Source: an uncultured Candidatus Rokubacteria bacterium (GTDB taxonomy: Bacteria > Methylomirabilota > Methylomirabilia > Rokubacteriales > CSP1-6). From it: a DNA stretch of 64,000 bases. Location of the stretch: the NCBI GenBank assembly GCA_963758635.1, contig CAVWWD010000004.1, forward strand, positions 224,001 to 288,000, written 5' to 3'. The notes under the pieces are model-generated. The model was not told the DNA's origin, searched no databases, and worked only from the letters and a program-made list of their open reading frames with translations. Below are positions 1 through 64,000 of the stretch, piece after piece (positions within the stretch are counted from its first letter, which is position 1; each line of letters begins with the position of its first letter). The translations under genes and the position numbers were made by a program.

Positions 1-1222
1 TCGTGCTCGACGTGGACCTGACGCTGACCCCCCAGGCGGTGCTCGGGGGCGGCCGCGACACCGGCGCCGAGTTCTGGGGCAACGCCGACTACACGCTGAA
101 CGTGGATACCGGGAAGCTCGGTCTCTGGCCGGGGGGCTTCCTCAAGGTCTACGCGGGGAGCAGCTTCGGCGAGAGCGTGTCCGACCGGGCGGGCGCGATC
201 GTGCCGGTGAACACGATGCTGCTCATCCCGGACCCGAACGAGCCGAGCACCGGGCTCATGCACGCCACCTTCACGCAGTTCCTCAGCCCGAGGTTCGGCG
301 TGACCGCCGGCAAGATCTTCACCCTCGACGCCCCCGGCGAGTTCGCGGGCGACTACCGCACGCAGTTCCTCAACACCGGGCTGAGCATCCCCATGAGCCT
401 CGCCATGGTGCCCATCTCGGCATATGGAGGCGGCGTCATCGTGGTGCCGTGGGAGGGTGCGGTGCTGTCCGCGCTGGCGATCGACCCCAGCGGCACGGTC
501 AAGAACAACGACATCACGGATGCTTTCGACGATGGAGTGATGGTGATCGCCAACGCCCAGGTCGCGGTCGCACCGTTTGGCCTCCGCGGCAACCAGCGGG
601 TGGGCTTCATGTGGAGCGACAAGGAGCGCCTTTCGCTCACGCAGGAGCCTGGGAACCTCGCGCGGTTCATCGCCACAGAGACCTTCCCGCGGCTCGGCAA
701 CCCTGGCCCGGTCCTGCGCCGGATCCTGGAGCGGTTCTTTCCAGAGCTCCTGGTCCCGGTCCAGCCCGCGAACCGGGAGAGCAGCACCTGGGCGATGTTC
801 TACGGCTTCGACCAGTACCTCTGGCACCCGGGAGGCGACCGCTCCCGCGGGATCGGGATCTTCTTCACGTTCGGGACGAGTGATGGCGAGGCCAACCCCA
901 TCAAGTACTCCTACAGCATGGGGATCGGCGGCAAGGGCGTGATTCCGGGGCGCCCGGCGGACACCTTCGGGGTGGGCTGGGCCCGCACCGAGTTCAGCGA
1001 GCGACTTCGTGACGCTTCCTCCGCGAGCAACTCCGGCTCGGGCTCGAGCGAGAGGACGCGCTCGAGGTCTACTACAACTTCGCGATCACGGGTTGGCTGA
1101 ACGCGACCCTCGACCTGCAGGTGATCGAGCCCGCTCTGCAAAAGAAGCTGGGCTCGTCCGGCCGCCTGGAGAACGTGGACACGACCGTCGTGGCGGGTCT
1201 GCGCCTGCGGGCGCGCTTCTAG
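1..1222 (+). CDS. Carbohydrate-selective porin (OprB family), 5' end outside window, frameshift near 1010-1060
   Basis: ORF 3..1100 has beta-strand porin motifs (LGLWPGG, FDQYLW, GKGVIPGRPADTFGVG). Another frame continues EVYYNFAITGWLNATLDLQVI...GLRLRARF* to TAG at 1220-1222, ending in the terminal Phe typical of outer-membrane proteins. Confidence 0.85.
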
Positions 1223-1246
1223 GACAACTCAAAACGGGAGGGACAG

Positions 1247-1714
1247 ATGGCCAGGGTGAGGTCCGGAATGAAGGCCGCGTCGTTCACGCTCGGGGCCATG
1301 GTGTTGTCTTTGGTCGTGGGCCTGGGGTCGCTCGTCGTGGCCGCCGAGGCGCCGCTGGGCCGCTGGAAGTCGATCGACGAGAAGACCGGCAAACCAGTCT
1401 CCGAGGTCGAGCTGTACGAGCAGGGCGGCAAGCTCTTCGGCAAGATCGTGGGCTTGACCGAGCCCACCGACAAGGAAGGTAAGGCCAAGACGTGCACTCG
1501 CTGCACCGGCGCCGACAAGGACAAGCCGATCGTCGGGCTTGTCATCATCCGAGACCTCGCCCTGAGCGACGGACGATACAAGGGCGGCACCATCCTGGAC
1601 CCCGAGGACGGCAAAGTGTACAAGGCCGAGGTCTGGACCGAGGAAGGCAAGCTCAAGGTGCGCGGCTACCTCAGTATGTTCTACAAGACGCAGACCTGGC
1701 TCAAGGGCAATTGA
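1247..1714 (+). CDS. DUF2147 family exported protein
   Basis: Signal peptide; motifs GRWKSIDEKTGK, CxxC (CTRC), GGTILDPEDGKVY, LKVRGY, KTQTW. Confidence 0.9.
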   Translation: MARVRSGMKAASFTLGAMVLSLVVGLGSLVVAAEAPLGRWKSIDEKTGKPVSEVELYEQGGKLFGKIVGLTEPTDKEGKAKTCTRCTGADKDKPIVGLVIIRDLALSDGRYKGGTILDPEDGKVYKAEVWTEEGKLKVRGYLSMFYKTQTWLKGN

Positions 1715-1735
1715 GCTGGTGAGCGAGGAGGCCCC

Positions 1736-2494
1736 ATGGAGCCGCTCGGGATCGGCACGGTCGTGTCCATATGCACCCTCGGGGGTGCGCTGATCGGCAT
1801 GTGGCTGCGCGCGGTCTTGCCCGAGCATCATGTCCGCATTGAATCCCAGGACACCATGAAGCTCGGGATCGGGCTCGTCGCCACGCTGACTGCGTTGGTC
1901 CTTGGGCTGATGACCGCCTCGGCCAAGAGCGCCTTTGACGGTCTGAACGCCGCGATCAAGAGCACGGCCGCCGATGTCATCGCCGTCGATCGAGTCCTGG
2001 CTCGCTATGGATCCGAGACGAAGGATATCCGGGAGACGTTGAAGCGTGTCGTTGCCGAGCGGATCGAGACGATCTGGCCTCAGAGGCCCTCCCAGGGCGC
2101 CAAGCTCGGGGTGCCGGCAGTGGAAATGGGCGAATCGATCGTCGACCAGATTCGCGCGCTGGCGCCGCCGAACGATGCGCAGCGGCTGCTGCAGTCTCGT
2201 GCCCTCGATCAAATCGAGGCCTTGTTGAGAATGCGGTGGGCGGTGCTGGGTGAGCGCGGCACCTCGATCCCCTTGCCGTTTCTCATTGTTCTCGTGTTCT
2301 GGCTCACGATCATCTTCATGAGCTTCGGATTGCAGGCTCCAGCGAATGCAACCGTGCTCACCGTGCTGCTCCTCTGTGCGCTCTCGGTCGCGGGCGCGGT
2401 CTTCCTCATCGTGGAAATGGACGGACCATTCGACGGCTTGATCCAGGTGTCGCCAGAGCCGCTGCGTTTCGCGCTCACCCGTCTGGGCCAGTAG
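1736..2494 (+). CDS. DUF4239 / bestrophin-like membrane protein
   Basis: Four hydrophobic segments; motifs ALVLGLMTASAK and FLIVEMDGPFDGLIQVS; GAGGAG RBS upstream. Confidence 0.8.
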   Translation: MEPLGIGTVVSICTLGGALIGMWLRAVLPEHHVRIESQDTMKLGIGLVATLTALVLGLMTASAKSAFDGLNAAIKSTAADVIAVDRVLARYGSETKDIRETLKRVVAERIETIWPQRPSQGAKLGVPAVEMGESIVDQIRALAPPNDAQRLLQSRALDQIEALLRMRWAVLGERGTSIPLPFLIVLVFWLTIIFMSFGLQAPANATVLTVLLLCALSVAGAVFLIVEMDGPFDGLIQVSPEPLRFALTRLGQ

Positions 2495-3012
2495 GTGGTC
2501 GTCAGGCTCGAGCTCGTCGGCGAAAGGACATCACATCGCAGAACACCGCAGCGCACGTGAGCACGTGAGCCAGCCCTCTCAGCAGCGCCGCGGGCGCGGA
2601 GCGTCGGACGCAACAGCCGCGCGGAAGGCGGAGCACCCCGCCTCGCCCTAGGCGTTCTTCGCGGGTGAGAACGCGAACGTCGACGGCCAGGGCCTCACGA
2701 TCTGCCGCCAGCGCGGCTATCGCCGCGCCGTGCGCAGTCCGTGCCTCCGTCAGCGCGGCGGCGTACTGCGTGGTGGCTGCTTCCTGTTCGGCGCCGAGTG
2801 TCGCGACCTGGGCGGCGAGCGTGGGATCGCGACGGCGCAGGCGGTGTCGGAGTCGACAGTGGCGTGTGGCGTGACAGGGACGGCGGTGTCAGAGACGGCG
2901 GTGCCGGGAACGGCGGTGGTGCTCAAGACACGTCCCACGGTGCGGTGTTTCCCTCTTTGACGGACGTGTCACGCACGTTTCGGGCGCGTTCGCCCCAAAG
3001 ACTGTTGATTTC

Positions 3013-6000
3013 TCAGGAGCACCCCGTGGTCGTGCCGCACGTGATGCACTTCAGGCAGGTGCCGTTTCGCACCATCGTGAACTGCCCGCAGTCGCCGCAC
3101 GGGTCGCCCTCGTAGCCCTTGAGCTTGGCGATCTCGCTCGCGGTGAGGACGCGCGGAGCGTCGATGACCGCGCCGCTGCCGCCGCTGAGCGGCGCCGCCG
3201 GCCGGGCCGTCACCGCGCGCGAGACCGGCCGCGCGAGCACCGGACCGGACGGTCTCCGCGGCCACGGGCCCCTGTCCGGGCTTGGTGCCGAGGGCGTCGC
3301 TGCGCAGGTCGTCGTCGGGCACGTGGGAGAGGTCGGTGCGGCCCAGGTAGGTGAGGGCCAGCTCGCGGAAGACGTAGTCGATGACCGAGGTCGCCATCTT
3401 GATCCGGTCGTTGCCCTTGACCATGCCGTTGGGCTCGAAGCGCGTGAAGCAGAACGCGTCCACGAACTCCTCGAGCGGCACGCCGTGCTGCAGGCCCAGC
3501 GAGATCGCGATGGCGAAGCAGTTCATCAGGGAGCGGAAGGCCGCGCCCTCCTTGTGCATGTCCAGGAAGATCTCGCCGAGGCTTCCGTCCTCGTACTCGC
3601 CGGTGCGCAGGTACACCTTGTGCCCGCCCACGACGGCTTTCTGGGTGTAGCCGCCCCGCCGGTCGGGCAGCCGGTGGCGTTCGCGCAGGTACTTGGTGAC
3701 CACGCGCTCGGCCATCTTCTCGGCCACCGCCTCCACGTCCGCCTTGGCGACGGCCTCGTCCTCCTCGTCCGACGTGGAGTTGAGCGGCTGGGAGAGCTTC
3801 GAGCCGTCGCGGTAGAGGGCGACGGCCTTGAGCATCATCCGCCAGCCCGTCTCGTAGGCCCGCTTCACGTCCTCGATGGTCGCCTCGGCCGGCATGTTGA
3901 TGGTCTTGCTGATGGCGCCCGAGATGAACGACTGGGCGGCGGCCATCATCCGGATATGGGCGTCCACCGCGATGAAGCGCTGGCCCTTCTTGCCGCAGCG
4001 GTTGGCGCAGTCGAAGACGGCGAGGTGCTCGGCCCGGATGTGGGGCGCCCCCTCGACCGTCATGGTGCCGGAGCAGTAGTCGTTGGCCATCTCGATGTCG
4101 GCCGTCGTGAAGCCCAGCGCGCGGAGCAGGTTGCCGTTCCACTCGGCCAGGCGCGCCTCGTTCAGGCCCAGGCGCCGGCTCGCGTAGCCTTCGCCCAGCG
4201 TCCACTCGTTGAAGGCGAACTGGATGTCGAAGGCGCCGGCGAGCGCGGCCTCGATCCGGTCGAGGCCGTCCTGGTCGAAGCCCTTGGCGCGGAGCGTGTC
4301 GTGGTTGACGGCGGGCGCGCCGGCGAGCGTCTTGCGCCCCACGCAGTAGGCCACGATGTCGTCGATCTCGGACTGCGTGTAGCCCAGCTTGCCGAGGGCC
4401 TCGGGCAGGCTCTGGTTGATGATCTTGAAGTACCCGCCGCCCGCCAGCTTCTTGAACTTCACCAGGGCGAAGTCCGGCTCGATGCCCGTGGTGTCGCAGT
4501 CCATGACGAGCCCGATGGTGCCGGTGGGCGCCAGCACCGTCACCTGCGCGTTGCGGTAGCCGTGGGCCTCGCCGAGGGCGAGGGCACGGTCCCACACCTC
4601 GCGGGCGGCCTGGGCCAGCGGCATCGGGCAGTGCCGCGGATCGATGCCGAGGGGCGTCATGGTGAGCCCCTCGTAGTCGGCGCCGGGCGCGTTGTGCGCG
4701 GCGCGCCGGTGGTTCTTGATCACGCGGAGCATGGCGCCCCGGTTCTTCGCGTAGCCCGGGAACGGCCCCAGGTCGCGCGCGATCTCCGCCGAGGTGGCGT
4801 AGGCCTCGCCGGTCATGAGCGCGGTGATGGCGCCGCAGATGCCCACCGCCTCGCGGGAATCGTAGGGGATGCCCTGCCGCATCAGCAGCGTGCCCATGTT
4901 CGCGTAGCCGAGGCCCAGCGTGCGGAAGTCCCAGCTCTTCTGGGCGATGGGCGCGCTCGGATACGAGGCCATCAGCACGCTGATCTCGAGCACGGTGGTC
5001 CAGAGCCGGCAGGCGTGGCGGAAGCCCTCGACGTCGAAGCTCCCGTCCGGCCGCAGGAACTTCACCACGTTGATCGAGGCCAGGTTGCACGCCGTGTCGT
5101 CCAGGAACATGTACTCCGAGCAGTTGTGGACGACGACGCCCCCCGCGACGAAGTGGTGGGTGGCGTCCTCGGTGAGGTCGAACACGTCCTCCTCGCCAGC
5201 CGGCTCGATCGACGCCACCGCGTCCGTCAGCTCGTCGCGGTACGCGGCCACCTCGGCATTGAGGCGCGCCAGCGCCGCCGCCTTCGGGCTGTCCGGGTGG
5301 AAGCCGATCTCCCGCTCGAACAGGACGCGGGACGACCGGCTGATGCGGAGCGAGAACATCGGTTGCACGGGATACTCGCGCGTTCCGCCCTGTCCGTCCG
5401 GCAGGACGCTGGTGGTGGCGCTGCCGCGCCGATCGCCGTAGATCTTGGCCTTGATCCCGAAGGACAGCAGCAGGATCTGGACCTGGCGGAGAAGCTCCTC
5501 GGAGCTCGAGTCGAGCGAGACGTACTGCGACTTCTCCCCGTAGTTCGCCACCGTGCCGTCGGCCGTGAAGAGCCCGCGGAGGACCGCGGCGAGCCCCGGC
5601 CGGTCGAGGTCGAAGACCGCCGGGGTGAAGCGCTTGCGCTCCGACCCCTCGTCGAGCACGGCGAACCGGCGGAAGATGTCCACGACGGGGCGAGAGCCGA
5701 AGGCCAGCCGCGCTCCCGTGCCGGTCCTCGTCACGCCGACACCGTCGTTGCGGCCGACCGAGCCCGCCACCTTCAGGAGCGCCTTCTGCTCATTGAGCGC
5801 TTCGGCAACGGAGGCGAGGACCGCGGCCTCGTTCGCATGCATGGTCAGGATGACCTGGTGCTGGACGCGACCCTGGACGGTCGAGCTGACGAGGCATCCG
5901 TCGCCGACCGCCACGCCGACGCCGAGCGCCACGTGTGAGGGCAGGGTGGTGCGGCCGAAGCCAGGGCCCTGGAGGAACAGCCGATCGGTCGTGGTGAGGT

Positions 6001-7603
6001 CCTTCACCGCCACGTCGCCCCGCCCGACCGTGAGGACCCGGTGGTCCGCGGTGATCCGCAGCCGGTACCCTGACCGCGTCGTGAGCGTGAACACCGGCTT
6101 TCGGCCGGTCGGGAAGATGCGCGTCACGAGATGCGGCTGGCCGTCGGCGCCGATGATGCGGGCGGACGTGCCGACCAGCTCGTCGATGCGGCGCCAACCC
6201 TCGGCGGTGGCCACCGGGGTGTCGCCGGTCACGCACGGATTCGACGCGTTGATGCGGCCGTCCTCGGGGCAGGTGTGCCACTCGTTGATCGTGGTGTCGT
6301 ACTGCACGCCGGGATCGGCCGAGGCCCACGCCGCGTAGGCGATCTCGCTCCACATCTCGTCGGCGGGCACGCGGCGGGACACCTTGCCGTCGGTGCGCCG
6401 GGTGAGGGCCCAGTCGCCCTTCTTCTCGAGCGCCTCGAAGAAGCTGTTGGGCACGCGGACGCTGTTGTTCGCGTTCTGCCCGGCCACGGTCAGGTAGGCG
6501 TCGCTGTCCCAGTCCGTGTCGTACTCGGGGAAGACCAGGTCGGTGATGCCCTGGGCGGCGAGCTGGAGCGTCTTCTGGATGTAGGCCTCGGGCACCATGG
6601 CGGCCCGGGCCTCGCGGACGGCGGAGCGGAGCGCCGGGTTGGTCTTGGGATCCGCGTCGAGGTGGTCACCGGCGCGGCAGGCCGACACCACGGCCTGCAG
6701 GCGGCGCTTGCTCAGACGGGAGCCGGCCACGAGGGCCGCGACCTTCTGCTCCTCGACCGTCTTCCAGCGGATGAACTCCATCACGTCGGGATGGTCGAGG
6801 TCGAGGCAGACCATCTTCGCGGCGCGGCGCGTGGTGCCGCCGGACTTGATGGCGCCGGCGGCCCGGTCCCCGATCTTGAGGAAGGACATCAGGCCGGACG
6901 ACTTCCCGCCGCCGGAGAGCGGCTCGTTCTCGCTGCGGAGGCCCGAGAAGTTCGTGCCGCTGCCACTGCCGTATTTAAAGATCCGCGCCTCGCGCGTCCA
7001 GAGGTCCATGATCCCGCCGTCGTTGACGAGATCGTCGTTCACGGACTGGATGAAGCACGCGTGCACCTGCGGGCGCTCGTAGGCGGAGCTGGAGCGCGTG
7101 AGGACGCCCGTGTCCGGGTCGACGTAGTGGTGGCCCTGGGCGGGGCCGGCGAGGCCGTAGGCCCAGTGAAGGCCGGTGTTGAACCACTGCGGCGAGTTCG
7201 GCGCGGCCACCTGGGCGGCCAGCATGTGGCACAGCTCGTCCTGGAAGGCCTGGGCGTCCGCCGGGGTGTCGAAGTACCCGTGCTTCCCGCCCCAGTGGGT
7301 CCAGCAGCCGGCGAGCCGGTGGAAGACCTGCCGGGCGTCCCGCTCGCCTCCGAGCACGGGGCGTCCGTCCTTGTCCAGGACGGGCTTCCCGTCGGAGCCG
7401 ACCTGCGGCACCCCCGACCTCCTGAAGTACTTCTGGGCGAGGATGTCGGTGGCCACCGCCGACCACGCGGCGGGCACCGTGATCCCCTCCTGGCGGAAGA
7501 CCGTCGACCCATCCGGGTTCTTGATCTCCGAGACGCGGAGATCGAATTCCAGTCCGGTGTAGGGGCTCTGGCCTTCACGCGTGAACCGCCGAGAGATCTT
7601 CAT
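3013..7603 (-). CDS. nrdJ: Class II (adenosylcobalamin-dependent) ribonucleotide reductase, intein-containing, with C-terminal TSCPD and Zn-ribbon regions; frameshift near 3240
   Basis: ORF 2969..7603 motifs [62 protein letters not shown]. The true C-terminus (CGDC...[11 protein letters not shown]) lies in ORF 3013..3240. GGAGG RBS. Confidence 0.95.
5123..6235 (-). mobile_element. Intein (371 aa) with LAGLIDADG homing endonuclease, inserted in nrdJ
   Basis: Starts CVTGDT, has block B ITADH, two LAGLIDADG-like helices ([19 protein letters not shown]), ends VVVHN followed by Cys+1. Removing it restores NPCSE. Confidence 0.95.
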
Positions 7604-7653
7604 GCGACCCTCCTGGACCGTTACGGAAGCATTGCGGGCTCAAATGGAACGAT

Positions 7654-7701
7654 GCCCAACATATTGGGGTCAGCGGAGCCGAGTCAACCCTTATTTAGTG
7701 C
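7654..7701. promoter_or_regulatory. Tandem NrdR boxes upstream of nrdJ
   Basis: gccCAAcATaTTGggg (7654-7669) and aacCcttATtTaGtgc (7686-7701) match acaCwAtATaTwGtgt and lie 32 nt apart in an AT-rich patch. Confidence 0.8.
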
Positions 7702-7815
7702 TTGTGCCGATCTTCCCAAAGCTGAGGGGGGGGTCGGACGCGGGCGGGCGAACGCCGCTCAGACGCAGGGCGTCATGGACCGGGCCCACGGGCCGAGATC
7801 TACAATGAGCGGGCG

Positions 7816-8342
7816 ATGCGCTGGCTCGTGGACGGCTACAACGTGATCCGTCGCTCGCCGGAGATGGCCGCCCGGGAGCGCGAGAGCCTCGAGGCCGGAC
7901 GCCTCGCCCTCTGCCGCGCGCTGGCGGAGGCGGCGCGCGCCAGCGGCGACGAGTTCACCGTGGTGTTCGACGGCACGCACGCGCGCGGCCCCGGCTCAAG
8001 CGGCGGATGGGGCGTGCGCGTGGTCTTCTCCAGCGCTCGCGAGACCGCCGACCGGGTGCTGGCGCGGATGGCGCAGGGCGGCGGCGCGGTCGTCTCGAAC
8101 GATCGCGAGGTCAAGCGCGCGGCGCAGCGCGCCGGCGCGATCGCCATCGGCACCGACGACTTCCTGACCCGGCTGGAGCGCCTCTCGCGGCCCCCGGGCG
8201 CAGAGCGATGAGCCGGAAGGCGACAAGGAAGAGGAGGACGAGGACCGCGCCGGCAGGGGCTCCGAAGAAGGGGAATCCCCGCCGGCTGTCGAAGAAGCGG
8301 CGCGCGCAGGCGCGGGCGCTCGGCCGGCTGCGCCCCCGCTGA
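7816..8342 (+). CDS. NYN/YacP-like (PIN-fold) RNase domain protein; 3' end frameshifted
   Basis: WLVDGYNVI, VVFDG, ETAD and VVSNDREV motifs. An acidic then basic tail (KKGNPRRLSKKRR) continues in other frames to 8342. Confidence 0.8.
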
Positions 8343-8348
8343 CCCCGG

Positions 8349-9414
8349 TCAGTCCTCGTGGATCAGGCGGTACCGCCGCTGCAGGTACCCGTTCCGCACC
8401 GCGCTGTAGAAGTCGACCGTGGTCTCCTCGAAGCCCTGGAAGAGATCGAGGTTGAGCGACCGGTCGTTGACCGTGTCGATTATTTTCATCACGAGCCGCT
8501 CCCAGATGAACGGCAGCACGTAGCTGAGCGGGTCCATCGCCCCGTCCACCGCGTAGCCGATCCCGTCGCGGAAGGTGAGGGGAGCCATGAACGGCAAGAT
8601 CAGGTAGGGCCCGGGGGGCGTGCCCCACTTGCCCAGGGTCTGGCCGAAGTCCGCCTTGCTGGGCTCGATGTTCAGCTCCTGCTTCGCGATGTCCCAGAGC
8701 CCGCCGATCCCCGCCACGGAGTTGATGAGGAAGCGCGCCAGCTCGCGGCCGGCCCCCTCCCACTTGCCCTGCAGGAGGCTGTTGACCATGCGCGGGACGA
8801 AGTTGATGTTGGCGAAGGCGCGGCCGACCATGCGCTGGAGCTCATCCGGCATGACCACGTTGTAGACCGTTGGCGACGGGCTTGAAGACGTAGCGGTCCA
8901 CGTTGAGGTTGAACCTGAACATCACCTCGTTGAACTTCTCCAGCGGGTCGTACTCCTCGACCGGATCGTCGACGGCGCTCCGGGCCCCGGACGGCGTGTC
9001 CCCGGTCTGCGCCAGCCGCGTGTCGACCAGGCTCAGCGGCGAGGCGTCGGCGAGCGGGCTGGGGCCGGGATCCTCAGCGTCCGGCCCGGCGAGCGCCACC
9101 GGAACGCCGTCGGCCTCGACGGCCACTGACGCCGTCTCCGTCTCCGCGCCGATCGCCTCGTCGGGTTCCTGGACCAGCGCCGGGTCCGATTCCGCAACCC
9201 CGGCCGCCAGGAGCTCGCCGGGATCGGGGCCCGTGGGCTCGGTCGCCAGGAGCTCGCCGGCATCCGCTGCCGCGGGCTCGGTCGCCGCGGTGGTCGCGGA
9301 GGCGAGGGCGAGAGTGTCGGAGCTGAGGCCGCCGGAGAGGCTGCCGCAGCCGCTGAGGACCACGGCCATGACGCCAAAGACGAGGCTCGGTAGCCAAACA
9401 GATCTGGAGGGCAA
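8349..9414 (-). CDS. mlaA: MlaA/VacJ family lipoprotein; frameshift near 8860
   Basis: Lipobox LSGC; DPLEKFNEVMFRFN; RFLINSVAGIGGLWD; DFGQTLGKWG; GPYLILPF; YSAVRNGYLQRR. TTG start with AAGGAG RBS. Confidence 0.88.
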
Positions 9415-9708
9415 CGCCCGTCTCTCCTTGGAGGCCCGCTCGAGAAGGCTCAGCTCGATCGGGACAGAGTGCAATAGCACGTAAGCGCTACCGGACAACA
9501 CTCGGACGAGACTAGCGCGAAACGCGGATCTTTTCTATGGCCGATCTACAGGGCGAAGGCGAGGGGGCGAGCGGTGGGGGGCGGGAGGCTCGCTCCCGCC
9601 CCGGCCACCCTGGTTGTGCCGCAGCGCATGGCTGCGGGTCCCGGCATCGTCGGGACGTTTGAACAGCGCCGGGCGCGTCACCGGAGGTCGTTCGCCGAGG
9701 CCGTGGCC

Positions 9709-9762
9709 TCAGCTCGTGATGGGCTCCGGTGACGCCACTTGTGAGTCCGGTGGAGTGTCCAT
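9709..9762 (-). other. 17-codon small ORF (MDTPPDSQVASPEPITS) within a hairpin-rich intergenic region
   Basis: AAGGAGG Shine-Dalgarno 5 nt before the ATG; surrounded by several perfect inverted repeats. Confidence 0.35.
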
Positions 9763-9900
9763 GGTGGCCTCCTTCCGGGTGTGGTGATCTCGACGAGGGG
9801 GGCCGTGGGCCGCCCCTCGTGCCCACAGTGAAGACCCGCGACCCCGACGCTGTCAAGAGGCCAGAGCGGTCCCCCGCCCGTATATCATTCCCGAAAGCCC

Positions 9901-10500
9901 ATGACGGCCACGATGCTCCGGATCGCCCCCCTGTTGCTCCTGCTGGCCGCCGCGTCGCCGGCGCGGGGCACGACCGCGGAGGAGTCGCTGTGGGCGCTGC
10001 TCGCCGGCGGCGGCCACGTCGTGCTGATCCGTCACACCTCCACGGTGCCCGTCCCGGGCGGCGCATTCGATCCGCCGGGCTTCCGGCTCGAGGACTGCGC
10101 CACCCAGCGCCCGCTCTCGCCGCTCGGGCGCGAGGAGGCGCAGGGCATCGGCGCCTCCTTCCGCTTCCACCGGGTTCCGGTGGGCCGCGTGCTCTCGAGC
10201 CGGTGGTGCCGGTGCCTCGACACCGCGCGGCTCGCCTTCGGCGCCGTGGAGCCCTGGCCGGCGCTGGACTCCTTCTTCCACGACCGCGCGCTCGAGCCCG
10301 CGCAGACGCGGCAGCTCAGGGAGCGCGTGTCCGCGCGTCCGGCCACGGGGAACCTGGTGCTCGTCACCCATTCCGCGAACGTGACCGCGCTGACCGGCCT
10401 CCAGCCCGAGCCCGGCGAAATGGTGATCCTGGCTCCCGGAGGTCCGAACGGCTTCCGCGTGGCCGGACGCCTGCACCTGTCCGTGCGTCCGTCGGGCTGA
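9901..10500 (+). CDS. Exported histidine phosphatase (phosphoglycerate mutase superfamily)
   Basis: Signal peptide; VVLIRH, RPLSPLGR, SSRWCRCLDTA and LVTH motifs. Confidence 0.85.
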   Translation: MTATMLRIAPLLLLLAAASPARGTTAEESLWALLAGGGHVVLIRHTSTVPVPGGAFDPPGFRLEDCATQRPLSPLGREEAQGIGASFRFHRVPVGRVLSSRWCRCLDTARLAFGAVEPWPALDSFFHDRALEPAQTRQLRERVSARPATGNLVLVTHSANVTALTGLQPEPGEMVILAPGGPNGFRVAGRLHLSVRPSG

Positions 10501-10512
10501 AGAGACGCCGGC

Positions 10513-12216
10513 ATGCGGCTCGGAACCGGATCGCCGGCCGTACGCACCCGGCTCGTCACGGGCCTCATCCTCTTCACCTACGTCACGACCCACTACCTGA
10601 ACCACGCCCTCGGCCTCGTCTCGCTCGACACCATGGACGAGGGCCGGCTCTGGTTCCTCGCCCTCTGGCGCAATCCCGTCGGGACGGTGGCCCTCTACGG
10701 CGCGCTCCTCACCCACTTCTCGCTCGCCCTCTGGTCCATCTACCGTCGCCGCACGCTGGCCATGCCTCCATGGGAGGCCCTCCAGCTCCTGCTGGGGCTC
10801 TGCATCCCGCCGCTCCTCATCGGCCACATCGTGGGCAACCGGATCGCGCACGACGCCCTCGGCACCATCAACGTCTACACGCGGCTGGTGCTCATCCTGT
10901 GGGAGCTGCGCCCCGACCTGGGCTGGAAGCAGGCGGTGCTCTTGTGCCTGGCGTGGACCCACGGGTGCATGGGGCTCCACTTCTGGCTTCGCTTCCGCCC
11001 CTGGTACCCGCGCGCGGCGCCCGTTCTCCTGTCCCTGGCCGTGCTGCTGCCCGTGCTCGCGCTCCTCGGATTCGCCGAGGCCGGGCGCGAGGTGTCGGCG
11101 CTGGCCCGCCAGCCGGGCTGGGTCGCCTCGGTCATGCAGGCCGTGGACCACCCGGACGCCTCCGGGCAGGCGTGGCTCCGCGACGTCACCGACGCGTGCC
11201 TGGCCCTCTTCGCCGCGTGCGTGGCCGGCGCGCTCGTGGCGCGCGGCGCTCGGCGGCTGGCGCTCGGGCGTCGCGGGCGCGTGCGCGTCGCGTACCCGGG
11301 CCCGCGCGAGGTGACGGTGCCGGCGGGCTTCACCGTGCTCGAGGCGAGCCGGCACGCGGGCATCCCGCACGTGTCCGTGTGCGGCGGGCGGGGCCGCTGC
11401 TCGACCTGCCGCGTCCGCGTGGGCCGCGGCCGCGAGTGGCTGCCCGCGCCGAGCGCGGCGGAGCAGCGCGTTCTCGACCGCGTGGGCGCGCCGGCCGACG
11501 TGCGGCTTGCCTGCCAGCTCCGCCCGGTGCGCGCGGTGGCCGTGACGCCGATCCTGGCCGTGGCCCCCGCGCGCGTCCTCGCGCCCGACGCCAAGCCGCG
11601 CCGGGCCGGACAGGAAATCGAGATCGCCGTGCTCTTCGCCGATCTCCGCGGCTTCACGCGCATGGCCGAGCACCGGCTGCCCTACGACGTCGTGTTCTTC
11701 CTGAACCGGTACTTCGACGCCGTGGGCAGCGCGATCGACCATGCGGGCGGCGTGGCCAACCAGTTCACCGGCGACGGCGTGATGGCGCTGTTCGGCGTGG
11801 ACAGCGGCCCGGAGGCGGGAAGCCGGCAGGCGCTGATCGCCGCCGGCGCCATGGAGGACGCCCTGGCGGAGCTGTCGGCGCAGCTCTCGGCCGAGCTGCC
11901 CGAGCCCCTGCGCCTGGGTATCGGCATCCACACCGGCCCCACCGTGGTGGGCGACATGGGCTACGGCGAGGGCCTCTACCTCACCGCGGTGGGGGACACG
12001 GTGCACGTGGCCGCGCGGCTCGAGCAGCTCACCAAGCAGTACGAGTGCGAGCTGGTGATCTCCGAGGACGTGGCCCGCCGGGCCGGGCTGGACGCCTCGA
12101 GCTATCCCCGGCACGAGCTGACCCTCCGGAACCGGACCGCGCCGCTCGACGTGCGGATCATCGCCAGGGCGGGCGACGTGGCCGCGGTCATGCGCCGGCG
12201 CGAGGCCGCGGTGTGA
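10513..12216 (+). CDS. CyaC-like membrane cyclase: His-containing (heme b-type) membrane domain, 2Fe-2S ferredoxin and class III adenylate/guanylate cyclase
   Basis: TM helices with His (THYLNH, TH, GH, TH); CGGRGRCSTC...RLAC ferredoxin motif; LFADLRGFT, GDGVMALFG, GIGIHTG. Confidence 0.9.
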   Translation: MRLGTGSPAVRTRLVTGLILFTYVTTHYLNHALGLVSLDTMDEGRLWFLALWRNPVGTVALYGALLTHFSLALWSIYRRRTLAMPPWEALQLLLGLCIPPLLIGHIVGNRIAHDALGTINVYTRLVLILWELRPDLGWKQAVLLCLAWTHGCMGLHFWLRFRPWYPRAAPVLLSLAVLLPVLALLGFAEAGREVSALARQPGWVASVMQAVDHPDASGQAWLRDVTDACLALFAACVAGALVARGARRLALGRRGRVRVAYPGPREVTVPAGFTVLEASRHAGIPHVSVCGGRGRCSTCRVRVGRGREWLPAPSAAEQRVLDRVGAPADVRLACQLRPVRAVAVTPILAVAPARVLAPDAKPRRAGQEIEIAVLFADLRGFTRMAEHRLPYDVVFFLNRYFDAVGSAIDHAGGVANQFTGDGVMALFGVDSGPEAGSRQALIAAGAMEDALAELSAQLSAELPEPLRLGIGIHTGPTVVGDMGYGEGLYLTAVGDTVHVAARLEQLTKQYECELVISEDVARRAGLDASSYPRHELTLRNRTAPLDVRIIARAGDVAAVMRRREAAV

Positions 12217-12252
12217 CGCGCGGCGCGCCCGGACGGCGCGCGCTGGCTCACC

Positions 12253-14558
12253 GTGGTGCTCGGCCTGAGCGCGGCGGTGCTGATCGCGCTCGCCGCGGGC
12301 CTGGCCGCGCAGGTCGGCCGGCCGTATCCCGGCTTCTTCATCGCGCTGGACCACAGGATCTTCCCGGTGGAAGCGCGCGCGGCCGGGCTCGCCTACGGCG
12401 ATCGCATCGTGGCGGTGGACGGCCGCTCTCCGATGACCCTGGCCGCGCGCGTGACGGAGGCGTCCGGGCCCATCCGCTACGACGTGGAGCGCGACGGCCG
12501 ACGCTTCGTCGTGGACATTGCGCCGCGTCCCTTCACCCGGAGCCATCTCGTCGATCACTTCGCGGGCTACTTCGCGGTGTCCGCCGTCATGCTCGGTCGC
12601 CGGCGTGGCGGTGTTCCGCCAGAACCCCACGGCCCGCCCCAACCGGAACTTCCTCCTCTACATGTGCCTCTGGGCGACCTCGAACGTGGCCGTGCCCGAG
12701 GCCATCCTGAGCCCGCACCGCTACGGAGCGGCGCTGACCGGGTTCGTTCCCACGCTGCTCTCGATCCACGGGTGGGTGCTCTTCCTGACCTACCCGAGCA
12801 CGCCCGCGCGCGAGGCCTGGCTCGAGCGCCACCGCGTGGCGCCGCGGCTCTACCGCGCCGCCGTCGTCGTGGCGGCAGCCGTGTCGGTGGTGTTCACCGC
12901 CGTCTACCTCTCCGCCCCCGCGCTCCTCGCCGACGCTGGCCTCTACCGCGCCTTCCTCTCCTTCCAGTTCGGCCTCGCCGTGATCTCGTTTCCCATCAAG
13001 ATCGTGGCGCTGCTCGACACGCGGCGGCGCGCCGCGTCGCCCCTGGTCAACCAGCAGACCACCGTGCTGCTCCTCGGCATCGGGCTCGGGCTGGGCGGCT
13101 GGCTCGCCTTCATGCTGACGCCGCTCACGCACTTCTGGCAGGGGCCGGTGGACCCGCAGGTGGGCTCCGCGCTGGTGCTCCTGTATCCGGCCGCGATCGC
13201 CTACGCGACCGTCCGCTACCGGCTCTTCGACGCCTCGGTGGTGATCCGGCGCTCCGTCGTGTACACCGCGCTCGCCGCCCTCGTCACCGGCGCCTACGCC
13301 CTCCTGATCGCGGGGGCGAACGCGCTCCTCGCCCAGGCCGACCTCGTCCGCTCGCCGTGGTTCTCGGGCGCGTTCATGTTCGCGCTCGTGCTCGCCTTCA
13401 ACCCGCTGCGGGATCGCGTCCAGCGCGCGGTGGACCGGACCTTCTTCCGCGAGCGCTCCGACCACGCGCGCACCATCCAGGCCCTCGCGCGCTCGATGCG
13501 GAGCCTGCTCGACCTCGACGAGATCACGCGGCGCCTCACCACGACGATCGAGACCGCCATGCACGCGCGCGACGCGCGGCTGGCCCTGGGCCCGCCGGAC
13601 GCCGACCTCGCCCGGGTCCTCGCCGCCGCGCCGGGGGCGCTCTCGCGCTACCAGGTGGCGGCCGACCCGAGGTTCGCGGCGCTGGGGCCCGCCGGGCGCC
13701 GCGCCTGGGAGGCTCTCGACGCCGAGGTGGCGGTGCCGCTCCGCTTCCAGGACGAGCCACGCGGGCTCCTGCTCCTCGGGCCCAAGCGCTCGGAGGCGCC
13801 CTACACGGCCGAGGACCTGGAGGCGCTCGAGACGCTGGCCGACCAGGCGGCGGTGGCGGTGGCCAACGCCGAGGCCCACCGGCAGGTCCTCGACTACGCG
13901 CGACAGCTCGAGCGGAGCCTCCTGATCCGCACGAGCCTCGCCAAGTTCGTGCCCCAGCGCGTGCGCGAGCTGATCGAGGAGTCGCCGGAGGCGCCGTCGC
14001 TCGACAAGCGGGAAACCGACGTTCTCGGTGCTCTTCGCCGACATCACCGGCTACACGCGCCTGTCCTCCCGGCTGGCGCCCGACACGCTGGACGCGCTGG
14101 TCGAGCGCTACTTCGGCGCGTTCCTGGACGAGATCGTCAAGCACGGCGGCGACGTGAACGAGACGGCGGGCGACGGGCTGATGGTGATCTTCCACGAGGG
14201 CGACCACGCGCGGGCCGCGGTGGCGACGGCCCACGCCATCCACGCGCGCGCCGGCGAGCTGAACGCCGAGCTCGCCGCGCGCTCCGACCCGCTCGCCATG
14301 CACATCGGCGTGAACACGGGCCCGGCGCTGCTCGGCGCCACCAAGATCGAGGGCCGCGCGGGCACGCGGTGGACCTACACCGCCTCCGGCCTCACCACCA
14401 ACATCGCGGCCCGGCTCGCCGCGCTCGCCCAGGGCGGCCAGCTCCTCGTGAGCGCGGAGACGCGCGAGCGCCTGGGCGACGACGTCCCCGCCGAGGACCT
14501 CGGCATCCAGCCCCTCAAGAACGTGGAGCGCCCGGTCCGCGTCCTCCGCCTACGGTGA
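12253..14558 (+). CDS. Membrane sensor cyclase: PDZ-like, multi-TM, GAF-like and class III cyclase domains; frameshifts near 12597 and 14025
   Basis: Three ORF pieces join: AGLAYGDRIVAVDG (PDZ), TM region with YATVRYRLFD, GLLLLGPKRSEAPYTAED (GAF), LFADITGYT...GDGLMVIF...NIAARL. Confidence 0.85.
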
Positions 14559-14575
14559 TGGTTCTCACCTCACAA

Positions 14576-14610
14576 CCCTCTCCCCTCGGGGGAGAGGGCA
14601 GGGTGAGGGG
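14576..14610. repeat. REP-like palindromic element (CCCTCTCCCC-N-GGGGAGAGGG-CAGGGTGAGGGG)
   Basis: Perfect stem-loop directly after the cyclase stop; a widespread intergenic palindrome type. Confidence 0.65.
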
Positions 14611-14682
14611 CGGTGGCACAAGCACGCGGGCCGCGCGAGCTGGTTCGGAGATTCAGGAGTCCACCGGGTACACTCGCGGTCT

Positions 14683-15459
14683 ATGGACGCGACTCTGGTG
14701 GCGATGATCGCGGCCGCCCGCGCCGGCGGCGACGCGGCCGCCGCGCACTTCAGGCGTGGCGTGACGGCCAGCCTCAAGCCGGACCGCTCGCCCGTGACCG
14801 TCGCCGACCGCGAGGCCGAGGAGCTGATCGTCGCCCGGCTCGCCCGCGACTTCCCCGGGCACGGCTTCCTGGGCGAGGAGTCGGGCGCGTCGGGGCCCGA
14901 GGGCGCCCGCTTCATCGTGGACCCGATCGACGGGACGCGGAACTTCGTCCGCGGCATTCCGTTCTGGGCCACGCTCGTCGCCCTCGAGGAGGGCGGGCAG
15001 GTCACGGCCGGCGTCGTCTACCAGCCGGTGAGCGGCGACCTCCACGTGTGCCGGCGCGGCGCCGGCGCCTTCCTGAACGGCGCGCGCCTGCGCGTGTCGG
15101 CCGAGCCGGCGCTCGATCGCGCCATGCTCGTGCACCCGAGCCTGACCCTGCTGCGCGGGCCCGACCTGTGGCCGGGGTTCGTCCGCCTGATCGACGCCAC
15201 CGCGCGGCAGCGGGGCTTCGGCGACTTCCTCTGCTTCACCACCGTCGCCGAGGGCCGGGCCGAGATCGGCATCGGCTTGAACGTGAAGCCCTGGGACCTG
15301 GCGCCGCTCCGGCTCCTCGTGGAGGAGGCGGGCGGGCGCTTCACGAGCTGGGACGGCGTGCCGACCATCGCCACCGACCGCGCGGTGGCCACCAACGGCG
15401 CGCTCCACGACCGGACGCTGGCGCTGCTCGCGGGCGGCGCGCGCGAAGGAGAGCCATGA
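14683..15459 (+). CDS. hisN: Inositol monophosphatase family protein, probable histidinol-phosphatase
   Basis: SPVTVAD, GEE, DPIDGTRNFVRGIPFW, RGFGDF and PWDLA motifs. Confidence 0.75.
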   Translation: MDATLVAMIAAARAGGDAAAAHFRRGVTASLKPDRSPVTVADREAEELIVARLARDFPGHGFLGEESGASGPEGARFIVDPIDGTRNFVRGIPFWATLVALEEGGQVTAGVVYQPVSGDLHVCRRGAGAFLNGARLRVSAEPALDRAMLVHPSLTLLRGPDLWPGFVRLIDATARQRGFGDFLCFTTVAEGRAEIGIGLNVKPWDLAPLRLLVEEAGGRFTSWDGVPTIATDRAVATNGALHDRTLALLAGGAREGEP

Positions 15460-16518
15460 CCACCCTCGACGACCTCGACACCCCGGCGGTGACCGTGCAC
15501 CTGCCGGTGATGGAGGACAACATCCGCCGCGTTCAGGCCCTGCTCGCGAGGAACGGCCTCGGCAACCGCCCCCACATCAAGACGCACAAGATCCCCGCCA
15601 TCGGCAGGCTCCAGATGGCGGCGGGGGCGATCGGCATCACGTGCCAGAAGCTCGGCGAGGCCGAGGTGTTCGTCGACGCAGGCGTCGCCGAGGACGTCCT
15701 GGTCACCTACAACATCCTGGGCGCGGCCAAGCGCGAGCGGCTGATGGCGCTGGTCCCGCGCGTGCGCTCGCTCATGGTCGTGCTCGACAACGAGACGGTG
15801 GCGCGCGGCCTCTCCGAGGCGGCGTCGCACCACGGCCGGGACCTCGGCTTCCTCGTGGAGTGCGACACCGGCATGGGCCGGACCGGCGTGCAGACGCCGG
15901 AGGCGGCGCTGGACCTGGCGCGGACGGCCATGCGGCTGCCGCGCCTTCAGTTCCGCGGCCTCATGACGTTTCCGAACAAGGATCCCGACACGCGCGTGTT
16001 CTTCGAGCGCGCGCTCGCGATCTTCGGGAGCGCGGGCATCACGGTGCCCATCGTGTCCGGCGGCGGCACGCCGGCCCTCACCACGATCGAGCGCTTCCCG
16101 ATGCTCACCGAGCACCGCGCCGGGACCTGCGTCTACAACGACGCGATGGCGGTGACGTCGGGGGCGGCCACCTGGGATCAGTGCGCGATGCGGGTGCGGA
16201 CCACCGTGGTGAGCCGGCCCACGGCGGATCGCGCCGTGCTCGACGCGGGCTCGAAGGTCCTCACGTCCGACCAGTACTTCATGAAGGGCTTCGGCCACGT
16301 CATGCAGTACCCGGACGCGGCGATCGCGCACCTCTCCGAGGAGCACGCGGTGGTCGACCTCTCGGCGTGCCCGGAGCGGCCGCGGGTGGGCGACGTGGTC
16401 GACGTGGTGCCGAACCACTGCTGCGTCGTCACCAACATGGTCGACGAGATCCACGGGGTGCGCGAACGGCGCCGTCGAGGTCGTGTGGCCGGTGGCGGCG
16501 CGCGGCCGCGTCAGCTGA
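15456..16518 (+). CDS. D-threonine aldolase / DSD1-family PLP enzyme (alanine-racemase fold); frameshift near 16465
   Basis: LDTPAV, RPHIKTHK, TCQKLGEA, SGGGTP, DAGSK, LSEEH and PNHCC motifs. ATGA overlap with the upstream gene; the C-terminus EVVWPVAARGRVS* is in another frame. Confidence 0.9.
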
Positions 16519-16532
16519 GCGGCGGCCACGCC

Positions 16533-18157
16533 ATGCGCCGGCGCGGGGCCGGGCTCGTGGTGGACGCGCTGGCCTCGGCCGGCGTGCGCCACCTCTTCTC
16601 GCTCTCCGGCAACCAGATCCTGTCGGTCTACGACGCGAGCATCGGCAGCGGGATCGAGATCATCCACACGCGGCACGAGGCCGCGGCCGTGCACATGGCG
16701 GACGCGTGGGGCCGCCTCACCGAGGAGCCCGGCGTGGCCCTGGTGACCGCCGGCCCCGGCCACCTGAACGCGATCTCCGCGCTCTACGGGGCGCGCATGG
16801 CCGAGTCCCCGGTGGTCTTCCTGTCCGGCCACGCGCCGCTCGGCCTCGCCGGCCGCGGCGCCTTCCAGGAGATGGACCAGGTCGGCGCGGCCCGGCCCGT
16901 GACCAAGGCGGCGTGGGTCGCCCGGGACGCCGCGGCGATGGGCGACGACATCGCCCGCGCGCTCCACCTCGCGCAGAGCGGCCGGCCCGGGCCGGTGCAC
17001 GTGAGCCTGCCGTCCGATCTCCTCGAACGCGAGGTCGACGCGCCCGCCGCGGCTCCCGCGCGCGAGGCGGGGGCCGGCGAACCGCCCGCCGCGCTGGGCG
17101 CCGCGATCCGCGATGCGCTCGACCTGCTGTCCGCGGCCGAGCGCCCGCTCGTGCTCGTGGGGCCCGCGATGGGCCGCGGCCGCCGATGGCGGACGGTGGA
17201 GGCGCTCTCGGAGGCCACCGGGATTCCCGCCCTCCTGATGGAGAGCCCGCGCGGCGTGAACGACCCCTGGCTCCACCTCGCGTCCCGATCCCTCGCCGAA
17301 GCGGACGTCGTCCTGCTCCTCGGCAAGCGGATGGACTACTCGCTGCGCTTCGGTGAGCCGCCCGCGTTCGCGCGCGAGTGCCGCTTCATCCAGGTGGACG
17401 CCGACGCCGACGCGCTGGCCGCCCCCGAGCGGCTCGCGCTCGCCATCGCCGCCGAGCCCGAGCGGGCGGCGGTCGAGCTGGCCGCGGCCGCCCGTTCCCG
17501 GTCGTGGGCGCGCCGCGACTGGGGCGACCGGGTCATGGCGGCGCGCCGCGGCGAGCCGGCGGGCTGGGACGAGCTGCGGCGCTCCACGCGCCGGCCCATG
17601 CATCCGCTCCGCGTCTGTGCGGCCATGCAGCCGCTCTTCGACGACGGCGCCATCCTGGTATGCGACGGCGGCGAGTTCGGCCAGTGGGTGCAGGCCGGGG
17701 CCGAGGCGCGGACGCGGCTGATCAACGGGCTTTCCGGGTCCATCGGGAGCGCGCTGCCCATGGCGGCAGCGGCGCGGCTGGCCGCGCCGGACCGCGCCGT
17801 GGTGGCCGCGCTCGGCGACGGGACGTTCGGCTTCCACGCCCTCGAGCTGGACACCGCGGCCCGCTACCGCCTCCCCATCGTGGCGGTGGTGGGCAACGAC
17901 GCCCGCTGGAACGCCGAGCACCAGCTCCAGATCCAGCAGTACGGGGCGGAGCGCACGGTGGGCTGCGAGCTCTCGCCGACCCGCTACGACGAGCTGGCGC
18001 GTGCCCTCGGCGCCCACGGCGAGCACGTGGAGGCGGCCCGAGGATCTCGAGCCCGCGTTGGCGCGCGCGGTGAAGTCGGGGCTGCCCGGCGTGCGTCGAC
18101 GTGGCGATCGACGGCGTGGCCGCGCCGACCTACGGTACGGCTCGAGCCGGGCATTGA
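16533..18157 (+). CDS. Thiamine-pyrophosphate-dependent enzyme (acetolactate synthase/IlvB-like); frameshifts near 18030-18095
   Basis: [24 protein letters not shown] and [11 protein letters not shown] motifs; TPP motif GDGTFGF...VVGND. Confidence 0.9.
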
Positions 18158-18549
18158 CCGGCCGCGACACCGCGACGCCCGCCGGGCCCCGGCCGGATCA
18201 GACCTGGCTCCTGTGGGACGGCGCCTGAGACCTCTGACGACGGTCCGTCGCTTGGGTCAAGCGACAAGACTCCGGTGATCGCGTCCACGCCGTGCCCTAC
18301 CAGGAGGCTCCGTGGCCGCCGATGACGGCCGAGCTCGAGCGGCAGTGCGCCCGCGCCGCCCACGTGATCACTCCCGACGGCCGGACGCTCCGCGCCGGAC
18401 GGGCCAGCCTCCACGTGATGGGCCTCGTGGGGTGGCGCCGCTTCGCCGCGGTCTTCTCGACGCCGCCCCTCGTCTGGCTGGTCGAAGCCGGGTACTGGAT
18501 CGTCGCGCGGAACCGGGGCTTCTTCGGCCGCTTCCTCTTCCGCCGATGA
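18154..18549 (+). CDS. DCC1/DUF393 thiol-disulfide oxidoreductase, candidate selenoprotein with UxxU (TGA at 18226-18228 and 18235-18237)
   Basis: One continuous frame: TTG...WLLWDGA-TGA-DL-TGA-RRSVAWVKRQD...VPYQ...YWIVARNR. Both TGAs sit at the Cys positions of the family DGxCxxC motif. The TTGA start overlaps the upstream stop. Confidence 0.85.
18242..18271 (+). promoter_or_regulatory. Candidate bacterial SECIS hairpin
   Basis: Perfect 8-bp stem GTCGCTTG/CAAGCGAC (18247-18265) with loop GGT, plus a lower stem GGTC/GACT. The loop lies 26 and 17 nt after the two TGAs. Confidence 0.7.
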
Positions 18550-18562
18550 GGTAGGGCTGATC

Positions 18563-19717
18563 GTGACCCAGGCCGATCAGCTGGCGCGATGGGTCGCGCT
18601 GGCGATGGCGGCGGGCTTCGCGCTCTCGCCCGGGCTGTGGGTCTCGACCCGCGCCTATCCGCTGGTGCCGGTGTCCGGCCGCTTGCCCCGCATCCCGTAT
18701 CCGGTCGACGTCGTCGCGTTCGGTGCGCTCTGGGCTCTCCTGGGCCTGATCGCGCTGGCGGGGGCCTTCGCGCCAGGCCTGCTCGCCTTCGTCGCGCTCG
18801 CCGGCGCGCTCAGCCTCTGGGATCAATCGCGATGGCAGCCGTGGTTCTACCAGTACGTGATCATGCTGGCGGCCCTCGGGCTCCACCCGTGGACCGGCGC
18901 GGCGCTCGACACGTGCCGGGCCATCGTGGCGGCCACCTACCTGTGGAGCGGCTTCCAGAAGGTCAACACCAGCTTCGCGCGCGTGACCTTTCCGTGGCTC
19001 GTCGCGCCGATGACCGAGCGGCTCCCGGTCGGGCTCGCGAGGACGGTCGCGTGGAGCGGGCCCGCGGTGGCGCTCGGGGAGGCGGCCATCGGCGTCGGAC
19101 TGCTCGTGGAGCCGCTCCGGGACGTGGCGGTGGTGGCGGCGGTGCTGATGCACGCGACCATTCTCTTGTGCCTGGGGCCGCTCGGCCACCGCGTCAACAC
19201 GGTCGTGTGGCCGTGGAACGTCGCAATGGCGGCGTTCGTCCTCGTCCTCTTCTGGCGGGCGCCGGACGTGTCGACCAGCCGGATCCTCTCCGTGGATCCC
19301 GGGGTGTTCCACGCGCTCGTGGTCCTGCTATTCGGCCTCCTGCCCGCGCTGAGCTTCGTGAACTGCTGGGACTCGTACCTGTCGGCCGCCCTCTACTCCG
19401 CGAATCTCAAGTCGGGCGTGATCTACCTGACCGAGGCGGGGCGGGCCGCGCTCCCGGTGGCCGTAGAGCGCTACGTGGAGCCCGGCGCGGACGGCCGGCT
19501 CGAGCTCTCGCTGTCGCGGTGGTCGTCGGGCGAGACCAACGTGCCCGTCTATCCGGAGGTGCGGGTCTTCAAGGCCCTCGCGCGGGAGGTTTGCCGGCAC
19601 GCGGGCGACGTCGAGCTGGTCGTGCGCTACCGCTCGCTCGCGCGCCTCGTCCGCCGGCGCTCGACGGCGGACCCCGGCGCGCGGGTGATCGTGCGCTACC
19701 GCTGCGGCTCGCTGTGA
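18563..19717 (+). CDS. Polytopic membrane protein, HTTM / vitamin-K-dependent carboxylase-like (DoxX-like core)
   Basis: Multiple TM helices; DQSRWQPWFYQY, YLWSGFQK, GEAAIG, MH and WDSYLS motifs. Confidence 0.6.
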   Translation: MTQADQLARWVALAMAAGFALSPGLWVSTRAYPLVPVSGRLPRIPYPVDVVAFGALWALLGLIALAGAFAPGLLAFVALAGALSLWDQSRWQPWFYQYVIMLAALGLHPWTGAALDTCRAIVAATYLWSGFQKVNTSFARVTFPWLVAPMTERLPVGLARTVAWSGPAVALGEAAIGVGLLVEPLRDVAVVAAVLMHATILLCLGPLGHRVNTVVWPWNVAMAAFVLVLFWRAPDVSTSRILSVDPGVFHALVVLLFGLLPALSFVNCWDSYLSAALYSANLKSGVIYLTEAGRAALPVAVERYVEPGADGRLELSLSRWSSGETNVPVYPEVRVFKALAREVCRHAGDVELVVRYRSLARLVRRRSTADPGARVIVRYRCGSL

Positions 19718-19871
19718 GCCGGGACCGGGACGCCGGCCCCCGCCGCTCAGCGCCGCGCGCTGGCCCAGTCGTCGATCCGCACGCGCCCGACCAGGGCGTA
19801 CGTGCCCGTGGTTGCGCGATCGGGTCGGGCATCTCTCCCGTACTGCTTCGGGATGGCGGTTGGTTCCACTG

Positions 19872-19913
19872 CATTCCCATCTGCGCTCCGCTCGCCTCCG
19901 GCTCGCTGCGCAA
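19872..19913 (+). repeat. Dispersed intergenic repeat family A, copy 1
   Basis: 33/42 nt identical (manual alignment) to 46194-46235; lies between convergent genes. Confidence 0.55.
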
Positions 19914-19927
19914 TTCGCGCCGCATGG

Positions 19928-20653
19928 TCAGGATCTCCGCCGGCGCACGAGGGCCAGCATGGCGACGCCGAGGCCGACCCATGCGAGCGATGCCGGCGCG
20001 GGGACCGACGCACGGACGCCGCCGGGGTGGCTCAGGCTGACGTGCAAGGTGTAGTCGAGTCCGACCTGGGTGCCGCCAGCGGAAAAGGAGGAGTCGCCGG
20101 GGGGGCAACCAACGAGAACCGAGCCACCGCTGAAGCCGTCCGGGCGCGTCAAGGTGATGCCAAACGCGCAAAAGGCGCTGGGGATGTTGGGGAACTGTGA
20201 CACCGCGATGGAGTAGGTGCCGGGTCCGGGCAGGGGGAATGGCCCGAGGAAGGAATCGAGCCCGCTGAAGGTTCCCGGATCCTGCGGGACGGAGTCGGCG
20301 TCGACGCCGATGCGGGTGCCGTTCGGCGTGAACAGCGAGAGCACCGTGTCGAAGCTGAACGGGAAGTTGTCGATGTCGAACAGCGCGGAGCCGCCGGTCG
20401 CGGTGAACGAGTAGAAGTCGACATCGGAGCCGCCGCCGGCGCCCGAGATCGTGGCCGTCGGGAATCCCGGCGGGGCGAAGACCGTCGCGGGCACCGGCGT
20501 CGTGAAGGCCGAGGACGGGATCGCCTGCGCGGTGGCGCGCGTGTTGTTGGTGGCCGTGCCATCGATCTCGAATTCGACGACCGGCGCGGCGAGGGCCGGG
20601 GTTCCCACGGCCACGGCCAGCGCGACGACGGCAAGTCCAGCGAGCGTTCGCAT
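19928..20653 (-). CDS. Secreted PPC/DVUA0089-like protein with a PEP-CTERM-like sorting tail
   Basis: Signal peptide; DVDFYSF, FDTVLSLF and GTYSIAVS motifs; ends VPAPASLAWVGLGVAMLALVRRRRS. Confidence 0.75.
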   Translation of the reverse strand: MRTLAGLAVVALAVAVGTPALAAPVVEFEIDGTATNNTRATAQAIPSSAFTTPVPATVFAPPGFPTATISGAGGGSDVDFYSFTATGGSALFDIDNFPFSFDTVLSLFTPNGTRIGVDADSVPQDPGTFSGLDSFLGPFPLPGPGTYSIAVSQFPNIPSAFCAFGITLTRPDGFSGGSVLVGCPPGDSSFSAGGTQVGLDYTLHVSLSHPGGVRASVPAPASLAWVGLGVAMLALVRRRRS

Positions 20654-20759
20654 GTGAGCCTCCCTTCGAGTGGTTCGCTCGTTTCGAGCCGTTCACTCCA
20701 GTGATCGCCGGAGGCCCCAGGGGCCGGGCCCCAGGGCCCCCGGCGCGGCGCCTCGACGA

Positions 20760-21419
20760 TCAGCGCGGCTGGGGCACGATCCGGATGTAGGGCTTCGGCG
20801 ACTTCCAGCCGCCCGGGTACTGCTTCTTCGCCTCCTCGTCCGACACCGCCGGGACGATGATCACGTCCTGGCCCTGCTTCCAGTTCACCGGCGTCGCCAC
20901 CTTGTGCTGCGCGGTCAGCTGGCAGGAGTCGAGCAGCCGCAGCACCTCGTCGAAGTTCCGCCCGGTGCTCATCGGGTACGTGAGCATGGCCTTGATCTTC
21001 TTGTCCGGCCCGATCACGAAGACCGAGCGGACCGTCGCGTTGTCCGCGGCGGTGCGGCCCTGCGCGGCGCCCGCCGTCTCCGCCGGGAGCATGTCGTAGG
21101 CCTTCGCCACCTTCATCTCCGGGTCGCCGACCAGGGGGTAGGTGAGCGCGTGCCCCTGGGTCTCCTCGATGTCCCTGGACCACCGCTCGTGATCGCTCAC
21201 CGAGTCCACGCTGAGGCCGAGGATCTTGCAGTTGCGCCGGTCGAACTCGGGCTTGAGACCGGCCATGTAGCCGAGCTCGGTCGTGCACACGGGCGTGAAG
21301 TTCTTCGGGTGGGAGAACAGGATCGCCCATCCGGTGCCGATCCACTGGTGGAAGTCGATCCGTCCCTGGGTCGTGTCCGCAGTGAAGTTGGGGGCCTCGC
21401 CGTTGATCCTGAGTGCCAT
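20760..21419 (-). CDS. 1-Cys peroxiredoxin (Prx6 subfamily)
   Basis: FSHPKNFTPVCTTE, YPMSTGRNFDEVLR and VATPVNW motifs; GGAGGT RBS. Confidence 0.95.
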   Translation of the reverse strand: MALRINGEAPNFTADTTQGRIDFHQWIGTGWAILFSHPKNFTPVCTTELGYMAGLKPEFDRRNCKILGLSVDSVSDHERWSRDIEETQGHALTYPLVGDPEMKVAKAYDMLPAETAGAAQGRTAADNATVRSVFVIGPDKKIKAMLTYPMSTGRNFDEVLRLLDSCQLTAQHKVATPVNWKQGQDVIIVPAVSDEEAKKQYPGGWKSPKPYIRIVPQPR

Positions 21420-21598
21420 GTGCCGTTACCTCCAGCGGTTGAGGGTGTGAAGGCTGATGCGTCGCGGCCATTCCGCGCGGAGCCACCATCGCGCCATGGC
21501 GTGATCGCGGCGTGATCGCCCGGCGCGCCTGCGGGCGGCGACGCCCCCGCGACGATCACGCCGCGTGCAATAATCGGTGGCCCCTCGAGACCCCCACG

Positions 21599-24500
21599 AT
21601 GACGTCGCGGCTCCGTCTCACCCTGCTTGGCGGCTTCGGGGCCCACCTGGGCTCCGGCGAGCCTGCCGCACTGCCCAGCCAGAAAGCGCGGGCGCTGCTG
21701 GCCTTCCTCGCCCTGCACGCCGGTCGGCCCCAGCCGCGGGCCAAGCTCATGGCGCTGCTCTGGGGCGAGTCGCCCGATCGCCAGGCCGCCCAGAGCCTCC
21801 GGCGCGCGCTCTACCTGATCCGGCGCGCTCTCGGGCGCGGCGCCGCCGGCGCGCTGGTGATCGACGGGGATGGCGTGTCCCTCGACGCCGCCGGGCTGGA
21901 GGTCGATGTCCTCGAGCTCGAGCGCCTGACCGCCGGCGACGCGCCCGGCGACCTGGAGCGCGCGACCGCGCTTCACCGCGGAGAGCTGCTCGAGGGCCTG
22001 GATGCCGCGTCGAGCCAGTTCGAGGGCTGGCTACGCGATGAGCGCTTGCGCGTCTTCGAGATGGCCGTCCAGGGCGCGGCCAGGCTCCTCGCCCATCATC
22101 TCCGCGACGGCCAGTACGAGGCGGCGGCCCGGGCGGCCGCGCACGTGGTCGCCCTGGATCCCGCGCAGGAGGCCGTGCACCGGGCGCTGATGCGCCTGCA
22201 CGCCGAGCACGGCCGGCGCGCCGCGGCGCTCCGGCAGTATCAGGTGTGCGTCGACGCGCTCCGGCGCGAGCTGGGCACGGAGCCCGAGCCGGAGACGACC
22301 GAGCTGTACCTGGAGATCCTGCGCGCCGCCCGCGCCGGCCGGCGCGGCGGCGGGAGCGGGACCGGACGAGGCGCCCCGCCCGGCCGGCGAGATCCCGCTC
22401 ATCGGACGCGACGCCGAGCTGGTGGCCCTGCGACACGCGCTCGACGAGGCCTGCCGAGGCCATGGCCGCCTCGTGGTGATCTCCGGCGAGGCGGGCATCG
22501 GCAAGACGCGCTTGCTGGCGGAGCTGCGCGTCGAGGCGGCGGCGCGCGACACGCGCGTGCTGCTCGGGCACTGTCACCAGACCGAGCAGGTGCTGCCGTT
22601 CCGCCCCATCATCGAGTGCCTCCGCGCCGGCGGGCTCGCCGCCGATTCCGCGCTGCTGGCCCAGCTGTCGCCGGCAACCCGGACGGACCTGGCCCGCCTG
22701 CTTCCCGAGCTGGCCGATCCCTCGGAGGCGCCGGCCGCGGGCGCCGCCGCTCACCTCACGTGGCTCTTCGAGGCGCTCCTCGCGCTGGTCGATCGCGCCG
22801 CCGCGCGCGAGCCCATCGTGCTCATGCTGGAGGACGTGCACTGGGCCGACGAGATGACGGCCCGCTGGCTCGCCTTCGCGGGACGCCGGCTCCCGGGGCT
22901 CCGCGCCCTGCTGGCGGTCACGATGCGCGACGAGGACGTGGAGGACGCCCCCACCCTCGCCATGGCGCTCGGCGAGCTGGCCGGCGCGCCGGGCGTCCTG
23001 CGCCTCGGTCTCGAGCCGCTGTCCGAGCGGGGCACGCGCGACCTGGTCGCCGTGCTGAGCCGCGCCCGCGAGCGGGCGGGCCGGGCGGTCTCCACGCAAT
23101 CGGGGGTGTGGCGGATCAGCGACGGCAACCCGTTCGTGATCGTCGAGGCCGTGCGGGAGATCCTCGAGCGCGGCGGGGCCGGGCTGATCGAGGAGGGAGG
23201 CGTGCCGCACCGCGTCCGCGAGATGATCGAGGCGCGGATGCAGCGGCTCGGCGAGCCGATCCGGCACGTCATGACGGTGGCCGCCGTCGCGGGCCAGCCG
23301 GTGGCGCTCGATCTCCTGAGCCGGGCGGCCGGGATGGGCGAGCGGGAGACCGCCGAGGCGGTGGAGCAGCTCGTGCGCCGGCGCATCCTGCACGGCGTGG
23401 AGGAGCGGCTCGACTTCGCCCACGATCGCATCCGCCAGACCGCCTACCAGGCCGTGCTGCCGGCGCGGCGGCGCGCGCTCCATCGCGCGGTGGGGGAGGC
23501 GCTGGAGGCGACCGCGAGCGGGCCGCGCGCGGACCTGGAGGATCGGCTCGCGCATCACTTCTCCCAGGCGGGCGTGGCCGACCGCGCGGTGGCCTACCTC
23601 GCCCGCTTCGCCGAGACGGCGCGGCGGAGGAACGCGCTCGACGAGGCGACGCGTTCGCTGGACCGGGCCCTGGCCATGGTGGACGAGCTCGGGGACGTGG
23701 AGCGAGATCGGGTTCGCCTCGACCTGCTCGTGCGCAAGGCGTTCCTCCTCGCGCTGGGCAACCGCCCTCGCGAGGTGCTGACGCTCCTGGCCCCGCACCG
23801 CGACCTGGTCGAGTCGCTCGGCGATCCCGCCGCCGCGGGGCCGTACCTCTTCCGTCTCGGCATGAGCTACGCGCAGCTGGGCGACGCGGGGGAGGCGGAG
23901 CGCCTCGGCCGGCGCACGGTGGAGGAAGGCACGCGGGCGCGGGACACGACGACGATCGGCCTCGGGCATCACCTGCTGGCCTTCCGCGCGCACCTCGGCG
24001 GCCACCGGTTCCGCGAGGGCGCCGAGCACGCTCGCCAGGCCGTGGCGCATCTCGAAGGGGCCGGCGAGACGCACTATCGCGGGCTCGCGTACTGGGTGCT
24101 CTCCCACCACCTCCTGTACCTGGGCCAGTTCGGGCCCGCGCTGGAGGCGGTGGGCCGGGTCGAGGCCATCGCCGAGCGACTGCGCGAGCCGCGCCTCTAC
24201 AGCTTCGGCGCCGTGCGGAGCTTCATCCTGGCCAGCCGCGGCGAGTGGGAGGAGGCGGTGCGCCACGGCGAGCGCGCCCTCGGGCGCGCCGTGGACCCCG
24301 TCAGCGCCGCCGTCGCCCTGTCCGCGCTGGGCTATGCGCACGCGCAGGGTGGCGACGCCGACCGGGCCGTCTCCGCCTTGGTCGAGGGCCGGGACAACGT
24401 CCGGCGCCTCTACGTGTCCCGGGCGACCGATGCGCGATTCAGCGCGTTCCTGGCCGACGCCTACCTGCTCAAGGGTGACGCCGCCGAGGCGCGCGTCGTC

Positions 24501-24833
24501 GCGCTCGAGGCCCGCGAGTTCGGACGCGAGGGCGGCTACGAATGGGGCGAGGTCTGGGCCGAGCGCGCCCTGGGCCGCGCCGCGCACGCGCTCGGCGATC
24601 CGGCCGCCGGGGTGACCCACCTGCGCGCCGCGCGCGAGCGCTTCGCGGCCCTGGAGGCCGCCTTCGAGACGGCGCGCACCGCGTTCCACCTGGCGGAGGC
24701 GCTGTCCGCGGTCGGCGACGCGGCGGCGGCGGCGGTCGCGGCGGGCCAGGCGCAGGACGGCTTCGCCGCGCTCGACGTGCCGATCTGGACCGCGCGCGCG
24801 GCCGAGCTGGCCCGGCGGCTCGCGCCGGGATGA
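21599..24833 (+). CDS. SARP/BTAD-domain transcriptional regulator with AAA ATPase and TPR regions; frameshift near 22340-22390
   Basis: LRLTLLGGF and ALLAFLAL (wHTH); BTAD (DPAQEAVHRALMRL); GEAGIGKT Walker A; LEDVHWAD; GNPF; FAHDRIR. Confidence 0.9.
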
Positions 24834-24843
24834 GCGCGATCAG

Positions 24844-26031
24844 CTACCGCGAGATGCTGAGGCGCTCGCGGCCGTAGTTGTCCTCGTCGTGCCAGGGCTT
24901 GCCCTCGGCGAAGCGCGAGGCGCGGAACGGCGCCAGGTCCACGAGCCCGGGCTTGCCCTCGACGATCCACTCGGCGAGGCACCGGCCGATGGCGGGCGAG
25001 GTCTTGAACGACGTGCCCGAGTCGCCGAGCATCACGTAGAGGCCGTCGGCGCCGGGCGCGCGGTCGATGATCGGCCGGCCGTCGGGGCTCATCATGATCA
25101 TGCCCGCCCATCCGCCGCGCATCGTGGCCTGGCTGAAGGCGGGGATGCGCGCGGAGAGCTTCTCCCGGCAGAGCCCGACGTAGTCGGCGTCCACGCCCTC
25201 GTCGAACTTGTCCGGGTCGTCGTCGGCCTGGTGCACGCCGAGCTCCACGCCGATCAGCGTGGCCTGGGCGCCCTCCGGCCGCATCCAGGACTTGTGCACG
25301 GCGTCGATGATGACGGGATGCCGGACCTGCCAGCCCGCGGGCCAGCGGAACACCGAGATCTGCACGCGATGGGGCAGGAGGCCCAGCTCGAAGCCGAGCG
25401 GGGCCAGGAGCCGGCTCGACCACGCGCCGGGCACGGCCACGACCACCGGGCTGTCGATGCGGCCCTGGGTCGTCTCGACGCCCGCCACCTTCCCGCCGGC
25501 CACGAGCACGCGCGTCACCTCGCAGTGCGTGCGGATGGTCGCGCCGTTCCGCCGCGCCGCCTCCGCGAACGAGTAGGCGGTGGCGTTCGGGTCGGCGAAG
25601 CCGGAGTCCGGCTCGTACGCGACCGCGCCGATGTCGTCCACGCGGCAGCCGGGCACGAGCCGCGCGACGTCGTCCGTCCCCACCTCGCGCGTGTTGATGC
25701 CGAGCGCCTGCTGCCGCGCCACGTTCCGCCGGAGGGCGGCCTCGTAGCCGGCGGGCACGAGCTGGAGGAAGCCCGCGCGCTCGAAGCCGCAGTCGCCGCC
25801 CACCACGTTGGCGAAGTCGTGGAAGACCTTCAGGCTCTCGTGGGCGAGGCGCGACTCGGTCTCGTTGGTGTAGTGCATGCGGACGAGGGAGCCGGACTTC
25901 CCGGTGGCGCCGGCGGCAAGCTGGCGGCGCTCCACCAGCGTGACGTTCTTGACGCCGAGCCGGGTCAGCTGGAAGGCCGTGCTGGTGCCGTTGGCGCCGC
26001 CTCCGATCACGATCACGTCCGCGTGTGGCAT
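24844..26031 (-). CDS. FAD-dependent oxidoreductase (DAO / sarcosine oxidase beta-like)
   Basis: DVIVIGGGANG, GATGKS, GWAG...SPDGRPII and SGTSFKTSPAIG motifs. Confidence 0.9.
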   Translation of the reverse strand: MPHADVIVIGGGANGTSTAFQLTRLGVKNVTLVERRQLAAGATGKSGSLVRMHYTNETESRLAHESLKVFHDFANVVGGDCGFERAGFLQLVPAGYEAALRRNVARQQALGINTREVGTDDVARLVPGCRVDDIGAVAYEPDSGFADPNATAYSFAEAARRNGATIRTHCEVTRVLVAGGKVAGVETTQGRIDSPVVVAVPGAWSSRLLAPLGFELGLLPHRVQISVFRWPAGWQVRHPVIIDAVHKSWMRPEGAQATLIGVELGVHQADDDPDKFDEGVDADYVGLCREKLSARIPAFSQATMRGGWAGMIMMSPDGRPIIDRAPGADGLYVMLGDSGTSFKTSPAIGRCLAEWIVEGKPGLVDLAPFRASRFAEGKPWHDEDNYGRERLSISR

Positions 26032-26177
26032 TGGGGGACTCCTTCTCTCACATTTTCCACGTGGCGCGGCCCTGGAACTGCCCACGCGGGTCACATCGCG
26101 CGTGTGCGTCCTGGCGCCAGACCCGTCACGCGGGCGTGACAGACCGCCGGCATTGTGCCACGGGCGGCCGCGTGGTT

Positions 26178-27200
26178 CTATATAGAAGGGGCGCCGTCGC
26201 CCAGGACCACGCGGCGGGCGGCGCGGTCGAAGCCGCGCGGCTGGGCCTCCCGCGCGACCCGGGCGGCAAAGGCGCTGGGGGTCGCGTCGATGTCGCGTTG
26301 GGCGGCGCTTTCGATGGCCGCCGAGTAGGTGACCGAAGCTGCATCGCGCACGGGGGTGCCCTCGGCGTCGCGCCCCTCCGCGCTCCAGACCGTGGAGAGT
26401 TTGACTTCACGCGTCTTGGCCGAGCCGTCGGGCGGCTCGCCGGGGCGCCCCTGCAGCTCCGAGGCGCGCATGGGCACGCCCGTGCAGTCCAGGCCGAGGT
26501 ACAGCGTGGCGCCACGGCCTCGGTGGCGGCGGGCGCCTCCACGACCGCGCGTTCGTCTTGGGCGATCGCGCGCCCCAGGGCTTCGGCCGCGCGCTCCACG
26601 TGCTTGGTGAGGAAGGCCACGCCGGCCAACTCCCGCACGAGCTCGTGGCCCTCCTGGAAGCTGACGAGGGCGCCGACGAGCCCCACCATGCGCAGCACCC
26701 CGGGCGACAGCGAGGCCCCCGTGACCCCGAGCGCCGCATCGCGCGGGCAGAACCCCGCCGCACAGGGGCCGCAGTGAAAGTACGCGCGCTCGATCCGCAG
26801 CGGCCCCAGGACGCTGATCACGGTCTTGGTCCGGCGGTCGACATAGCGCGCCGGGGCGCTGCAGCGGGGGCACGGCGCCGGACCGCCGCCGGCGTCCGAG
26901 GTGTCCGCGTTGATCCGTTGCTCGACGGCGCGCGCCGCGACCCGCAGCGCCTCGCGGCGGGCCGCCTGCTCGATCGCCTCGAAGTCCCACTCCGCGACGG
27001 CGTCGGAGCCGACGAGCGCGGTCGATCTCCGCGACGACTTCCGTCGTGACGGCCGCCTGGAGCCCCCTTTTTCGGCCGCGTCGGTCGCGGCCTCCCCGTC
27101 CAGGTGGGCATCGGCCCACTGCTCGCAGGCCTCCCAGAAGGCATCGACGTGGCGACGGAACTGCTGCCCGGCCGCGATCTGCTGCCGTGTGCCGGTAGGG
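26178..27200 (-). mobile_element. Degenerate, truncated ISKra4-family insertion sequence (partial transposase plus 3' part of the upstream ORF)
   Basis: LGPLRIERAYFHCxxC, SFQEG, LYLGLDCTGVP, KTREVK and RRVVLGDGAP motifs, then a stop. GAAAAAGGGGG junction between the overlapping ORFs near 27063-27073. Confidence 0.8.
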
Positions 27201-27207
27201 CGCCGGC

Positions 27208-27236
27208 TTGACTCCGCCCGGGAAACGCTCTATAAC
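27208..27236 (+). promoter_or_regulatory. Sigma-70 promoter for the ABC transporter operon
   Basis: TTGACT-N17-TATAAC about 85 nt upstream of the ATG. Confidence 0.7.
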
Positions 27237-27319
27237 TCAACACGATTTCATCGGCCGGAACCCGGCCGGGCCCGTCAGCGTTGACCGTAGGAACCACCAA
27301 TCGTCGATCCACGGAGGGT

Positions 27320-28870
27320 ATGACCATGAAGCTTTCGCGACGCAAGCTCCTGCAGGGCGCCGCGGCCGCCGGCGCCGCCGCCGCGGCTGGCCCGCTGGCC
27401 CGCCCGGCTCACGCCCAGAGCACCCAGAAGCGCGAGCTGGTGGTGGGCCAGGGCGGCGACATCGCCTACCTGGATCCGCACCTCAGCACCTCGTCGAACG
27501 ACATCCGCGTGTCGTTCAACCTCTACGACAACCTGACGAGCCGCCGCCCCGACGGCAAGCTGGCCCCGGGCCTCGCCACGGAGTGGAAGCTCCAGGGGCA
27601 GACCGCATGGGTGTTCAAGCTGCGCTCCGGCGTGAGGTGGCACAACGGCGATCCGTTCACGTCGGCCGACGCGAAGTTCAGCATCGAGCGCACGCTGGAC
27701 ACCAGCCTCAAGGGCAACCGCGTGAGCACCGTCCTCACCACGGTGGAGCGCGTCGAGGCGCCCGACCCCGCGACCGTCATCGTCCACACCAAGAAGCCCG
27801 ACCCGCTGCTGCCGGCGCGGCTCGGCTTCTATGGCGGCCAGATGGTCCCGAAGAAGTACATCGAGGGCGTGACCGCGGAGACGTTCAACCTGAAGCCCGT
27901 GGGCACCGGCCCGGTGCGCTTCGTGTCGTGGACCAAGGACGACCGCGTGGTGCTCGAGGCCAACGGCGACTACTGGGGCGGCAAGCCCGACTTCGATCGG
28001 CTGATCATCCGCGCCGTGCCGGAGATGGCCCCGCGCGTGGCCGCCCTCATCAAGGGCGAGGTGGACATCGTCACGCAGCTCCCGCCCGACCAGGGCGAGC
28101 GCGTGAAGGCCAACGCGAGCACCACGGTGGCCGGCGCGCTCTACGGCGGCCTCTACGTCCTCGCCGTGAACTCGAAGCGGCCGCCGCTCGACAACCCGCT
28201 CGTGAAGCAGGCGCTGTCGCTGGCCATCGACCGCGAGCTGATCATCAAGGAGCTGTGGCGCGGCCGCGGCATCGTGCCGAGCGGCATGATCGCCAAGGGC
28301 GACAACCACTTCGACGCCTCGCTGCCCGCGCTCGCCTACAACCCCACGGAGGCGAAGGAGCGGCTCAAGAAGGCCGGGTACAAGAACGAGGAGATCTTCA
28401 TCGAGACCACCGCCGGCTACCTCGCGGGGGACAAGCCCATGGCCGAGGCCGTCCAGGCGATGTGGAAGGACGTCGGCGTCAACGCCAAGGTCGAGGTGTT
28501 CGAGTTCTCCGTGCGGTCGCAGAAGATGCGCGACAAGAGCTTCAAGGGCATGTACTGGTCGGATCCCACCTCCACGCTCCGCGATCCCGACGGCATGGTC
28601 TGGCGCCTGATCGGGCCGGGCGGCCCCCAGGACTACTGGCGGCATCCGGAGTTCGACGAGCTGGGCGCCGCCGCTCGCTTCTCGGTGGACGAGAAGTTCC
28701 GCGGCGACGCGTACAAGAAGATGACCAAGGTCTTCCTCGAGCACTTCCCCTGGATTCCCGTCGTCCAGCCCTACGAGGACTACGGCCTGCAGAAGCACGT
28801 GGAGTGGACGCCGGACCCGCTGCAGCAGCTCGAGATCCGTCGCTTCAACTTCAAGTTCCGCCGGGCCTGA
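27320..28870 (+). CDS. ABC peptide/nickel-family substrate-binding protein (SBP family 5), Tat signal
   Basis: SRRKLL...AHA signal; LDPH, PGLATEW, FKLRSGVRWHNGDPFTSADAKFS and PVGTGP motifs. Confidence 0.93.
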   Translation: MTMKLSRRKLLQGAAAAGAAAAAGPLARPAHAQSTQKRELVVGQGGDIAYLDPHLSTSSNDIRVSFNLYDNLTSRRPDGKLAPGLATEWKLQGQTAWVFKLRSGVRWHNGDPFTSADAKFSIERTLDTSLKGNRVSTVLTTVERVEAPDPATVIVHTKKPDPLLPARLGFYGGQMVPKKYIEGVTAETFNLKPVGTGPVRFVSWTKDDRVVLEANGDYWGGKPDFDRLIIRAVPEMAPRVAALIKGEVDIVTQLPPDQGERVKANASTTVAGALYGGLYVLAVNSKRPPLDNPLVKQALSLAIDRELIIKELWRGRGIVPSGMIAKGDNHFDASLPALAYNPTEAKERLKKAGYKNEEIFIETTAGYLAGDKPMAEAVQAMWKDVGVNAKVEVFEFSVRSQKMRDKSFKGMYWSDPTSTLRDPDGMVWRLIGPGGPQDYWRHPEFDELGAAARFSVDEKFRGDAYKKMTKVFLEHFPWIPVVQPYEDYGLQKHVEWTPDPLQQLEIRRFNFKFRRA

Positions 28871-28921
28871 GCCCGGGGCCGGGCCGGGGCGCCGGAAGCG
28901 CGCGCCCCGGCCCGGTGGCTC

Positions 28922-29849
28922 ATGCGCGCCTTCCTCGTCTTCCTCGCCGGTCGCGTCGGTCGCGCCCTCGTCGCGCTGTGGCTGGTGTCCACCGTCGTCT
29001 TCGTGGTGATGCGGCTGTCCGGGCGACCCCGTTCCGCTGCTGCTGCCCCCCGACGCGCCGCGCAGCGAGATCTTCCGCGTGCGCGCCGAGCTGGGCCTCG
29101 ACCGGCCGCTGCCCGTGCAGTACGGCGTCTTCCTCGGCAACGTGCTGCGCGGCGACTTCGGCCAGTCCATCCGGGTCAAGTCGACCGCGCTCGCCGTGGT
29201 GGTGGAGCGGCTGCCCGCGACCCTCGAGCTGGGCCTCACCGCGTTCGGCCTCGCCATCGTCGTCGCCATCCCCATCGGCGTGCTCTCCGCCGTCCGTCGC
29301 AACACCCTGATCGACCACGCCGCGATGACCCTCGCCCTCGTGGGCCAGTCCGCGCCCACGTTCTTCATGGGCATCCTGTTCATCCTGCTCGTGTCGGTGA
29401 AGGCGGGGCTCCTGCCCACGTCCGGCCGGGGCACGTGGCAGCAGCTCGTGCTGCCCGCGGTGACCCTCGGGCTCTTCGCGATGGCGTCGGTGGCCCGGCT
29501 CACCCGCTCGGCCGTGCTCGAGGTGCTCCACGCCGACTACATCCGCACCGCCCGCGCCAAGGGCCTCGCCGAGACCCTCGTGGTCGCCAAGCACACGCTC
29601 AAGAACGCGGCGATCCCCATCGTGACCATCACCGGGCTGCAGTTCGGCGGCCTGCTCGCCGGCGCCGTGGTGACGGAGACGGTGTTCGCGTGGCCCGGCA
29701 TCGGGCGCCTCGCCATCCAGTCGATCTACAACCGCGACTATCCCGTCGTGCAGTGCGTGGTGTTCCTGTCCGCGGCGATGTTCGTGGTCGTCAACCTCGT
29801 CATCGACATGATCTATGGCCTCCTCGATCCCCGCATCCGCGTCCGGTGA
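28922..29849 (+). CDS. ABC peptide transporter permease (DppB-like); frameshift near 29022
   Basis: LGLDRPLPVQY, RLPATLEL, DYIRTARAKGL and DPRIR motifs. Confidence 0.92.
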
Positions 29850-30723
29850 TCTCGCCGTCGCCTCCGCCGCGCGGGCGGCGGGGCGTCGCTCCCGGCGCGC
29901 GCGTCGGCTGACCGCGGCGGGGCTCGGCTTCGTCCTCCTGCTCACGGCGGTGGCGCTGGCCGCGCCGTGGCTCGCGCCCCAGGACCCCACGCGGCAGTCG
30001 CTGCGCGCGCGGCTGGCGGCGCCCACCTGGGAGGCGCCGGACGGGAAGTCCCATCTCCTCGGCACCGATCACCTGGGCCGCGACGTCCTCTCGCGGATGG
30101 TGTACGGCTCGCGCGTCTCGCTGCTGGTGGGCTTCGCCGCCGTGCTCGTGGGCGGCCTCGTGGGTTCGGCCCTCGGCCTCGTCGCCGGGTTCCGCGGCGG
30201 CTGGGTCGACACCGCGATCATGACGGTGGCCGACGCCCAGCTCGCGTTCCCGTTCATCCTGCTCGCCATCGGCATCATCGCCGTGCTGGGCCCCAGCTTC
30301 CCGACGCTGATCATGGTCATCGGCCTGTCCGGCTGGGTGTCCTACGCGCGCATCCTGCGCTCGCAGGTGCTCGGCCTGCGCCACCGCGAGTTCGTGGACG
30401 CGGTGCACGCGCTCGGCGGCGGCGCGCTCCGCATCATCTGGAAGCACGTGGTCCCCAACGTGCTCTCGTCGCTGGTAGTCATCGCCACGCTCGAGCTGGC
30501 CCGGGCCATCGTGCTCGAGGCGACGCTCTCGTTCCTGGGCCTCGGCGTCCAGCCGCCCACGCCGTCGTGGGGCGGCATGGTGCAGGAGGGCCGCGAGCAC
30601 CTGGACTCGGCCTGGTGGATCTCGACCTTCCCCGGGATCCTGCTCATGATGACGTCGATCGTGGTGAGCCGCACCGGCGACTGGCTGCGCGACCTCCTCG
30701 ACCCCACGCTGCGCGGCGAGTAG
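29815..30723 (+). CDS. ABC peptide transporter permease (DppC-like)
   Basis: HLLGTDHLGRDVLSR, EFVDAVHALG, EATLSFLGLG, PSWG and GDWLRDLLDP motifs. Confidence 0.93.
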   Translation: MASSIPASASGDLAVASAARAAGRRSRRARRLTAAGLGFVLLLTAVALAAPWLAPQDPTRQSLRARLAAPTWEAPDGKSHLLGTDHLGRDVLSRMVYGSRVSLLVGFAAVLVGGLVGSALGLVAGFRGGWVDTAIMTVADAQLAFPFILLAIGIIAVLGPSFPTLIMVIGLSGWVSYARILRSQVLGLRHREFVDAVHALGGGALRIIWKHVVPNVLSSLVVIATLELARAIVLEATLSFLGLGVQPPTPSWGGMVQEGREHLDSAWWISTFPGILLMMTSIVVSRTGDWLRDLLDPTLRGE

Positions 30724-31370
30724 TGGCGCGCTCGCTCCGGCTGATCGAGCACGACCTGGCTCCCGGCGCCGGCCTCTCGCTGCCCGCCGCGGTGCGCGTG
30801 CTCTTCGCCGCCACCGGCGAGGCGACCGTCACGAGCGCCGGCGCCGCACGACCGCTCGACGCCGGCCATGCCTGGCACGGCGCCGGGAGGCGTGTGGAGT
30901 GACAACCGCCTCGGGCGCGCGACTGCTCCGGTTCGAGCTGGTGCGCCAGCCGCCTCCGCCGGTGGGCGAGGGCCGCGCCATGCTCGAGCATCCGCTGGCG
31001 CTGTCCGGCGAGGACGCCTGGCTGATCCGCTGCGACCGCGTCGACTTCGCCCCGGCCGGCGTCGCCCTGCCGCACCGCCACCGCGGCGGCGGCATCCGCA
31101 GCCTGCTCCGCGGCTCGCTGACCGTGACCGTCGGCGACGGCCCGCCGCGCGCTGATGCGTCCCGGCGATCCATGGTTCGAGAGCGGCCGCGAGCCCGTCC
31201 TCGCGGTCGCGGCGCCCGACGCGGACACCAGCTTCGTCCGCGTCTCCATCCTCCCCGCCGAGATCCAGGGCCGATCGTCCATCCTCTACGTGGACCCCGC
31301 CGACGCCACCCGCAGCCGCCCCCGCACCTACACGGTCTACGTCGACGAGATCCTGAAGCATCTGCCCTGA
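30724..31370 (+). CDS. Cupin-like hypothetical protein; two frameshifts
   Basis: ORF pieces join: RCDRVDFAPAGVALPHRHRGGGIR...PGDPWFESG...SFVRVSILP. Confidence 0.65.
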
Positions 31371-31485
31371 GGCCGCTCGACCGGGACGATCGCGGTGGGG
31401 GGACCGCAAGCAGTGGGAGGAGACGTCGGCTCGCGGACTGAAGGTCGTGTCCGTCATGCGGAGGAGGCAACAGCGGATGGAGGGG

Positions 31486-31632
31486 GGACGGAGGGGGAGG
31501 CACCCGGGGTCGCGGGGCCCTTCCCCGCCATCGGTCAGCGGAGATCGCCGCGCCCGGATGGAGCCCAGCCGCAACGGGGCAGCGCACGCGTGCGGCGTGG
31601 CTCCGCGATCCCCGGTGCCTCCCCCTCCGTCC
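31486..31632. repeat. MITE-like element with 34-bp terminal inverted repeats
   Basis: 31486-31519 and 31599-31632 are reverse complements at 31/34 positions; lies between convergent genes. Confidence 0.75.
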
Positions 31633-31666
31633 TGCCCTCGCGCGCCTGATTCGCGCGGCGTGAACG

Positions 31667-32470
31667 CTAGAGCCGGGAGGCGAGCGCCGCCACGCGCTCG
31701 CGGGCCGCGTCGTCGAAGCGACGCGCCACGCCCACCGCGCAGTTGTCCTCCGCGTGCCGCGGATCGCGCGTGGCCGGAATGCTGACGCTCACCCGCGGAT
31801 CGCTCACCCCCCAGTTGAGGAGCGCCTGCGCCCAGGTCGTGAGGCCGTACTCGGCGAGGAACGCGAGCTCGCGCGCGGGCGGCGCCTCGCGCGCGAGCCG
31901 GCCGACGCCGAGCGGCCGCATCAGGATCACGCCGATGCCGTGGGCGGCGGCGAGGGGAAGCAGCACGCGCTCCACCTCGCGATCTTGCGGGTTGTACGGG
32001 ACCTGGACGGCGGTGACGCGGCCGGTCTCCATGATCGTGGCCATCCGCCCGAACGCGCTCGGGCTGTAGTGCGTGATGCCGATCGCGCGCACCTTTCCCG
32101 CCGCGCGCAGCTCCTCGAGGTGGGGCAGGTGGGTCTCCCACGCTTCCAGGTTGTGGATCTGGTAGAGGTCCACGACCCCGCCGTACCACTCGAGCGCCCG
32201 GCGGATCTGCTCGCGTCCCTCGCGCCCGGACGAGGACCAGACCTTGGTGGCCACGAGCGCCCCGGCCCGCCGCGCCCCGAGGGTCTCGGCGAGCACGCGC
32301 TCGGCGGCGCCGTACATGGGCGAGGAGTCGAAGAGCCGGGCGCCGCGCGCCAGGGCCACGTCCACGACCGGCTGCACCGCGGCCGCCTTGCGCACGTCGA
32401 AGGTCTGCCACGTGCCCATCCCGATCACGGGCACCGTGAGTCCGCTCGTGCCGAGGTCGCGCTGTTCCAT
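31667..32470 (-). CDS. Aldo/keto reductase
   Basis: IGMGTW, FDSSPMYG, VATK, DLYQIHN and GKVRAIG motifs. Confidence 0.92.
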   Translation of the reverse strand: MEQRDLGTSGLTVPVIGMGTWQTFDVRKAAAVQPVVDVALARGARLFDSSPMYGAAERVLAETLGARRAGALVATKVWSSSGREGREQIRRALEWYGGVVDLYQIHNLEAWETHLPHLEELRAAGKVRAIGITHYSPSAFGRMATIMETGRVTAVQVPYNPQDREVERVLLPLAAAHGIGVILMRPLGVGRLAREAPPARELAFLAEYGLTTWAQALLNWGVSDPRVSVSIPATRDPRHAEDNCAVGVARRFDDAARERVAALASRL

Positions 32471-32477
32471 GCGCGCC

Positions 32478-32526
32478 AGTGTAGCGCCCCGGCTGCCTTG
32501 ACACTCCCGGGCCGTCTCCCTACCTT
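32478..32526. promoter_or_regulatory. Divergent sigma-70 promoters driving probable leaderless transcripts
   Basis: Plus strand: TTGACA-N17-TACCTT, then 6 nt to GTG 32533. Minus strand: TACACT (32483-32478), then 7 nt to ATG 32470. Confidence 0.6.
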
Positions 32527-32532
32527 GAGGCC

Positions 32533-34329
32533 GTGAACCAGCTGACGCCGCTCCTCGAGCGGGCGCGGAGCGCGCTCGCCGAGGGCCACCTCGGGGAGGC
32601 GGAGGCCTGCGCGCGGAGCGCGCTGGCGATCGCGCCGCGCACGTTCGTCGCCCACTTCCGGCTCGGCATGGTCCTCGAGCGCCAGCGCCGGTGGGCGGAC
32701 GCGGAGTCCGCGTTCCGCCAGGCCGTGGCGCTCCGGCCCGCGCACGTGCTGGCGTGGCTCCGCCTCGGCGCCGTGTGCCGGCGGCAGGGCCACCGCGAGG
32801 AAGAGGAGCGCGCGCTGCGCCAGGCGGTGGCGCTCGCGCCCTTCAGCGCCGACGCGCGACATCAGCTCGGCGTCACGCTCCGCCGCCTGGGCCGGCACGC
32901 CGAGGCGGAGGCGGCGCTCCGCCGCGCGCTCGCGCTCGCGCCCGGCAACGCCATCGCGCGCGACGACCTCGGGCTGACCCTCTACGCGCAGCGGCGCTAC
33001 GCGGAGGCGGCCGACGCCTTCGCCGCGGCGTCGGCGCGGGCTCCGCGCATGGCGCGGCTCCAGGTGCACCTGGGCGGCGCGCTCCGGCGCCAGCGCCGCT
33101 GGCGCGACGCGGCGGGCGCGTACCGTGAGGCGATCCGTCTCGGCGCCCCCGGGGCGCGGGTGTCGGGCCGGCTCGGCCTGGTGCTCTGGCGGCTCCGGCG
33201 CTACCGCGACGCGGCGAGCGCGTTCCGCCAGGCGGTGCGGCTCGATCCGCACCGGCCCGGCTATCGCGCCGGCCTCGGCCGGGTCCTCGAGCGCCAGGGC
33301 AAGTACGAGGAAGCCGAGGCCGCGTTCCGCGAGGCGATCCGCCTCGCCCCCGAGCGGCTCGGCGCGTATCGTGAGCTCGCCGCGGTGCTGCGCCGTCAGG
33401 GCAAGTGGTCGGCGGAGGCCGAGATCCACGCCCGGGCCATCGCGCTGGACCCGACCGATCCTCACCTGCACACCGACCTGGGCTTCGCGCTGTCCGCCCA
33501 GGGGCTCAACGTCGAGGCCGAGCACGCGTTCCGCCGCGCCGTGGAGCTTTCGCCCGACAACGCCGACCTGCGTGTCGAGATGGGGATCGCGCTCGGCCGG
33601 CAGGGGCGCCACGCGGAGGCGGAGACGGCGCTGCGCGAGGCCGTCCGGCTGAACCCCGGTGACGTCGTCGCGCGCGGCAACCTCGCTCTCGGCCTCGGGC
33701 GGCAGGGGCGGTACGCGGAGTCCGAGGCGGCGTACCGCGAGGCGCTCGTCCTCCGGCCGGAAGGCGCCGCGCTCCAGCGCGGCCTGGGCGTGGTGCTCTA
33801 CTTCCAGCGCAAGCTCGACGCGGCCGAGGCGGCGTTTCGCGAGGCGGCGCGGCTCCGTCCGAACTACGCGCGCGCGTTCGCCGACCTGGGCGAGCTGCTC
33901 AGCGAGCAGGGCCGGATACGCGAGGCCGTCGAGGCGTACCGGCAGGCCGTCGCCGCCAAGCCGGACAGCGCGATCAGCCAGCGCGGCCTCGGCGCCGCGC
34001 TCCTCGCCGAGGGCCGGTACGCCGAGGCCGAGGCGGCGTGCCGCGAGGCGCTCCGGCTCCGCCCGCTCGACGCCCAGGGCCACTTCTACCTGTGGGCGGC
34101 GCTCGAGCGGCAGGGCAAGTGGACCGAGTGCGTGGCCGCCTACCGCGAGACCATCCGGCTCAAGCCCGACCACGCCGAGGCGCACGCGCGGCTGGGCGCG
34201 GCGCTGATGCGGCTCGGCCTCACGCGGGAGGCCGTCGAGGCGTACCGGCGAGCGGTCGAGATCGAGCCGAGCGACCGGCGGTATCGCGTCGGCCTCGCCG
34301 GGGCCGAGCGCCGTCTGGGCGTCGCGTGA
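32533..34329 (+). CDS. Tetratricopeptide-repeat protein (TPRs along the whole length)
   Basis: Recurrent 34-aa units LG..L..QGRY.EAE.A.R.A..L.P. Confidence 0.9.
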   Translation: MNQLTPLLERARSALAEGHLGEAEACARSALAIAPRTFVAHFRLGMVLERQRRWADAESAFRQAVALRPAHVLAWLRLGAVCRRQGHREEEERALRQAVALAPFSADARHQLGVTLRRLGRHAEAEAALRRALALAPGNAIARDDLGLTLYAQRRYAEAADAFAAASARAPRMARLQVHLGGALRRQRRWRDAAGAYREAIRLGAPGARVSGRLGLVLWRLRRYRDAASAFRQAVRLDPHRPGYRAGLGRVLERQGKYEEAEAAFREAIRLAPERLGAYRELAAVLRRQGKWSAEAEIHARAIALDPTDPHLHTDLGFALSAQGLNVEAEHAFRRAVELSPDNADLRVEMGIALGRQGRHAEAETALREAVRLNPGDVVARGNLALGLGRQGRYAESEAAYREALVLRPEGAALQRGLGVVLYFQRKLDAAEAAFREAARLRPNYARAFADLGELLSEQGRIREAVEAYRQAVAAKPDSAISQRGLGAALLAEGRYAEAEAACREALRLRPLDAQGHFYLWAALERQGKWTECVAAYRETIRLKPDHAEAHARLGAALMRLGLTREAVEAYRRAVEIEPSDRRYRVGLAGAERRLGVA

Positions 34330-34342
34330 TGGGCGGGATCGG

Positions 34343-35175
34343 GTGATGGACGAGTTCCTCCACGCCAACCGCGAGCTCTGGAACACGTGGGCGAAGGTGA
34401 ACTTCGCCTCGGAGCTCTACGACGTGGAGGGCTTCGTGGCGGGGCGGAGCGGCGACCTGGACCCGGTGGTGCGCGCGGGGCCGGGCGACGTCCGCGGCAA
34501 GTCGCTCCTCCACCTGCAGTGCCACTTCGGGATGGACACCCTCCGCTGGGCGCGGCACGGGGCGACGGTGACGGGCGTGGACTTCTCGGAGACGGCCATC
34601 GCGTCGGCGCGCGCGCTCGCCGCGCGCATGGGGGTTTCCGCGACGTTCGTGCACGCGGACGTGTACGCGCTGCCCGAGCGCCTCCACGGCCGCTTCGACG
34701 TGGTGTTCACCTCGATCGGCGTGCTGGGCTGGCTGCCGGACCTGGACGGCTGGGCCCGGGTCATCGCGCACTTCCTCGAGCCGGGCGGCACGTTCTCGAT
34801 CACCGAGGTGCATCCGTTCACGGTGATCTTCGACGACCGCGTGAAGGAGCCCGAGCTCCGACTGCTCTACCCGTACTTCCACGGGCGCGAGCCGATGCGC
34901 GAGGAGGTGGACGGCTGCTACTCGGCGCCCGACGCGCCCTGGAAGAGCGTCCAGCACGTGTGGCTGCACACCATGGCGGACATCATCGGCGCGCTCTGCC
35001 GCGCCGGGCTGCGCATCGAGTCGCTGGAGGAGTACCCGTTTCTCGCGTGGCGGTTCTTCCCGTGGATGGTGCAGGACGCGGACGGCCGATGGCGCCTGCC
35101 CGAGCATCCCGCCGTGCCCCAGGGCCGGGGAGCCTGCCCCTCATGTTCTCGCTGAAGGCCACCCGCCCCTCCTAG
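34343..35175 (+). CDS. Class I SAM-dependent methyltransferase; frameshift near 35120
   Basis: LLHLQCHFGMDT, GVDFS and FDVVFTSIGVLGWLPDL motifs; the C-terminus LPLMFSLKATRPS* is in the next frame. Confidence 0.9.
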
Positions 35176-35630
35176 CCAGCCCCACGCGGTCGGAGGAGGT
35201 CCAGATGCAGCGGCGCCCGACGGCCGTCGCGAGGCGTAGCCGCGTTGAGCGGACGGCCGAGGGCGCCACGAGCAGCTGGGCCTCCGGCCGCGTGGCGCCG
35301 CTCCGCCCGCCGGGCCGGCTTGATCACGAGCTCGTGATCCGTCGGGACCTCGGCGAGCAGCGCGTCCCACGCCTGCTCGACCTGGAACTCCCAGCCCGCC
35401 GGCGTCGAGAGCACCACGCGGCCCGCGCGCCACGGCATGGCCGGGCGCACGTCGATGGCCATCAGGGGCTCGCCGCGGAACAGGCGACGCAGGCGAGCGT
35501 GGATGCGCGCGTGCACGATGAGCGCCTGGTCGTTCCGGCGATCGAGGAAGTTGCGCCACGCGAGGGGGCCGAGGGTCAGGAGACCGACGAGCACGCTGCC
35601 GAAGATCGCTTCCATGGCCGATTCCTCCAT
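35172..35630 (-). CDS. Hypothetical protein with N-terminal membrane anchor
   Basis: GGAGG RBS before MEAIFGSVLVGLLTLGPLAW; protein-like composition; 3' end uncertain. Confidence 0.55.
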   Translation of the reverse strand: MEESAMEAIFGSVLVGLLTLGPLAWRNFLDRRNDQALIVHARIHARLRRLFRGEPLMAIDVRPAMPWRAGRVVLSTPAGWEFQVEQAWDALLAEVPTDHELVIKPARRAERRHAAGGPAARGALGRPLNAATPRDGRRAPLHLDLLRPRGAG

Positions 35631-35814
35631 GCATGTTCCGACGCGGGGAGGTGGCGCGGGGATTCCGGGAGAGCGCGGCGCGGGGCGGACTCAGGTCGCG
35701 CGCGTGGGGGCCGCGCCGGCGGTCTCGCGGTCGGCCCGGCCCGGCGGTCGGCGCCGGCCGGCGTGATAGTATCCGTCCGCGCGCGCCAACGGCGCGGCGC
35801 TTCAAGGAGGCCGG

Positions 35815-36633
35815 ATGACGAGACGTTCGAGCCGCCGCGACCCCATGACGCACGCCCGGCGCAGCGTCCGCGCGCTCAAGGGCTTCGTGTTCGACCTCGA
35901 CGGCTGCGTGTGGACGGGCGACGTGCTCGTGCCCGGCGCGGCCGACGTGCTCGCCCTCCTGCGCGAGCAGGGCCGCGCCGTCGCCTTCCTCACCAACAAC
36001 TCCCGCGCGCGCGCGGAGACCATGCGCGCGAAGCTCGAGCGGCTCGGCATCGAGGCCCGGCCCGGCGAGGTGCTCACGCCGCTCGAGATCCTCGGCGAGG
36101 TGATCTCCGCGCGCTGGGGCCCGTCCGCCGTGCTCGTCATCGGCGGCGAGGAGGTCGAGTGCGCGCTGATCGACGGCGGCCACCGCGTGGTGCCGGTGGA
36201 CCGCGCGCGCGAGGCCACGGTGGTCGTGGTCGGCAACGACTTCGTCTTCTCGTACGAGCGCCTGACCGCGGCGGCGCGCGCGGTGGCCGCGGGGGCGGCG
36301 TTCCTCACGCCCAACCTCGACGCGCGGCTGCCCGTAGAGGGCGGCGAGTTCCTGCCCGGCTGCGGCGCCATCGTGGAGGCGGTGGCGACGGCGGCGGGCG
36401 TGCGCCCGATCGTGGTCGGGAAGCCCGAGCCGCCGCTCTTCGAGCTCGCGCTCGGACGCATGGGGATCACCGCGGAGGACGCCGCCATGGTCGGCGACAG
36501 CGTCGACTCCGACATCCGCGGCGCCCGTCGCGTCGGGATGACCGCCATCCTCTTCGCGCCCACGGGCGGCATCGACGGCGTGGCGCACTACATGGTGCGC
36601 TCGATGGCCCAGCTCCGGAGGCTGATCTCGTGA
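35815..36633 (+). CDS. HAD-IIA family hydrolase (NagD-like)
   Basis: FDLDG, FLTNNS, VGKP and MVGDSVDSDI motifs. Confidence 0.93.
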   Translation: MTRRSSRRDPMTHARRSVRALKGFVFDLDGCVWTGDVLVPGAADVLALLREQGRAVAFLTNNSRARAETMRAKLERLGIEARPGEVLTPLEILGEVISARWGPSAVLVIGGEEVECALIDGGHRVVPVDRAREATVVVVGNDFVFSYERLTAAARAVAAGAAFLTPNLDARLPVEGGEFLPGCGAIVEAVATAAGVRPIVVGKPEPPLFELALGRMGITAEDAAMVGDSVDSDIRGARRVGMTAILFAPTGGIDGVAHYMVRSMAQLRRLIS

Positions 36634-36703
36634 CCCGCGCAGAATACGGTAACCGCCACGGGCCCCTACAGTCCTACCGCTCGGCGTTCGTCTGATGCGC
36701 GGG
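36632..36703. repeat. Dispersed intergenic repeat family B, copy 1
   Basis: 36639-36700 is 54/62 identical to 39105-39166; bounded by the inverted repeat CCCGCGCA/TGCGCGGG. Confidence 0.75.
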
Positions 36704-36711
36704 GCTTATTC

Positions 36712-37425
36712 GTGACCATGCGCGTGCTGCTCCACTCGGGAGGGCCGCTCGGGCTGGAGGGCCGAGCCGAGGTGCGCCGGTTCCTCCAGGCGCCGGGCGG
36801 GGCGCTCCCGCGCGTGGCGTTCATCACCGCGGCGTCGCTGGGAGACGAGGCGCTCTCCTTCGAGCGGGTGCGGGCGGGCCTCGCCCCGCCGCCGCCCGAG
36901 GGCGCCGGGCTCGACGTGATCCACCTGCGCTGGCGGCACGATCCCCTCGCCACCCTCGCCGCGGCCGACGCCGTCTTCATGGGCGGCGGGAACACCTACG
37001 CGCTCCTCAAGCGGCTGCGGGAGACAGGGCTGCTCGACGCCATCCGGGACCGGGTGCGGGCGGGGACGCCGTACATGGGGGCGAGCGCCGGCTCGAACGT
37101 GGCCGGCCCGACGATCCTCACGACGAACGACTGGAACGTGGTCGCGCTGGACCGGTTCGACGCGCTGGGCCTCGTCGGCTTCAACATCAACCCGCACTAC
37201 AAGGAAGCCGATCCCGCGATGGCCGCGTTCAGCGAGACCCGGGACGACCGCATCCGCGAGTACCACGTGGTGAACGCCAATCCCGTGGTGGGGCTCGAGG
37301 AAGGGGCGCTCGTGAGCGTGATCGACGGGACCGCGACCGCGCTGGGCACCGCCCGCGTCAAGCTCTTCCGCCGCGGCGCGGAGCCCGCGTGGTTCAGCGC
37401 GGGCGACCGCCTGCCCGTGGCGTAG
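36712..37425 (+). CDS. pepE: Dipeptidase E (peptidase S51)
   Basis: GGGNT, GASAGSN, TTND, FNINPHY, ETRDDRIREY and GLEEG motifs. Confidence 0.9.
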   Translation: MTMRVLLHSGGPLGLEGRAEVRRFLQAPGGALPRVAFITAASLGDEALSFERVRAGLAPPPPEGAGLDVIHLRWRHDPLATLAAADAVFMGGGNTYALLKRLRETGLLDAIRDRVRAGTPYMGASAGSNVAGPTILTTNDWNVVALDRFDALGLVGFNINPHYKEADPAMAAFSETRDDRIREYHVVNANPVVGLEEGALVSVIDGTATALGTARVKLFRRGAEPAWFSAGDRLPVA

Positions 37426-37443
37426 CGCGCCCCGTTCGCCTCA

Positions 37444-37490
37444 TAGCGTTGCGAGGTGAGCCGCAGGCGAGCCGAGCGAATATGGAAGTG
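37444..37490 (-). repeat. Dispersed intergenic repeat family A, copy 2
   Basis: Reverse complement is 40/47 identical to 46194-46240; lies between convergent genes. Confidence 0.7.
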
Positions 37491-37498
37491 CGGTCGCC

Positions 37499-38274
<776 letters not shown>

Positions 38275-38439
38275 GATCAGGGAGCATGCTACCGGCGGCG
38301 CGGACCCGGCGCAATTGACAATGCCACGGCCGCCACCCATGATCCCCGTGATGTCCGGGCGATGCGCGGCGGCGCCGACGCTCCTGGCCGGCCTCTTCGT
38401 GCCGCGGCGCCGGTCGTCCACGCCCGGGGCGGGCGGCCC

Positions 38440-39081
38440 ATGACCGATCCGGGCGTCGCCCTCACCGACTACGCCCTCGGGATCGAGTGCGCCATCCTCG
38501 CCTGGCTCATCGGCCGGACCTCCACGCGGCACCCCGACGCGCGCACGTGGGCCGTGCTGTTCTTCGTGACCATCGGGCTCGCTGCCGTCCTCGGAGGCAC
38601 GGTGCACGGGTTCTTCCTCGACCCGTGGACCATCGGAGGCCTGCTGCTGTGGCCGGGCGCGCTCCTCGCCGTGGGCCTGACCGCGCTCACCGCGTGGGGC
38701 CTGGGCGCGACCGTCCTCCTCTCGCCCGGGGCGGCGTGCTGGGCCGTGATCGCCGCGGCCTGCGGGTTCGTCGCCTACGCGTTCGTGATCGGCGCGGCGC
38801 CGACCTTCGCGGTGGCGGTGGGGCACTACCTCCCCGCCGTCGTCTTCCTGCTCGCCGTCCTCCTCGTCGCGCATCGCCGCCGCCCCGAGGCCCCGGCGCT
38901 GGTCGGCGCGGCCGGGCTCGTGCTCACGCTGGCCGCGGCGCTCCTGCAGCAGGCGGGCGTCGGCGTGCATCGCGTCTACTTCAACCACAACGCGCTCCAC
39001 CACGTGCTGCAGGGGGTGGCGCTCGTCCTCGTCTTCGTCGGCGTCCGCTGGCTCGTGCAGACGACGACGCCCAGCTCCTGA
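38440..39081 (+). CDS. Integral membrane protein (DUF6962-like)
   Basis: About 7 TM helices; LTDY, GGTVHG and FNHNALHHVLQ motifs. Confidence 0.65.
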   Translation: MTDPGVALTDYALGIECAILAWLIGRTSTRHPDARTWAVLFFVTIGLAAVLGGTVHGFFLDPWTIGGLLLWPGALLAVGLTALTAWGLGATVLLSPGAACWAVIAAACGFVAYAFVIGAAPTFAVAVGHYLPAVVFLLAVLLVAHRRRPEAPALVGAAGLVLTLAAALLQQAGVGVHRVYFNHNALHHVLQGVALVLVFVGVRWLVQTTTPSS

Positions 39082-39097
39082 GGCGCCGCCGGCTCAG

Positions 39098-39166
39098 GAC
39101 CCTCGCAGAATGCGGTCACCGCCACGGGCCTCTACAATCCCACCGCTCGACATTGGTCTGATGCGC
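39098..39166. repeat. Dispersed intergenic repeat family B, copy 2
   Basis: Same orientation as, and 54/62 identical to, 36639-36700. Confidence 0.75.
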
Positions 39167-39176
39167 TGAGGCTCGA

Positions 39177-40115
39177 CTAGAGGGCGGGGAGGACGGTGCG
39201 CGCGAACAGCTCGAGCGCGGCGATGTCGTCCTGGTCGATCATCTGCAGGAGCGCCCGCTGCATCCCCGCCGCCTGCCACGTCGTGAGCGCGGCCGTCACC
39301 GCCTCGGGCGGGCCGGCGAGGAAGCTCGCCGCCCGCCAGCCCGCCTCGTCCGCGGGCAGGGACGGGAACTTCGCGCGCGCGGCGGCGATGCGGCGCGCGA
39401 CGTCGCGCGAGTCGCCGCCGATGGCGAGCGGGATCATCAGCGAGCGCCGGATCGTCTCGGGGTCGCGGCGCACGTCCGCGCAGTGCCGGGCCAGGACCTC
39501 GAGCTTCGCGCGGAAGCCCGCGGGATCCAGGCGCGTCACGTTCCACTCGTCGGCGAACTCGGCGGCGATGCGCAGCGTGCGCTTCTCGCCGCGGCCGCCG
39601 ACCACGAGGCGCAGGCGCCCGTGGGGCGGCAGCGGGAAGCTCTGGGCGGCGACCAGCGGGTAGTACGGCTGGTCGAGCGTCACCGGCTGGCCCGCGCCGA
39701 GCGCGCGGATGACGCGCGCCCCGCACTCGAGCCGGTCCATGCGCTCCTTCACGGACGGGAACGGCACCCCGTACATCCGGTGCTCGTACTCGTTCCACCC
39801 CGCGCCGATGCCGAGGTCGAGGCGGCCGCCGGACTGGACGTCCACCGCGGTCGCCATCTTCGCGAGCAGCGCTGGATGATAGAAGGTGATCGGGCTGACC
39901 ATGGGGCCGAAGCGGATCCGGCGCGTGCGCGTGGCGAGCGCGCCCAGTGACGCCCACGTCTCGATGCACGGCCGCCGCGCGTCGCCGGCGAGCCCGGTGA
40001 GATGATCGGATCGGCAGAGCGACTCGAAGCCGAGATCCTCCGCGGCGTCGGCGAGGCGGAGCCATCGCTCCCACGTGAGGCCTTCCTGTCCCTCGATCAT
40101 GATGCCGATGTGCAT
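39177..40115 (-). CDS. LLM-class (luciferase-like) flavin/F420-dependent oxidoreductase
   Basis: MHIGIMIEGQEG, RSDH, SGGRLDLGIGAGW and AEFADEWN motifs. Confidence 0.9.
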   Translation of the reverse strand: MHIGIMIEGQEGLTWERWLRLADAAEDLGFESLCRSDHLTGLAGDARRPCIETWASLGALATRTRRIRFGPMVSPITFYHPALLAKMATAVDVQSGGRLDLGIGAGWNEYEHRMYGVPFPSVKERMDRLECGARVIRALGAGQPVTLDQPYYPLVAAQSFPLPPHGRLRLVVGGRGEKRTLRIAAEFADEWNVTRLDPAGFRAKLEVLARHCADVRRDPETIRRSLMIPLAIGGDSRDVARRIAAARAKFPSLPADEAGWRAASFLAGPPEAVTAALTTWQAAGMQRALLQMIDQDDIAALELFARTVLPAL

Positions 40116-40191
40116 GAGCGGCGTCCTCCAGGGCGCGACGGGCTGTGGATCGCTTGACAGCTTACCGCGCATGGGGCCAGCATGAGGCGCG

Positions 40192-41436
40192 ATGTGCGCG
40201 GCCCCGAAGCGTCTCCTGCTCCTGATCCCGACCTCGACGTATCGCACCGAGGACTTCATGGCCGCCGCGACGCGGCTCGACGTGGACCTCGTCGTGGCGT
40301 CGGAGCGGCCGAACGTGATGGCCGGCGAGTTCCCGGAGCACCTGCTCACGCTGCCGTTCGACGATCCCGCCGCGGCCGAGGCCCAGATCCGCGCGTACGC
40401 GCGGGCGCGGCCGATCGACGCGGTGGTGCCCGTCGACGACGTGACCACGGTGACGGCGGCGACCGTCGCGGGCGCGCTCGGCCTCAAGGCCAACCCGGTG
40501 GCCGCCGTCGAGGCCGCGCGCAACAAGCTCGAGATGCGCGAGCGGCTCGCCAAGGCGGGCGTGCCCCAGCCGCCCTTCGCCGCCTTCGCCGTGGACGACG
40601 ATCCGCGCGGCGTGGCGCGCCGCGTGGGGTATCCGTGCGTGCTCAAGCCGCTGGTCCTCTCGGCGAGCCGAGGGGTCATCCGCGCCGACGACCCCGCCGA
40701 GCTCGCCGCGGCGTGGGCGCGCATCGCCGCCATCGTGCGGACGCCCGAGGTGCAGGCCCTGGGCGAGGGCGCCGGCCAGATCCTCGTCGAGGGCTTCGTC
40801 CCCGGCGTCGAGGTGGCGCTCGAGGGGCTGCTCGACGCCGGACGCCTCCACACGCTGGCGCTCTTCGACAAGCCCGACCCGCTCGACGGCCCGTTCTTCG
40901 AGGAGACGATCTACGTGACGCCCTCGCGCCTGCCCGCGGCGCAGCAAGCGGCCATCGCGGACTGCGCGGCGCGGGCCGCGCGCGCGCTCGGGCTCGAGGA
41001 CGGGCCCATCCACGCCGAGCTGCGCCTGAACACGGCGGGCCCGTGGCTCATCGAGCTGGCCGCGCGCTCGATCGGCGGCCTCTGCGCGCGGACGCTCACC
41101 TTCGGGACCGGGATGTCGCTGGAGGAGATCATCCTGCGGCACGCCCTCGATCTTCCCATCGCGTCGCTCGAGCGGGACCGGCGCGCCGCGGGCGTGATGA
41201 TGATCCCCATCCCGCGCGCGGGCACGCTCGTCCGCGTGGACGGGCTCGACGCCGCCCGCGCGGTGGAGGCGATCGAGGACGTCACGCTCAGCGCCCACGC
41301 CGGGCAGGCGCTCGTGCCCCTGCCGGAGGGCTCCGAGTACCTGGGCTTCATCTTCTCGCGCGCCGACACCCCCGCCGACGCCGAGCGCGCCCTCCGCGAA
41401 GCCCACCGCCGGCTGAGCTTCGTGATCACAGACTAG
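40192..41436 (+). CDS. ATP-grasp domain protein
   Basis: NKLEMRE, GYPCVLKP...ASRGV, ILVEGF, GPIHAE and IELAARSIGG motifs. Confidence 0.9.
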   Translation: MCAAPKRLLLLIPTSTYRTEDFMAAATRLDVDLVVASERPNVMAGEFPEHLLTLPFDDPAAAEAQIRAYARARPIDAVVPVDDVTTVTAATVAGALGLKANPVAAVEAARNKLEMRERLAKAGVPQPPFAAFAVDDDPRGVARRVGYPCVLKPLVLSASRGVIRADDPAELAAAWARIAAIVRTPEVQALGEGAGQILVEGFVPGVEVALEGLLDAGRLHTLALFDKPDPLDGPFFEETIYVTPSRLPAAQQAAIADCAARAARALGLEDGPIHAELRLNTAGPWLIELAARSIGGLCARTLTFGTGMSLEEIILRHALDLPIASLERDRRAAGVMMIPIPRAGTLVRVDGLDAARAVEAIEDVTLSAHAGQALVPLPEGSEYLGFIFSRADTPADAERALREAHRRLSFVITD

Positions 41437-41448
41437 GAGACATCGCTC

Positions 41449-42444
41449 ATGGCCAAGCTCAAGTTCGGCGCCTGGATCCCGACGTACGCGTGGGCGGACG
41501 GCGGCGGCGGCGCCGAGAACGTGCCGCGCATCGCCGAGTCGATCCGGAAGTGCGAGGAGCACGGGATCGACGTCTGGGTGATCGACCACCTGCTGTCCGC
41601 CCCCGGCCTCTACGGCAACGCGTGGCTGGAGCCCCTGGGCGTGCTCTCCTACGCGGCGGCGCTCACCTCGCGGGTGAAGATCGCCACCGGGATCCTGGTG
41701 CTCCCGGTCCGGCATCCCGTCATGCTCGCCAAGGAGCTGTCCACGCTCTGCCATCTCTCGGGGGAGCGGTACATGTTCGGCGTCGGGCCGGGCTGGTACG
41801 CGCGGGAGTACGAGGTGACGGGCTCGCGCATCGAGGAGCGCGGCAAGCGGACGGACGAGATCATCGACGCCGTCCGGCTGCTCCTGACCGAGCCCCACGC
41901 GAGCTACCACGGCCGCTTCTACCAGTTCGACAACGTCACCATCGACCCGCGGCCGGCGCGGCTGCCGGACATGTGGGTGTCGGGCGGCTCGCGCGTCCCC
42001 GATCCCGGCGAGCACGACGTGCCGGTGATCGCCACCACCGTGATGGATCGCATCGTGAAGGCGGGGAACTGGCTCTCGCGCTGCTCGGGCACGCAGGAGT
42101 GGGTCAAGCGCGACTGGGGACAGCTCCAGGAGCACGCCCGGGCGAAGGGGCGGGACCGGAAGACGCTCACCTTCGGGCACTGCAACTTCACGCACCTCGT
42201 GGACACGGGGAGCCACGACCGGGCGCTCGAGGCGTCGCGGGCGCCGTTCATGCGCGCGATGGGCAGCCACCGCTCGTGGGACCATCTGCAGGAGTGCTAC
42301 ATGATCGGCGGCATCGACCGGATCAACGCGCGCATCGCCGACCTGGTCGGCGCGGGGCTCGAGTACCTGGTGCTGGGCCCGGTGACCGACGACCCCGCCC
42401 AGATCGACCTGATGGCGCGTCACGTCCTGCCGAACTTCGCGTAG
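41449..42444 (+). CDS. LLM-class flavin-dependent oxidoreductase
   Basis: VWVIDH, LEPL, TGILVLPVRHP, GVGPGW and RGKRTDE motifs; AGGAG RBS. Confidence 0.9.
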   Translation: MAKLKFGAWIPTYAWADGGGGAENVPRIAESIRKCEEHGIDVWVIDHLLSAPGLYGNAWLEPLGVLSYAAALTSRVKIATGILVLPVRHPVMLAKELSTLCHLSGERYMFGVGPGWYAREYEVTGSRIEERGKRTDEIIDAVRLLLTEPHASYHGRFYQFDNVTIDPRPARLPDMWVSGGSRVPDPGEHDVPVIATTVMDRIVKAGNWLSRCSGTQEWVKRDWGQLQEHARAKGRDRKTLTFGHCNFTHLVDTGSHDRALEASRAPFMRAMGSHRSWDHLQECYMIGGIDRINARIADLVGAGLEYLVLGPVTDDPAQIDLMARHVLPNFA

Positions 42445-42459
42445 CCGGGAGGAGAGGTC

Positions 42460-42932
42460 ATGCGTCGACTGATCGCGCTCGTCCTCGCCGTCACGTTGAC
42501 CGCCGTCGTCCTCGGTCGAAGCCCGCGGAAGCCGGCCATCACGCGGTGGCCGTGGGCGTCGCCGCCACCGTCGGGTTCGTGCTCGCGGCGCCCTTCCTGC
42601 TGCTGGGCGCCGTCCTCGCGCCGCTCGTGCCGCCGCCGATCCCCTATCGGCCCGCCGTGGTCGTGGCCCGGCCCGTGGTCGTGCCGCGGCCGGTGTACGC
42701 GGCGCCGGCCGGAGCCGTGACCGTGACGCGTCCGGCGCCCGCGATGCCGGCGGGAACCGTGGCGGTCGCGCCGGCGCGCGCGGCCTCGGCCCTGCCCGCG
42801 TCCATCCAGACCACGGTCGTGTATCCCCACGGGCGCTACGAGCTGCGCGGCGACGGCGTCCGTGCCGCGTACCACTGGGTGTGGATCCCCAACGCGCCCG
42901 CGGCCCCGGTCGTCGCCGCGTCCGCTCCGTAG
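42460..42932 (+). CDS. Small exported Pro/Val-rich hypothetical protein; frameshift near 42520-42540
   Basis: GAGG RBS and signal-like start; the other frame gives a TM segment, a Pro-rich linker and VVYPHGRYELRGDGV...HWVWIP. Confidence 0.6.
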
Positions 42933-42959
42933 CCGGGCTCGCGCGGAGGAGGACGGCGC

Positions 42960-45444
42960 ATGCCCACCGCGAGCGACTTCGAGAAGCTGGGCGTCTTCTA
43001 TCTCGGGCGCCCCCATGACCTGCGCGCGGGCAAGAGCCGCGGCGACGAGCCCTTGCTCTACGACGCCAAGGACCTCGTCACCCACGCGGTCTGCGTGGGC
43101 ATGACGGGCAGCGGGAAGACCGGCCTCTGCCTCTCGCTGCTCGAGGAGGCCGCGCTCGACGGCGTCCCCGCCATCGCGATCGACCCGAAGGGCGACCTGC
43201 CCAACCTGCTGCTGACGTTCCCCGACCTCTCGCCGGGGGACTTCGCGCCCTGGATCAACGAGGACGACGCCCGCAGGAAGGGCCTGACGCCCGAGGCGTA
43301 CGCCGCGCAGCAGGCGGAGCTGTGGCGCACCGGGCTCGGTCGATGGGGGCAGGACGGCGAGCGCATCCGCCGGCTCCGCGCGGCCGCGGACTTCGCGATC
43401 TACACTCCGGGCAGCACGGCGGGCCTGCCGCTGTCGATCGTGGCCTCCTTCGCGTGCCCGCCCGCGGCGGTGCGCGAGGACGCCGAGCTCCTGCGCGAGC
43501 GCGTGGCCACCACCGCCACCAGCCTCCTCGGCCTCGCCGGCGTCGACGCCGACCCGCTGAAGAGCCGCGAGCACGTGCTCGTGTCGACGCTCCTGGACAC
43601 GGCCTGGCGCGCCGGGCGCAACCTCGACATCCCGACCCTCATCCAGGAGATCCAGTCGCCGCCGATGAGCCGCGTCGGCGTGCTCGACCTCGAGTCGTTC
43701 TTCCCGTCGCGAGCGCGCTTCGAGCTGGCCATGGCCGTCAACAACCTGCTCGCCGCGCCCGGGTTCGGGGCGTGGATGGAGGGCGAGCCGCTCGACGTGG
43801 CCCGGCTCCTGCGCACGCCGGAGGGCAAGCCGCGCGTGGCGATCGTGTCGATCGCCCACCTGTCGGACGCCGAGCGCATGTTCTTCGTGTCCCTCCTCCT
43901 CAACGAGGTGCTGGGCTGGATGCGCGCCCAGTCGGGCACGACGAGCCTCCGCGCCATCCTCTACATGGACGAGATCTTCGGCTACTTCCCGCCGGTGGCG
44001 AACCCGCCGTCGAAGACGCCGCTCCTCACGCTCCTGAAGCAGGCGCGCGCCTTCGGGCTCGGCGTGGTCCTGGCCACCCAGAACCCCGTGGACCTCGACT
44101 ACAAGGGGCTCTCCAACGCCGGCACCTGGTTCATCGGCCGGCTGCAGACCGAGCGCGACAAGGCCCGCGTCCTCGAGGGGCTCGAGGGCGCCGCGGCGGG
44201 CGCCACCGGCTTCGACCGCCAGGCGATGGAGGCCACCATCGCCGGCCTCGGCAATCGCGTGTTCCTCATGCACGACGTGCACGAGGACGGCCCCGTGGTG
44301 TTCGAGACGCGGTGGGCCATGTCCTATCTGCGGGGCCCGCTCACCCGCGACCCAGATCAAGACCCTGACCGATCCGCGCCGGGCCGCTCCGCCGGACCGC
44401 CCCGCGGCGGCCGCCGCGCCCGTGCCGGCGGCGGCCCGCGAGCGCGGCCGCCCGCGCCACGGCCGCGGGCCCGTCGGCCGCGTCCGCCGCCGCCCGGCCG
44501 GTGTTGCCGCCCGAGATCCCGCAGCACTTCGTGCCCGTGCGCGGCGCGCCGCCGGCGGGGGCGGCGCTCGTCTACGAGCCGATGCTGCTCGGCGCGGCCT
44601 CGGTGCGCTTCGCGGACCGGAAGACGGGTGTGGACGTGACGCGCGAGTGCGTCGTGCTGGCGCGGCTCGGCGCCGGCGCGGTCGGCGGCGAGCTGGGACG
44701 ACGCGGTCGAGACGACGGTGCCGCTGGACGACCTCGAGGCGGCGCCTGCAGGCGGGCGCGGCGTTCGCGGAGGTGCCGGCGGCGGCGGCGAAGAAGGCGT
44801 CCTACGCGGCGTGGAGCAGGGACCTCGCGGGCTGGCTCTATCGCACGCAGAAGGTCGAGCTCCTCCGCAGCGCGCGGACAAGCTCGTGTCGAGGGCCGAC
44901 GAGAGCGAGGGCGACTTCCGCGCCCGCCTGCACGAGGCGACGCGCGCCGCGCGCGACGCCGTGGCCGACAAGCTCAAGGTCAAGTACGCGCCGAAGGTGG
45001 CCGCGCTGCAGGAGCGCATCCGCCGCGCCGAGCAGGCGCGCGAGCGGGAGTCCGAGCAGGTGACCCAGCAGGGGCTCCAGGCCGCGATCTCCGTGGGCGC
45101 CACGCTGATCGGCGCGCTGCTCGGCCGGAAGGCCGCCACCGCCTCCACGCTCGGCCGCGCCACCACGGCCGCGCGCGGCGCCGGGCGCGTGCTCAAGGAG
45201 CGGCAGGACGCCACGCGCGCCCAGGAAAGCCTGGAGGCGCTCCAGGCCCAGCTCGCCGCGCTCGACGGAGCAGTTCAAGGCCGATCTCGACAAGGTGGCG
45301 GGCGGGGCCGACCCGCTCACCGCGCCGCTCGAGACGGTGAGCCTGTCGCCCACCAAGCAGAACATCGCGGTGAAGCTGGTGGCGCTCGCCTGGGTCCCCG
45401 TCTGGCGTGACGCCGCCGGAGCGGTGACGCCAGCCTGGAGCTGA
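42960..45444 (+). CDS. HerA/FtsK-like P-loop ATPase (DUF87/DUF853-like) with coiled-coil C-terminus; several frameshifts after 44350
   Basis: [32 protein letters not shown] and IGRLQTERD motifs; coiled-coil ORF 44718..45410; ends VALAWVPVW...AWS*. Confidence 0.85.
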
Positions 45445-45449
45445 CGCGC

Positions 45450-46144
45450 AAGCCGCTCGGTGCGATCCCGCGCCGCCGCGCCTGGCCGCGGGCGTCGCGC
45501 TCCTCTGCCTGGGCTGCGCCGGTCCCGGGCCAGGTCGCCGTCGAGCCGGCGCTCGCGCGGCGGCCGGGCGAGGCGACGGTCACCGTTCACGTCGTGAGCC
45601 ACGGCTGGCACACGGGCATCGTGCTCGCGCGCGCCGACATCCCGACGGGCGAGCTGGCCCGAGCAGGCTCGATTCCCGGCGGCCCGATTCCTCGAGGTGG
45701 GCTGGGGCGATCGCGCGTTCTACGAGACGCCGGACGCGGGCGATGGCTGGCGATCAAGGCGGCGTTCGGATCTGAGCGGAGCGCGCTCCACGTCGCGGGC
45801 TTCGACCGCGCGCCGGCCGCCGAGTTCGCCGGGGCCGAGCTGTCGCCCTCGAGCTGTTCGCGACGGGGATGGACGCGCTCGCGCGCTTCGTCTCGGCGAC
45901 GTACGCGCGCGACCCCGCGGGCGAGCCGATCGAGGCCGGGCCCGGGACTCGCGCCGCTGAGCCGCTTCTACGCGGCCACCCGCCGGTACTCGATCTGTCC
46001 TACACGTGCAACAGCTGGGTCGCCGAGGCCCTCCACGCCGCCGGCTGTCCGGCCCCGTGGTCCTGGCCCGTCACGGCGGGTGGGGTGCTCGACCAGGCGC
46101 GGCGCTGCGGGGCGCTCGGGCGGATGCGGGGCGGGCCTGGCTGA
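45450..46144 (+). CDS. DUF2459-like protein, multiply frameshifted; start uncertain
   Basis: Fragments VSHGWHTGIV, EVGWGDRAFY, SALHV and YTCNSWVAEAL. Confidence 0.65.
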
Positions 46145-46193
46145 GCGCGGAGCTAGCGGAGCGGCGGGCGACCGGGGGCGGTGGTTTCTAATT

Positions 46194-46240
46194 CATTTCC
46201 ATATACGCTCGCCTCGCCTGCGGCTCGGCTCGCAAACCTA
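46194..46240 (+). repeat. Dispersed intergenic repeat family A, copy 3
   Basis: Core GCTCGCCTCGCCTGCGGCTCGGCTCGC shared with 37444-37490 and 19872-19913. Confidence 0.7.
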
Positions 46241-47035
46241 GGTAGCCTCGTCGAGCTGCTGGGGCGGCGGGCCGCCGTCGATGACGATGGTCTCGCCGTT
46301 CAGGAAGCTCGACGCGTCGGAGGCGAGGAACACGCAGGGGTAGGCGATCTCCTCGACCTTCCCCCAGCGTCCGATGCCCACGCGGGCCGCGACCGAGTCG
46401 TAGACGCGCTGGGCGTCGGGGTTGGTGCGGTGGAGCACCTCGAGGTAGCCCTCGGTCTCCACCGGCCCCGGCGCGATGCAGTTCACGCGGATGCCCTTCC
46501 GGCCCCACGCGGTGGCGAGCGACGTGGTGAGGTTCATGACCGCGGCCTTGGACGCCCCGTAGTGCGACATCATCACGGCGCCCCGCACCCCCGCCGTGGA
46601 GGCGATGTTGATGATGACGCCCCGGCCGCGCGGGAGCATGTGCCGCGCCGCCCACTTCGAGCCGAAGAAGACGCCGTTCAGGTTGATCTGCACCACGGTG
46701 TTCCAGCCATTCGGCGTGATGTCCTCCGGGTTCGCGCGGAAGGACGCGCCCGCGTTGTTGACCATCACGTCGAGCTGGCCCATGTCGCGGACGGTGCGCG
46801 CGACCAGCTCCTTCACCGCGTCCTCCTGGCGCACGTCCACCGCCATCGCGAACGCGCGCCGGCCGAGCTTCTTCACCTCGGCCACGGTGGGCTCGAGGTG
46901 CTCGATCTTGCGGCTGGCGATGACCACGTCCGCTCCCGCGCGCGCGAACTCCACGGAGATCGACCGGCCGATGCCGACGCCTCCGCCGGTGACGATGGCG
47001 ACCCGACCTTCCAGCGAGAACGGCGACGATGCCAT
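46238..47035 (-). CDS. Short-chain dehydrogenase/reductase
   Basis: TGGGVGIG, NNAG, YGASK and IRVNCIAPG motifs. Confidence 0.95.
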   Translation of the reverse strand: MASSPFSLEGRVAIVTGGGVGIGRSISVEFARAGADVVIASRKIEHLEPTVAEVKKLGRRAFAMAVDVRQEDAVKELVARTVRDMGQLDVMVNNAGASFRANPEDITPNGWNTVVQINLNGVFFGSKWAARHMLPRGRGVIINIASTAGVRGAVMMSHYGASKAAVMNLTTSLATAWGRKGIRVNCIAPGPVETEGYLEVLHRTNPDAQRVYDSVAARVGIGRWGKVEEIAYPCVFLASDASSFLNGETIVIDGGPPPQQLDEAT

Positions 47036-47059
47036 GGGCGAGCTCTCCTCGTGATGGGG

Positions 47060-47909
47060 TTATACTCCGCGGGTCCGCGGGGTCAGGCCGGCGGGCGGCG
47101 GGCTCTCGAAGCGCGCGGGGCGGCCCGTCGTGGGATGCACGAACCCCAGGCGCGTGGCGTGGAGCCAGAGCCGGCGCTCGCGGCGCCCGCCGTGCTCCAG
47201 GTCGCCGGCGATGGGGTGGCCGAGCGCGGCGAGCTGCACGCGGATCTGCCGCCGCCGGCCGGTGCCGAGGTCCAGCGCGACGAGCGTGCGCTCGGCGCGG
47301 CGCTCGAGCACGCGATAGCGCGTGATCGCCTCCCGCGCGCCCTTCTCCCGCGGGCGCGCCGCCCGGACGCGCACGCCGCGGTCGGTGATGACGGGCATGG
47401 TCAGCGTGCCCGCGTCCGCGCGCACGAGCCCCTCCACGAGCGCCACGTAGCCGCGCTCGACGCTCCTCGCCTCGAACTGCGCCTGCAGCCGCCGCTTCGC
47501 CGCGACCGACTTGGCGATGACGAGCAGGCCCGAACGTCTCCCGGTCGAGGCGGTGGACGGCGAACGGGCGCCGCGGCGGGCTCGCGCCCGCGAGGTACGT
47601 CCACACCAGGCGGTAGGCGGTGCGGTCGCGCTCTCGCTCGGTGGCGATCGTCAGGAGGCCGACGGGCTTGTCGACCACGAGGAGGTCGCCGTCCTCGTAG
47701 AGGATCGGCAGCCCGGGCGGGGGAAGGTTCGGCGGCGTGCCCAGCGTGACGCGGCTCCGCGGCGCGACGGCCACGCGCCCGTCGCGCGCGACCTGCCCGT
47801 CCACGCGCACGCGCCTCGCGGCGAGCCATCGCTTGAGGCTGGTGTGCGAGGCCTCGGGAAAGAGCTCGCGGAGACGGTCGATCAGCGTGGTGCGATCTCC
47901 TCGCCCCAC
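47060..47909 (-). CDS. RluA-family pseudouridine synthase; frameshift near 47530
   Basis: S4-like start; ILYEDGDLLVVDKPVGL, HRLDRET, TGRRRQIRVQL, GHPIAGD and LWLHA motifs. Confidence 0.88.
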
Positions 47910-48919
47910 GGCTCCATGGCGGGGCGAAGCGGGGTGAACTCGCGCACGCGGCCCGCGACGCCGGCGAGGATGCCGTCGATCTTCGCCCGCTCCTCCGCGG
48001 TGAGGTCCATGTCCGCGCCGGCGTCGTTGGCGTCCACCTCGGCGGGCGTGCGGGCGCCGACCAGCGCGGTGCTCACCGCGGGGTGCCCGAGCACCCAGGC
48101 CAGCGCGATCTGGGAGAGCGGCACGCCGCGCGGCACGGCCACCTCGGCGCGCAGGCGGTCCACCACGCGGAGGTTCGCGCGGAAGTTCTCGGCGCGGAAG
48201 ATGGGCTGGCCGAAGGCCACGCCGTTGCCGCGCCAGTCGCGCGCGGGATCGAAGGTCGTCGCGGCGGTGAAGGCGCCGGTCAGGAGGCCGTGGCCGAGCG
48301 AGCCGTAGCCCATCACGCCGATGCCCTGCTCCAGGCACAGGGGAAACGTCTCCTGCTCCTGGCGGCGGTCGAGCATGTGGTAGCCCACCTGCGACACGTC
48401 CACGCGGCGCGTGCGCAGGCACTCGGCCATCATGGCGCCGGTGAAGTTGGAGACGCCGACGAAGCGCGCGCGTCCGGAGGCCACGACCTCCTCGAGCGCC
48501 CGCATGCTCTCGTCGAAGGGCGTCTGCGCGTCCGGCCAGTGGACCAGCAGCACGTCGACCCAGTCGGTGCGCAGGCGCTTCAGGCTGGCGTCGATCTCGC
48601 GGAGGATGTTCGCGCGCGTCGCGTCGCGCAGGGGACCGACCTGGCCGGGAGGCGCCGCCTTCACCCCGCACTTCGTGACGAGGATCACGTCGCGGCGACG
48701 GCCCTCGAGGGCGCGCGCCACCACGTCCTCGGAGTGACCGGCGCCGTAGGCGGGAGCGGTGTCCACGCAGTTCACGCCCTTCTCGAGCGCGCGATGGATG
48801 GCCTTCACGGCCTCGTCGTCCTCGATCGCGCCGTAGCGGTCGCCGGCCATCGGCCAGCAGCCGAAGCCCACCACCGACACCGACAGCCCCGTCCGTCCGA
48901 ATGGGCGATAGCGCATCAC
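47882..48919 (-). CDS. Aldo/keto reductase
   Basis: GFGCW, DTAPAYG, VTK, SLKRLRTDWVDVLLVHWP and GVSNF motifs. Confidence 0.95.
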   Translation of the reverse strand: MMRYRPFGRTGLSVSVVGFGCWPMAGDRYGAIEDDEAVKAIHRALEKGVNCVDTAPAYGAGHSEDVVARALEGRRRDVILVTKCGVKAAPPGQVGPLRDATRANILREIDASLKRLRTDWVDVLLVHWPDAQTPFDESMRALEEVVASGRARFVGVSNFTGAMMAECLRTRRVDVSQVGYHMLDRRQEQETFPLCLEQGIGVMGYGSLGHGLLTGAFTAATTFDPARDWRGNGVAFGQPIFRAENFRANLRVVDRLRAEVAVPRGVPLSQIALAWVLGHPAVSTALVGARTPAEVDANDAGADMDLTAEERAKIDGILAGVAGRVREFTPLRPAMEPWGEEIAPR

Positions 48920-48984
48920 GAACCCCCGTGGAGAGATCTCGGCGCCGCTGGCCGCGCGAGCGCCCGATCAGGAGGATAGCAGCT

Positions 48985-51481
48985 TCACTCGCCGCGGAGG
49001 ACGGCCAGCGGCGCGCGCCCGAGGAGGCGGAAGCTGCCGAGGAAGCCCACGCCGACGGCCGCGACGGCGGACAGGAGCACGCCCGCGGCCAGGGTGACGG
49101 GCTGCCACGCCCACGGCACCTCGAGCACGAAGCGCCCCACGCCGGCGGCGAGGACGGCGGCCAGCGCGGTGCCGGCGAGGCCGGCGGCCACGCCGAGGAG
49201 CGCGTACTCCACGGCGAACATGCGCGCGATGGCCCCGCGCGTGGCGCCCACCGCCTTCAGGAGCACGGACTGGTAGAGCCGCTCCGCCCGCGTGACGGCG
49301 AGGGCGCCCGCCACCACCACCAGGCTTGCCAGGAGCGTGACGGCGGCGACCAGGCGCACCGCGAACACGATCTGGTCCACCATGCCGGTCACGCGCTCCA
49401 GCACCTCGCGAACCGGGATGGCCGTCACGTTGGGGAGCGCCGACGTCACCTGCGACTGCACCCGCGCCTCGTCGCCGGGACTCACGCGCGCGGTGGCGAT
49501 GTAGGTCGCGGGCGCGCCGTCCAGGGCGCCCGGCGAGAAGATCACGAAGAAGTTCGCGGAGAACGTGCGCCAGTCGACGCGCCGGAGGCTCTCGATCCGC
49601 GCCGTCACCGGCACGCCGAGCACGTCGAACGTGAGGGCGTCGCCCAGGCCCACGCCGAGGGACTTCGCGATCTCCTCCTCCACGGAGATCAAGGGCTCGC
49701 GGCGGGCCTCCTCGGCGGTCCACCAGCGGCCAGCCACCACGACGTTGTCGCCGGGCGGGGCGGCGGCCCACGTGAGCACGTACTGGCGGGTGAGGTGCCA
49801 TTGCTCGTCGCGCCGCCCGCGGTCCGCCTCGACGGGCACGCCCTTGACCGCGGCCAGCCGCGAGCGCACCACCGGGATCAACGTGGGCGCTGCCCCGCTC
49901 GTCTCCCGCACGATGCGGCCGAAGTCGTCCACCTGGTCGGGCTGCAGGTCGATGAAGAAGAACGCGGGCGCGCGCTGCGCCCGCGCGGCGACCAGGTCCC
50001 CCCGCAGGTTGGCCTCGAGGATGGCCACCGCCATCACGAGCATCACGGCGAGGCCGAGGGTGACGAGGATCGCGCCGGCGCGGCTGCCGGGCCGGTGGAG
50101 GTTGGCGAGGCCCTGACGCCAGGCGAGCGGGCCGCGCCCCCGCGGCACGCGGCGGGCCAGACGCAGCGCGAGGCGCGCCGCGCCCCACAGCAGGAGGAGG
50201 CCGCCCGCGAACCCGCCCACGAAGAGCGCGCCCACCTTGAGCGAGCCCGCCTGCCAGAACGCGAGCGCGGCGAGCCCCGCGGCGATGGGCAGCGCGACGA
50301 GGCGCTCGCGCGCCGCGGGGCGTCGCGGCTCCGTGTCGCGACGGAGGATGAAGGCGGCCCCGACGCGGCGCACCTCGAGGAGCGGCCAGAGGGCGGCCAG
50401 CACGGTCACGCCCAGCCCCATGGCGAGGCCGCGCAGGACCGCGCCCGGCGCGATCGAGGGCGTGAGGGGAAGCGGCATCAGCGTGCCGGCGAGCCGGGCG
50501 AGGATCGGGACGAGGGCGGCGCCGAGCGCGGCGCCGGCCAGGCTTCCCGCGAGCCCGAGCGCGCCCGTCTGCACCAGGTACACGGCGAGGATCCGGCGCC
50601 ACTCGGCGCCGAGGCACTTGAGGATGGCGATGGTGGCGAGCTTGCCTCGCACGAACGCGCCCACGCTCACCGCCACGCCGATGCCCCCCACGAGGAGCGC
50701 GACGAGCCCGGCGAGGCCCAGGTACGTGGTGAGCTGGTCCCAGAACCGCCGGAGGCCCGGCTGGGCCTGGCGAAACGTCGTGATGCGGAGCGCGGGGTCG
50801 GGGAGCGCGGCGGCGAGCCGATCGCGGAGGTCCTGGGCGTCGCCGCCGGGAGCGAGGCGCAGCAGGGTCCGGTACCGCACCCGGCTGCCCGGCTGCACGA
50901 GCCCGGTGCGCGCGAGGTCGCCGGCCGTCACGAGCACGCGCGGCCCGAGCGAGAAGACGCCGGCCGTCCGATCGGGCTCCACCACGATGCGCCCAGAGAC
51001 GGTGACCTCCGCGTCGCCGATGCGCATTCGGTCACCCACGGCGAGGCCGAGGCGCAGCAGCAGCGACTCGTGGACGAGGACGCGGCCCTCGCCGAGGAGG
51101 GACGCGAGGGGCCCGGGCGGGATCGGTGACCGGCGCGCCGTGGAGCGGGTAGCCGGGGCCCACGGCCTTCAGCTCCACGAGCTGGCTCCGCTCGCCGGCG
51201 CGCGCCATGCCCACCAGCTCCATCACCGAGGCGCGCTCGACCGCCGGGCCGGCGGCGTCGCGAAGCGCGGTCTCGGCGGCGGCGGAGAGCGGCTGGGTGG
51301 AGCGGACCTCAACGTCGCCGCCCATGAGCGCGCGCGCCGAGCCGGCCACCGTGCGCTCCACGCTGCCGCCGAGCCCGGCCACCGCGACCAGGGCGGCCAC
51401 GCCGAGCGACACGCACGCGGCGAGATACGCGAAGTGGCGGCCCGCCCCGCGGGTCTCCCGCCAGGCCATGCGCAGGATCAC
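48985..51481 (-). CDS. ABC transporter permease, YbbP/FtsX-like; frameshift near 51100
   Basis: [38 protein letters not shown] and LKAVGA motifs. Confidence 0.9.
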
Positions 51482-52167
51482 GCGCGCGTCCCGTTGCCCG
51501 CCGCGACGTCGGCGGTCACGCGTCCGTCGCGGAGGGTGATGGTGCGGTCGGCGTGCGCGGCGAGGCTCGGGTCGTGGGTGACGAGCACGAGCGTGCTGCC
51601 GAGCGATCGGTTCTGCTCGACGAGCAGCTCGACGATCTGGGCGCCGGTGGCGGAGTCCAGGTTCCCGGTGGGCTCGTCGGCGAGGAGGACGGGCGGCCGC
51701 CGCGCCACCGCGCGCGCCACCGCCACGCGCTGCTGCTCGCCCCCCGAGAGCTGGACCGGATAGTGCTCGGCGCGGGCGGCCAGCCCGACCTCGGCGAGGA
51801 GCGCGGCGGCGCGCTCGAGGGCGCGCGGCTCGCCCGCCAGCTCGAGCGGCAACGCCACGTTCTCGAGAGCGGTGAGCGTGGGCACGAGGTGGAAGGCCTG
51901 GAACACGTAGCCGATCGCGTCGCGCCGGAAGCGCGCGAGGCCGTCCTCGCTGAGGCGTTCGAGCGCCACGCCGGCCACGGTGATCGATCCCGCGGTGGGC
52001 CGGTCGAGCCCCGCGATGAGGCCGAGCAGCGTGGACTTGCCGCTGCCCGACGGGCCGGAGATGGCGACGAACTGGCGCGCGGGGATCGACAGCGACACGC
52101 CGTCGAGCACATCCACGGGGCGGCCTCCGCTGACGAGCCGCATCGAGAGGCCGCGCACCTCGATCAT
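51478..52167 (-). CDS. ABC transporter ATP-binding protein (YbbA/LolD-like)
   Basis: [27 protein letters not shown] and VTHD motifs. The start at 52167 lies 7 nt after TAGCAT (alternative start 52176). Confidence 0.93.
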
Positions 52168-52345
52168 CGGAGCCATGCTACACGACGGGTCGAGGGTGAC
52201 GCGGGGAGGTCAGGCGGCGAGCGGCCAGTTCGCGTACAGGGCCTCGGCTTGGCCCATCACCGCCGCGACGAGCGGATCGAAGTCAATGCGCTCCCGTCAC
52301 GGCAGCCTACGGCCGGCCGAGGATCGTGGCTCAGAACGCTCCGCG

Positions 52346-52834
52346 TCAGTCGGTTCGCCGGTAGCGGGCCGTCATGAAGTGCCGCCATACGCCGTCCCTG
52401 CCCAGGACGCTCGACTTGAGCACGCGATGATCGTCGCTCTCGAGCTCGATGGCGTCCCGGTACTTCGCCATCGTGCCATCACCCTCCATCGACGGGCCCT
52501 CAGCCTCCAGGGTCAGCACTCGGCCACCGTCGTCGAGGCTGCCGTCGTAGATCCACAGGTGGGTCATCATGGAGCCGATCCAGGTGCCAACGAAGCGCTG
52601 TCGTTGCGGGTCGTAGCCGAGCGTCATGATCATCGTGGCGGTTCCCCCGCCGGGCATCTCGCCTTGGCCCTCGGCCACGATCCAGAGGTCCCCGATGGAA
52701 CGCACACGCTCCGCGCCCCGGCACGTGTCGGCGGCCTTGTCGGGCTCCCCCGTCATCTCGGCCTCCGAGGTCCACTTTCCCACCATTCTCTGCAGCCAGC
52801 GGTGCTCCGTCTGCGGTTCGACGTTCGGCATCAA
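52346..52834 (-). CDS. DUF1579 family protein
   Basis: EHRWLQRMVGKW, TLGYDP and FVGTWIGSM motifs. Confidence 0.88.
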   Translation of the reverse strand: MMPNVEPQTEHRWLQRMVGKWTSEAEMTGEPDKAADTCRGAERVRSIGDLWIVAEGQGEMPGGGTATMIMTLGYDPQRQRFVGTWIGSMMTHLWIYDGSLDDGGRVLTLEAEGPSMEGDGTMAKYRDAIELESDDHRVLKSSVLGRDGVWRHFMTARYRRTD

Positions 52835-52885
52835 GGCGTTTCTCCTTCTCTTCGCGGGTTCCAGGGTCGTGATGCTCCCCTATGA

Positions 52886-52912
52886 GTCGTCCGGCGCCCG
52901 GCAAATTCGACA
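52886..52912 (-). promoter_or_regulatory. Candidate ECF42-type sigma promoter
   Basis: Minus strand TGTCGAA-N16-CGAC, about 50 nt upstream of the DUF1579 gene. Confidence 0.5.
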
Positions 52913-52988
52913 TGCAGGGGAGCGCACCCACTTCTTCACGTCCGGCCGTCCCGAGCACACGGGCGGCCACCGGCGAGCCACCACGCCA

Positions 52989-53657
52989 CTACGGGGCACC
53001 ATCGGTGGCCCGCCGCAGCCGGCGAAGCTGCAAGAACGCAACCACGTGGAGAATGGTCCACAGCGGCACCGCGAACGTTGGCACCAGACTCAGCGGCAGT
53101 GCGCCCAGCGACGCCTGAGCCGTCCCCCCGGCGAGCAGCCCGAGCGCCGGGTTGCTGGTCAGCACGCCGGTCCCGACGGCGCCCACGAAGTCCGCGATGC
53201 CGGCCACGTTGAGCCACCATACCTGGCTGCGCCACGTCGGCGCGTTGCGGAGCATGGCGCGAAGCACGAGCACCGCGGCCACCCCCACCGCGATGTCTCC
53301 GGCGCCGGCGGGCCAGGCGAACGCACCGGGAAGGAGGCCGAACGCGTAGAGGGCCAGGAACATCCCGCCGAGGACGCGCCAGGCTTGCATCGCGGTGACC
53401 AGGCGCAGGTCGAGGCCCAGGGCGTAGGCACGCACGTCGGGCACGGTACGGTATGCGAGCACGAACAGCAGCACGGGCGCGAGGACCGCGACCAGGACGG
53501 GCAGCGGCTGATTCCCCGGCGCGGATTCGAAGACACCCTCGGCGCCGAGGACGAGCACGATGAGGAACCAGACGGCCAGGATGGCGGCCACGAGCGGGAA
53601 GAGATTTCGCTCGGCCGTGCTCGTATCGGGCAGTGCGGCATCGGTGCGGATGGCCAT
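52989..53657 (-). CDS. Hypothetical integral membrane protein
   Basis: About 6 TM helices; QAWR, FAWPAGAGD and PLSLVPTFAVP motifs; GGAGG RBS. Confidence 0.75.
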   Translation of the reverse strand: MAIRTDAALPDTSTAERNLFPLVAAILAVWFLIVLVLGAEGVFESAPGNQPLPVLVAVLAPVLLFVLAYRTVPDVRAYALGLDLRLVTAMQAWRVLGGMFLALYAFGLLPGAFAWPAGAGDIAVGVAAVLVLRAMLRNAPTWRSQVWWLNVAGIADFVGAVGTGVLTSNPALGLLAGGTAQASLGALPLSLVPTFAVPLWTILHVVAFLQLRRLRRATDGAP

Positions 53658-53729
53658 GGTGCACCTCCAGCTTTGCCCATTGCGACGCCGGAGGCCGAGG
53701 CGACGATTCGAGCGCGCGTGTCGAGGATC

Positions 53730-54161
53730 CTACGGTTCGGGCCGCGGAGCATCGTCTTCCAGCCGCCACGCCAGCAGGTTCAGCAGGTCCTCCTCCACGA
53801 GGAGGCCGACCAGCTCGTCGCCACGCACCACGGGCAGCGCCGTCAGCCGATGCGCGCGCATCAGGCGCAGGGCATCGGCGAGTGGGGTGCGGGGGCCCAC
53901 GGCGACCACCCGAGCATCCAGCACGCTCTCCACGCTCGTCTCGTCCAGCCGGCCGGCGATCTCGCCCACCGACAGCGTCGTGGCCACGGAAGGCCACGCC
54001 GCGGCCAGGTCGGCCTCGGAGAGGAGGCCCGCGAGCACGCTCCCGCGGGTGACGGGCAAAGTGCCCACGCCTTGCTGCGCGAGTACGAGCGCGGCACGGG
54101 CGACGCTGTCCGCGGGCCGGAGCCTCCGCGGCGTCCGGCGCATGACGTCCGCGGCCCTCAT
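53730..54161 (-). CDS. CBS domain protein
   Basis: Two CBS units (LPVTRG..LAGLLSEADL; LPVVRGDELVGLL). Confidence 0.85.
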   Translation of the reverse strand: MRAADVMRRTPRRLRPADSVARAALVLAQQGVGTLPVTRGSVLAGLLSEADLAAAWPSVATTLSVGEIAGRLDETSVESVLDARVVAVGPRTPLADALRLMRAHRLTALPVVRGDELVGLLVEEDLLNLLAWRLEDDAPRPEP

Positions 54162-55046
54162 CGTCCGCGGTCCTCATCGCGGGACACCGCGGGGGGGCCG
54201 GCTGGCACGGCGAGGACCGGACACGGCGCGAGGGGAAGGAGCTCCGCGGCCACCGAGGTCTCCAGCAACGAGAACGGCCAGCGTGAGTCCGCGCGGCCCA
54301 CCACGATCAGGTCCGCGTCCAGCTCGGTGGCGCGCCGGGCGAGCGCGGCCGCGATCACGCCCTCGCCGACCTCGAAGGTGATCCGCACGCCCGTCCCGGC
54401 CGGCGCCACCGCGTCGACCTCGTCGGCCATGCATCGGCGCGCCCGCTCCGCCCACACGATGGGCTCTGCCGCCGCGCCCTCGAGGCGGGCGAGCCAGGGG
54501 CTGGTGTCTCGCACGTGGAGCACGGTGAGCTTGGCGTCGGACACGGTCGCGAGCCGCACCGCCTCGGCGAGCGCGCGCCCGGAGCCGGCGCGAAGGCTCG
54601 CGCCCACCAGCAGGTGACCGAGCCCGGTTGCCTCCCGGCGCTCGAGCGTCCCGCGCAGCACCGCGAGCAGGTCGGCCCGGGTCACGACGCCGGCGACCTC
54701 GCCTCCCTCGGTGATCACCAGCGCATCGGCGCGCCGCGCGCGCGCGAGCCGGGCGGCGAGGGCTACCAACGTCTCCGGCGGGCAGCGCCACCATGTCCCG
54801 CGACATGACGTGGGCTACCGTCTCCGTGGCGGCCAGCTCGGCCAGATCGTACGCGCGGATCGAGGGCACGCTCGAAGGGCCGGCCCGCCGGAGGTCACGT
54901 TCGGAGAGCATGCCGACGGGCACGCGGCCGCGCACCACGGGCAAATGCCGGATGCCGTGCCGCCGCATCGTGCGCCATGCCTCATCGACGGACATCTCCT
55001 CGACGGCCGTGATGGGCGGTCTCCTCAGAAGTGTCTTGAGCTGCAT
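54158..55046 (-). CDS. CBS-domain plus universal stress protein fusion; frameshift near 54770
   Basis: IRHLPVV...GMLSERDL and GVVTRADL (CBS); LTVLHV, ADLIVVG and APCPVLAV (USP). Confidence 0.85.
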
Positions 55047-55058
55047 CGGGGGCCCCTT

Positions 55059-55484
55059 CTATGCGGATCGCCGGCACCCGAGCCCGATCGCGAGCACCGG
55101 GACGGCGGTATGCCGGAGGACGCGCCGGACGGCGCCGACGTGACCGGCGCTGGTCACGACGAGATCGGCGGACAGCTGCGCCACGGCGGTCGCGATCGCC
55201 GCGCGCGCCGCTCCGAACTGGATGTGGGTCACGACCCGCCGCCCGTCCTCGCGCAGGACGGCGGCGATGGGTTCCAGATACGACAGGACCCGTGCGCGCG
55301 CGGCGTCCTCGAGCTGGTCGGCGAAGGCGACGACACGCCCCCCGGCCTGGACCATCGCCGCGGCCGGGCACACGCACAGCAGGTGCACGACGCTGTCGGA
55401 GCCGCCGGCCAGATACCGCACCCAGCCGAGCGCCTGCTCGCCTCGCGCCGTCTCGTCCAGAAGCACGACGATACGCTCGTACAT
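55059..55484 (-). CDS. Universal stress protein
   Basis: MYERIVVLLD, ADLVV and VLRHTAVPVL motifs. Confidence 0.85.
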   Translation of the reverse strand: MYERIVVLLDETARGEQALGWVRYLAGGSDSVVHLLCVCPAAAMVQAGGRVVAFADQLEDAARARVLSYLEPIAAVLREDGRRVVTHIQFGAARAAIATAVAQLSADLVVTSAGHVGAVRRVLRHTAVPVLAIGLGCRRSA

Positions 55485-55744
55485 GACAGCTCCCACCGTA
55501 CCCGCGCGACGTTTCGCGGCCGTCGCCGCGCGGATACGCTTGCATGACGACGAAGGAGTGCCCCGTCGCGATTGACACCAACGATGGACGCTCCGGGTCC
55601 AACGTGCGCGGGCCGCGTCAGCGCGACGACACCGGCACAACGCCGCGCCTACGTAGGAGTGGACGCCCGGCTACGCTAGGCGGATTCCGGCATGGACGTG
55701 ACCGTCTCACTTCTTCACACGAATCGCAACGAGGGGTCATCAGC

Positions 55745-55778
55745 GTTTCACGATGAAACGCGCGTTCCGTCTCGGAAC
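55745..55778. promoter_or_regulatory. Tandem dyads GTTYC-N5-GRAAC, candidate NtrC-family enhancer sites
   Basis: GTTTCACGATGAAAC (55745-55759) and GTTCCGTCTCGGAAC (55764-55778); both have perfectly complementary arms. Confidence 0.6.
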
Positions 55779-55821
55779 GGCGCGCACCGCGCGCCCGGCA
55801 GGGAAATCGGAGGCATCGCGC

Positions 55822-55837
55822 TGGCAAGGATCTTGCC
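55822..55837 (+). promoter_or_regulatory. Candidate sigma-54 (-24/-12) promoter
   Basis: TGGCAAG-GATC-TTGC upstream of the kinase ATG (55876). Confidence 0.55.
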
Positions 55838-55875
55838 CCTACCGGTAGAATCATCGAAGGCAGCCTGCGCACCCC

Positions 55876-57588
55876 ATGCCCATCTCGAAGACGCTGGTCC
55901 TGGTCTCGGCGCTGACCCTCACCATCCAGTTCCTGATCTTTGTCGTACCTCTACTCGTCGCACCGCGTGCGGTTCTTCCGATACCTGCTGCGTGGCGTGG
56001 GGGCTCATGAGCCTCGCCAAGGGCCTGCACGCTCGGACAGATCCTCGCTCCCGCGTCTCGAGATCCTGGGTAGCGCTGATCAATGCTGCCTTCGTCGTGC
56101 GCCACCCTCCTCGTGCTGGCGGGCGGGCTGGCCTTCCGGTTCGACTACCACGATCCGGTGGCGCGACGCCGCGCTCGGCGCGTGTGGCCGCGCTGGGCGC
56201 AACTTGGGCCTCGGGTGACCTGTCCGATGCCGGCACGGCCGGCGCGGAGCGTGGCCGGGCTCGTGCACGGGGAGCATCCAGCTCCTGGCCGGCCACGCAG
56301 TTCTGGCCGCGACCGCTGCGGCCCCGGCTATCGCGGCGCCTGCTTCCTCGCCACCTGCGCCTGGCCCTCTGGGGGCGTGCACCGGATGGTGTCGCCGCTA
56401 CGACGCCGGCCGAGCCGGGCACGGCGGCGCATCTGGCGATGCATCTCGCGCTTCATGCTGTTCTACTTCCTCTCCACCTTCGCGATCATCATCATGGTGC
56501 TCGACCGCGCCCGCAGCGAGACGCGCCGCGCTCAAGGAGTTCAACGAGCGTCTGGTGGATGGCCTCGGCGAGGGCCTCCAGCTCGTCGACGGCGACTTCC
56601 GGATCCGCCACGCCAACCGCTGGATGCAGGATCAGCTTCGGGCCCGTGGTGGGCGGTCGGTGCTACGAGGTGCTGACCGCGGCCAGCGCAAGCCCGTGTC
56701 CGGGGTGTCCGCTGCGCGCGCCGGAACGAGATGGCGAGCCGGAGCGCCTCGAGACCGCCGGGCCCCGGAGATCGCCGCTTCTCGCTCTGAGCTGCGCCCC
56801 GGTGCGCCAGCCCGACGGCGAGGTCTTCCTGCTCGAGCTCGTCGCCGACGTGACGGAGCAGGAGCGCCTGCAGCGCCCGCCTCACCGAGGCCGAGCGCCT
56901 GGCCGCGGCCGGTGAGCTGGCCGCCGGGGTCGCGCACGAGATCCGTAATCCGCTGGCCGCGATCGTGAACGCCACGACGCTGCTCGCGCGCCGAGGAGAC
57001 GCTGACGCGCCGAGGAGCGGGCGGAGCACGCTCGGCCGCCATCAAGAAGGAGGCGCGACGGCTCAACCGCATCCTCTCCGACTTCCTCCTCTTCGCGCGC
57101 CCGACCGACGCCCAGGCTCGCTCGAGGGCGACGTGCGCGAGCCGTCGTGGACCACGTGGCCGGGCTGATCCGGGAGGATACCGGCCCGGGCGCGAGCGCG
57201 TGGAGCTGTCGGACGTGCGGGTGCACCCTGGTGCTCCTCGCGTGTGCCCTACGACGCGGACCAGATGACGCAGGTCCTGTGCAACATCGCCCTCAACGGG
57301 GTCGGAGGCGATGGACGGGCCACGGCCGCCTGGACATCGACGGTGGCCCGGAGAACGGCGCGACGGTGGCCGTGGCCGTCGCCGACACCGGCCGTGGGAT
57401 CCCGATGGAGGAGCGCCGGCGGGTCTTCGAGCCCTTCTACTCGCGCAAGCGTGGCAGGCAGCGGGCCTCGGGCTCACGATCGCTCGCCGCATCGTTGGCC
57501 GCGCACGGCGGACGGATCGACGTGGAGTCGACGGCCGGCCACGGCTCGCTGCTTCACCGTGGTGCTGCCCATCGACGCGGCGGCGTGA
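55876..57588 (+). CDS. Membrane sensor histidine kinase (TM, PAS-like, HisKA, HATPase); heavily frameshifted
   Basis: Fragments VDGLGEGLQLVD, CYEVL...PCPGCP, LAAGVAHEIRNPL, QVLCNIALN, DTGRGIP and FEPFYS. Confidence 0.8.
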
Positions 57589-57589
57589 G

Positions 57590-58951
57590 ATGGCGTCGAT
57601 CCTCATCGTCGACGACGAGGCGTCGGCGCGGACGCACGCTCGCCCTGCTGCTCCGCAAGCGCCACCATCGGGTGACGGAGGCCGACGGCGTGACGGCCGG
57701 CGGTGAAGGCGCTCGTCGACGAGGTCTTCGAGGTGGTCGTGACGCGATCTGCGCATGCCGGACGGAGATGGGCTGGACGTGCTACGCGCGAGCCGCGCCC
57801 ACTGCCCGGACGCCGACGTGATCCTCCTCACCGCGTATGCGGGTTGGGAGTCCGCCAAGGAGGCCATCCAGCTCGGCGCCGTGCGACTACTTCGAGAAGG
57901 GCCGGGAGCCCGACGAGTTGCTTCCACCGGATCGACCGGGCGCTCGGCCGAGAACGCCCTTCGGCGAGAGAACGAGAACCTCCGCGCGCAGGTTCGGGAC
58001 CGGTACTCGGCCTGCCCGGCCTGCTCGCCGGCTCGGCGCGGATGGCGCAGGTGGTGGACGTGGTGCGGCGGGTCGCGCCCACCGAGCGCCACCGTGCTCA
58101 TCCAGGGCGAGTCGGGGACGGGCAAGGAGGTCATCGCCAAGGCCCTCCATCACGCCAGCGCGCGCGCCGTGCGGACCCTTCGTCGCGGTCAACTGTGGCG
58201 CCCTGCCCGGAGACGCTCCTCGAGTCCGAGTTGTTCGGCCACGCGCGCGGAGCCTTCACCGGCGCGAGCGCGCACCGGCGCGGCCTGTTCGAGGAAGCCG
58301 ACGGCGGCACGCTCCTGCTCGACGAGATCGGCGAGATGCCGCCCAGCGCTCCAGGTGAAGCTGCTGCGCGTCGCTGCAGAGCGGCGAGATCCGTCCCCTC
58401 GGCTCCACGCGAGACGATCACGGTGGACGTGCGTGTGGTGGCCGCCACGAACCGCGACATCGAGCAGCTGATGCGCGAGGGCAGCTTCCGGGAGGACCTC
58501 TACTACCGGCTCAACGTGATCCCGGTCGTGCTCCCGCCGCTGCGCGAGCGGCGCGAGGACGTGCCGCTCCTCGCCGAGCACTTCCTGGAGCGCGCCGCCC
58601 AGCGAGCGGGTCGACGTCTCCGGCCTGGCCCCGGCCGCCGTGGAGCGGCTGCTCCGCTATCCCTGGCCCGGCAACGTGCGTGAGCTGGAGAACGCGATCG
58701 AACGCACGGCGATCCTCGCCCAGCGGGACGTTATCGAGCCCGACGACCTTCCGCCCCACGTGACGGGCGCCCTGGTGCTCGGGCTCGCGCCGGGGCTCGC
58801 GCGCGAGCACACCCTGGCCGATGCGGAGCGCTCGCACATTGTGCAGACGCTCGAGCGCTGCGGCTGGAACCATTCGCGCGCGGCCGACGTGCTGGGAATC
58901 GGCCGCACGACCCTCTGGCGGAAGCTCAAGGAGTACGGGATCGACCGGTAG
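57590..58951 (+). CDS. Sigma-54-dependent response regulator (NtrC/AtoC family); frameshifted
   Basis: ILIVDDE receiver; [39 protein letters not shown] and [10 protein letters not shown] motifs; Fis HTH. Confidence 0.9.
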
Positions 58952-58967
58952 CGCCCCGTCCGATCTG

Positions 58968-59002
58968 GTTCCAGAACGGAACGCGACGCTCCGATCTGGA
59001 AC
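58968..59002. promoter_or_regulatory. Second pair of GTTCC-N5-GGAAC dyads
   Basis: GTTCCAGAACGGAAC (58968-58982) and GCTCCGATCTGGAAC (58988-59002), followed by an imperfect -24/-12 site TGGCATCGTTCGTGAA (59067-59082). Confidence 0.55.
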
Positions 59003-59095
59003 GACCGACGGCCCGCGGCAAGCGTGCCCGCGCCACCGATTCGCGAGGTTCGCCGAAGGCCGGTGGTGGCATCGTTCGTGAACTCCTCCCGGGGC

Positions 59096-60076
59096 ATGGC
59101 AGCGATCCTGATCGTCGACGACGAGCCCTCCGCCCGCCTCACCCTCGGCCTGCTGCTCCGCCATCGCGGTCACAGGGTCCACGAGGCCGACTCGGTCGAG
59201 GCGGCGACGCGGGCCCTCGGCCGCGAGACCTATGACGTTGTCGTCACCGACCTCCGGATGCCCGACGGTCTCGGGCTCGATGTGCTGCGGACGACGAAGG
59301 CGCGCGACCCCGAGGCCAGCGTTGTCCTGCTCACCGCGCACCCGGGATGGGAGACCGCCAAGGAAGCCATGCGGCTCGGCGCGTTCGACTACTTCGAGAA
59401 GGGCCAAGAGCCCGACGGGCTGTTCCAGCTGATCGATCGTGCGCTGGCCGAGCAGGCACGCCGCCGGCAGGTGGCGGTGCCGGTCCCGTCAGGTGGCGGC
59501 GAGCGCCGTCACCTGACCGTGCTCTTCGCAGACATGCGCGGCTCCATGGAGCTCCTCGCGAGCGACGACCTCGAGGAGGCGCGCCGGGTGCTCGACGACG
59601 TGATCGAGCAGATGATGGAGTGCGTGCACGGTGCGGGCGGCACGGTGAACCAAGTCATGGGCGACGGCATCATGGCGCTCTTCGGGGCGCCCGTGAGCTG
59701 CCCGGATCACGCCGTGCGCGCTTGCCGCGCCGCCCTCCGGATGCAGGAGGCGGTGGCCCGCTACGCCGCCGGCTTGCGCCGGCGCCACGGGCGTGGCGTC
59801 CAGATCCGCGTGGGCATCAACTCTGGCGAGGCCATTGTGCGGTCGGTCGGCAGCGACCTCCGCTGGGACTACAGCGCGGTCGGCCCCTCGATCCACATCG
59901 GAGCGCGCATGGAGCAGCTCGCGTTCCCCGGCACCACCGTGCTCACCGCGGCGACCCTGGCCCTCGCGGGGGACGAGGTCGAGGTCAGGCCGCTGGGCCG
60001 GATCCCGGTGAAGGGGCTGCCGGACGGGCTCGAGGCATACGAGCTCGTGGGCGTTCGCTCGGCGGTGGTGGTGTGA
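59096..60076 (+). CDS. Response-regulator receiver fused to a class III adenylate/guanylate cyclase
   Basis: ILIVDDE...TDLRMP...YFEK receiver; LFADMRGS, GDGIMALFGAP, RVGINSG and VKG cyclase motifs. Confidence 0.92.
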   Translation: MAAILIVDDEPSARLTLGLLLRHRGHRVHEADSVEAATRALGRETYDVVVTDLRMPDGLGLDVLRTTKARDPEASVVLLTAHPGWETAKEAMRLGAFDYFEKGQEPDGLFQLIDRALAEQARRRQVAVPVPSGGGERRHLTVLFADMRGSMELLASDDLEEARRVLDDVIEQMMECVHGAGGTVNQVMGDGIMALFGAPVSCPDHAVRACRAALRMQEAVARYAAGLRRRHGRGVQIRVGINSGEAIVRSVGSDLRWDYSAVGPSIHIGARMEQLAFPGTTVLTAATLALAGDEVEVRPLGRIPVKGLPDGLEAYELVGVRSAVVV

Positions 60077-60119
60077 CCGGAGTCACGACCGGGATCACCG
60101 CCGTTAACGCCGGCCCGTG

Positions 60120-60534
60120 CCGACCACCCGCGGATCCTCGAGCCCAGGCGGGCCCTGGAGGTGGCGAGCGACGACGTCCACCGCGTGCGCCCCTGGTTCG
60201 CGGGGCGGCTGGACTTCGCGCCGATCGTGACCTTCGGCGGCGACGGGGAGTTCCCGCTGCGCGGGGGAGCCGTCGAGCGCTTCCTGGACCGGCGCGCGCG
60301 GCCGTCTTCGTGTACGGGCGGCGCCTGCACACCGTCTCGCTGCTCGTCTTCCGCGCGGACGGACTGCCCGGCGGGGACGGCGCCGTGTCGCCGCCGACCC
60401 TGCTCACCCTTCGGGGGTTCAACGTGATCCTGTGGCGCGCCGGCGACCTCGGCTACGCGCTCGTGTCGGACCTCAATGCGGATGAGCTGCGCACACTTGC
60501 CCGCCGCCTGGAGGCGCCGGCCTCCCCGTCATGA
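60120..60534 (+). pseudogene. C-terminal fragment of a transmembrane anti-sigma factor
   Basis: SDDVHRVRPWFAGRLDFAP, FPLRGG, VYGRRLHTVSLLVF, GFNVILW and YALVSDL motifs; no N-terminal Zn-finger or TM segment and no adjacent ECF sigma. Confidence 0.7.
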
Positions 60535-60668
60535 CGCGGAGCTGAAGGTCCACGGACCCTTCCACCACGGCCGCCCGCTTGCCGGCCACTTTCATGATCT
60601 CCGTCCTCGCGCGGAGGGGATCGTGCGCCACCACCTCCGCGAAGTTTCGGGTTTTGCGCTCTTCCTGT

Positions 60669-61259
60669 TTACCGCTTCGCGTACTCCGTGAAAACGTAGT
60701 CTCTTGTCTTCACTATCGTGTGGCACGCGACCCCGCACTTCGCGTCGTTCGCCTGCGGCGGCTGGTGAGTCAGAGTGCCGGGCTTGTACATGTCGGACGC
60801 GGCGTCATAGACGAACACCGCATATCCCCATCCGCCGCCGTCCGCGAACCTCTTGCTGTCCTTGACGCATGAAGTCGAGGTCATACACAGGACCCGGCAC
60901 CCTTACGTCGTAGGGGGCATTGGTGCTCTTCTTCGGTCTCCACTCGACCTTCGCCATCTTGGCGCCATCGGGGACGGGCTTGCCGTTGCCGGGAATGCCG
61001 GCCCGATAGGCGCTACATCATCACGGGATTGGCGACAACGACCTTGATCAGGTCTTCGGTGTGGTGAACGGCGACAACCGCCCAGTCTTCGTATCCCCTG
61101 AACTCCGAGAACGCGAGCCCACCCGGCACTGTCAAGCTGTACTTATCCTGCGCGAGAATAGGCCGCGCCACCCACGACCGCGAGCGCCAACGTCGCAGTC
61201 GCAATCGTCAGCATCGTTGTGCGCTTCATCGCCAGCAACTCCTTGATGAGCATGGTCAT
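60669..61259 (-). CDS. Cytochrome P460 family protein; several frameshifts
   Basis: Fragments FSEFRGYEDWAVV, GIPGNGKPVPDGAKMAKVEW, VKDSKRFADGGGWGYA and KCGVACHT...DYVFT; signal-like start with AAGGAG RBS. Confidence 0.8.
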
Positions 61260-61597
61260 TGCAGTCTCTCCTTTCGAGCCTCGCTGCGCTTGTGGGGATC
61301 AATGCAGTTCCGAAGAGAGGCCGCGGACAGGCGCCGGTGGAGCGCGAGGGAGCTCGACGCCGTCGCTTCCCGCCCTGCGGTTCGCCATCGTCGGCCTCCA
61401 TGTCGTGGACGACGTTCTCGGTGACTCGTCAGGGACACCGTACTCGGCGCGAGTCTGATGAGTCCTTGCCGCGGCCTGAATCGTTCTGGGCGGGCGCTGA
61501 TGGTGCGTCAGATCTGGGTGATGGACCGTCACAACGAGTTCGGCTGTTCTGAATCGCCCTGAAGAGTCCTGAAACGCCGCTGTACAATTCGAATGAT

Positions 61598-64000
61598 ATG
61601 ACCGGCGAGCGCGACCCCTTTGCGGTCCTGGAGTTTGGCCGCTTCAAGGTCGTGCCTCATCGCCGGGAGCTGCTGGCCGAAGGAAAGGCCATCGCGCTGG
61701 GTGGTCGCGCCTTCGACACGCTGATCGCCCTGATCGACGCGGGCGGCTCCGTCATCGACAAGGACGCCCTGATGCGCCGGGTCTGGCCCGACCGGATCGT
61801 GGAGGAGAACAACCTCCAGGCTCAGATCTCCGCGTTGCGTAAGGCGCTCGGCGCCGATCGCGAGTTAATCCGAACGGTCGCGGGGCGCGGCTACCAGTTC
61901 GCTGGTGAGATTCGCGGCGCCGCGGAGACGCCGGCCGCTGCCGGCGTCGAACTTGCCCGAACCCGTCTCCGATCTGATCGGCCGGGATGCTGCGCTCCGT
62001 GAGGTCGTGAATCTCGTCACGGGCCACCGCCTGGTGACCCTGACCGGTGCGGGGGGCATCGGCAAGACCCGGTTGGGTCTCGAAGTCGCGCGTCAGCTGC
62101 TGCCGAGGTTCGCCGACGGCGCGGGACTGGCGGAGCTGGGACCGCTGACCGATCCGCAGCTCGTCCCGGTGACCGTCGCCATCGCGCTGCGCCTCACGTC
62201 CCTCGCCGGCGACGTCTCGATCGAAGGCGTCGCGGCGGCGGTGGCCGGCCAGGCGTGTTCTCGTGGTGCTCGACAATTGTGAGCACCTGATCGACGCGGC
62301 CGCCGCACATGGCCGAGGCTCTGCTGCGCGCCAGCCCCGGCGTGTGCGTCGTGACGACGAGCCGTGAGCCGCTGCGAGCGGCCGGCGGAGTACGTCTACC
62401 GCGTGCCGCCGCTCGACGTCCCGGCCGAAGAGAATCTCGACGCGGACGACGTGCTGCGACACGGCGCGGTCAAGCTCTTCGTGGCGCGCGCCCAGGCGGC
62501 TGGAGCCACGCTACGTGCCCGATCGACGGCTGGCGTCGGCGACCGCAGCCATCTGTCGCCACCTCGACGGGATCCCGCTGGCCATCGAGCTCGCCGCCGC
62601 TCGTATCGCGGCATTCGGCGTGGAAGGGGTTGCGTCACGGCTCGACGATCGCTTCCGCCTCCTCACCGGCGGCAGCCGCACCGCGCTCCCGCGGCAGCAA
62701 ACGCTGCGGGCGACACTGGACTGGAGTCATGAGCTCCTCTCCGAGCCTGAGCGCGTCCTTCTGCGGCGCCTTTCGGTCCTGGCGGGAAGCTTCACGCTCC
62801 AAGAGCTCGTCGCGATCGCGGCGGGCCCGGAGCTCGGCGCGCGGCAACGTCGTGGAATGCGTGGCGAACCTCGTCGCAAAGTCGCTCATCTCGGTCGATC
62901 TGAGCGCTGCCGTCACGTGGTATCGCCTGCTCGAGACGACGCGAGCGTACGCGCGCGAGAAGCTCGAGGAGAGCGGGGAGGTCGAGCGCTTCAGCCGGCG
63001 CCACGCGGAGTATGTCCGGGATCTGTTCGAGCGCGCCAATACGGAGTGGCGGGATCAGCTGACCGCCGAGTGGCTGGCGACGTACGGGCCGGAGCTGGAT
63101 GATCTACGCGCGGCGCTCGATTGGGCGTTCGCTCCGGAGGGCGATGTGGCTATCGGTGTCGCGCTGAACGATCGCGGCCGTGCCGCTGTGGTTCCAGCTG
63201 TCACTGCTCGGCGAGTGTCGCGCGCGTGTCGAGCGCGCGCTCGCGACGCTGACGACGATGATGGATCGCGACGCGCATGGCGAGCTGCAGCTGCAGGCCG
63301 CGCTCGGCTGGTCGCTCATGTACACGACGGGACGTGCGCGCGAGACGGAGGAAGCGTGGGCCACGCGCGCTGGAGCTGGCGGAGCGACTTGAGGATACCG
63401 ACTATCAGCTGCGCGCATTGTGGGGACTCTGGGCCGTACACGTCAACAACGGAGCGTTCCGCCAGGCCCTGCAGCTGGCTGAGCAGTTCGGTGTGGTGGC
63501 GACAACGGCGCGCGACCCCGCGGTTCCGCTCATCGGCGAACGGATGCTCGGCGCGACGCTGCACTTCCTCGGCGAGCAGAATCGAGCACGCAACCACCTC
63601 GAACGCATGCTCGAACACTATCTCGGTCCACCGAACAGGTCGGACATCGTACGCTTCAAGTTCGACCAGCGAGTCACCGCCCGAATGACCTTGGCGCGGG
63701 TCCTCTGGCTCCAGGGATTCGCCGACCAGGCGATGCGAACGGTCCAGCGCGCCGTCGACGACGCGCTCTCGATCCAGCACGCGCTGTCGCTGTGCAATGT
63801 GTTGGGTTCGGCGGCATGCCCGCTGGCGATCGCGAGCGGCGACCTTGTGGCGGCGGAACGCTACGCCGCGATGCTGACCCATCACGCCGGGCGCCACGGG
63901 GCCGACGTGTGGCTGACGTACGGTCGCTGCCTCAAGGGCATGGTGCTGATCAAGCGCGACGAGTTCAACGTCGGCGTGCCAATGCTCAGGGCCGCCGTCG
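61598..64000 (+). CDS. Winged-helix (OmpR-type) plus NB-ARC-like ATPase and TPR regulator; frameshifted and runs out of the window
   Basis: FGRF, VEENNLQAQISALRKALG, TVAGRGY, LTGAGGIGKT, LDNCEH, TSREPL, LDGIPLAIELAA, RQQTLRATLDWS and YRLLETTR motifs. Confidence 0.9.

Follow-up and report, generated by a model that had tools for sequence, protein, structure and literature searches.

The plant member of the DCC1-like (DUF393, PF04134) family, Arabidopsis DCC1, carries a DxxCxxC motif and reduces a subunit of complex I (PMC7598583). Proteins with two selenocysteine (Sec, U) residues in a UxxU arrangement are known from elsewhere. The two Sec of SELENOL can form a diselenide (PMC13134290), and a 2026 review lists 119 prokaryotic selenoprotein families, three of them with UxxU (PMC13188914 Table 1). 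A Prx-like thiol:disulfide oxidoreductase (PF00578, NF040769) is catalogued there as UxxC or UxxU, and the catalogued UxxU proteins also include the metal-binding protein NF041115 and the FmdB-family protein TIGR02605 (PMC13188914). UxxU is found in addition in Group 4 [NiFeSe] hydrogenases, where a single downstream SECIS has been proposed to serve both UGAs (PMC13582414).

PF04134, DCC and DUF393 were absent from the whole of the 119-family table (PMC13188914), and the available portions of PMC9312934, PMC7539508, PMC13326102, PMC13745706, PMC12013277 (with its four supplements) and bioRxiv 10.64898/2026.04.03.716425 made no mention of DCC or DUF393. A search for literature linking DCC, DUF393 or PF04134 proteins to selenocysteine found none, and further recent surveys could list the family. 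Here, a DCC1-like gene with TGA at both motif positions was examined in a stretch of DNA of 64,000 nucleotides, referred to as the window. The first-pass annotation had regarded two Sec in one motif as rare. Such motifs are indeed uncommon, but with three other prokaryotic families and the Group 4 hydrogenases already listed, the statement has to be relaxed. We infer with high confidence that the gene encodes a selenoprotein made by Sec-dependent read-through and, with somewhat less confidence, that Sec occupies both motif positions, U25 and U28.

Reading frame, family and predicted structure

The gene lies on the forward strand at 18154–18549 and encodes 131 aa when both internal TGA codons are read as Sec; in the translation of the window the terminal TGA is found at 18547–18549. 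The likely start is the TTG at 18154–18156, which overlaps the TGA (18155–18157) that ends the upstream TPP-enzyme gene in its last frame, an overlap of the coupling type. The internal TGA codons, at 18226–18228 (residue 25) and 18235–18237 (residue 28), form the first and second positions of a D-G-x-U-x-x-U motif. The DxxCxxC motif of the DCC family is present N-terminally as D22-G-A-U25-D-L-U28, with the Sec codons in the Cys columns. No promoter- or terminator-like sites were found in 14400–20000.

The assignment to the DCC1/DUF393 oxidoreductases made in the first-pass annotation was borne out by the profile search. The read-through protein matched PF04134 with 53.3 bits (E 8e-14, profile positions 1–108 of 113), where the curated cut-off is 27.8 bits. 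With the stops counted in, the score was 33.1 bits, and the 85-aa tail (18292–18549), which is all that standard ORF calling yields, reached 21.9 bits on its own, under the cut-off. A genome-wide profile search returned the 18154–18549 gene as the sole PF04134 match of the whole genome. No model in NCBIfam (June 2026) matched the window protein or a representative of the second subfamily described below, and the window protein had no match to PF00578 or in NCBIfam at E 0.1. Public gene calls truncate the gene: the window's own record consists of the 85-aa tail, and the 90% cluster containing this call has 10 members, each a fragment of 75–85 aa without the active site. Among 120 database proteins retrieved, none held U or X, and the motif was missing from 51, mostly N-terminally short fragments.

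Two further conserved features were seen. A third conserved thiol, Cys65 (18346–18348), was kept by 69 of 73 non-redundant homologues, among them all 24 of the TGA type. The C-terminal YxxVARNR motif lies at 18493–18516, with Y114 and R121 present in 73 of 73 rows and A118 in 72 of 73, figures that are not independent because the rows were preselected for a Y/F..A/S..R pattern.

A structure model built from seven sequences, with Cys in place of Sec (pLDDT 82), has a strand at 17–21 and a helix at 26–38, with residues 25–28 between them. Thioredoxin-type proteins carry the redox motif between a strand and the start of a helix. The structural matches were mostly to thioredoxin, glutaredoxin and GST N-terminal domains but were weak (best Foldseek match E 0.086; best Z 5.7, rmsd 2.8 over 73 residues). 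Foldseek gave no match at E 0.001, and no relative was found by sequence among solved structures. Moderate hydrophobicity (19-residue mean up to 1.0) and basic character of the C-terminal helices make peripheral membrane binding possible.

Authenticity and distribution of the TGA codons

Four public runs were compared with the window over 17800–18900, and two of them cover both TGAs. The contigs from these two, X1 (study P1, spanning 17909–18734) and X2 (study P2, spanning 17904–18569), come from two soil studies and showed no difference from the window across both TGAs and the hairpin described below. They differ from it at 9 and 11 other letters, respectively, and the X2 differences at 18224 and 18232 flank the TGAs. 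This evidence consists of assembled contigs of low depth (4 and 8) rather than raw reads. Both contigs are without one base at 18032 and another at 18091, and the window therefore contains insertion errors nearby upstream. The earlier view that the defects in the window are indels agrees with these one-base insertions, and its corollary, that two TGC-to-TGA errors are unlikely, was strengthened by the finding of TGA, not TGC, in two independent assembled contigs. Of the other runs, X12 does not reach the TGAs, and the RNA run X9 gave a contig identical to 18293–18527 and none over the TGAs, which is no proof of transcription.

Related loci were pooled from a genome scan, a class search, a metagenome scan (best 80 of 178) and three phylum searches, and known duplicates were dropped. 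The 146 loci comprised 106 CxxC, 28 UxxU (the window's own included) and 12 UxxC, though this is not a representative sample: one metagenome pattern of the two demanded Cys codons, and some loci are near-copies. The first motif position was TGA in 40 loci and a Cys codon in the remaining 106, while the second was TGA in 28, always paired with TGA at the first. CxxU, TAA and TAG were not found at the motif positions in any of the 146. That both TGAs fall on Cys positions, as had been claimed, thus holds across the whole set, every locus having a Cys codon or TGA at both. The absence of CxxU would fit Sec having arisen first at the attacking position.

TGA forms were found in 24 other GTDB genomes of three phyla (20 UxxU and 4 UxxC), 18 of them from the window's group, five from the phylum of the Tectomicrobia record and one from a third phylum. 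An unpublished genome, G090, which also has two TGAs, was left out of the counts. Close relatives occur in Rokuibacteriota, Methylomirabilota, Tectomicrobia and Nitrospinota records; on the Nitrospinota side, 24 of 51 genomes searched had a match, none with an internal stop. The Cys-type relatives at 49–69% identity bear DCC or YuxK names. Close homologues are thus not confined to Cys, as TGA was found at the same two codons.

The TGA-type proteins fall into two subfamilies, separated by well-supported branches in trees of which the first was a quick version. Subfamily A (W-D-G..A-W-V-K-R) includes the window gene. Subfamily B, with the signature Y-D-G-D-U-G-L-U..A-R-W-V-H-R and 25–31% identity to the window protein, was found in 10 published genomes from one genus of family f7. 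An independent origin of the two was considered and not accepted as established, because a single clade of all 24 TGA-type rows was not rejected (p-AU 0.054). Two Cys rows, L072 and L194, nest among TGA rows, L072 having TGT and an eroded stem, and their position suggests that Sec may have reverted to Cys.

A candidate SECIS, the Sec machinery and the decoding of the UGAs

A candidate in-frame bacterial SECIS was found on the forward strand at 18247–18265, with a 7-bp stem (18247–18253 / 18259–18265) closing on G-GGU-C (18254–18258). A weaker lower stem is predicted at 18242–18245 / 18268–18271. Measured to the loop, the hairpin lies 16 nt past the second UGA and 25 nt past the first, and its predicted folding energy is −14.6 kcal/mol (18239–18275). 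The bacterial SECIS model, as given in PMC13188914 (Fig. 2 legend), specifies a loop of 3–9 nt, a stem of 4–16 bp, a UGA spacing of 16–37 nt, and a G at loop position 1–2 in an N1-G[G/U]N-N2 pattern with an energy of −7.5 kcal/mol or lower. The window hairpin agrees with the model on all four criteria for both UGAs, the second being at the lower spacing limit (16 nt). It departs from the model in that one element is within range of two UGAs, at 16 and 25 nt, and in that two sequence-unrelated stems occupy the same place in the two subfamilies.

The stem was scored in 117 distinct coding sequences, the pattern having missed five loci. The subfamily A stem had 6–7 of 7 pairs in 23 of 24 TGA-type sequences versus 6 of 60 Cys-type sequences. 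In subfamily B the stem differs and is shifted by one base, with 6/6 pairs in all 10 sequences versus none of 23 other Cys-type sequences; both contrasts are drawn from related, non-independent sequences. The 12 UxxC loci indicate that the hairpin is retained with the far UGA alone. Two codons of the stem are rare in the genome, GCT (2.7% of Ala codons) and CGA (4.9% of Arg codons), and 100,000 trials of synonymous recoding gave a 7/7 stem in 0.38%, or 0.05% with Watson-Crick pairs only (p 0.0005–0.004). The stem is therefore not forced by the peptide. The Trp codon that holds the loop guanines is also kept by the Cys forms (54/60). Covariation among 20 distinct subfamily A sequences was not above that of shuffles (117/500), in a table with 95% of cells paired and one two-sided change. 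Folding z-scores of −0.05 to −1.9, from segments started one base inside the TGA, left the hairpin unremarkable, and an Rfam search of 18100–18500 at E 10 returned two chance matches and no SECIS family.

The genome, which is 87% complete, contains a single tRNA-Sec above the cut-off (67.7 bits), with a TCA anticodon and a G before CCA, which we take to be the mark of a canonical tRNA-Sec. The selB gene is intact (375.6 bits). Scores above the cut-off were also obtained for selA, which is in two pieces with one frameshift in the assembly, and for selD, which is oxidoreductase-fused, has a Cys motif and likewise carries one frameshift in the assembly. A thioredoxin-reductase match was also frameshifted in the assembly. 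The Sec machinery had been set beforehand as a test that could refute the selenoprotein reading, and selA, selB, selC and selD were all found, two of them frameshifted. Of the 24 relatives with TGA, 22 yielded a tRNA-Sec and 23 a selA. Two genomes (G209 and G210) gave no tRNA-Sec with 150 of ~900 candidates scored, yet have intact selA and selB, and in another (G177, 89% complete) tRNA-Sec was present and selA and selB were not found. As 118 of 151 genomes of the class have tRNA-Sec (a tally with four unpublished genomes), its co-occurrence with TGA forms is weak evidence.

A survey of internal stops at x-x-C motifs in coding-like sequence of the genome gave 33 TGA and 22 TAG rows. When these were judged by eye, ~25 TGA and no TAG rows resembled redox motifs. 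The survey undercounts read-through, since the DCC gene itself was missed. From it and elsewhere in the genome 20 other TGA genes were picked by hand; 18 match an NCBIfam family, and seven reach the threshold score of a family that is named as a selenoprotein (UGSC, SelW twice, reductase A and B, ArsC-like and PDO).

The contigs, the Sec genes, the homologues and a SECIS-like hairpin linked to TGA all support the earlier inference of a selenoprotein. A general reassignment of UGA to Trp or Gly in this organism can be given practically no weight: no release-factor-2 match was found above the cut-off (best 293 of 370 bits, the second in three pieces), but TGA terminates 1957 of 2686 long coding-like ORFs, the tRNA-Trp anticodon is CCA, and the TGAs align only with Cys. 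It is also extremely improbable that the TGAs are nonsense changes in a pseudogene or sequencing errors. Two of the assembly's indel errors lie within 130 bases upstream, and selA, selD and the thioredoxin-reductase match are frameshifted, which speaks for such a reading, but identical TGAs were present in two independent contigs and in 24 other genomes, there was no TAA or TAG in 146 loci, the remaining frame is intact and conserved, and the hairpin tracks the TGA state.

Sec-dependent read-through, which we favour, has a close variant: decoding would still depend on the SECIS, but a tRNA of the selC*/tRNA-ReC type would insert Cys at one or both UGAs, or decoding of the second UGA would be poor, so that the product would be UxxC, CxxC or a mixture and form no diselenide. 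A tRNA-ReC is present in ~56% of genomes with UXXU hydrogenases, where one or both UGAs may be Cys (PMC13582414). At 87% completeness a second tRNA could be missing from the genome studied here, and since UxxC and CxxC relatives exist, the family can do without Se at position 28. We nevertheless regard this variant as very unlikely, because the only tRNA-Sec above the cut-off has the TCA anticodon and the G before CCA, a second tRNA-Sec-like match in another UxxU genome (G022) is a tRNA-Ser, and if TGA28 did no more than lower the yield, its retention in 28 loci of three phyla would be difficult to account for.

With Sec at both positions, decoding by one SECIS for two UGAs is the most likely arrangement. 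Translation would start from the TTG at 18154 through coupling to the stop of the upstream frame, and SelB with Sec-tRNA on the single hairpin at 18247–18265 would serve UGA25 and then UGA28. In the folded protein the motif would lie between strand 1 and helix 1, where U25 would attack a protein disulfide and U28 would resolve it to give an intramolecular U25–U28 diselenide. Cys65 may relay electrons; a resolving or relay role for this residue is a guess from its conservation. Formation of the diselenide is suggested by the motif geometry and by analogy with SELENOL, and reductase activity of the UxxU protein is proposed.

Gene neighbourhoods, possible function and comparison with known systems

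Downstream of the DCC1-like gene, and probably co-transcribed with it, is a forward-strand gene (18563–19717) for a MauE-like membrane protein of 384 aa that has no Pfam or NCBIfam match. Its atlas look-alikes score 0.95–0.96, with MauE in 12–35% of their members. No homologue was found in the flanks of 121 other loci (flanks of 3 kb or less, often shorter), and it is not a conserved partner. In one relative (L025) the DCC1-like gene is preceded by an HTTM-domain gene. The annotated subfamily A loci have no conserved neighbour, and since their neighbours vary, a role as a general protein-disulfide reductase appears most likely for this subfamily.

An arsenate-reductase-like LMW-PTP gene (PF01451, E 9e-24; TIGR02691, 137.7 bits, under the cut-off of 174.3) immediately precedes the UxxU gene in nine of 10 subfamily B loci. 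A MerB-like gene is nearby, often facing, in five of 10, and MerF-like and ArsR-family genes are nearby in three loci each. These neighbours hint that the subfamily B protein may supply reducing power for detoxifying metalloids in this single genus. They also speak for a different view, namely that both Sec are inserted and that the task of the site is to bind or trap soft metals or metalloids (Hg, As), or to feed electrons to a detoxifying enzyme, rather than to act as a general disulfide reductase, and the 'metal-binding protein' among the catalogued UxxU families (PMC13188914) could be taken in the same sense. We consider this unlikely for the window protein: all subfamily B loci come from one genus and therefore represent one evolutionary event, annotated loci of subfamily A, to which the window gene belongs, have no such neighbours, and published work describes plant DCC1 as a protein reductase (PMC7598583). 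The two functions are not mutually exclusive.

A wider proposal can be put forward only tentatively, and we think it more doubtful than probable. It is that these genes form an uncatalogued bacterial diselenide oxidoreductase family in which one SECIS decodes two UGAs, that Sec arose on two occasions, with hairpins that are unrelated but occupy the same place, and always at the attacking position first (CxxC to UxxC to UxxU), and that one branch became a dedicated selenium-based electron donor to an adjacent arsenate reductase. Re-reduction is harder for a diselenide than for a disulfide. Relatives with CxxC, UxxC and UxxU occur naturally at ~60% identity and with the same hairpin; through them it becomes testable whether one bacterial SECIS can decode two UGAs three codons apart, and what role a diselenide has in a cell obliged to re-reduce it. 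The gene exposes an annotation gap, as both the gene call and its cluster hold only fragments without the active site.

Compared with the DCC1-like / DUF393 family ('DCC family thiol-disulfide oxidoreductase YuxK'), the window protein shares the profile match and the position of the D-x-x-C-x-x-C motif, but the gene differs in having TGA at both motif codons, followed by a SECIS-like hairpin. With SELENOL and the Prx-like oxidoreductases it has in common two Sec codons in a UxxU arrangement, and it may also have a thioredoxin-type fold. It may work like SELENOL; it is not a member of the Prx-like family (PF00578, NF040769), with no match at E 0.1. NF041115, TIGR02605 and the Group 4 hydrogenases have two UGAs three codons apart, as in the window gene, but theirs are described as metal-binding or regulatory sites in folds other than that of the window protein. 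In the hydrogenases CXXU is the common single form, whereas the DCC loci show only UxxC (12 versus no CxxU, n=146). If the reading given here is correct, the prokaryotic selenoproteome gains one more family, and the protein is one of few of the thioredoxin type with two Sec in a single motif. The DCC1-like UxxU protein combines a known fold family with a known recoding system in an uncatalogued pairing, at a rare double-Sec site.

Genes around the DCC genes

The serine-dehydratase-like and TPP-enzyme genes of the window (14613–18157) are read as a single ORF of 1221 aa. Comparison of the window with two public contigs revealed single-base insertions at 18032 and 18091, which displace the end of the TPP gene. 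A gene for a 1-Cys peroxiredoxin (20760–21419, minus strand) was found 2.2 kb downstream of the DCC gene, on the opposite strand.

In the loci of subfamily B (L157–L166), the second TGA subfamily, found in one genus of family f7, phosphate-uptake genes are followed by an ArsC-like gene and the UxxU DCC gene, with convergent genes for MerF-like, MerB-like and ArsR-family proteins beyond it. The phosphate-uptake genes include a PhoU/DUF47 fusion in four of the ten loci, and one genome of this family (G052) contained two UxxU DCC copies. 

In the UxxC relative L037 (genome G187), which has a TGA at the first position, the hairpin stem was replaced by a different 5-bp pairing enclosing a G-rich loop. 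The closest neighbour of L037 in the tree was L194, a relative with Cys codons at both positions (CxxC).

selD and tRNA-Sec-like sequences

The sole selD found in G000, the genome containing the window (L019, G000:C3:49749–53510), has a Cys motif, one frameshift and an FAD/NAD oxidoreductase-like domain fused N-terminally. Three tRNA-Sec-like matches from other genomes (L154, G010:C45; L155, G045:C34; L156, G116:C9) were of unusual length, 98–103 nt, and scored 56–59 bits. ARAGORN called one as tRNA-SeC, left one unassigned and missed one. These are possibly variant tRNAs.

Other TGA-containing genes in G000

Approximately 25 more genes with a TGA at a redox motif, as judged by eye, were present in contigs C3–C11, including several UGSC, TlpA, DsbA, AhpD, SelW, GrdA/GrdB-like and Prx types. 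The cut-off of a selenoprotein family was passed by seven of the 20 TGA genes tested, and the genome looks selenoprotein-rich. In an aminotransferase-like sequence on the minus strand of C8, a C-Y-R-C-P motif is followed by an in-frame TGA (position 410450), and both flanks of this TGA look coding; it may be a Sec codon or an error.

L191, a MerB-like lyase gene (G000:C11:215784–216332, plus strand), includes an in-frame TGA close to the C-terminus (P-P-F-L-U-T-G-M), and has a 7 bp hairpin with a GGTC loop. Its match to SaoL was weak (34.7 of 140 bits, residues 7–81 only).

L174 (G000:C3:879764–880399, plus strand) encodes a small exported protein with the TGA in a K-S-P-T-U-G-C-C motif, accompanied by a 9-bp hairpin. 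An NCBIfam search with the protein gave no match, and its family was not seen among the 119 prokaryotic selenoprotein families in Table 1 of PMC13188914. L174 is possibly another uncatalogued selenoprotein. Its motif resembles that of the DUF411/CopG-like metal-binding proteins.

Follow-up and report, generated by a model that had tools for sequence, protein, structure and literature searches.

A single SECIS-like hairpin likely serves two UGA codons in a predicted DCC1-like selenoprotein gene of a Rokubacteria bacterium

Descriptions of bacterial SECIS elements usually assign one to each UGA, and SelL is said to be a UxxU selenoprotein with a diselenide. In the accessible sections of a 2026 review, the bacterial SECIS is portrayed as an in-frame hairpin 3' of the UGA, which is bound by SelB and whose loop mostly lies 16-37 nt away (PMC13188914). 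The bSECISearch consensus given there comprises a loop of 3-9 nt, a stem of 4-16 bp, an early loop G, the spacing of 16-37 nt and an energy of -7.5 kcal/mol or lower (PMC13188914, Fig. 2). For the UxxU Group 4b [NiFeSe] hydrogenases, a 2026 paper describes conservation of the SECIS core in UxxU as well as CxxU forms, raises a single downstream SECIS as a possibility and states that the decoding of UxxU motifs is open (PMC13582414). Thus, neither the idea of a single SECIS for two UGAs, which was proposed for these hydrogenases, nor the UxxU motif is new, since the latter is known from three or more other families of bacteria, namely a Prx-like thiol:disulfide oxidoreductase (PF00578), the NF041115 metal-binding protein and the FmdB family (TIGR02605) (PMC13188914, Table 1).

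The window analyzed here, i.e., the whole stretch of 64,000 nt, belongs to the assembly GCA_963758635.1 of an uncultured Candidatus Rokubacteria bacterium (contig CAVWWD010000004.1, positions 224,001 to 288,000, forward strand). It harbors a short gene with two in-frame TGA codons 9 nt apart, followed by potential hairpins (window coordinates):

18154..18549, + strand: DCC1-like gene, 131 aa with the TGA codons read through; PF04134 (former DUF393) thiol-disulfide oxidoreductase with the motif DGA-U-DL-U
18226..18228, + strand: first in-frame TGA, predicted Sec25, at the first Cys of CxxC; TGA in 66 of 142 close homologues, TGC or TGT in the rest
18235..18237, + strand: second in-frame TGA, predicted Sec28, at the second Cys of CxxC; TGA in 53 of 142 close homologues, TGC or TGT in the rest
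18238..18250, + strand: alternative hairpin CGACG-GTC-CGTCG, 5 bp, -4.0 kcal/mol, pair probability 0.03
18247..18265, + strand: main hairpin, predicted SECIS, 8 Watson-Crick pairs, 3-nt GGU loop (18255-18257), -10.1 kcal/mol
18346..18348, + strand: third conserved cysteine, Cys65; retained by 139 of 142 close homologues and invariant in a separate homologue alignment

With U read as C, the product matched the Pfam profile PF04134 (E 7.8e-14; 53.3 bits versus a cut-off of 27.8) and no other Pfam family, while no NCBIfam model was hit at E values up to 0.1. The DxxCxxC motif is present as D22-x-x-U25-x-x-U28, and a full-length Cys homologue showed 69% identity over 118 aa. TTG, which overlaps the TGA stop of the upstream gene, is the probable start codon, judging from this overlap and from third-position changes in close strains (10 of 11 substitutions inside the gene affected third codon positions). 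Translation would end at the TGA at 18547-18549. In an AlphaFold model (pLDDT 83.5) the motif resides between the first strand (residues 17-21) and a helix (26-38). The modeled fold matched largely GST N-terminal domains and thioredoxin-fold proteins, though weakly (best Z 5.8, rmsd 2.8, 73 aligned residues); a Foldseek search gave no match at E below 0.001, and a sequence search among solved structures revealed no relative at E up to 1. We predict the protein to be a selenol/diselenide oxidoreductase of the thioredoxin-like type with a UxxU active site, in which Cys65 may act as a resolving or second redox residue.

Both TGA codons and the whole segment 18226-18265 were found without any difference on short-read contigs from two other studies, and the TGA pair is thus not an assembly error. 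Contigs from RNA libraries matched positions 18290-18609, not the TGA codons; as they may originate from DNA, they are no sign of transcription. A scan for promoters and terminators disclosed nothing. The gene upstream (window 16533-18157, + strand), which by its motifs may encode a thiamine-pyrophosphate-dependent enzyme, contains frameshifts near 18032 and 18084-18091. These are absent from the independent contigs and are thus assembly errors; similar breaks exist in selA and selD. A membrane protein of 384 aa is encoded 13 nt after the DCC1-like gene (18563-19717, + strand); it had no Pfam or NCBIfam match, and a homologue of it lies beside a DCC gene in one other of 211 loci (L138). A 1-Cys peroxiredoxin gene (AhpC-TSA and 1-cysPrx_C domains; 20760-21419) is situated 2.2 kb downstream on the opposite (-) strand. 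Conserved neighbors that might hint at the function were not found across lineages.

A preliminary description of the locus had reported a perfect stem with a G-led loop at 18247-18265, at distances of 26 and 17 nt from the TGA codons, and the sequence bears this out. From the first TGA it is 18 nt to the stem and 26 nt to the loop; from the second, 9 and 17 nt, respectively. Upon folding of the region, the main hairpin appeared in both the MFE and the centroid structure with pair probabilities of 0.93-0.97, versus 0.02-0.03 for the alternative hairpin at 18238-18250. Its loop (3 nt) and upper stem (8 bp) lie within the consensus limits of 3-9 nt and 4-16 bp, G occupies the first two loop positions (GGU), both spacings fall into the range of 16-37 nt, and its energy of -10.1 kcal/mol (calculated by ViennaRNA on the hairpin alone, not by bSECISearch) is below the -7.5 kcal/mol threshold. 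The G-led loop, which had been put forward as a SECIS sign, is present, but it says little by itself: the first loop G is the third position of a Trp codon and is found in all 69 TGA-bearing genes as well as in 69 of the 73 Cys genes, and so it does not discriminate between them. Similarly, the proposed departure from the codon bias exists, as six of 15 codons in 18238-18282 end with A or T versus six of 103 elsewhere in the gene (p=0.0009). The pairs of the main stem, however, explain only GCT at 18250 and CGA at 18262, which are rare codons (3% of Ala and 5% of Arg codons) placed where the stem needs them, while the in-frame codons GGT at 18274 and GAT at 18277 fall outside both hairpins. 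The folding energy of the 81-nt region was unremarkable compared with shuffled sequences (z=0.07) and was dropped as evidence for a SECIS. When 4000 TGA triplets were picked at random from the host genome, 16.3% were followed by some SECIS-like hairpin and 3.75% by one with at least 8 bp and at least as stable as -10.1 kcal/mol. An Rfam scan of the window gave no match. On this one sequence the hairpin is thus modest relative to chance, and the excess over chance rests on its conservation only.

For a comparison of relatives, 211 loci were collected, 205 of which contained the motif, corresponding to 167 distinct sequences. After removal of 20 distant Cys forms (including L026 from genome G023) and of five sequences detected solely through a DNA pattern in which the hairpin was obligatory, 142 close homologues were analyzed: 50 UxxU, 16 UxxC, 3 CxxU and 73 CxxC, proportions that are not natural frequencies because one seed pattern demanded Cys at the second site. 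One CxxC row (L058) stems from an unpublished genome (G120), and no claim depends on it; the CxxU group consists of three metagenome contigs without host context. In 69 distinct genes TGA occurs at the two Cys positions only, and the frame is intact downstream. According to their record titles, these genes belong to at least six phyla (labeled Rokuibacteriota/Methylomirabilota, Myxococcota, Armatimonadota, Tectimicrobiota, Chloroflexota and Planctomycetota).

The main stem turned out to be conserved in the UGA forms and lost in the Cys forms. At least five contiguous pairs were present in 65 of the 69 TGA-bearing genes (50/50 UxxU, 12/16 UxxC, 3/3 CxxU) but in only two of the 73 CxxC genes. 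The same difference was seen among genes encoding the same AW[VIF][KR] peptide (61/64 with TGA versus 1/14 with Cys), and a scan of all loop positions identified the 18247-18265 register as the only one conserved in UxxU genes. A tree was calculated with the motif and hairpin codons removed, and disjoint TGA/Cys pairs were taken over all of its branches. Approximately 16 of the 18 pairs differed as expected, and none showed the reverse difference; this pairing gives weaker support than a strict test, which, confined to strongly supported branches, yielded only three pairs (one in favor, two without difference) and had no power.

The preliminary description had suggested examining covariation and had regarded an equal presence of the hairpin in Cys homologues as an argument against a SECIS. 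No such equal presence was observed, and the stem does covary. For 51 of the 69 TGA genes, aligned without gaps after removal of the other 18 (close duplicates plus four loci on the minus strand), 93.1% of the cells were paired and the covariation score of 0.298 was reached by none of 500 shuffles, while registers slid along the alignment were paired to 15-41%. Double changes occurred in four of the eight pairs. In 33 genes the Ala codon GCT accompanies the Lys codon AAG, and in 29 GCC accompanies the Arg codon AGG, but the combination of GCC and AAG does not exist; the swap thus replaces a U-A by a C-G pair at the cost of a Lys to Arg exchange. Compensatory changes are few, amounting to two and five changes on the tree for the two main pairs. 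RNAalifold predicted seven of the main-stem pairs on the TGA genes and no other structure, and neither this program nor the loop-position scan found a conserved lower stem beneath the hairpin.

Genes with one UGA provide a natural single-site control, as the hairpin occurs with either UGA alone. Since its position in these relatives does not depend on which UGA remains, one SECIS likely serves both codons. We put the probability at roughly four in five that the hairpin at 18247-18265 is the single bacterial SECIS which makes both upstream UGAs Sec, resulting in a predicted UxxU active site. Of the two arrangements initially envisaged, one SECIS for both codons is thus well supported by a hairpin that tracks TGA, covaries and has the same position in UxxU, UxxC and CxxU genes.

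Some genes deviate from this pattern. The CxxC gene L149 retains the full hairpin, and four UxxC genes (L016, L126, L127 and L133) lack it. In the latter (L016, 1537-1596; L126, 945-1004; L127; L133), a 6-bp hairpin with a GGUC loop was noticed 17 nt after the single UGA, three codons further upstream. This register gives at least five pairs also in 17 of the 73 Cys genes, and the four exceptions correspond to about two events; the data are suggestive of a replacement SECIS in the four genes. Within this stretch, a single-base difference between L126 and its sister L039 switches from one of the two hairpins to the other. On the tree, which is a quick one with many open forks, UxxU, UxxC, CxxU and CxxC forms are interspersed.

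The host genome (6.17 Mb, 87% complete) contains selA, selB and tRNA-Sec together on contig C10 and selD on C3; frameshifts of the kind seen elsewhere in this indel-prone assembly interrupt selA and selD. UGA aligned with Cys, UGA in several genomes and selABCD in the host, the hallmarks of a selenoprotein gene, were all found. Each of the 35 other TGA-bearing genomes showed a sign of Sec usage, 33 by selA and two by a strong tRNA-Sec match. The background of selA was 1/60, 25/60 and 38/60 in phylum samples around one Verrucomicrobiota, one Myxococcota and one Armatimonadota genome, respectively. As selA was also detected in 41 of the 48 genomes with the CxxC form, it does not tell Sec forms from Cys forms and was rejected for this purpose. 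For CxxC homologues (L042-L123, genomes G109-G156), selA was observed in two of five Verrucomicrobiota genomes versus 1/60 in the phylum sample. By these distributions the DCC1-like subfamily appears to follow selenium use even without UGA. The frequency of selA in CxxC genomes, together with the interspersed states, suggests that lineages using Sec may repeatedly have reverted to Cys.

The main open rival to a UxxU product accepts the hairpin as a SECIS but assumes that one or both UGAs are translated as Cys by a SECIS-dependent tRNA-ReC (SelC*), or that ribosomes get past the second UGA through near-cognate read-through at a low level, so that UxxC, CxxU or mixed products would arise. Such tRNAs are reported to be enriched in genomes with UxxU hydrogenases, for which this possibility has been raised (PMC13582414). 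Cys is evidently tolerated at both sites, given the interspersed UxxC, CxxU and CxxC forms, and a further tRNA gene could have escaped from an assembly that is 87% complete. Against this, the host has one tRNA with a UCA anticodon (default settings), one RF01852 match and one selB over the cut-off, and no second selC copy was found by blastn; general tRNA, RF01852 and blastn searches of the 87% complete assembly, which are not SelC*-specific, thus gave no second selC-like tRNA. Extra UCA tRNA candidates from a relaxed ARAGORN run were discarded, being unsupported by Rfam RF01852. Exactly one tRNA-Sec match above 60 bits was present in 30 of the 35 TGA-bearing genomes and two in none. Moreover, the second TGA has been kept in 53 genes, probably without a clear benefit if it merely meant Cys. 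We therefore regard insertion of Cys as improbable, though it is the alternative that deserves most attention.

The preliminary description had also considered that two mutually exclusive hairpins act in turn, the one at 18238-18250 serving the first UGA and the one at 18247-18265 the second. The alternative hairpin does exist; it shares 4 nt with the main stem and starts 9 nt after the first TGA, just as the main hairpin starts 9 nt after the second. At least four of its five pairs were formed in 41 of 69 TGA genes versus 22 of 73 Cys genes (p=0.0007, uncorrected for kinship), and two shuffle measures were borderline (10/500 and 20/500). However, when complete pairing was demanded, the hairpin was found in 11 of 69 TGA genes (8/50 UxxU, 2/16 UxxC, 1/3 CxxU) and in 10 of 73 CxxC genes (p=0.81) and was hence not conserved with the UGA. 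Its percentage of pairing was reached by 104 of 500 shuffles, its middle pair was broken in 32 of the 51 aligned TGA-bearing genes, and disjoint pairs revealed no trend (1.3 versus 1.6). With four or more pairs in 30/50 UxxU and 9/16 UxxC genes it is not linked to the presence of two UGAs either, and 12 of the 16 genes possessing the first UGA alone keep the main hairpin at 26 nt. The structure fails two of the four consensus features, as its spacing of 14 nt is below the range of 16-37 nt and its energy of -4.0 kcal/mol (versus -10.1 for the main hairpin) does not reach -7.5, and its pair probability is low. The surplus in TGA genes probably results from a shared segment, as the 3' arm of the alternative hairpin doubles as the conserved 5' arm of the main stem. 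We judged the alternative hairpin to be a chance product of the Arg-Arg-x-Val-Ala codons, and a succession of two hairpins is very unlikely.

Still less probable is the explanation that the TGA codons are stops, created by pseudogenization or sequencing errors, and that the hairpin is a by-product of the VAWVKR peptide in a GC-rich genome. Indels in the neighboring gene, the unremarkable folding energy and the SECIS-like hairpins behind 16% of random TGA triplets would fit this assumption. It is largely refuted by the homologues, the covariation and the contigs: TGA is restricted to Cys positions in genes of at least six phyla whose frame continues intact, independent contigs contain both codons, and Cys genes with the same peptide form the stem in one case out of 14, the rare codons GCT and CGA being placed where the stem requires them. 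A genome-wide reassignment of UGA to Trp or Gly, which would make a SECIS needless and to which two in-frame TGAs within one short gene might point, was ruled out for practical purposes, since TGA aligns with Cys rather than Trp or Gly, the DCC1-like gene and its neighbors terminate in TGA, and default settings revealed a UCA anticodon in tRNA-Sec only.

If one SECIS serves both UGAs, decoding could proceed as follows. The SelB-GTP-Sec-tRNA complex would bind to the loop and decode the first UGA, from which the loop is 26 nt away. Three translocations later, the stem would still begin 9 nt beyond the second UGA and, lying ahead of the ribosome, would remain folded. The hairpin might then take up a second ternary complex for decoding of the second UGA at a distance of 17 nt, and only afterwards would the ribosome melt the stem. 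In 19 other selenoprotein candidates of the host, chosen as protein-like from many UGA-for-Cys hits of a genome scan, the best hairpins had loops (e.g., GUG, GUU, GGC) 16-26 nt after the UGA; because having a hairpin at 16-37 nt was a condition for their selection, the lower limit of this range is in part circular, which does not apply to the upper limit. Given this range, two UGAs 9 nt apart could be served in the registers 25/16 or 26/17 only. The main hairpin sits in the permitted 26/17 register, which would explain its fixed position. With little more than even confidence, we favor a scheme in which one in-frame SECIS loads SelB twice for a two-Sec (diselenide-forming) site and this double demand pins the 26/17 register, so that lineages which replaced the second Sec by Cys were freed and in at least two cases (L016; L126/L127/L133) swapped to a new hairpin at 17 nt. 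If true, the DCC family would constitute a natural mutational series mapping the reach of SelB on the ribosome.

The host appears to be rich in selenoproteins. Matches to Pfam or NCBIfam families were obtained for 18 of the 19 candidates, including UGSC, GrdA, GrdB, SelW-like, ArsC-like, TlpA-like and CMD/YciW proteins, and several UGSC, TlpA-like and CMD/YciW paralogues as well as GrdA and GrdB possess UGA and SECIS-like hairpins. In a DUF411 (PF04214) gene (L220; C3:879884-880336, + strand), the CGCC motif begins with a TGA at C3:880064, and a 9-bp hairpin with a GGC loop is located 21 nt downstream of it. DUF411, which is absent from Table 1 of PMC13188914 as far as accessible, is possibly another unlisted selenoprotein family. 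The gene L238 (C9:328104-328520, + strand) codes for a small thioredoxin-like protein with the motif YGAYW-U-PAC, had no Pfam or NCBIfam match and contains a GUU-loop hairpin 26 nt after the TGA; its product is a candidate selenoprotein.

Among the 120 database homologues listed, none contains U, and 53 lack the motif, most of them starting downstream of it; gene callers thus shorten such genes and remove the active site. PF04134, DCC and DUF393 were not found in the accessible text and Table 1 (119 families) of the 2026 review PMC13188914, nor in the main texts, as far as available, of BSepDB, deep-Sep and the GOS paper. We found no literature pairing the DCC1-like family with selenium, although BSepDB Table S2, Deng 2026 (groundwater candidates), Haft and Tolstoy 2025 and Shchedrina 2007 could already list it. 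The DCC1-like family is likely a predicted selenoprotein family missing from the accessible catalogue of PMC13188914 and would add a widespread member to the predicted selenoproteome. With only 131 codons and UxxU, UxxC, CxxU and CxxC versions, the gene offers a compact test of one SECIS for two codons and of the distance involved, and decoding by a single SECIS bears on the production of multi-Sec proteins in bacteria.

Compared with the bSECISearch consensus (PMC13188914, Fig. 2A, accessible part), the main hairpin is alike in its coding-region site 3' of the UGA, small G-led loop, 8-bp upper stem, spacing and energy; it differs in that one element is in range of two UGAs and in that no conserved lower stem was found. 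The UxxU Group 4b [NiFeSe] hydrogenases (PMC13582414, accessible part) likewise have two UGAs three codons apart, whereas the DCC1-like protein is unrelated and much smaller, no second selC-like tRNA was found in its host, and its subfamily displays UxxU, UxxC, CxxU and CxxC forms with one hairpin register. With the PF00578 Prx-like, NF041115 and FmdB proteins and with SelL it has in common that UxxU replaces a redox CxxC, but it belongs to a different family. Relatives by protein family are the Cys-type DCC1-like/DUF393/YuxK oxidoreductases (e.g., Arabidopsis DCC1; PMC7598583, accessible part), with which it shares the Pfam match, the position of the DxxCxxC motif and the predicted strand-helix layout of a putative thioredoxin-like fold, while the gene of the window has DxxUxxU instead.
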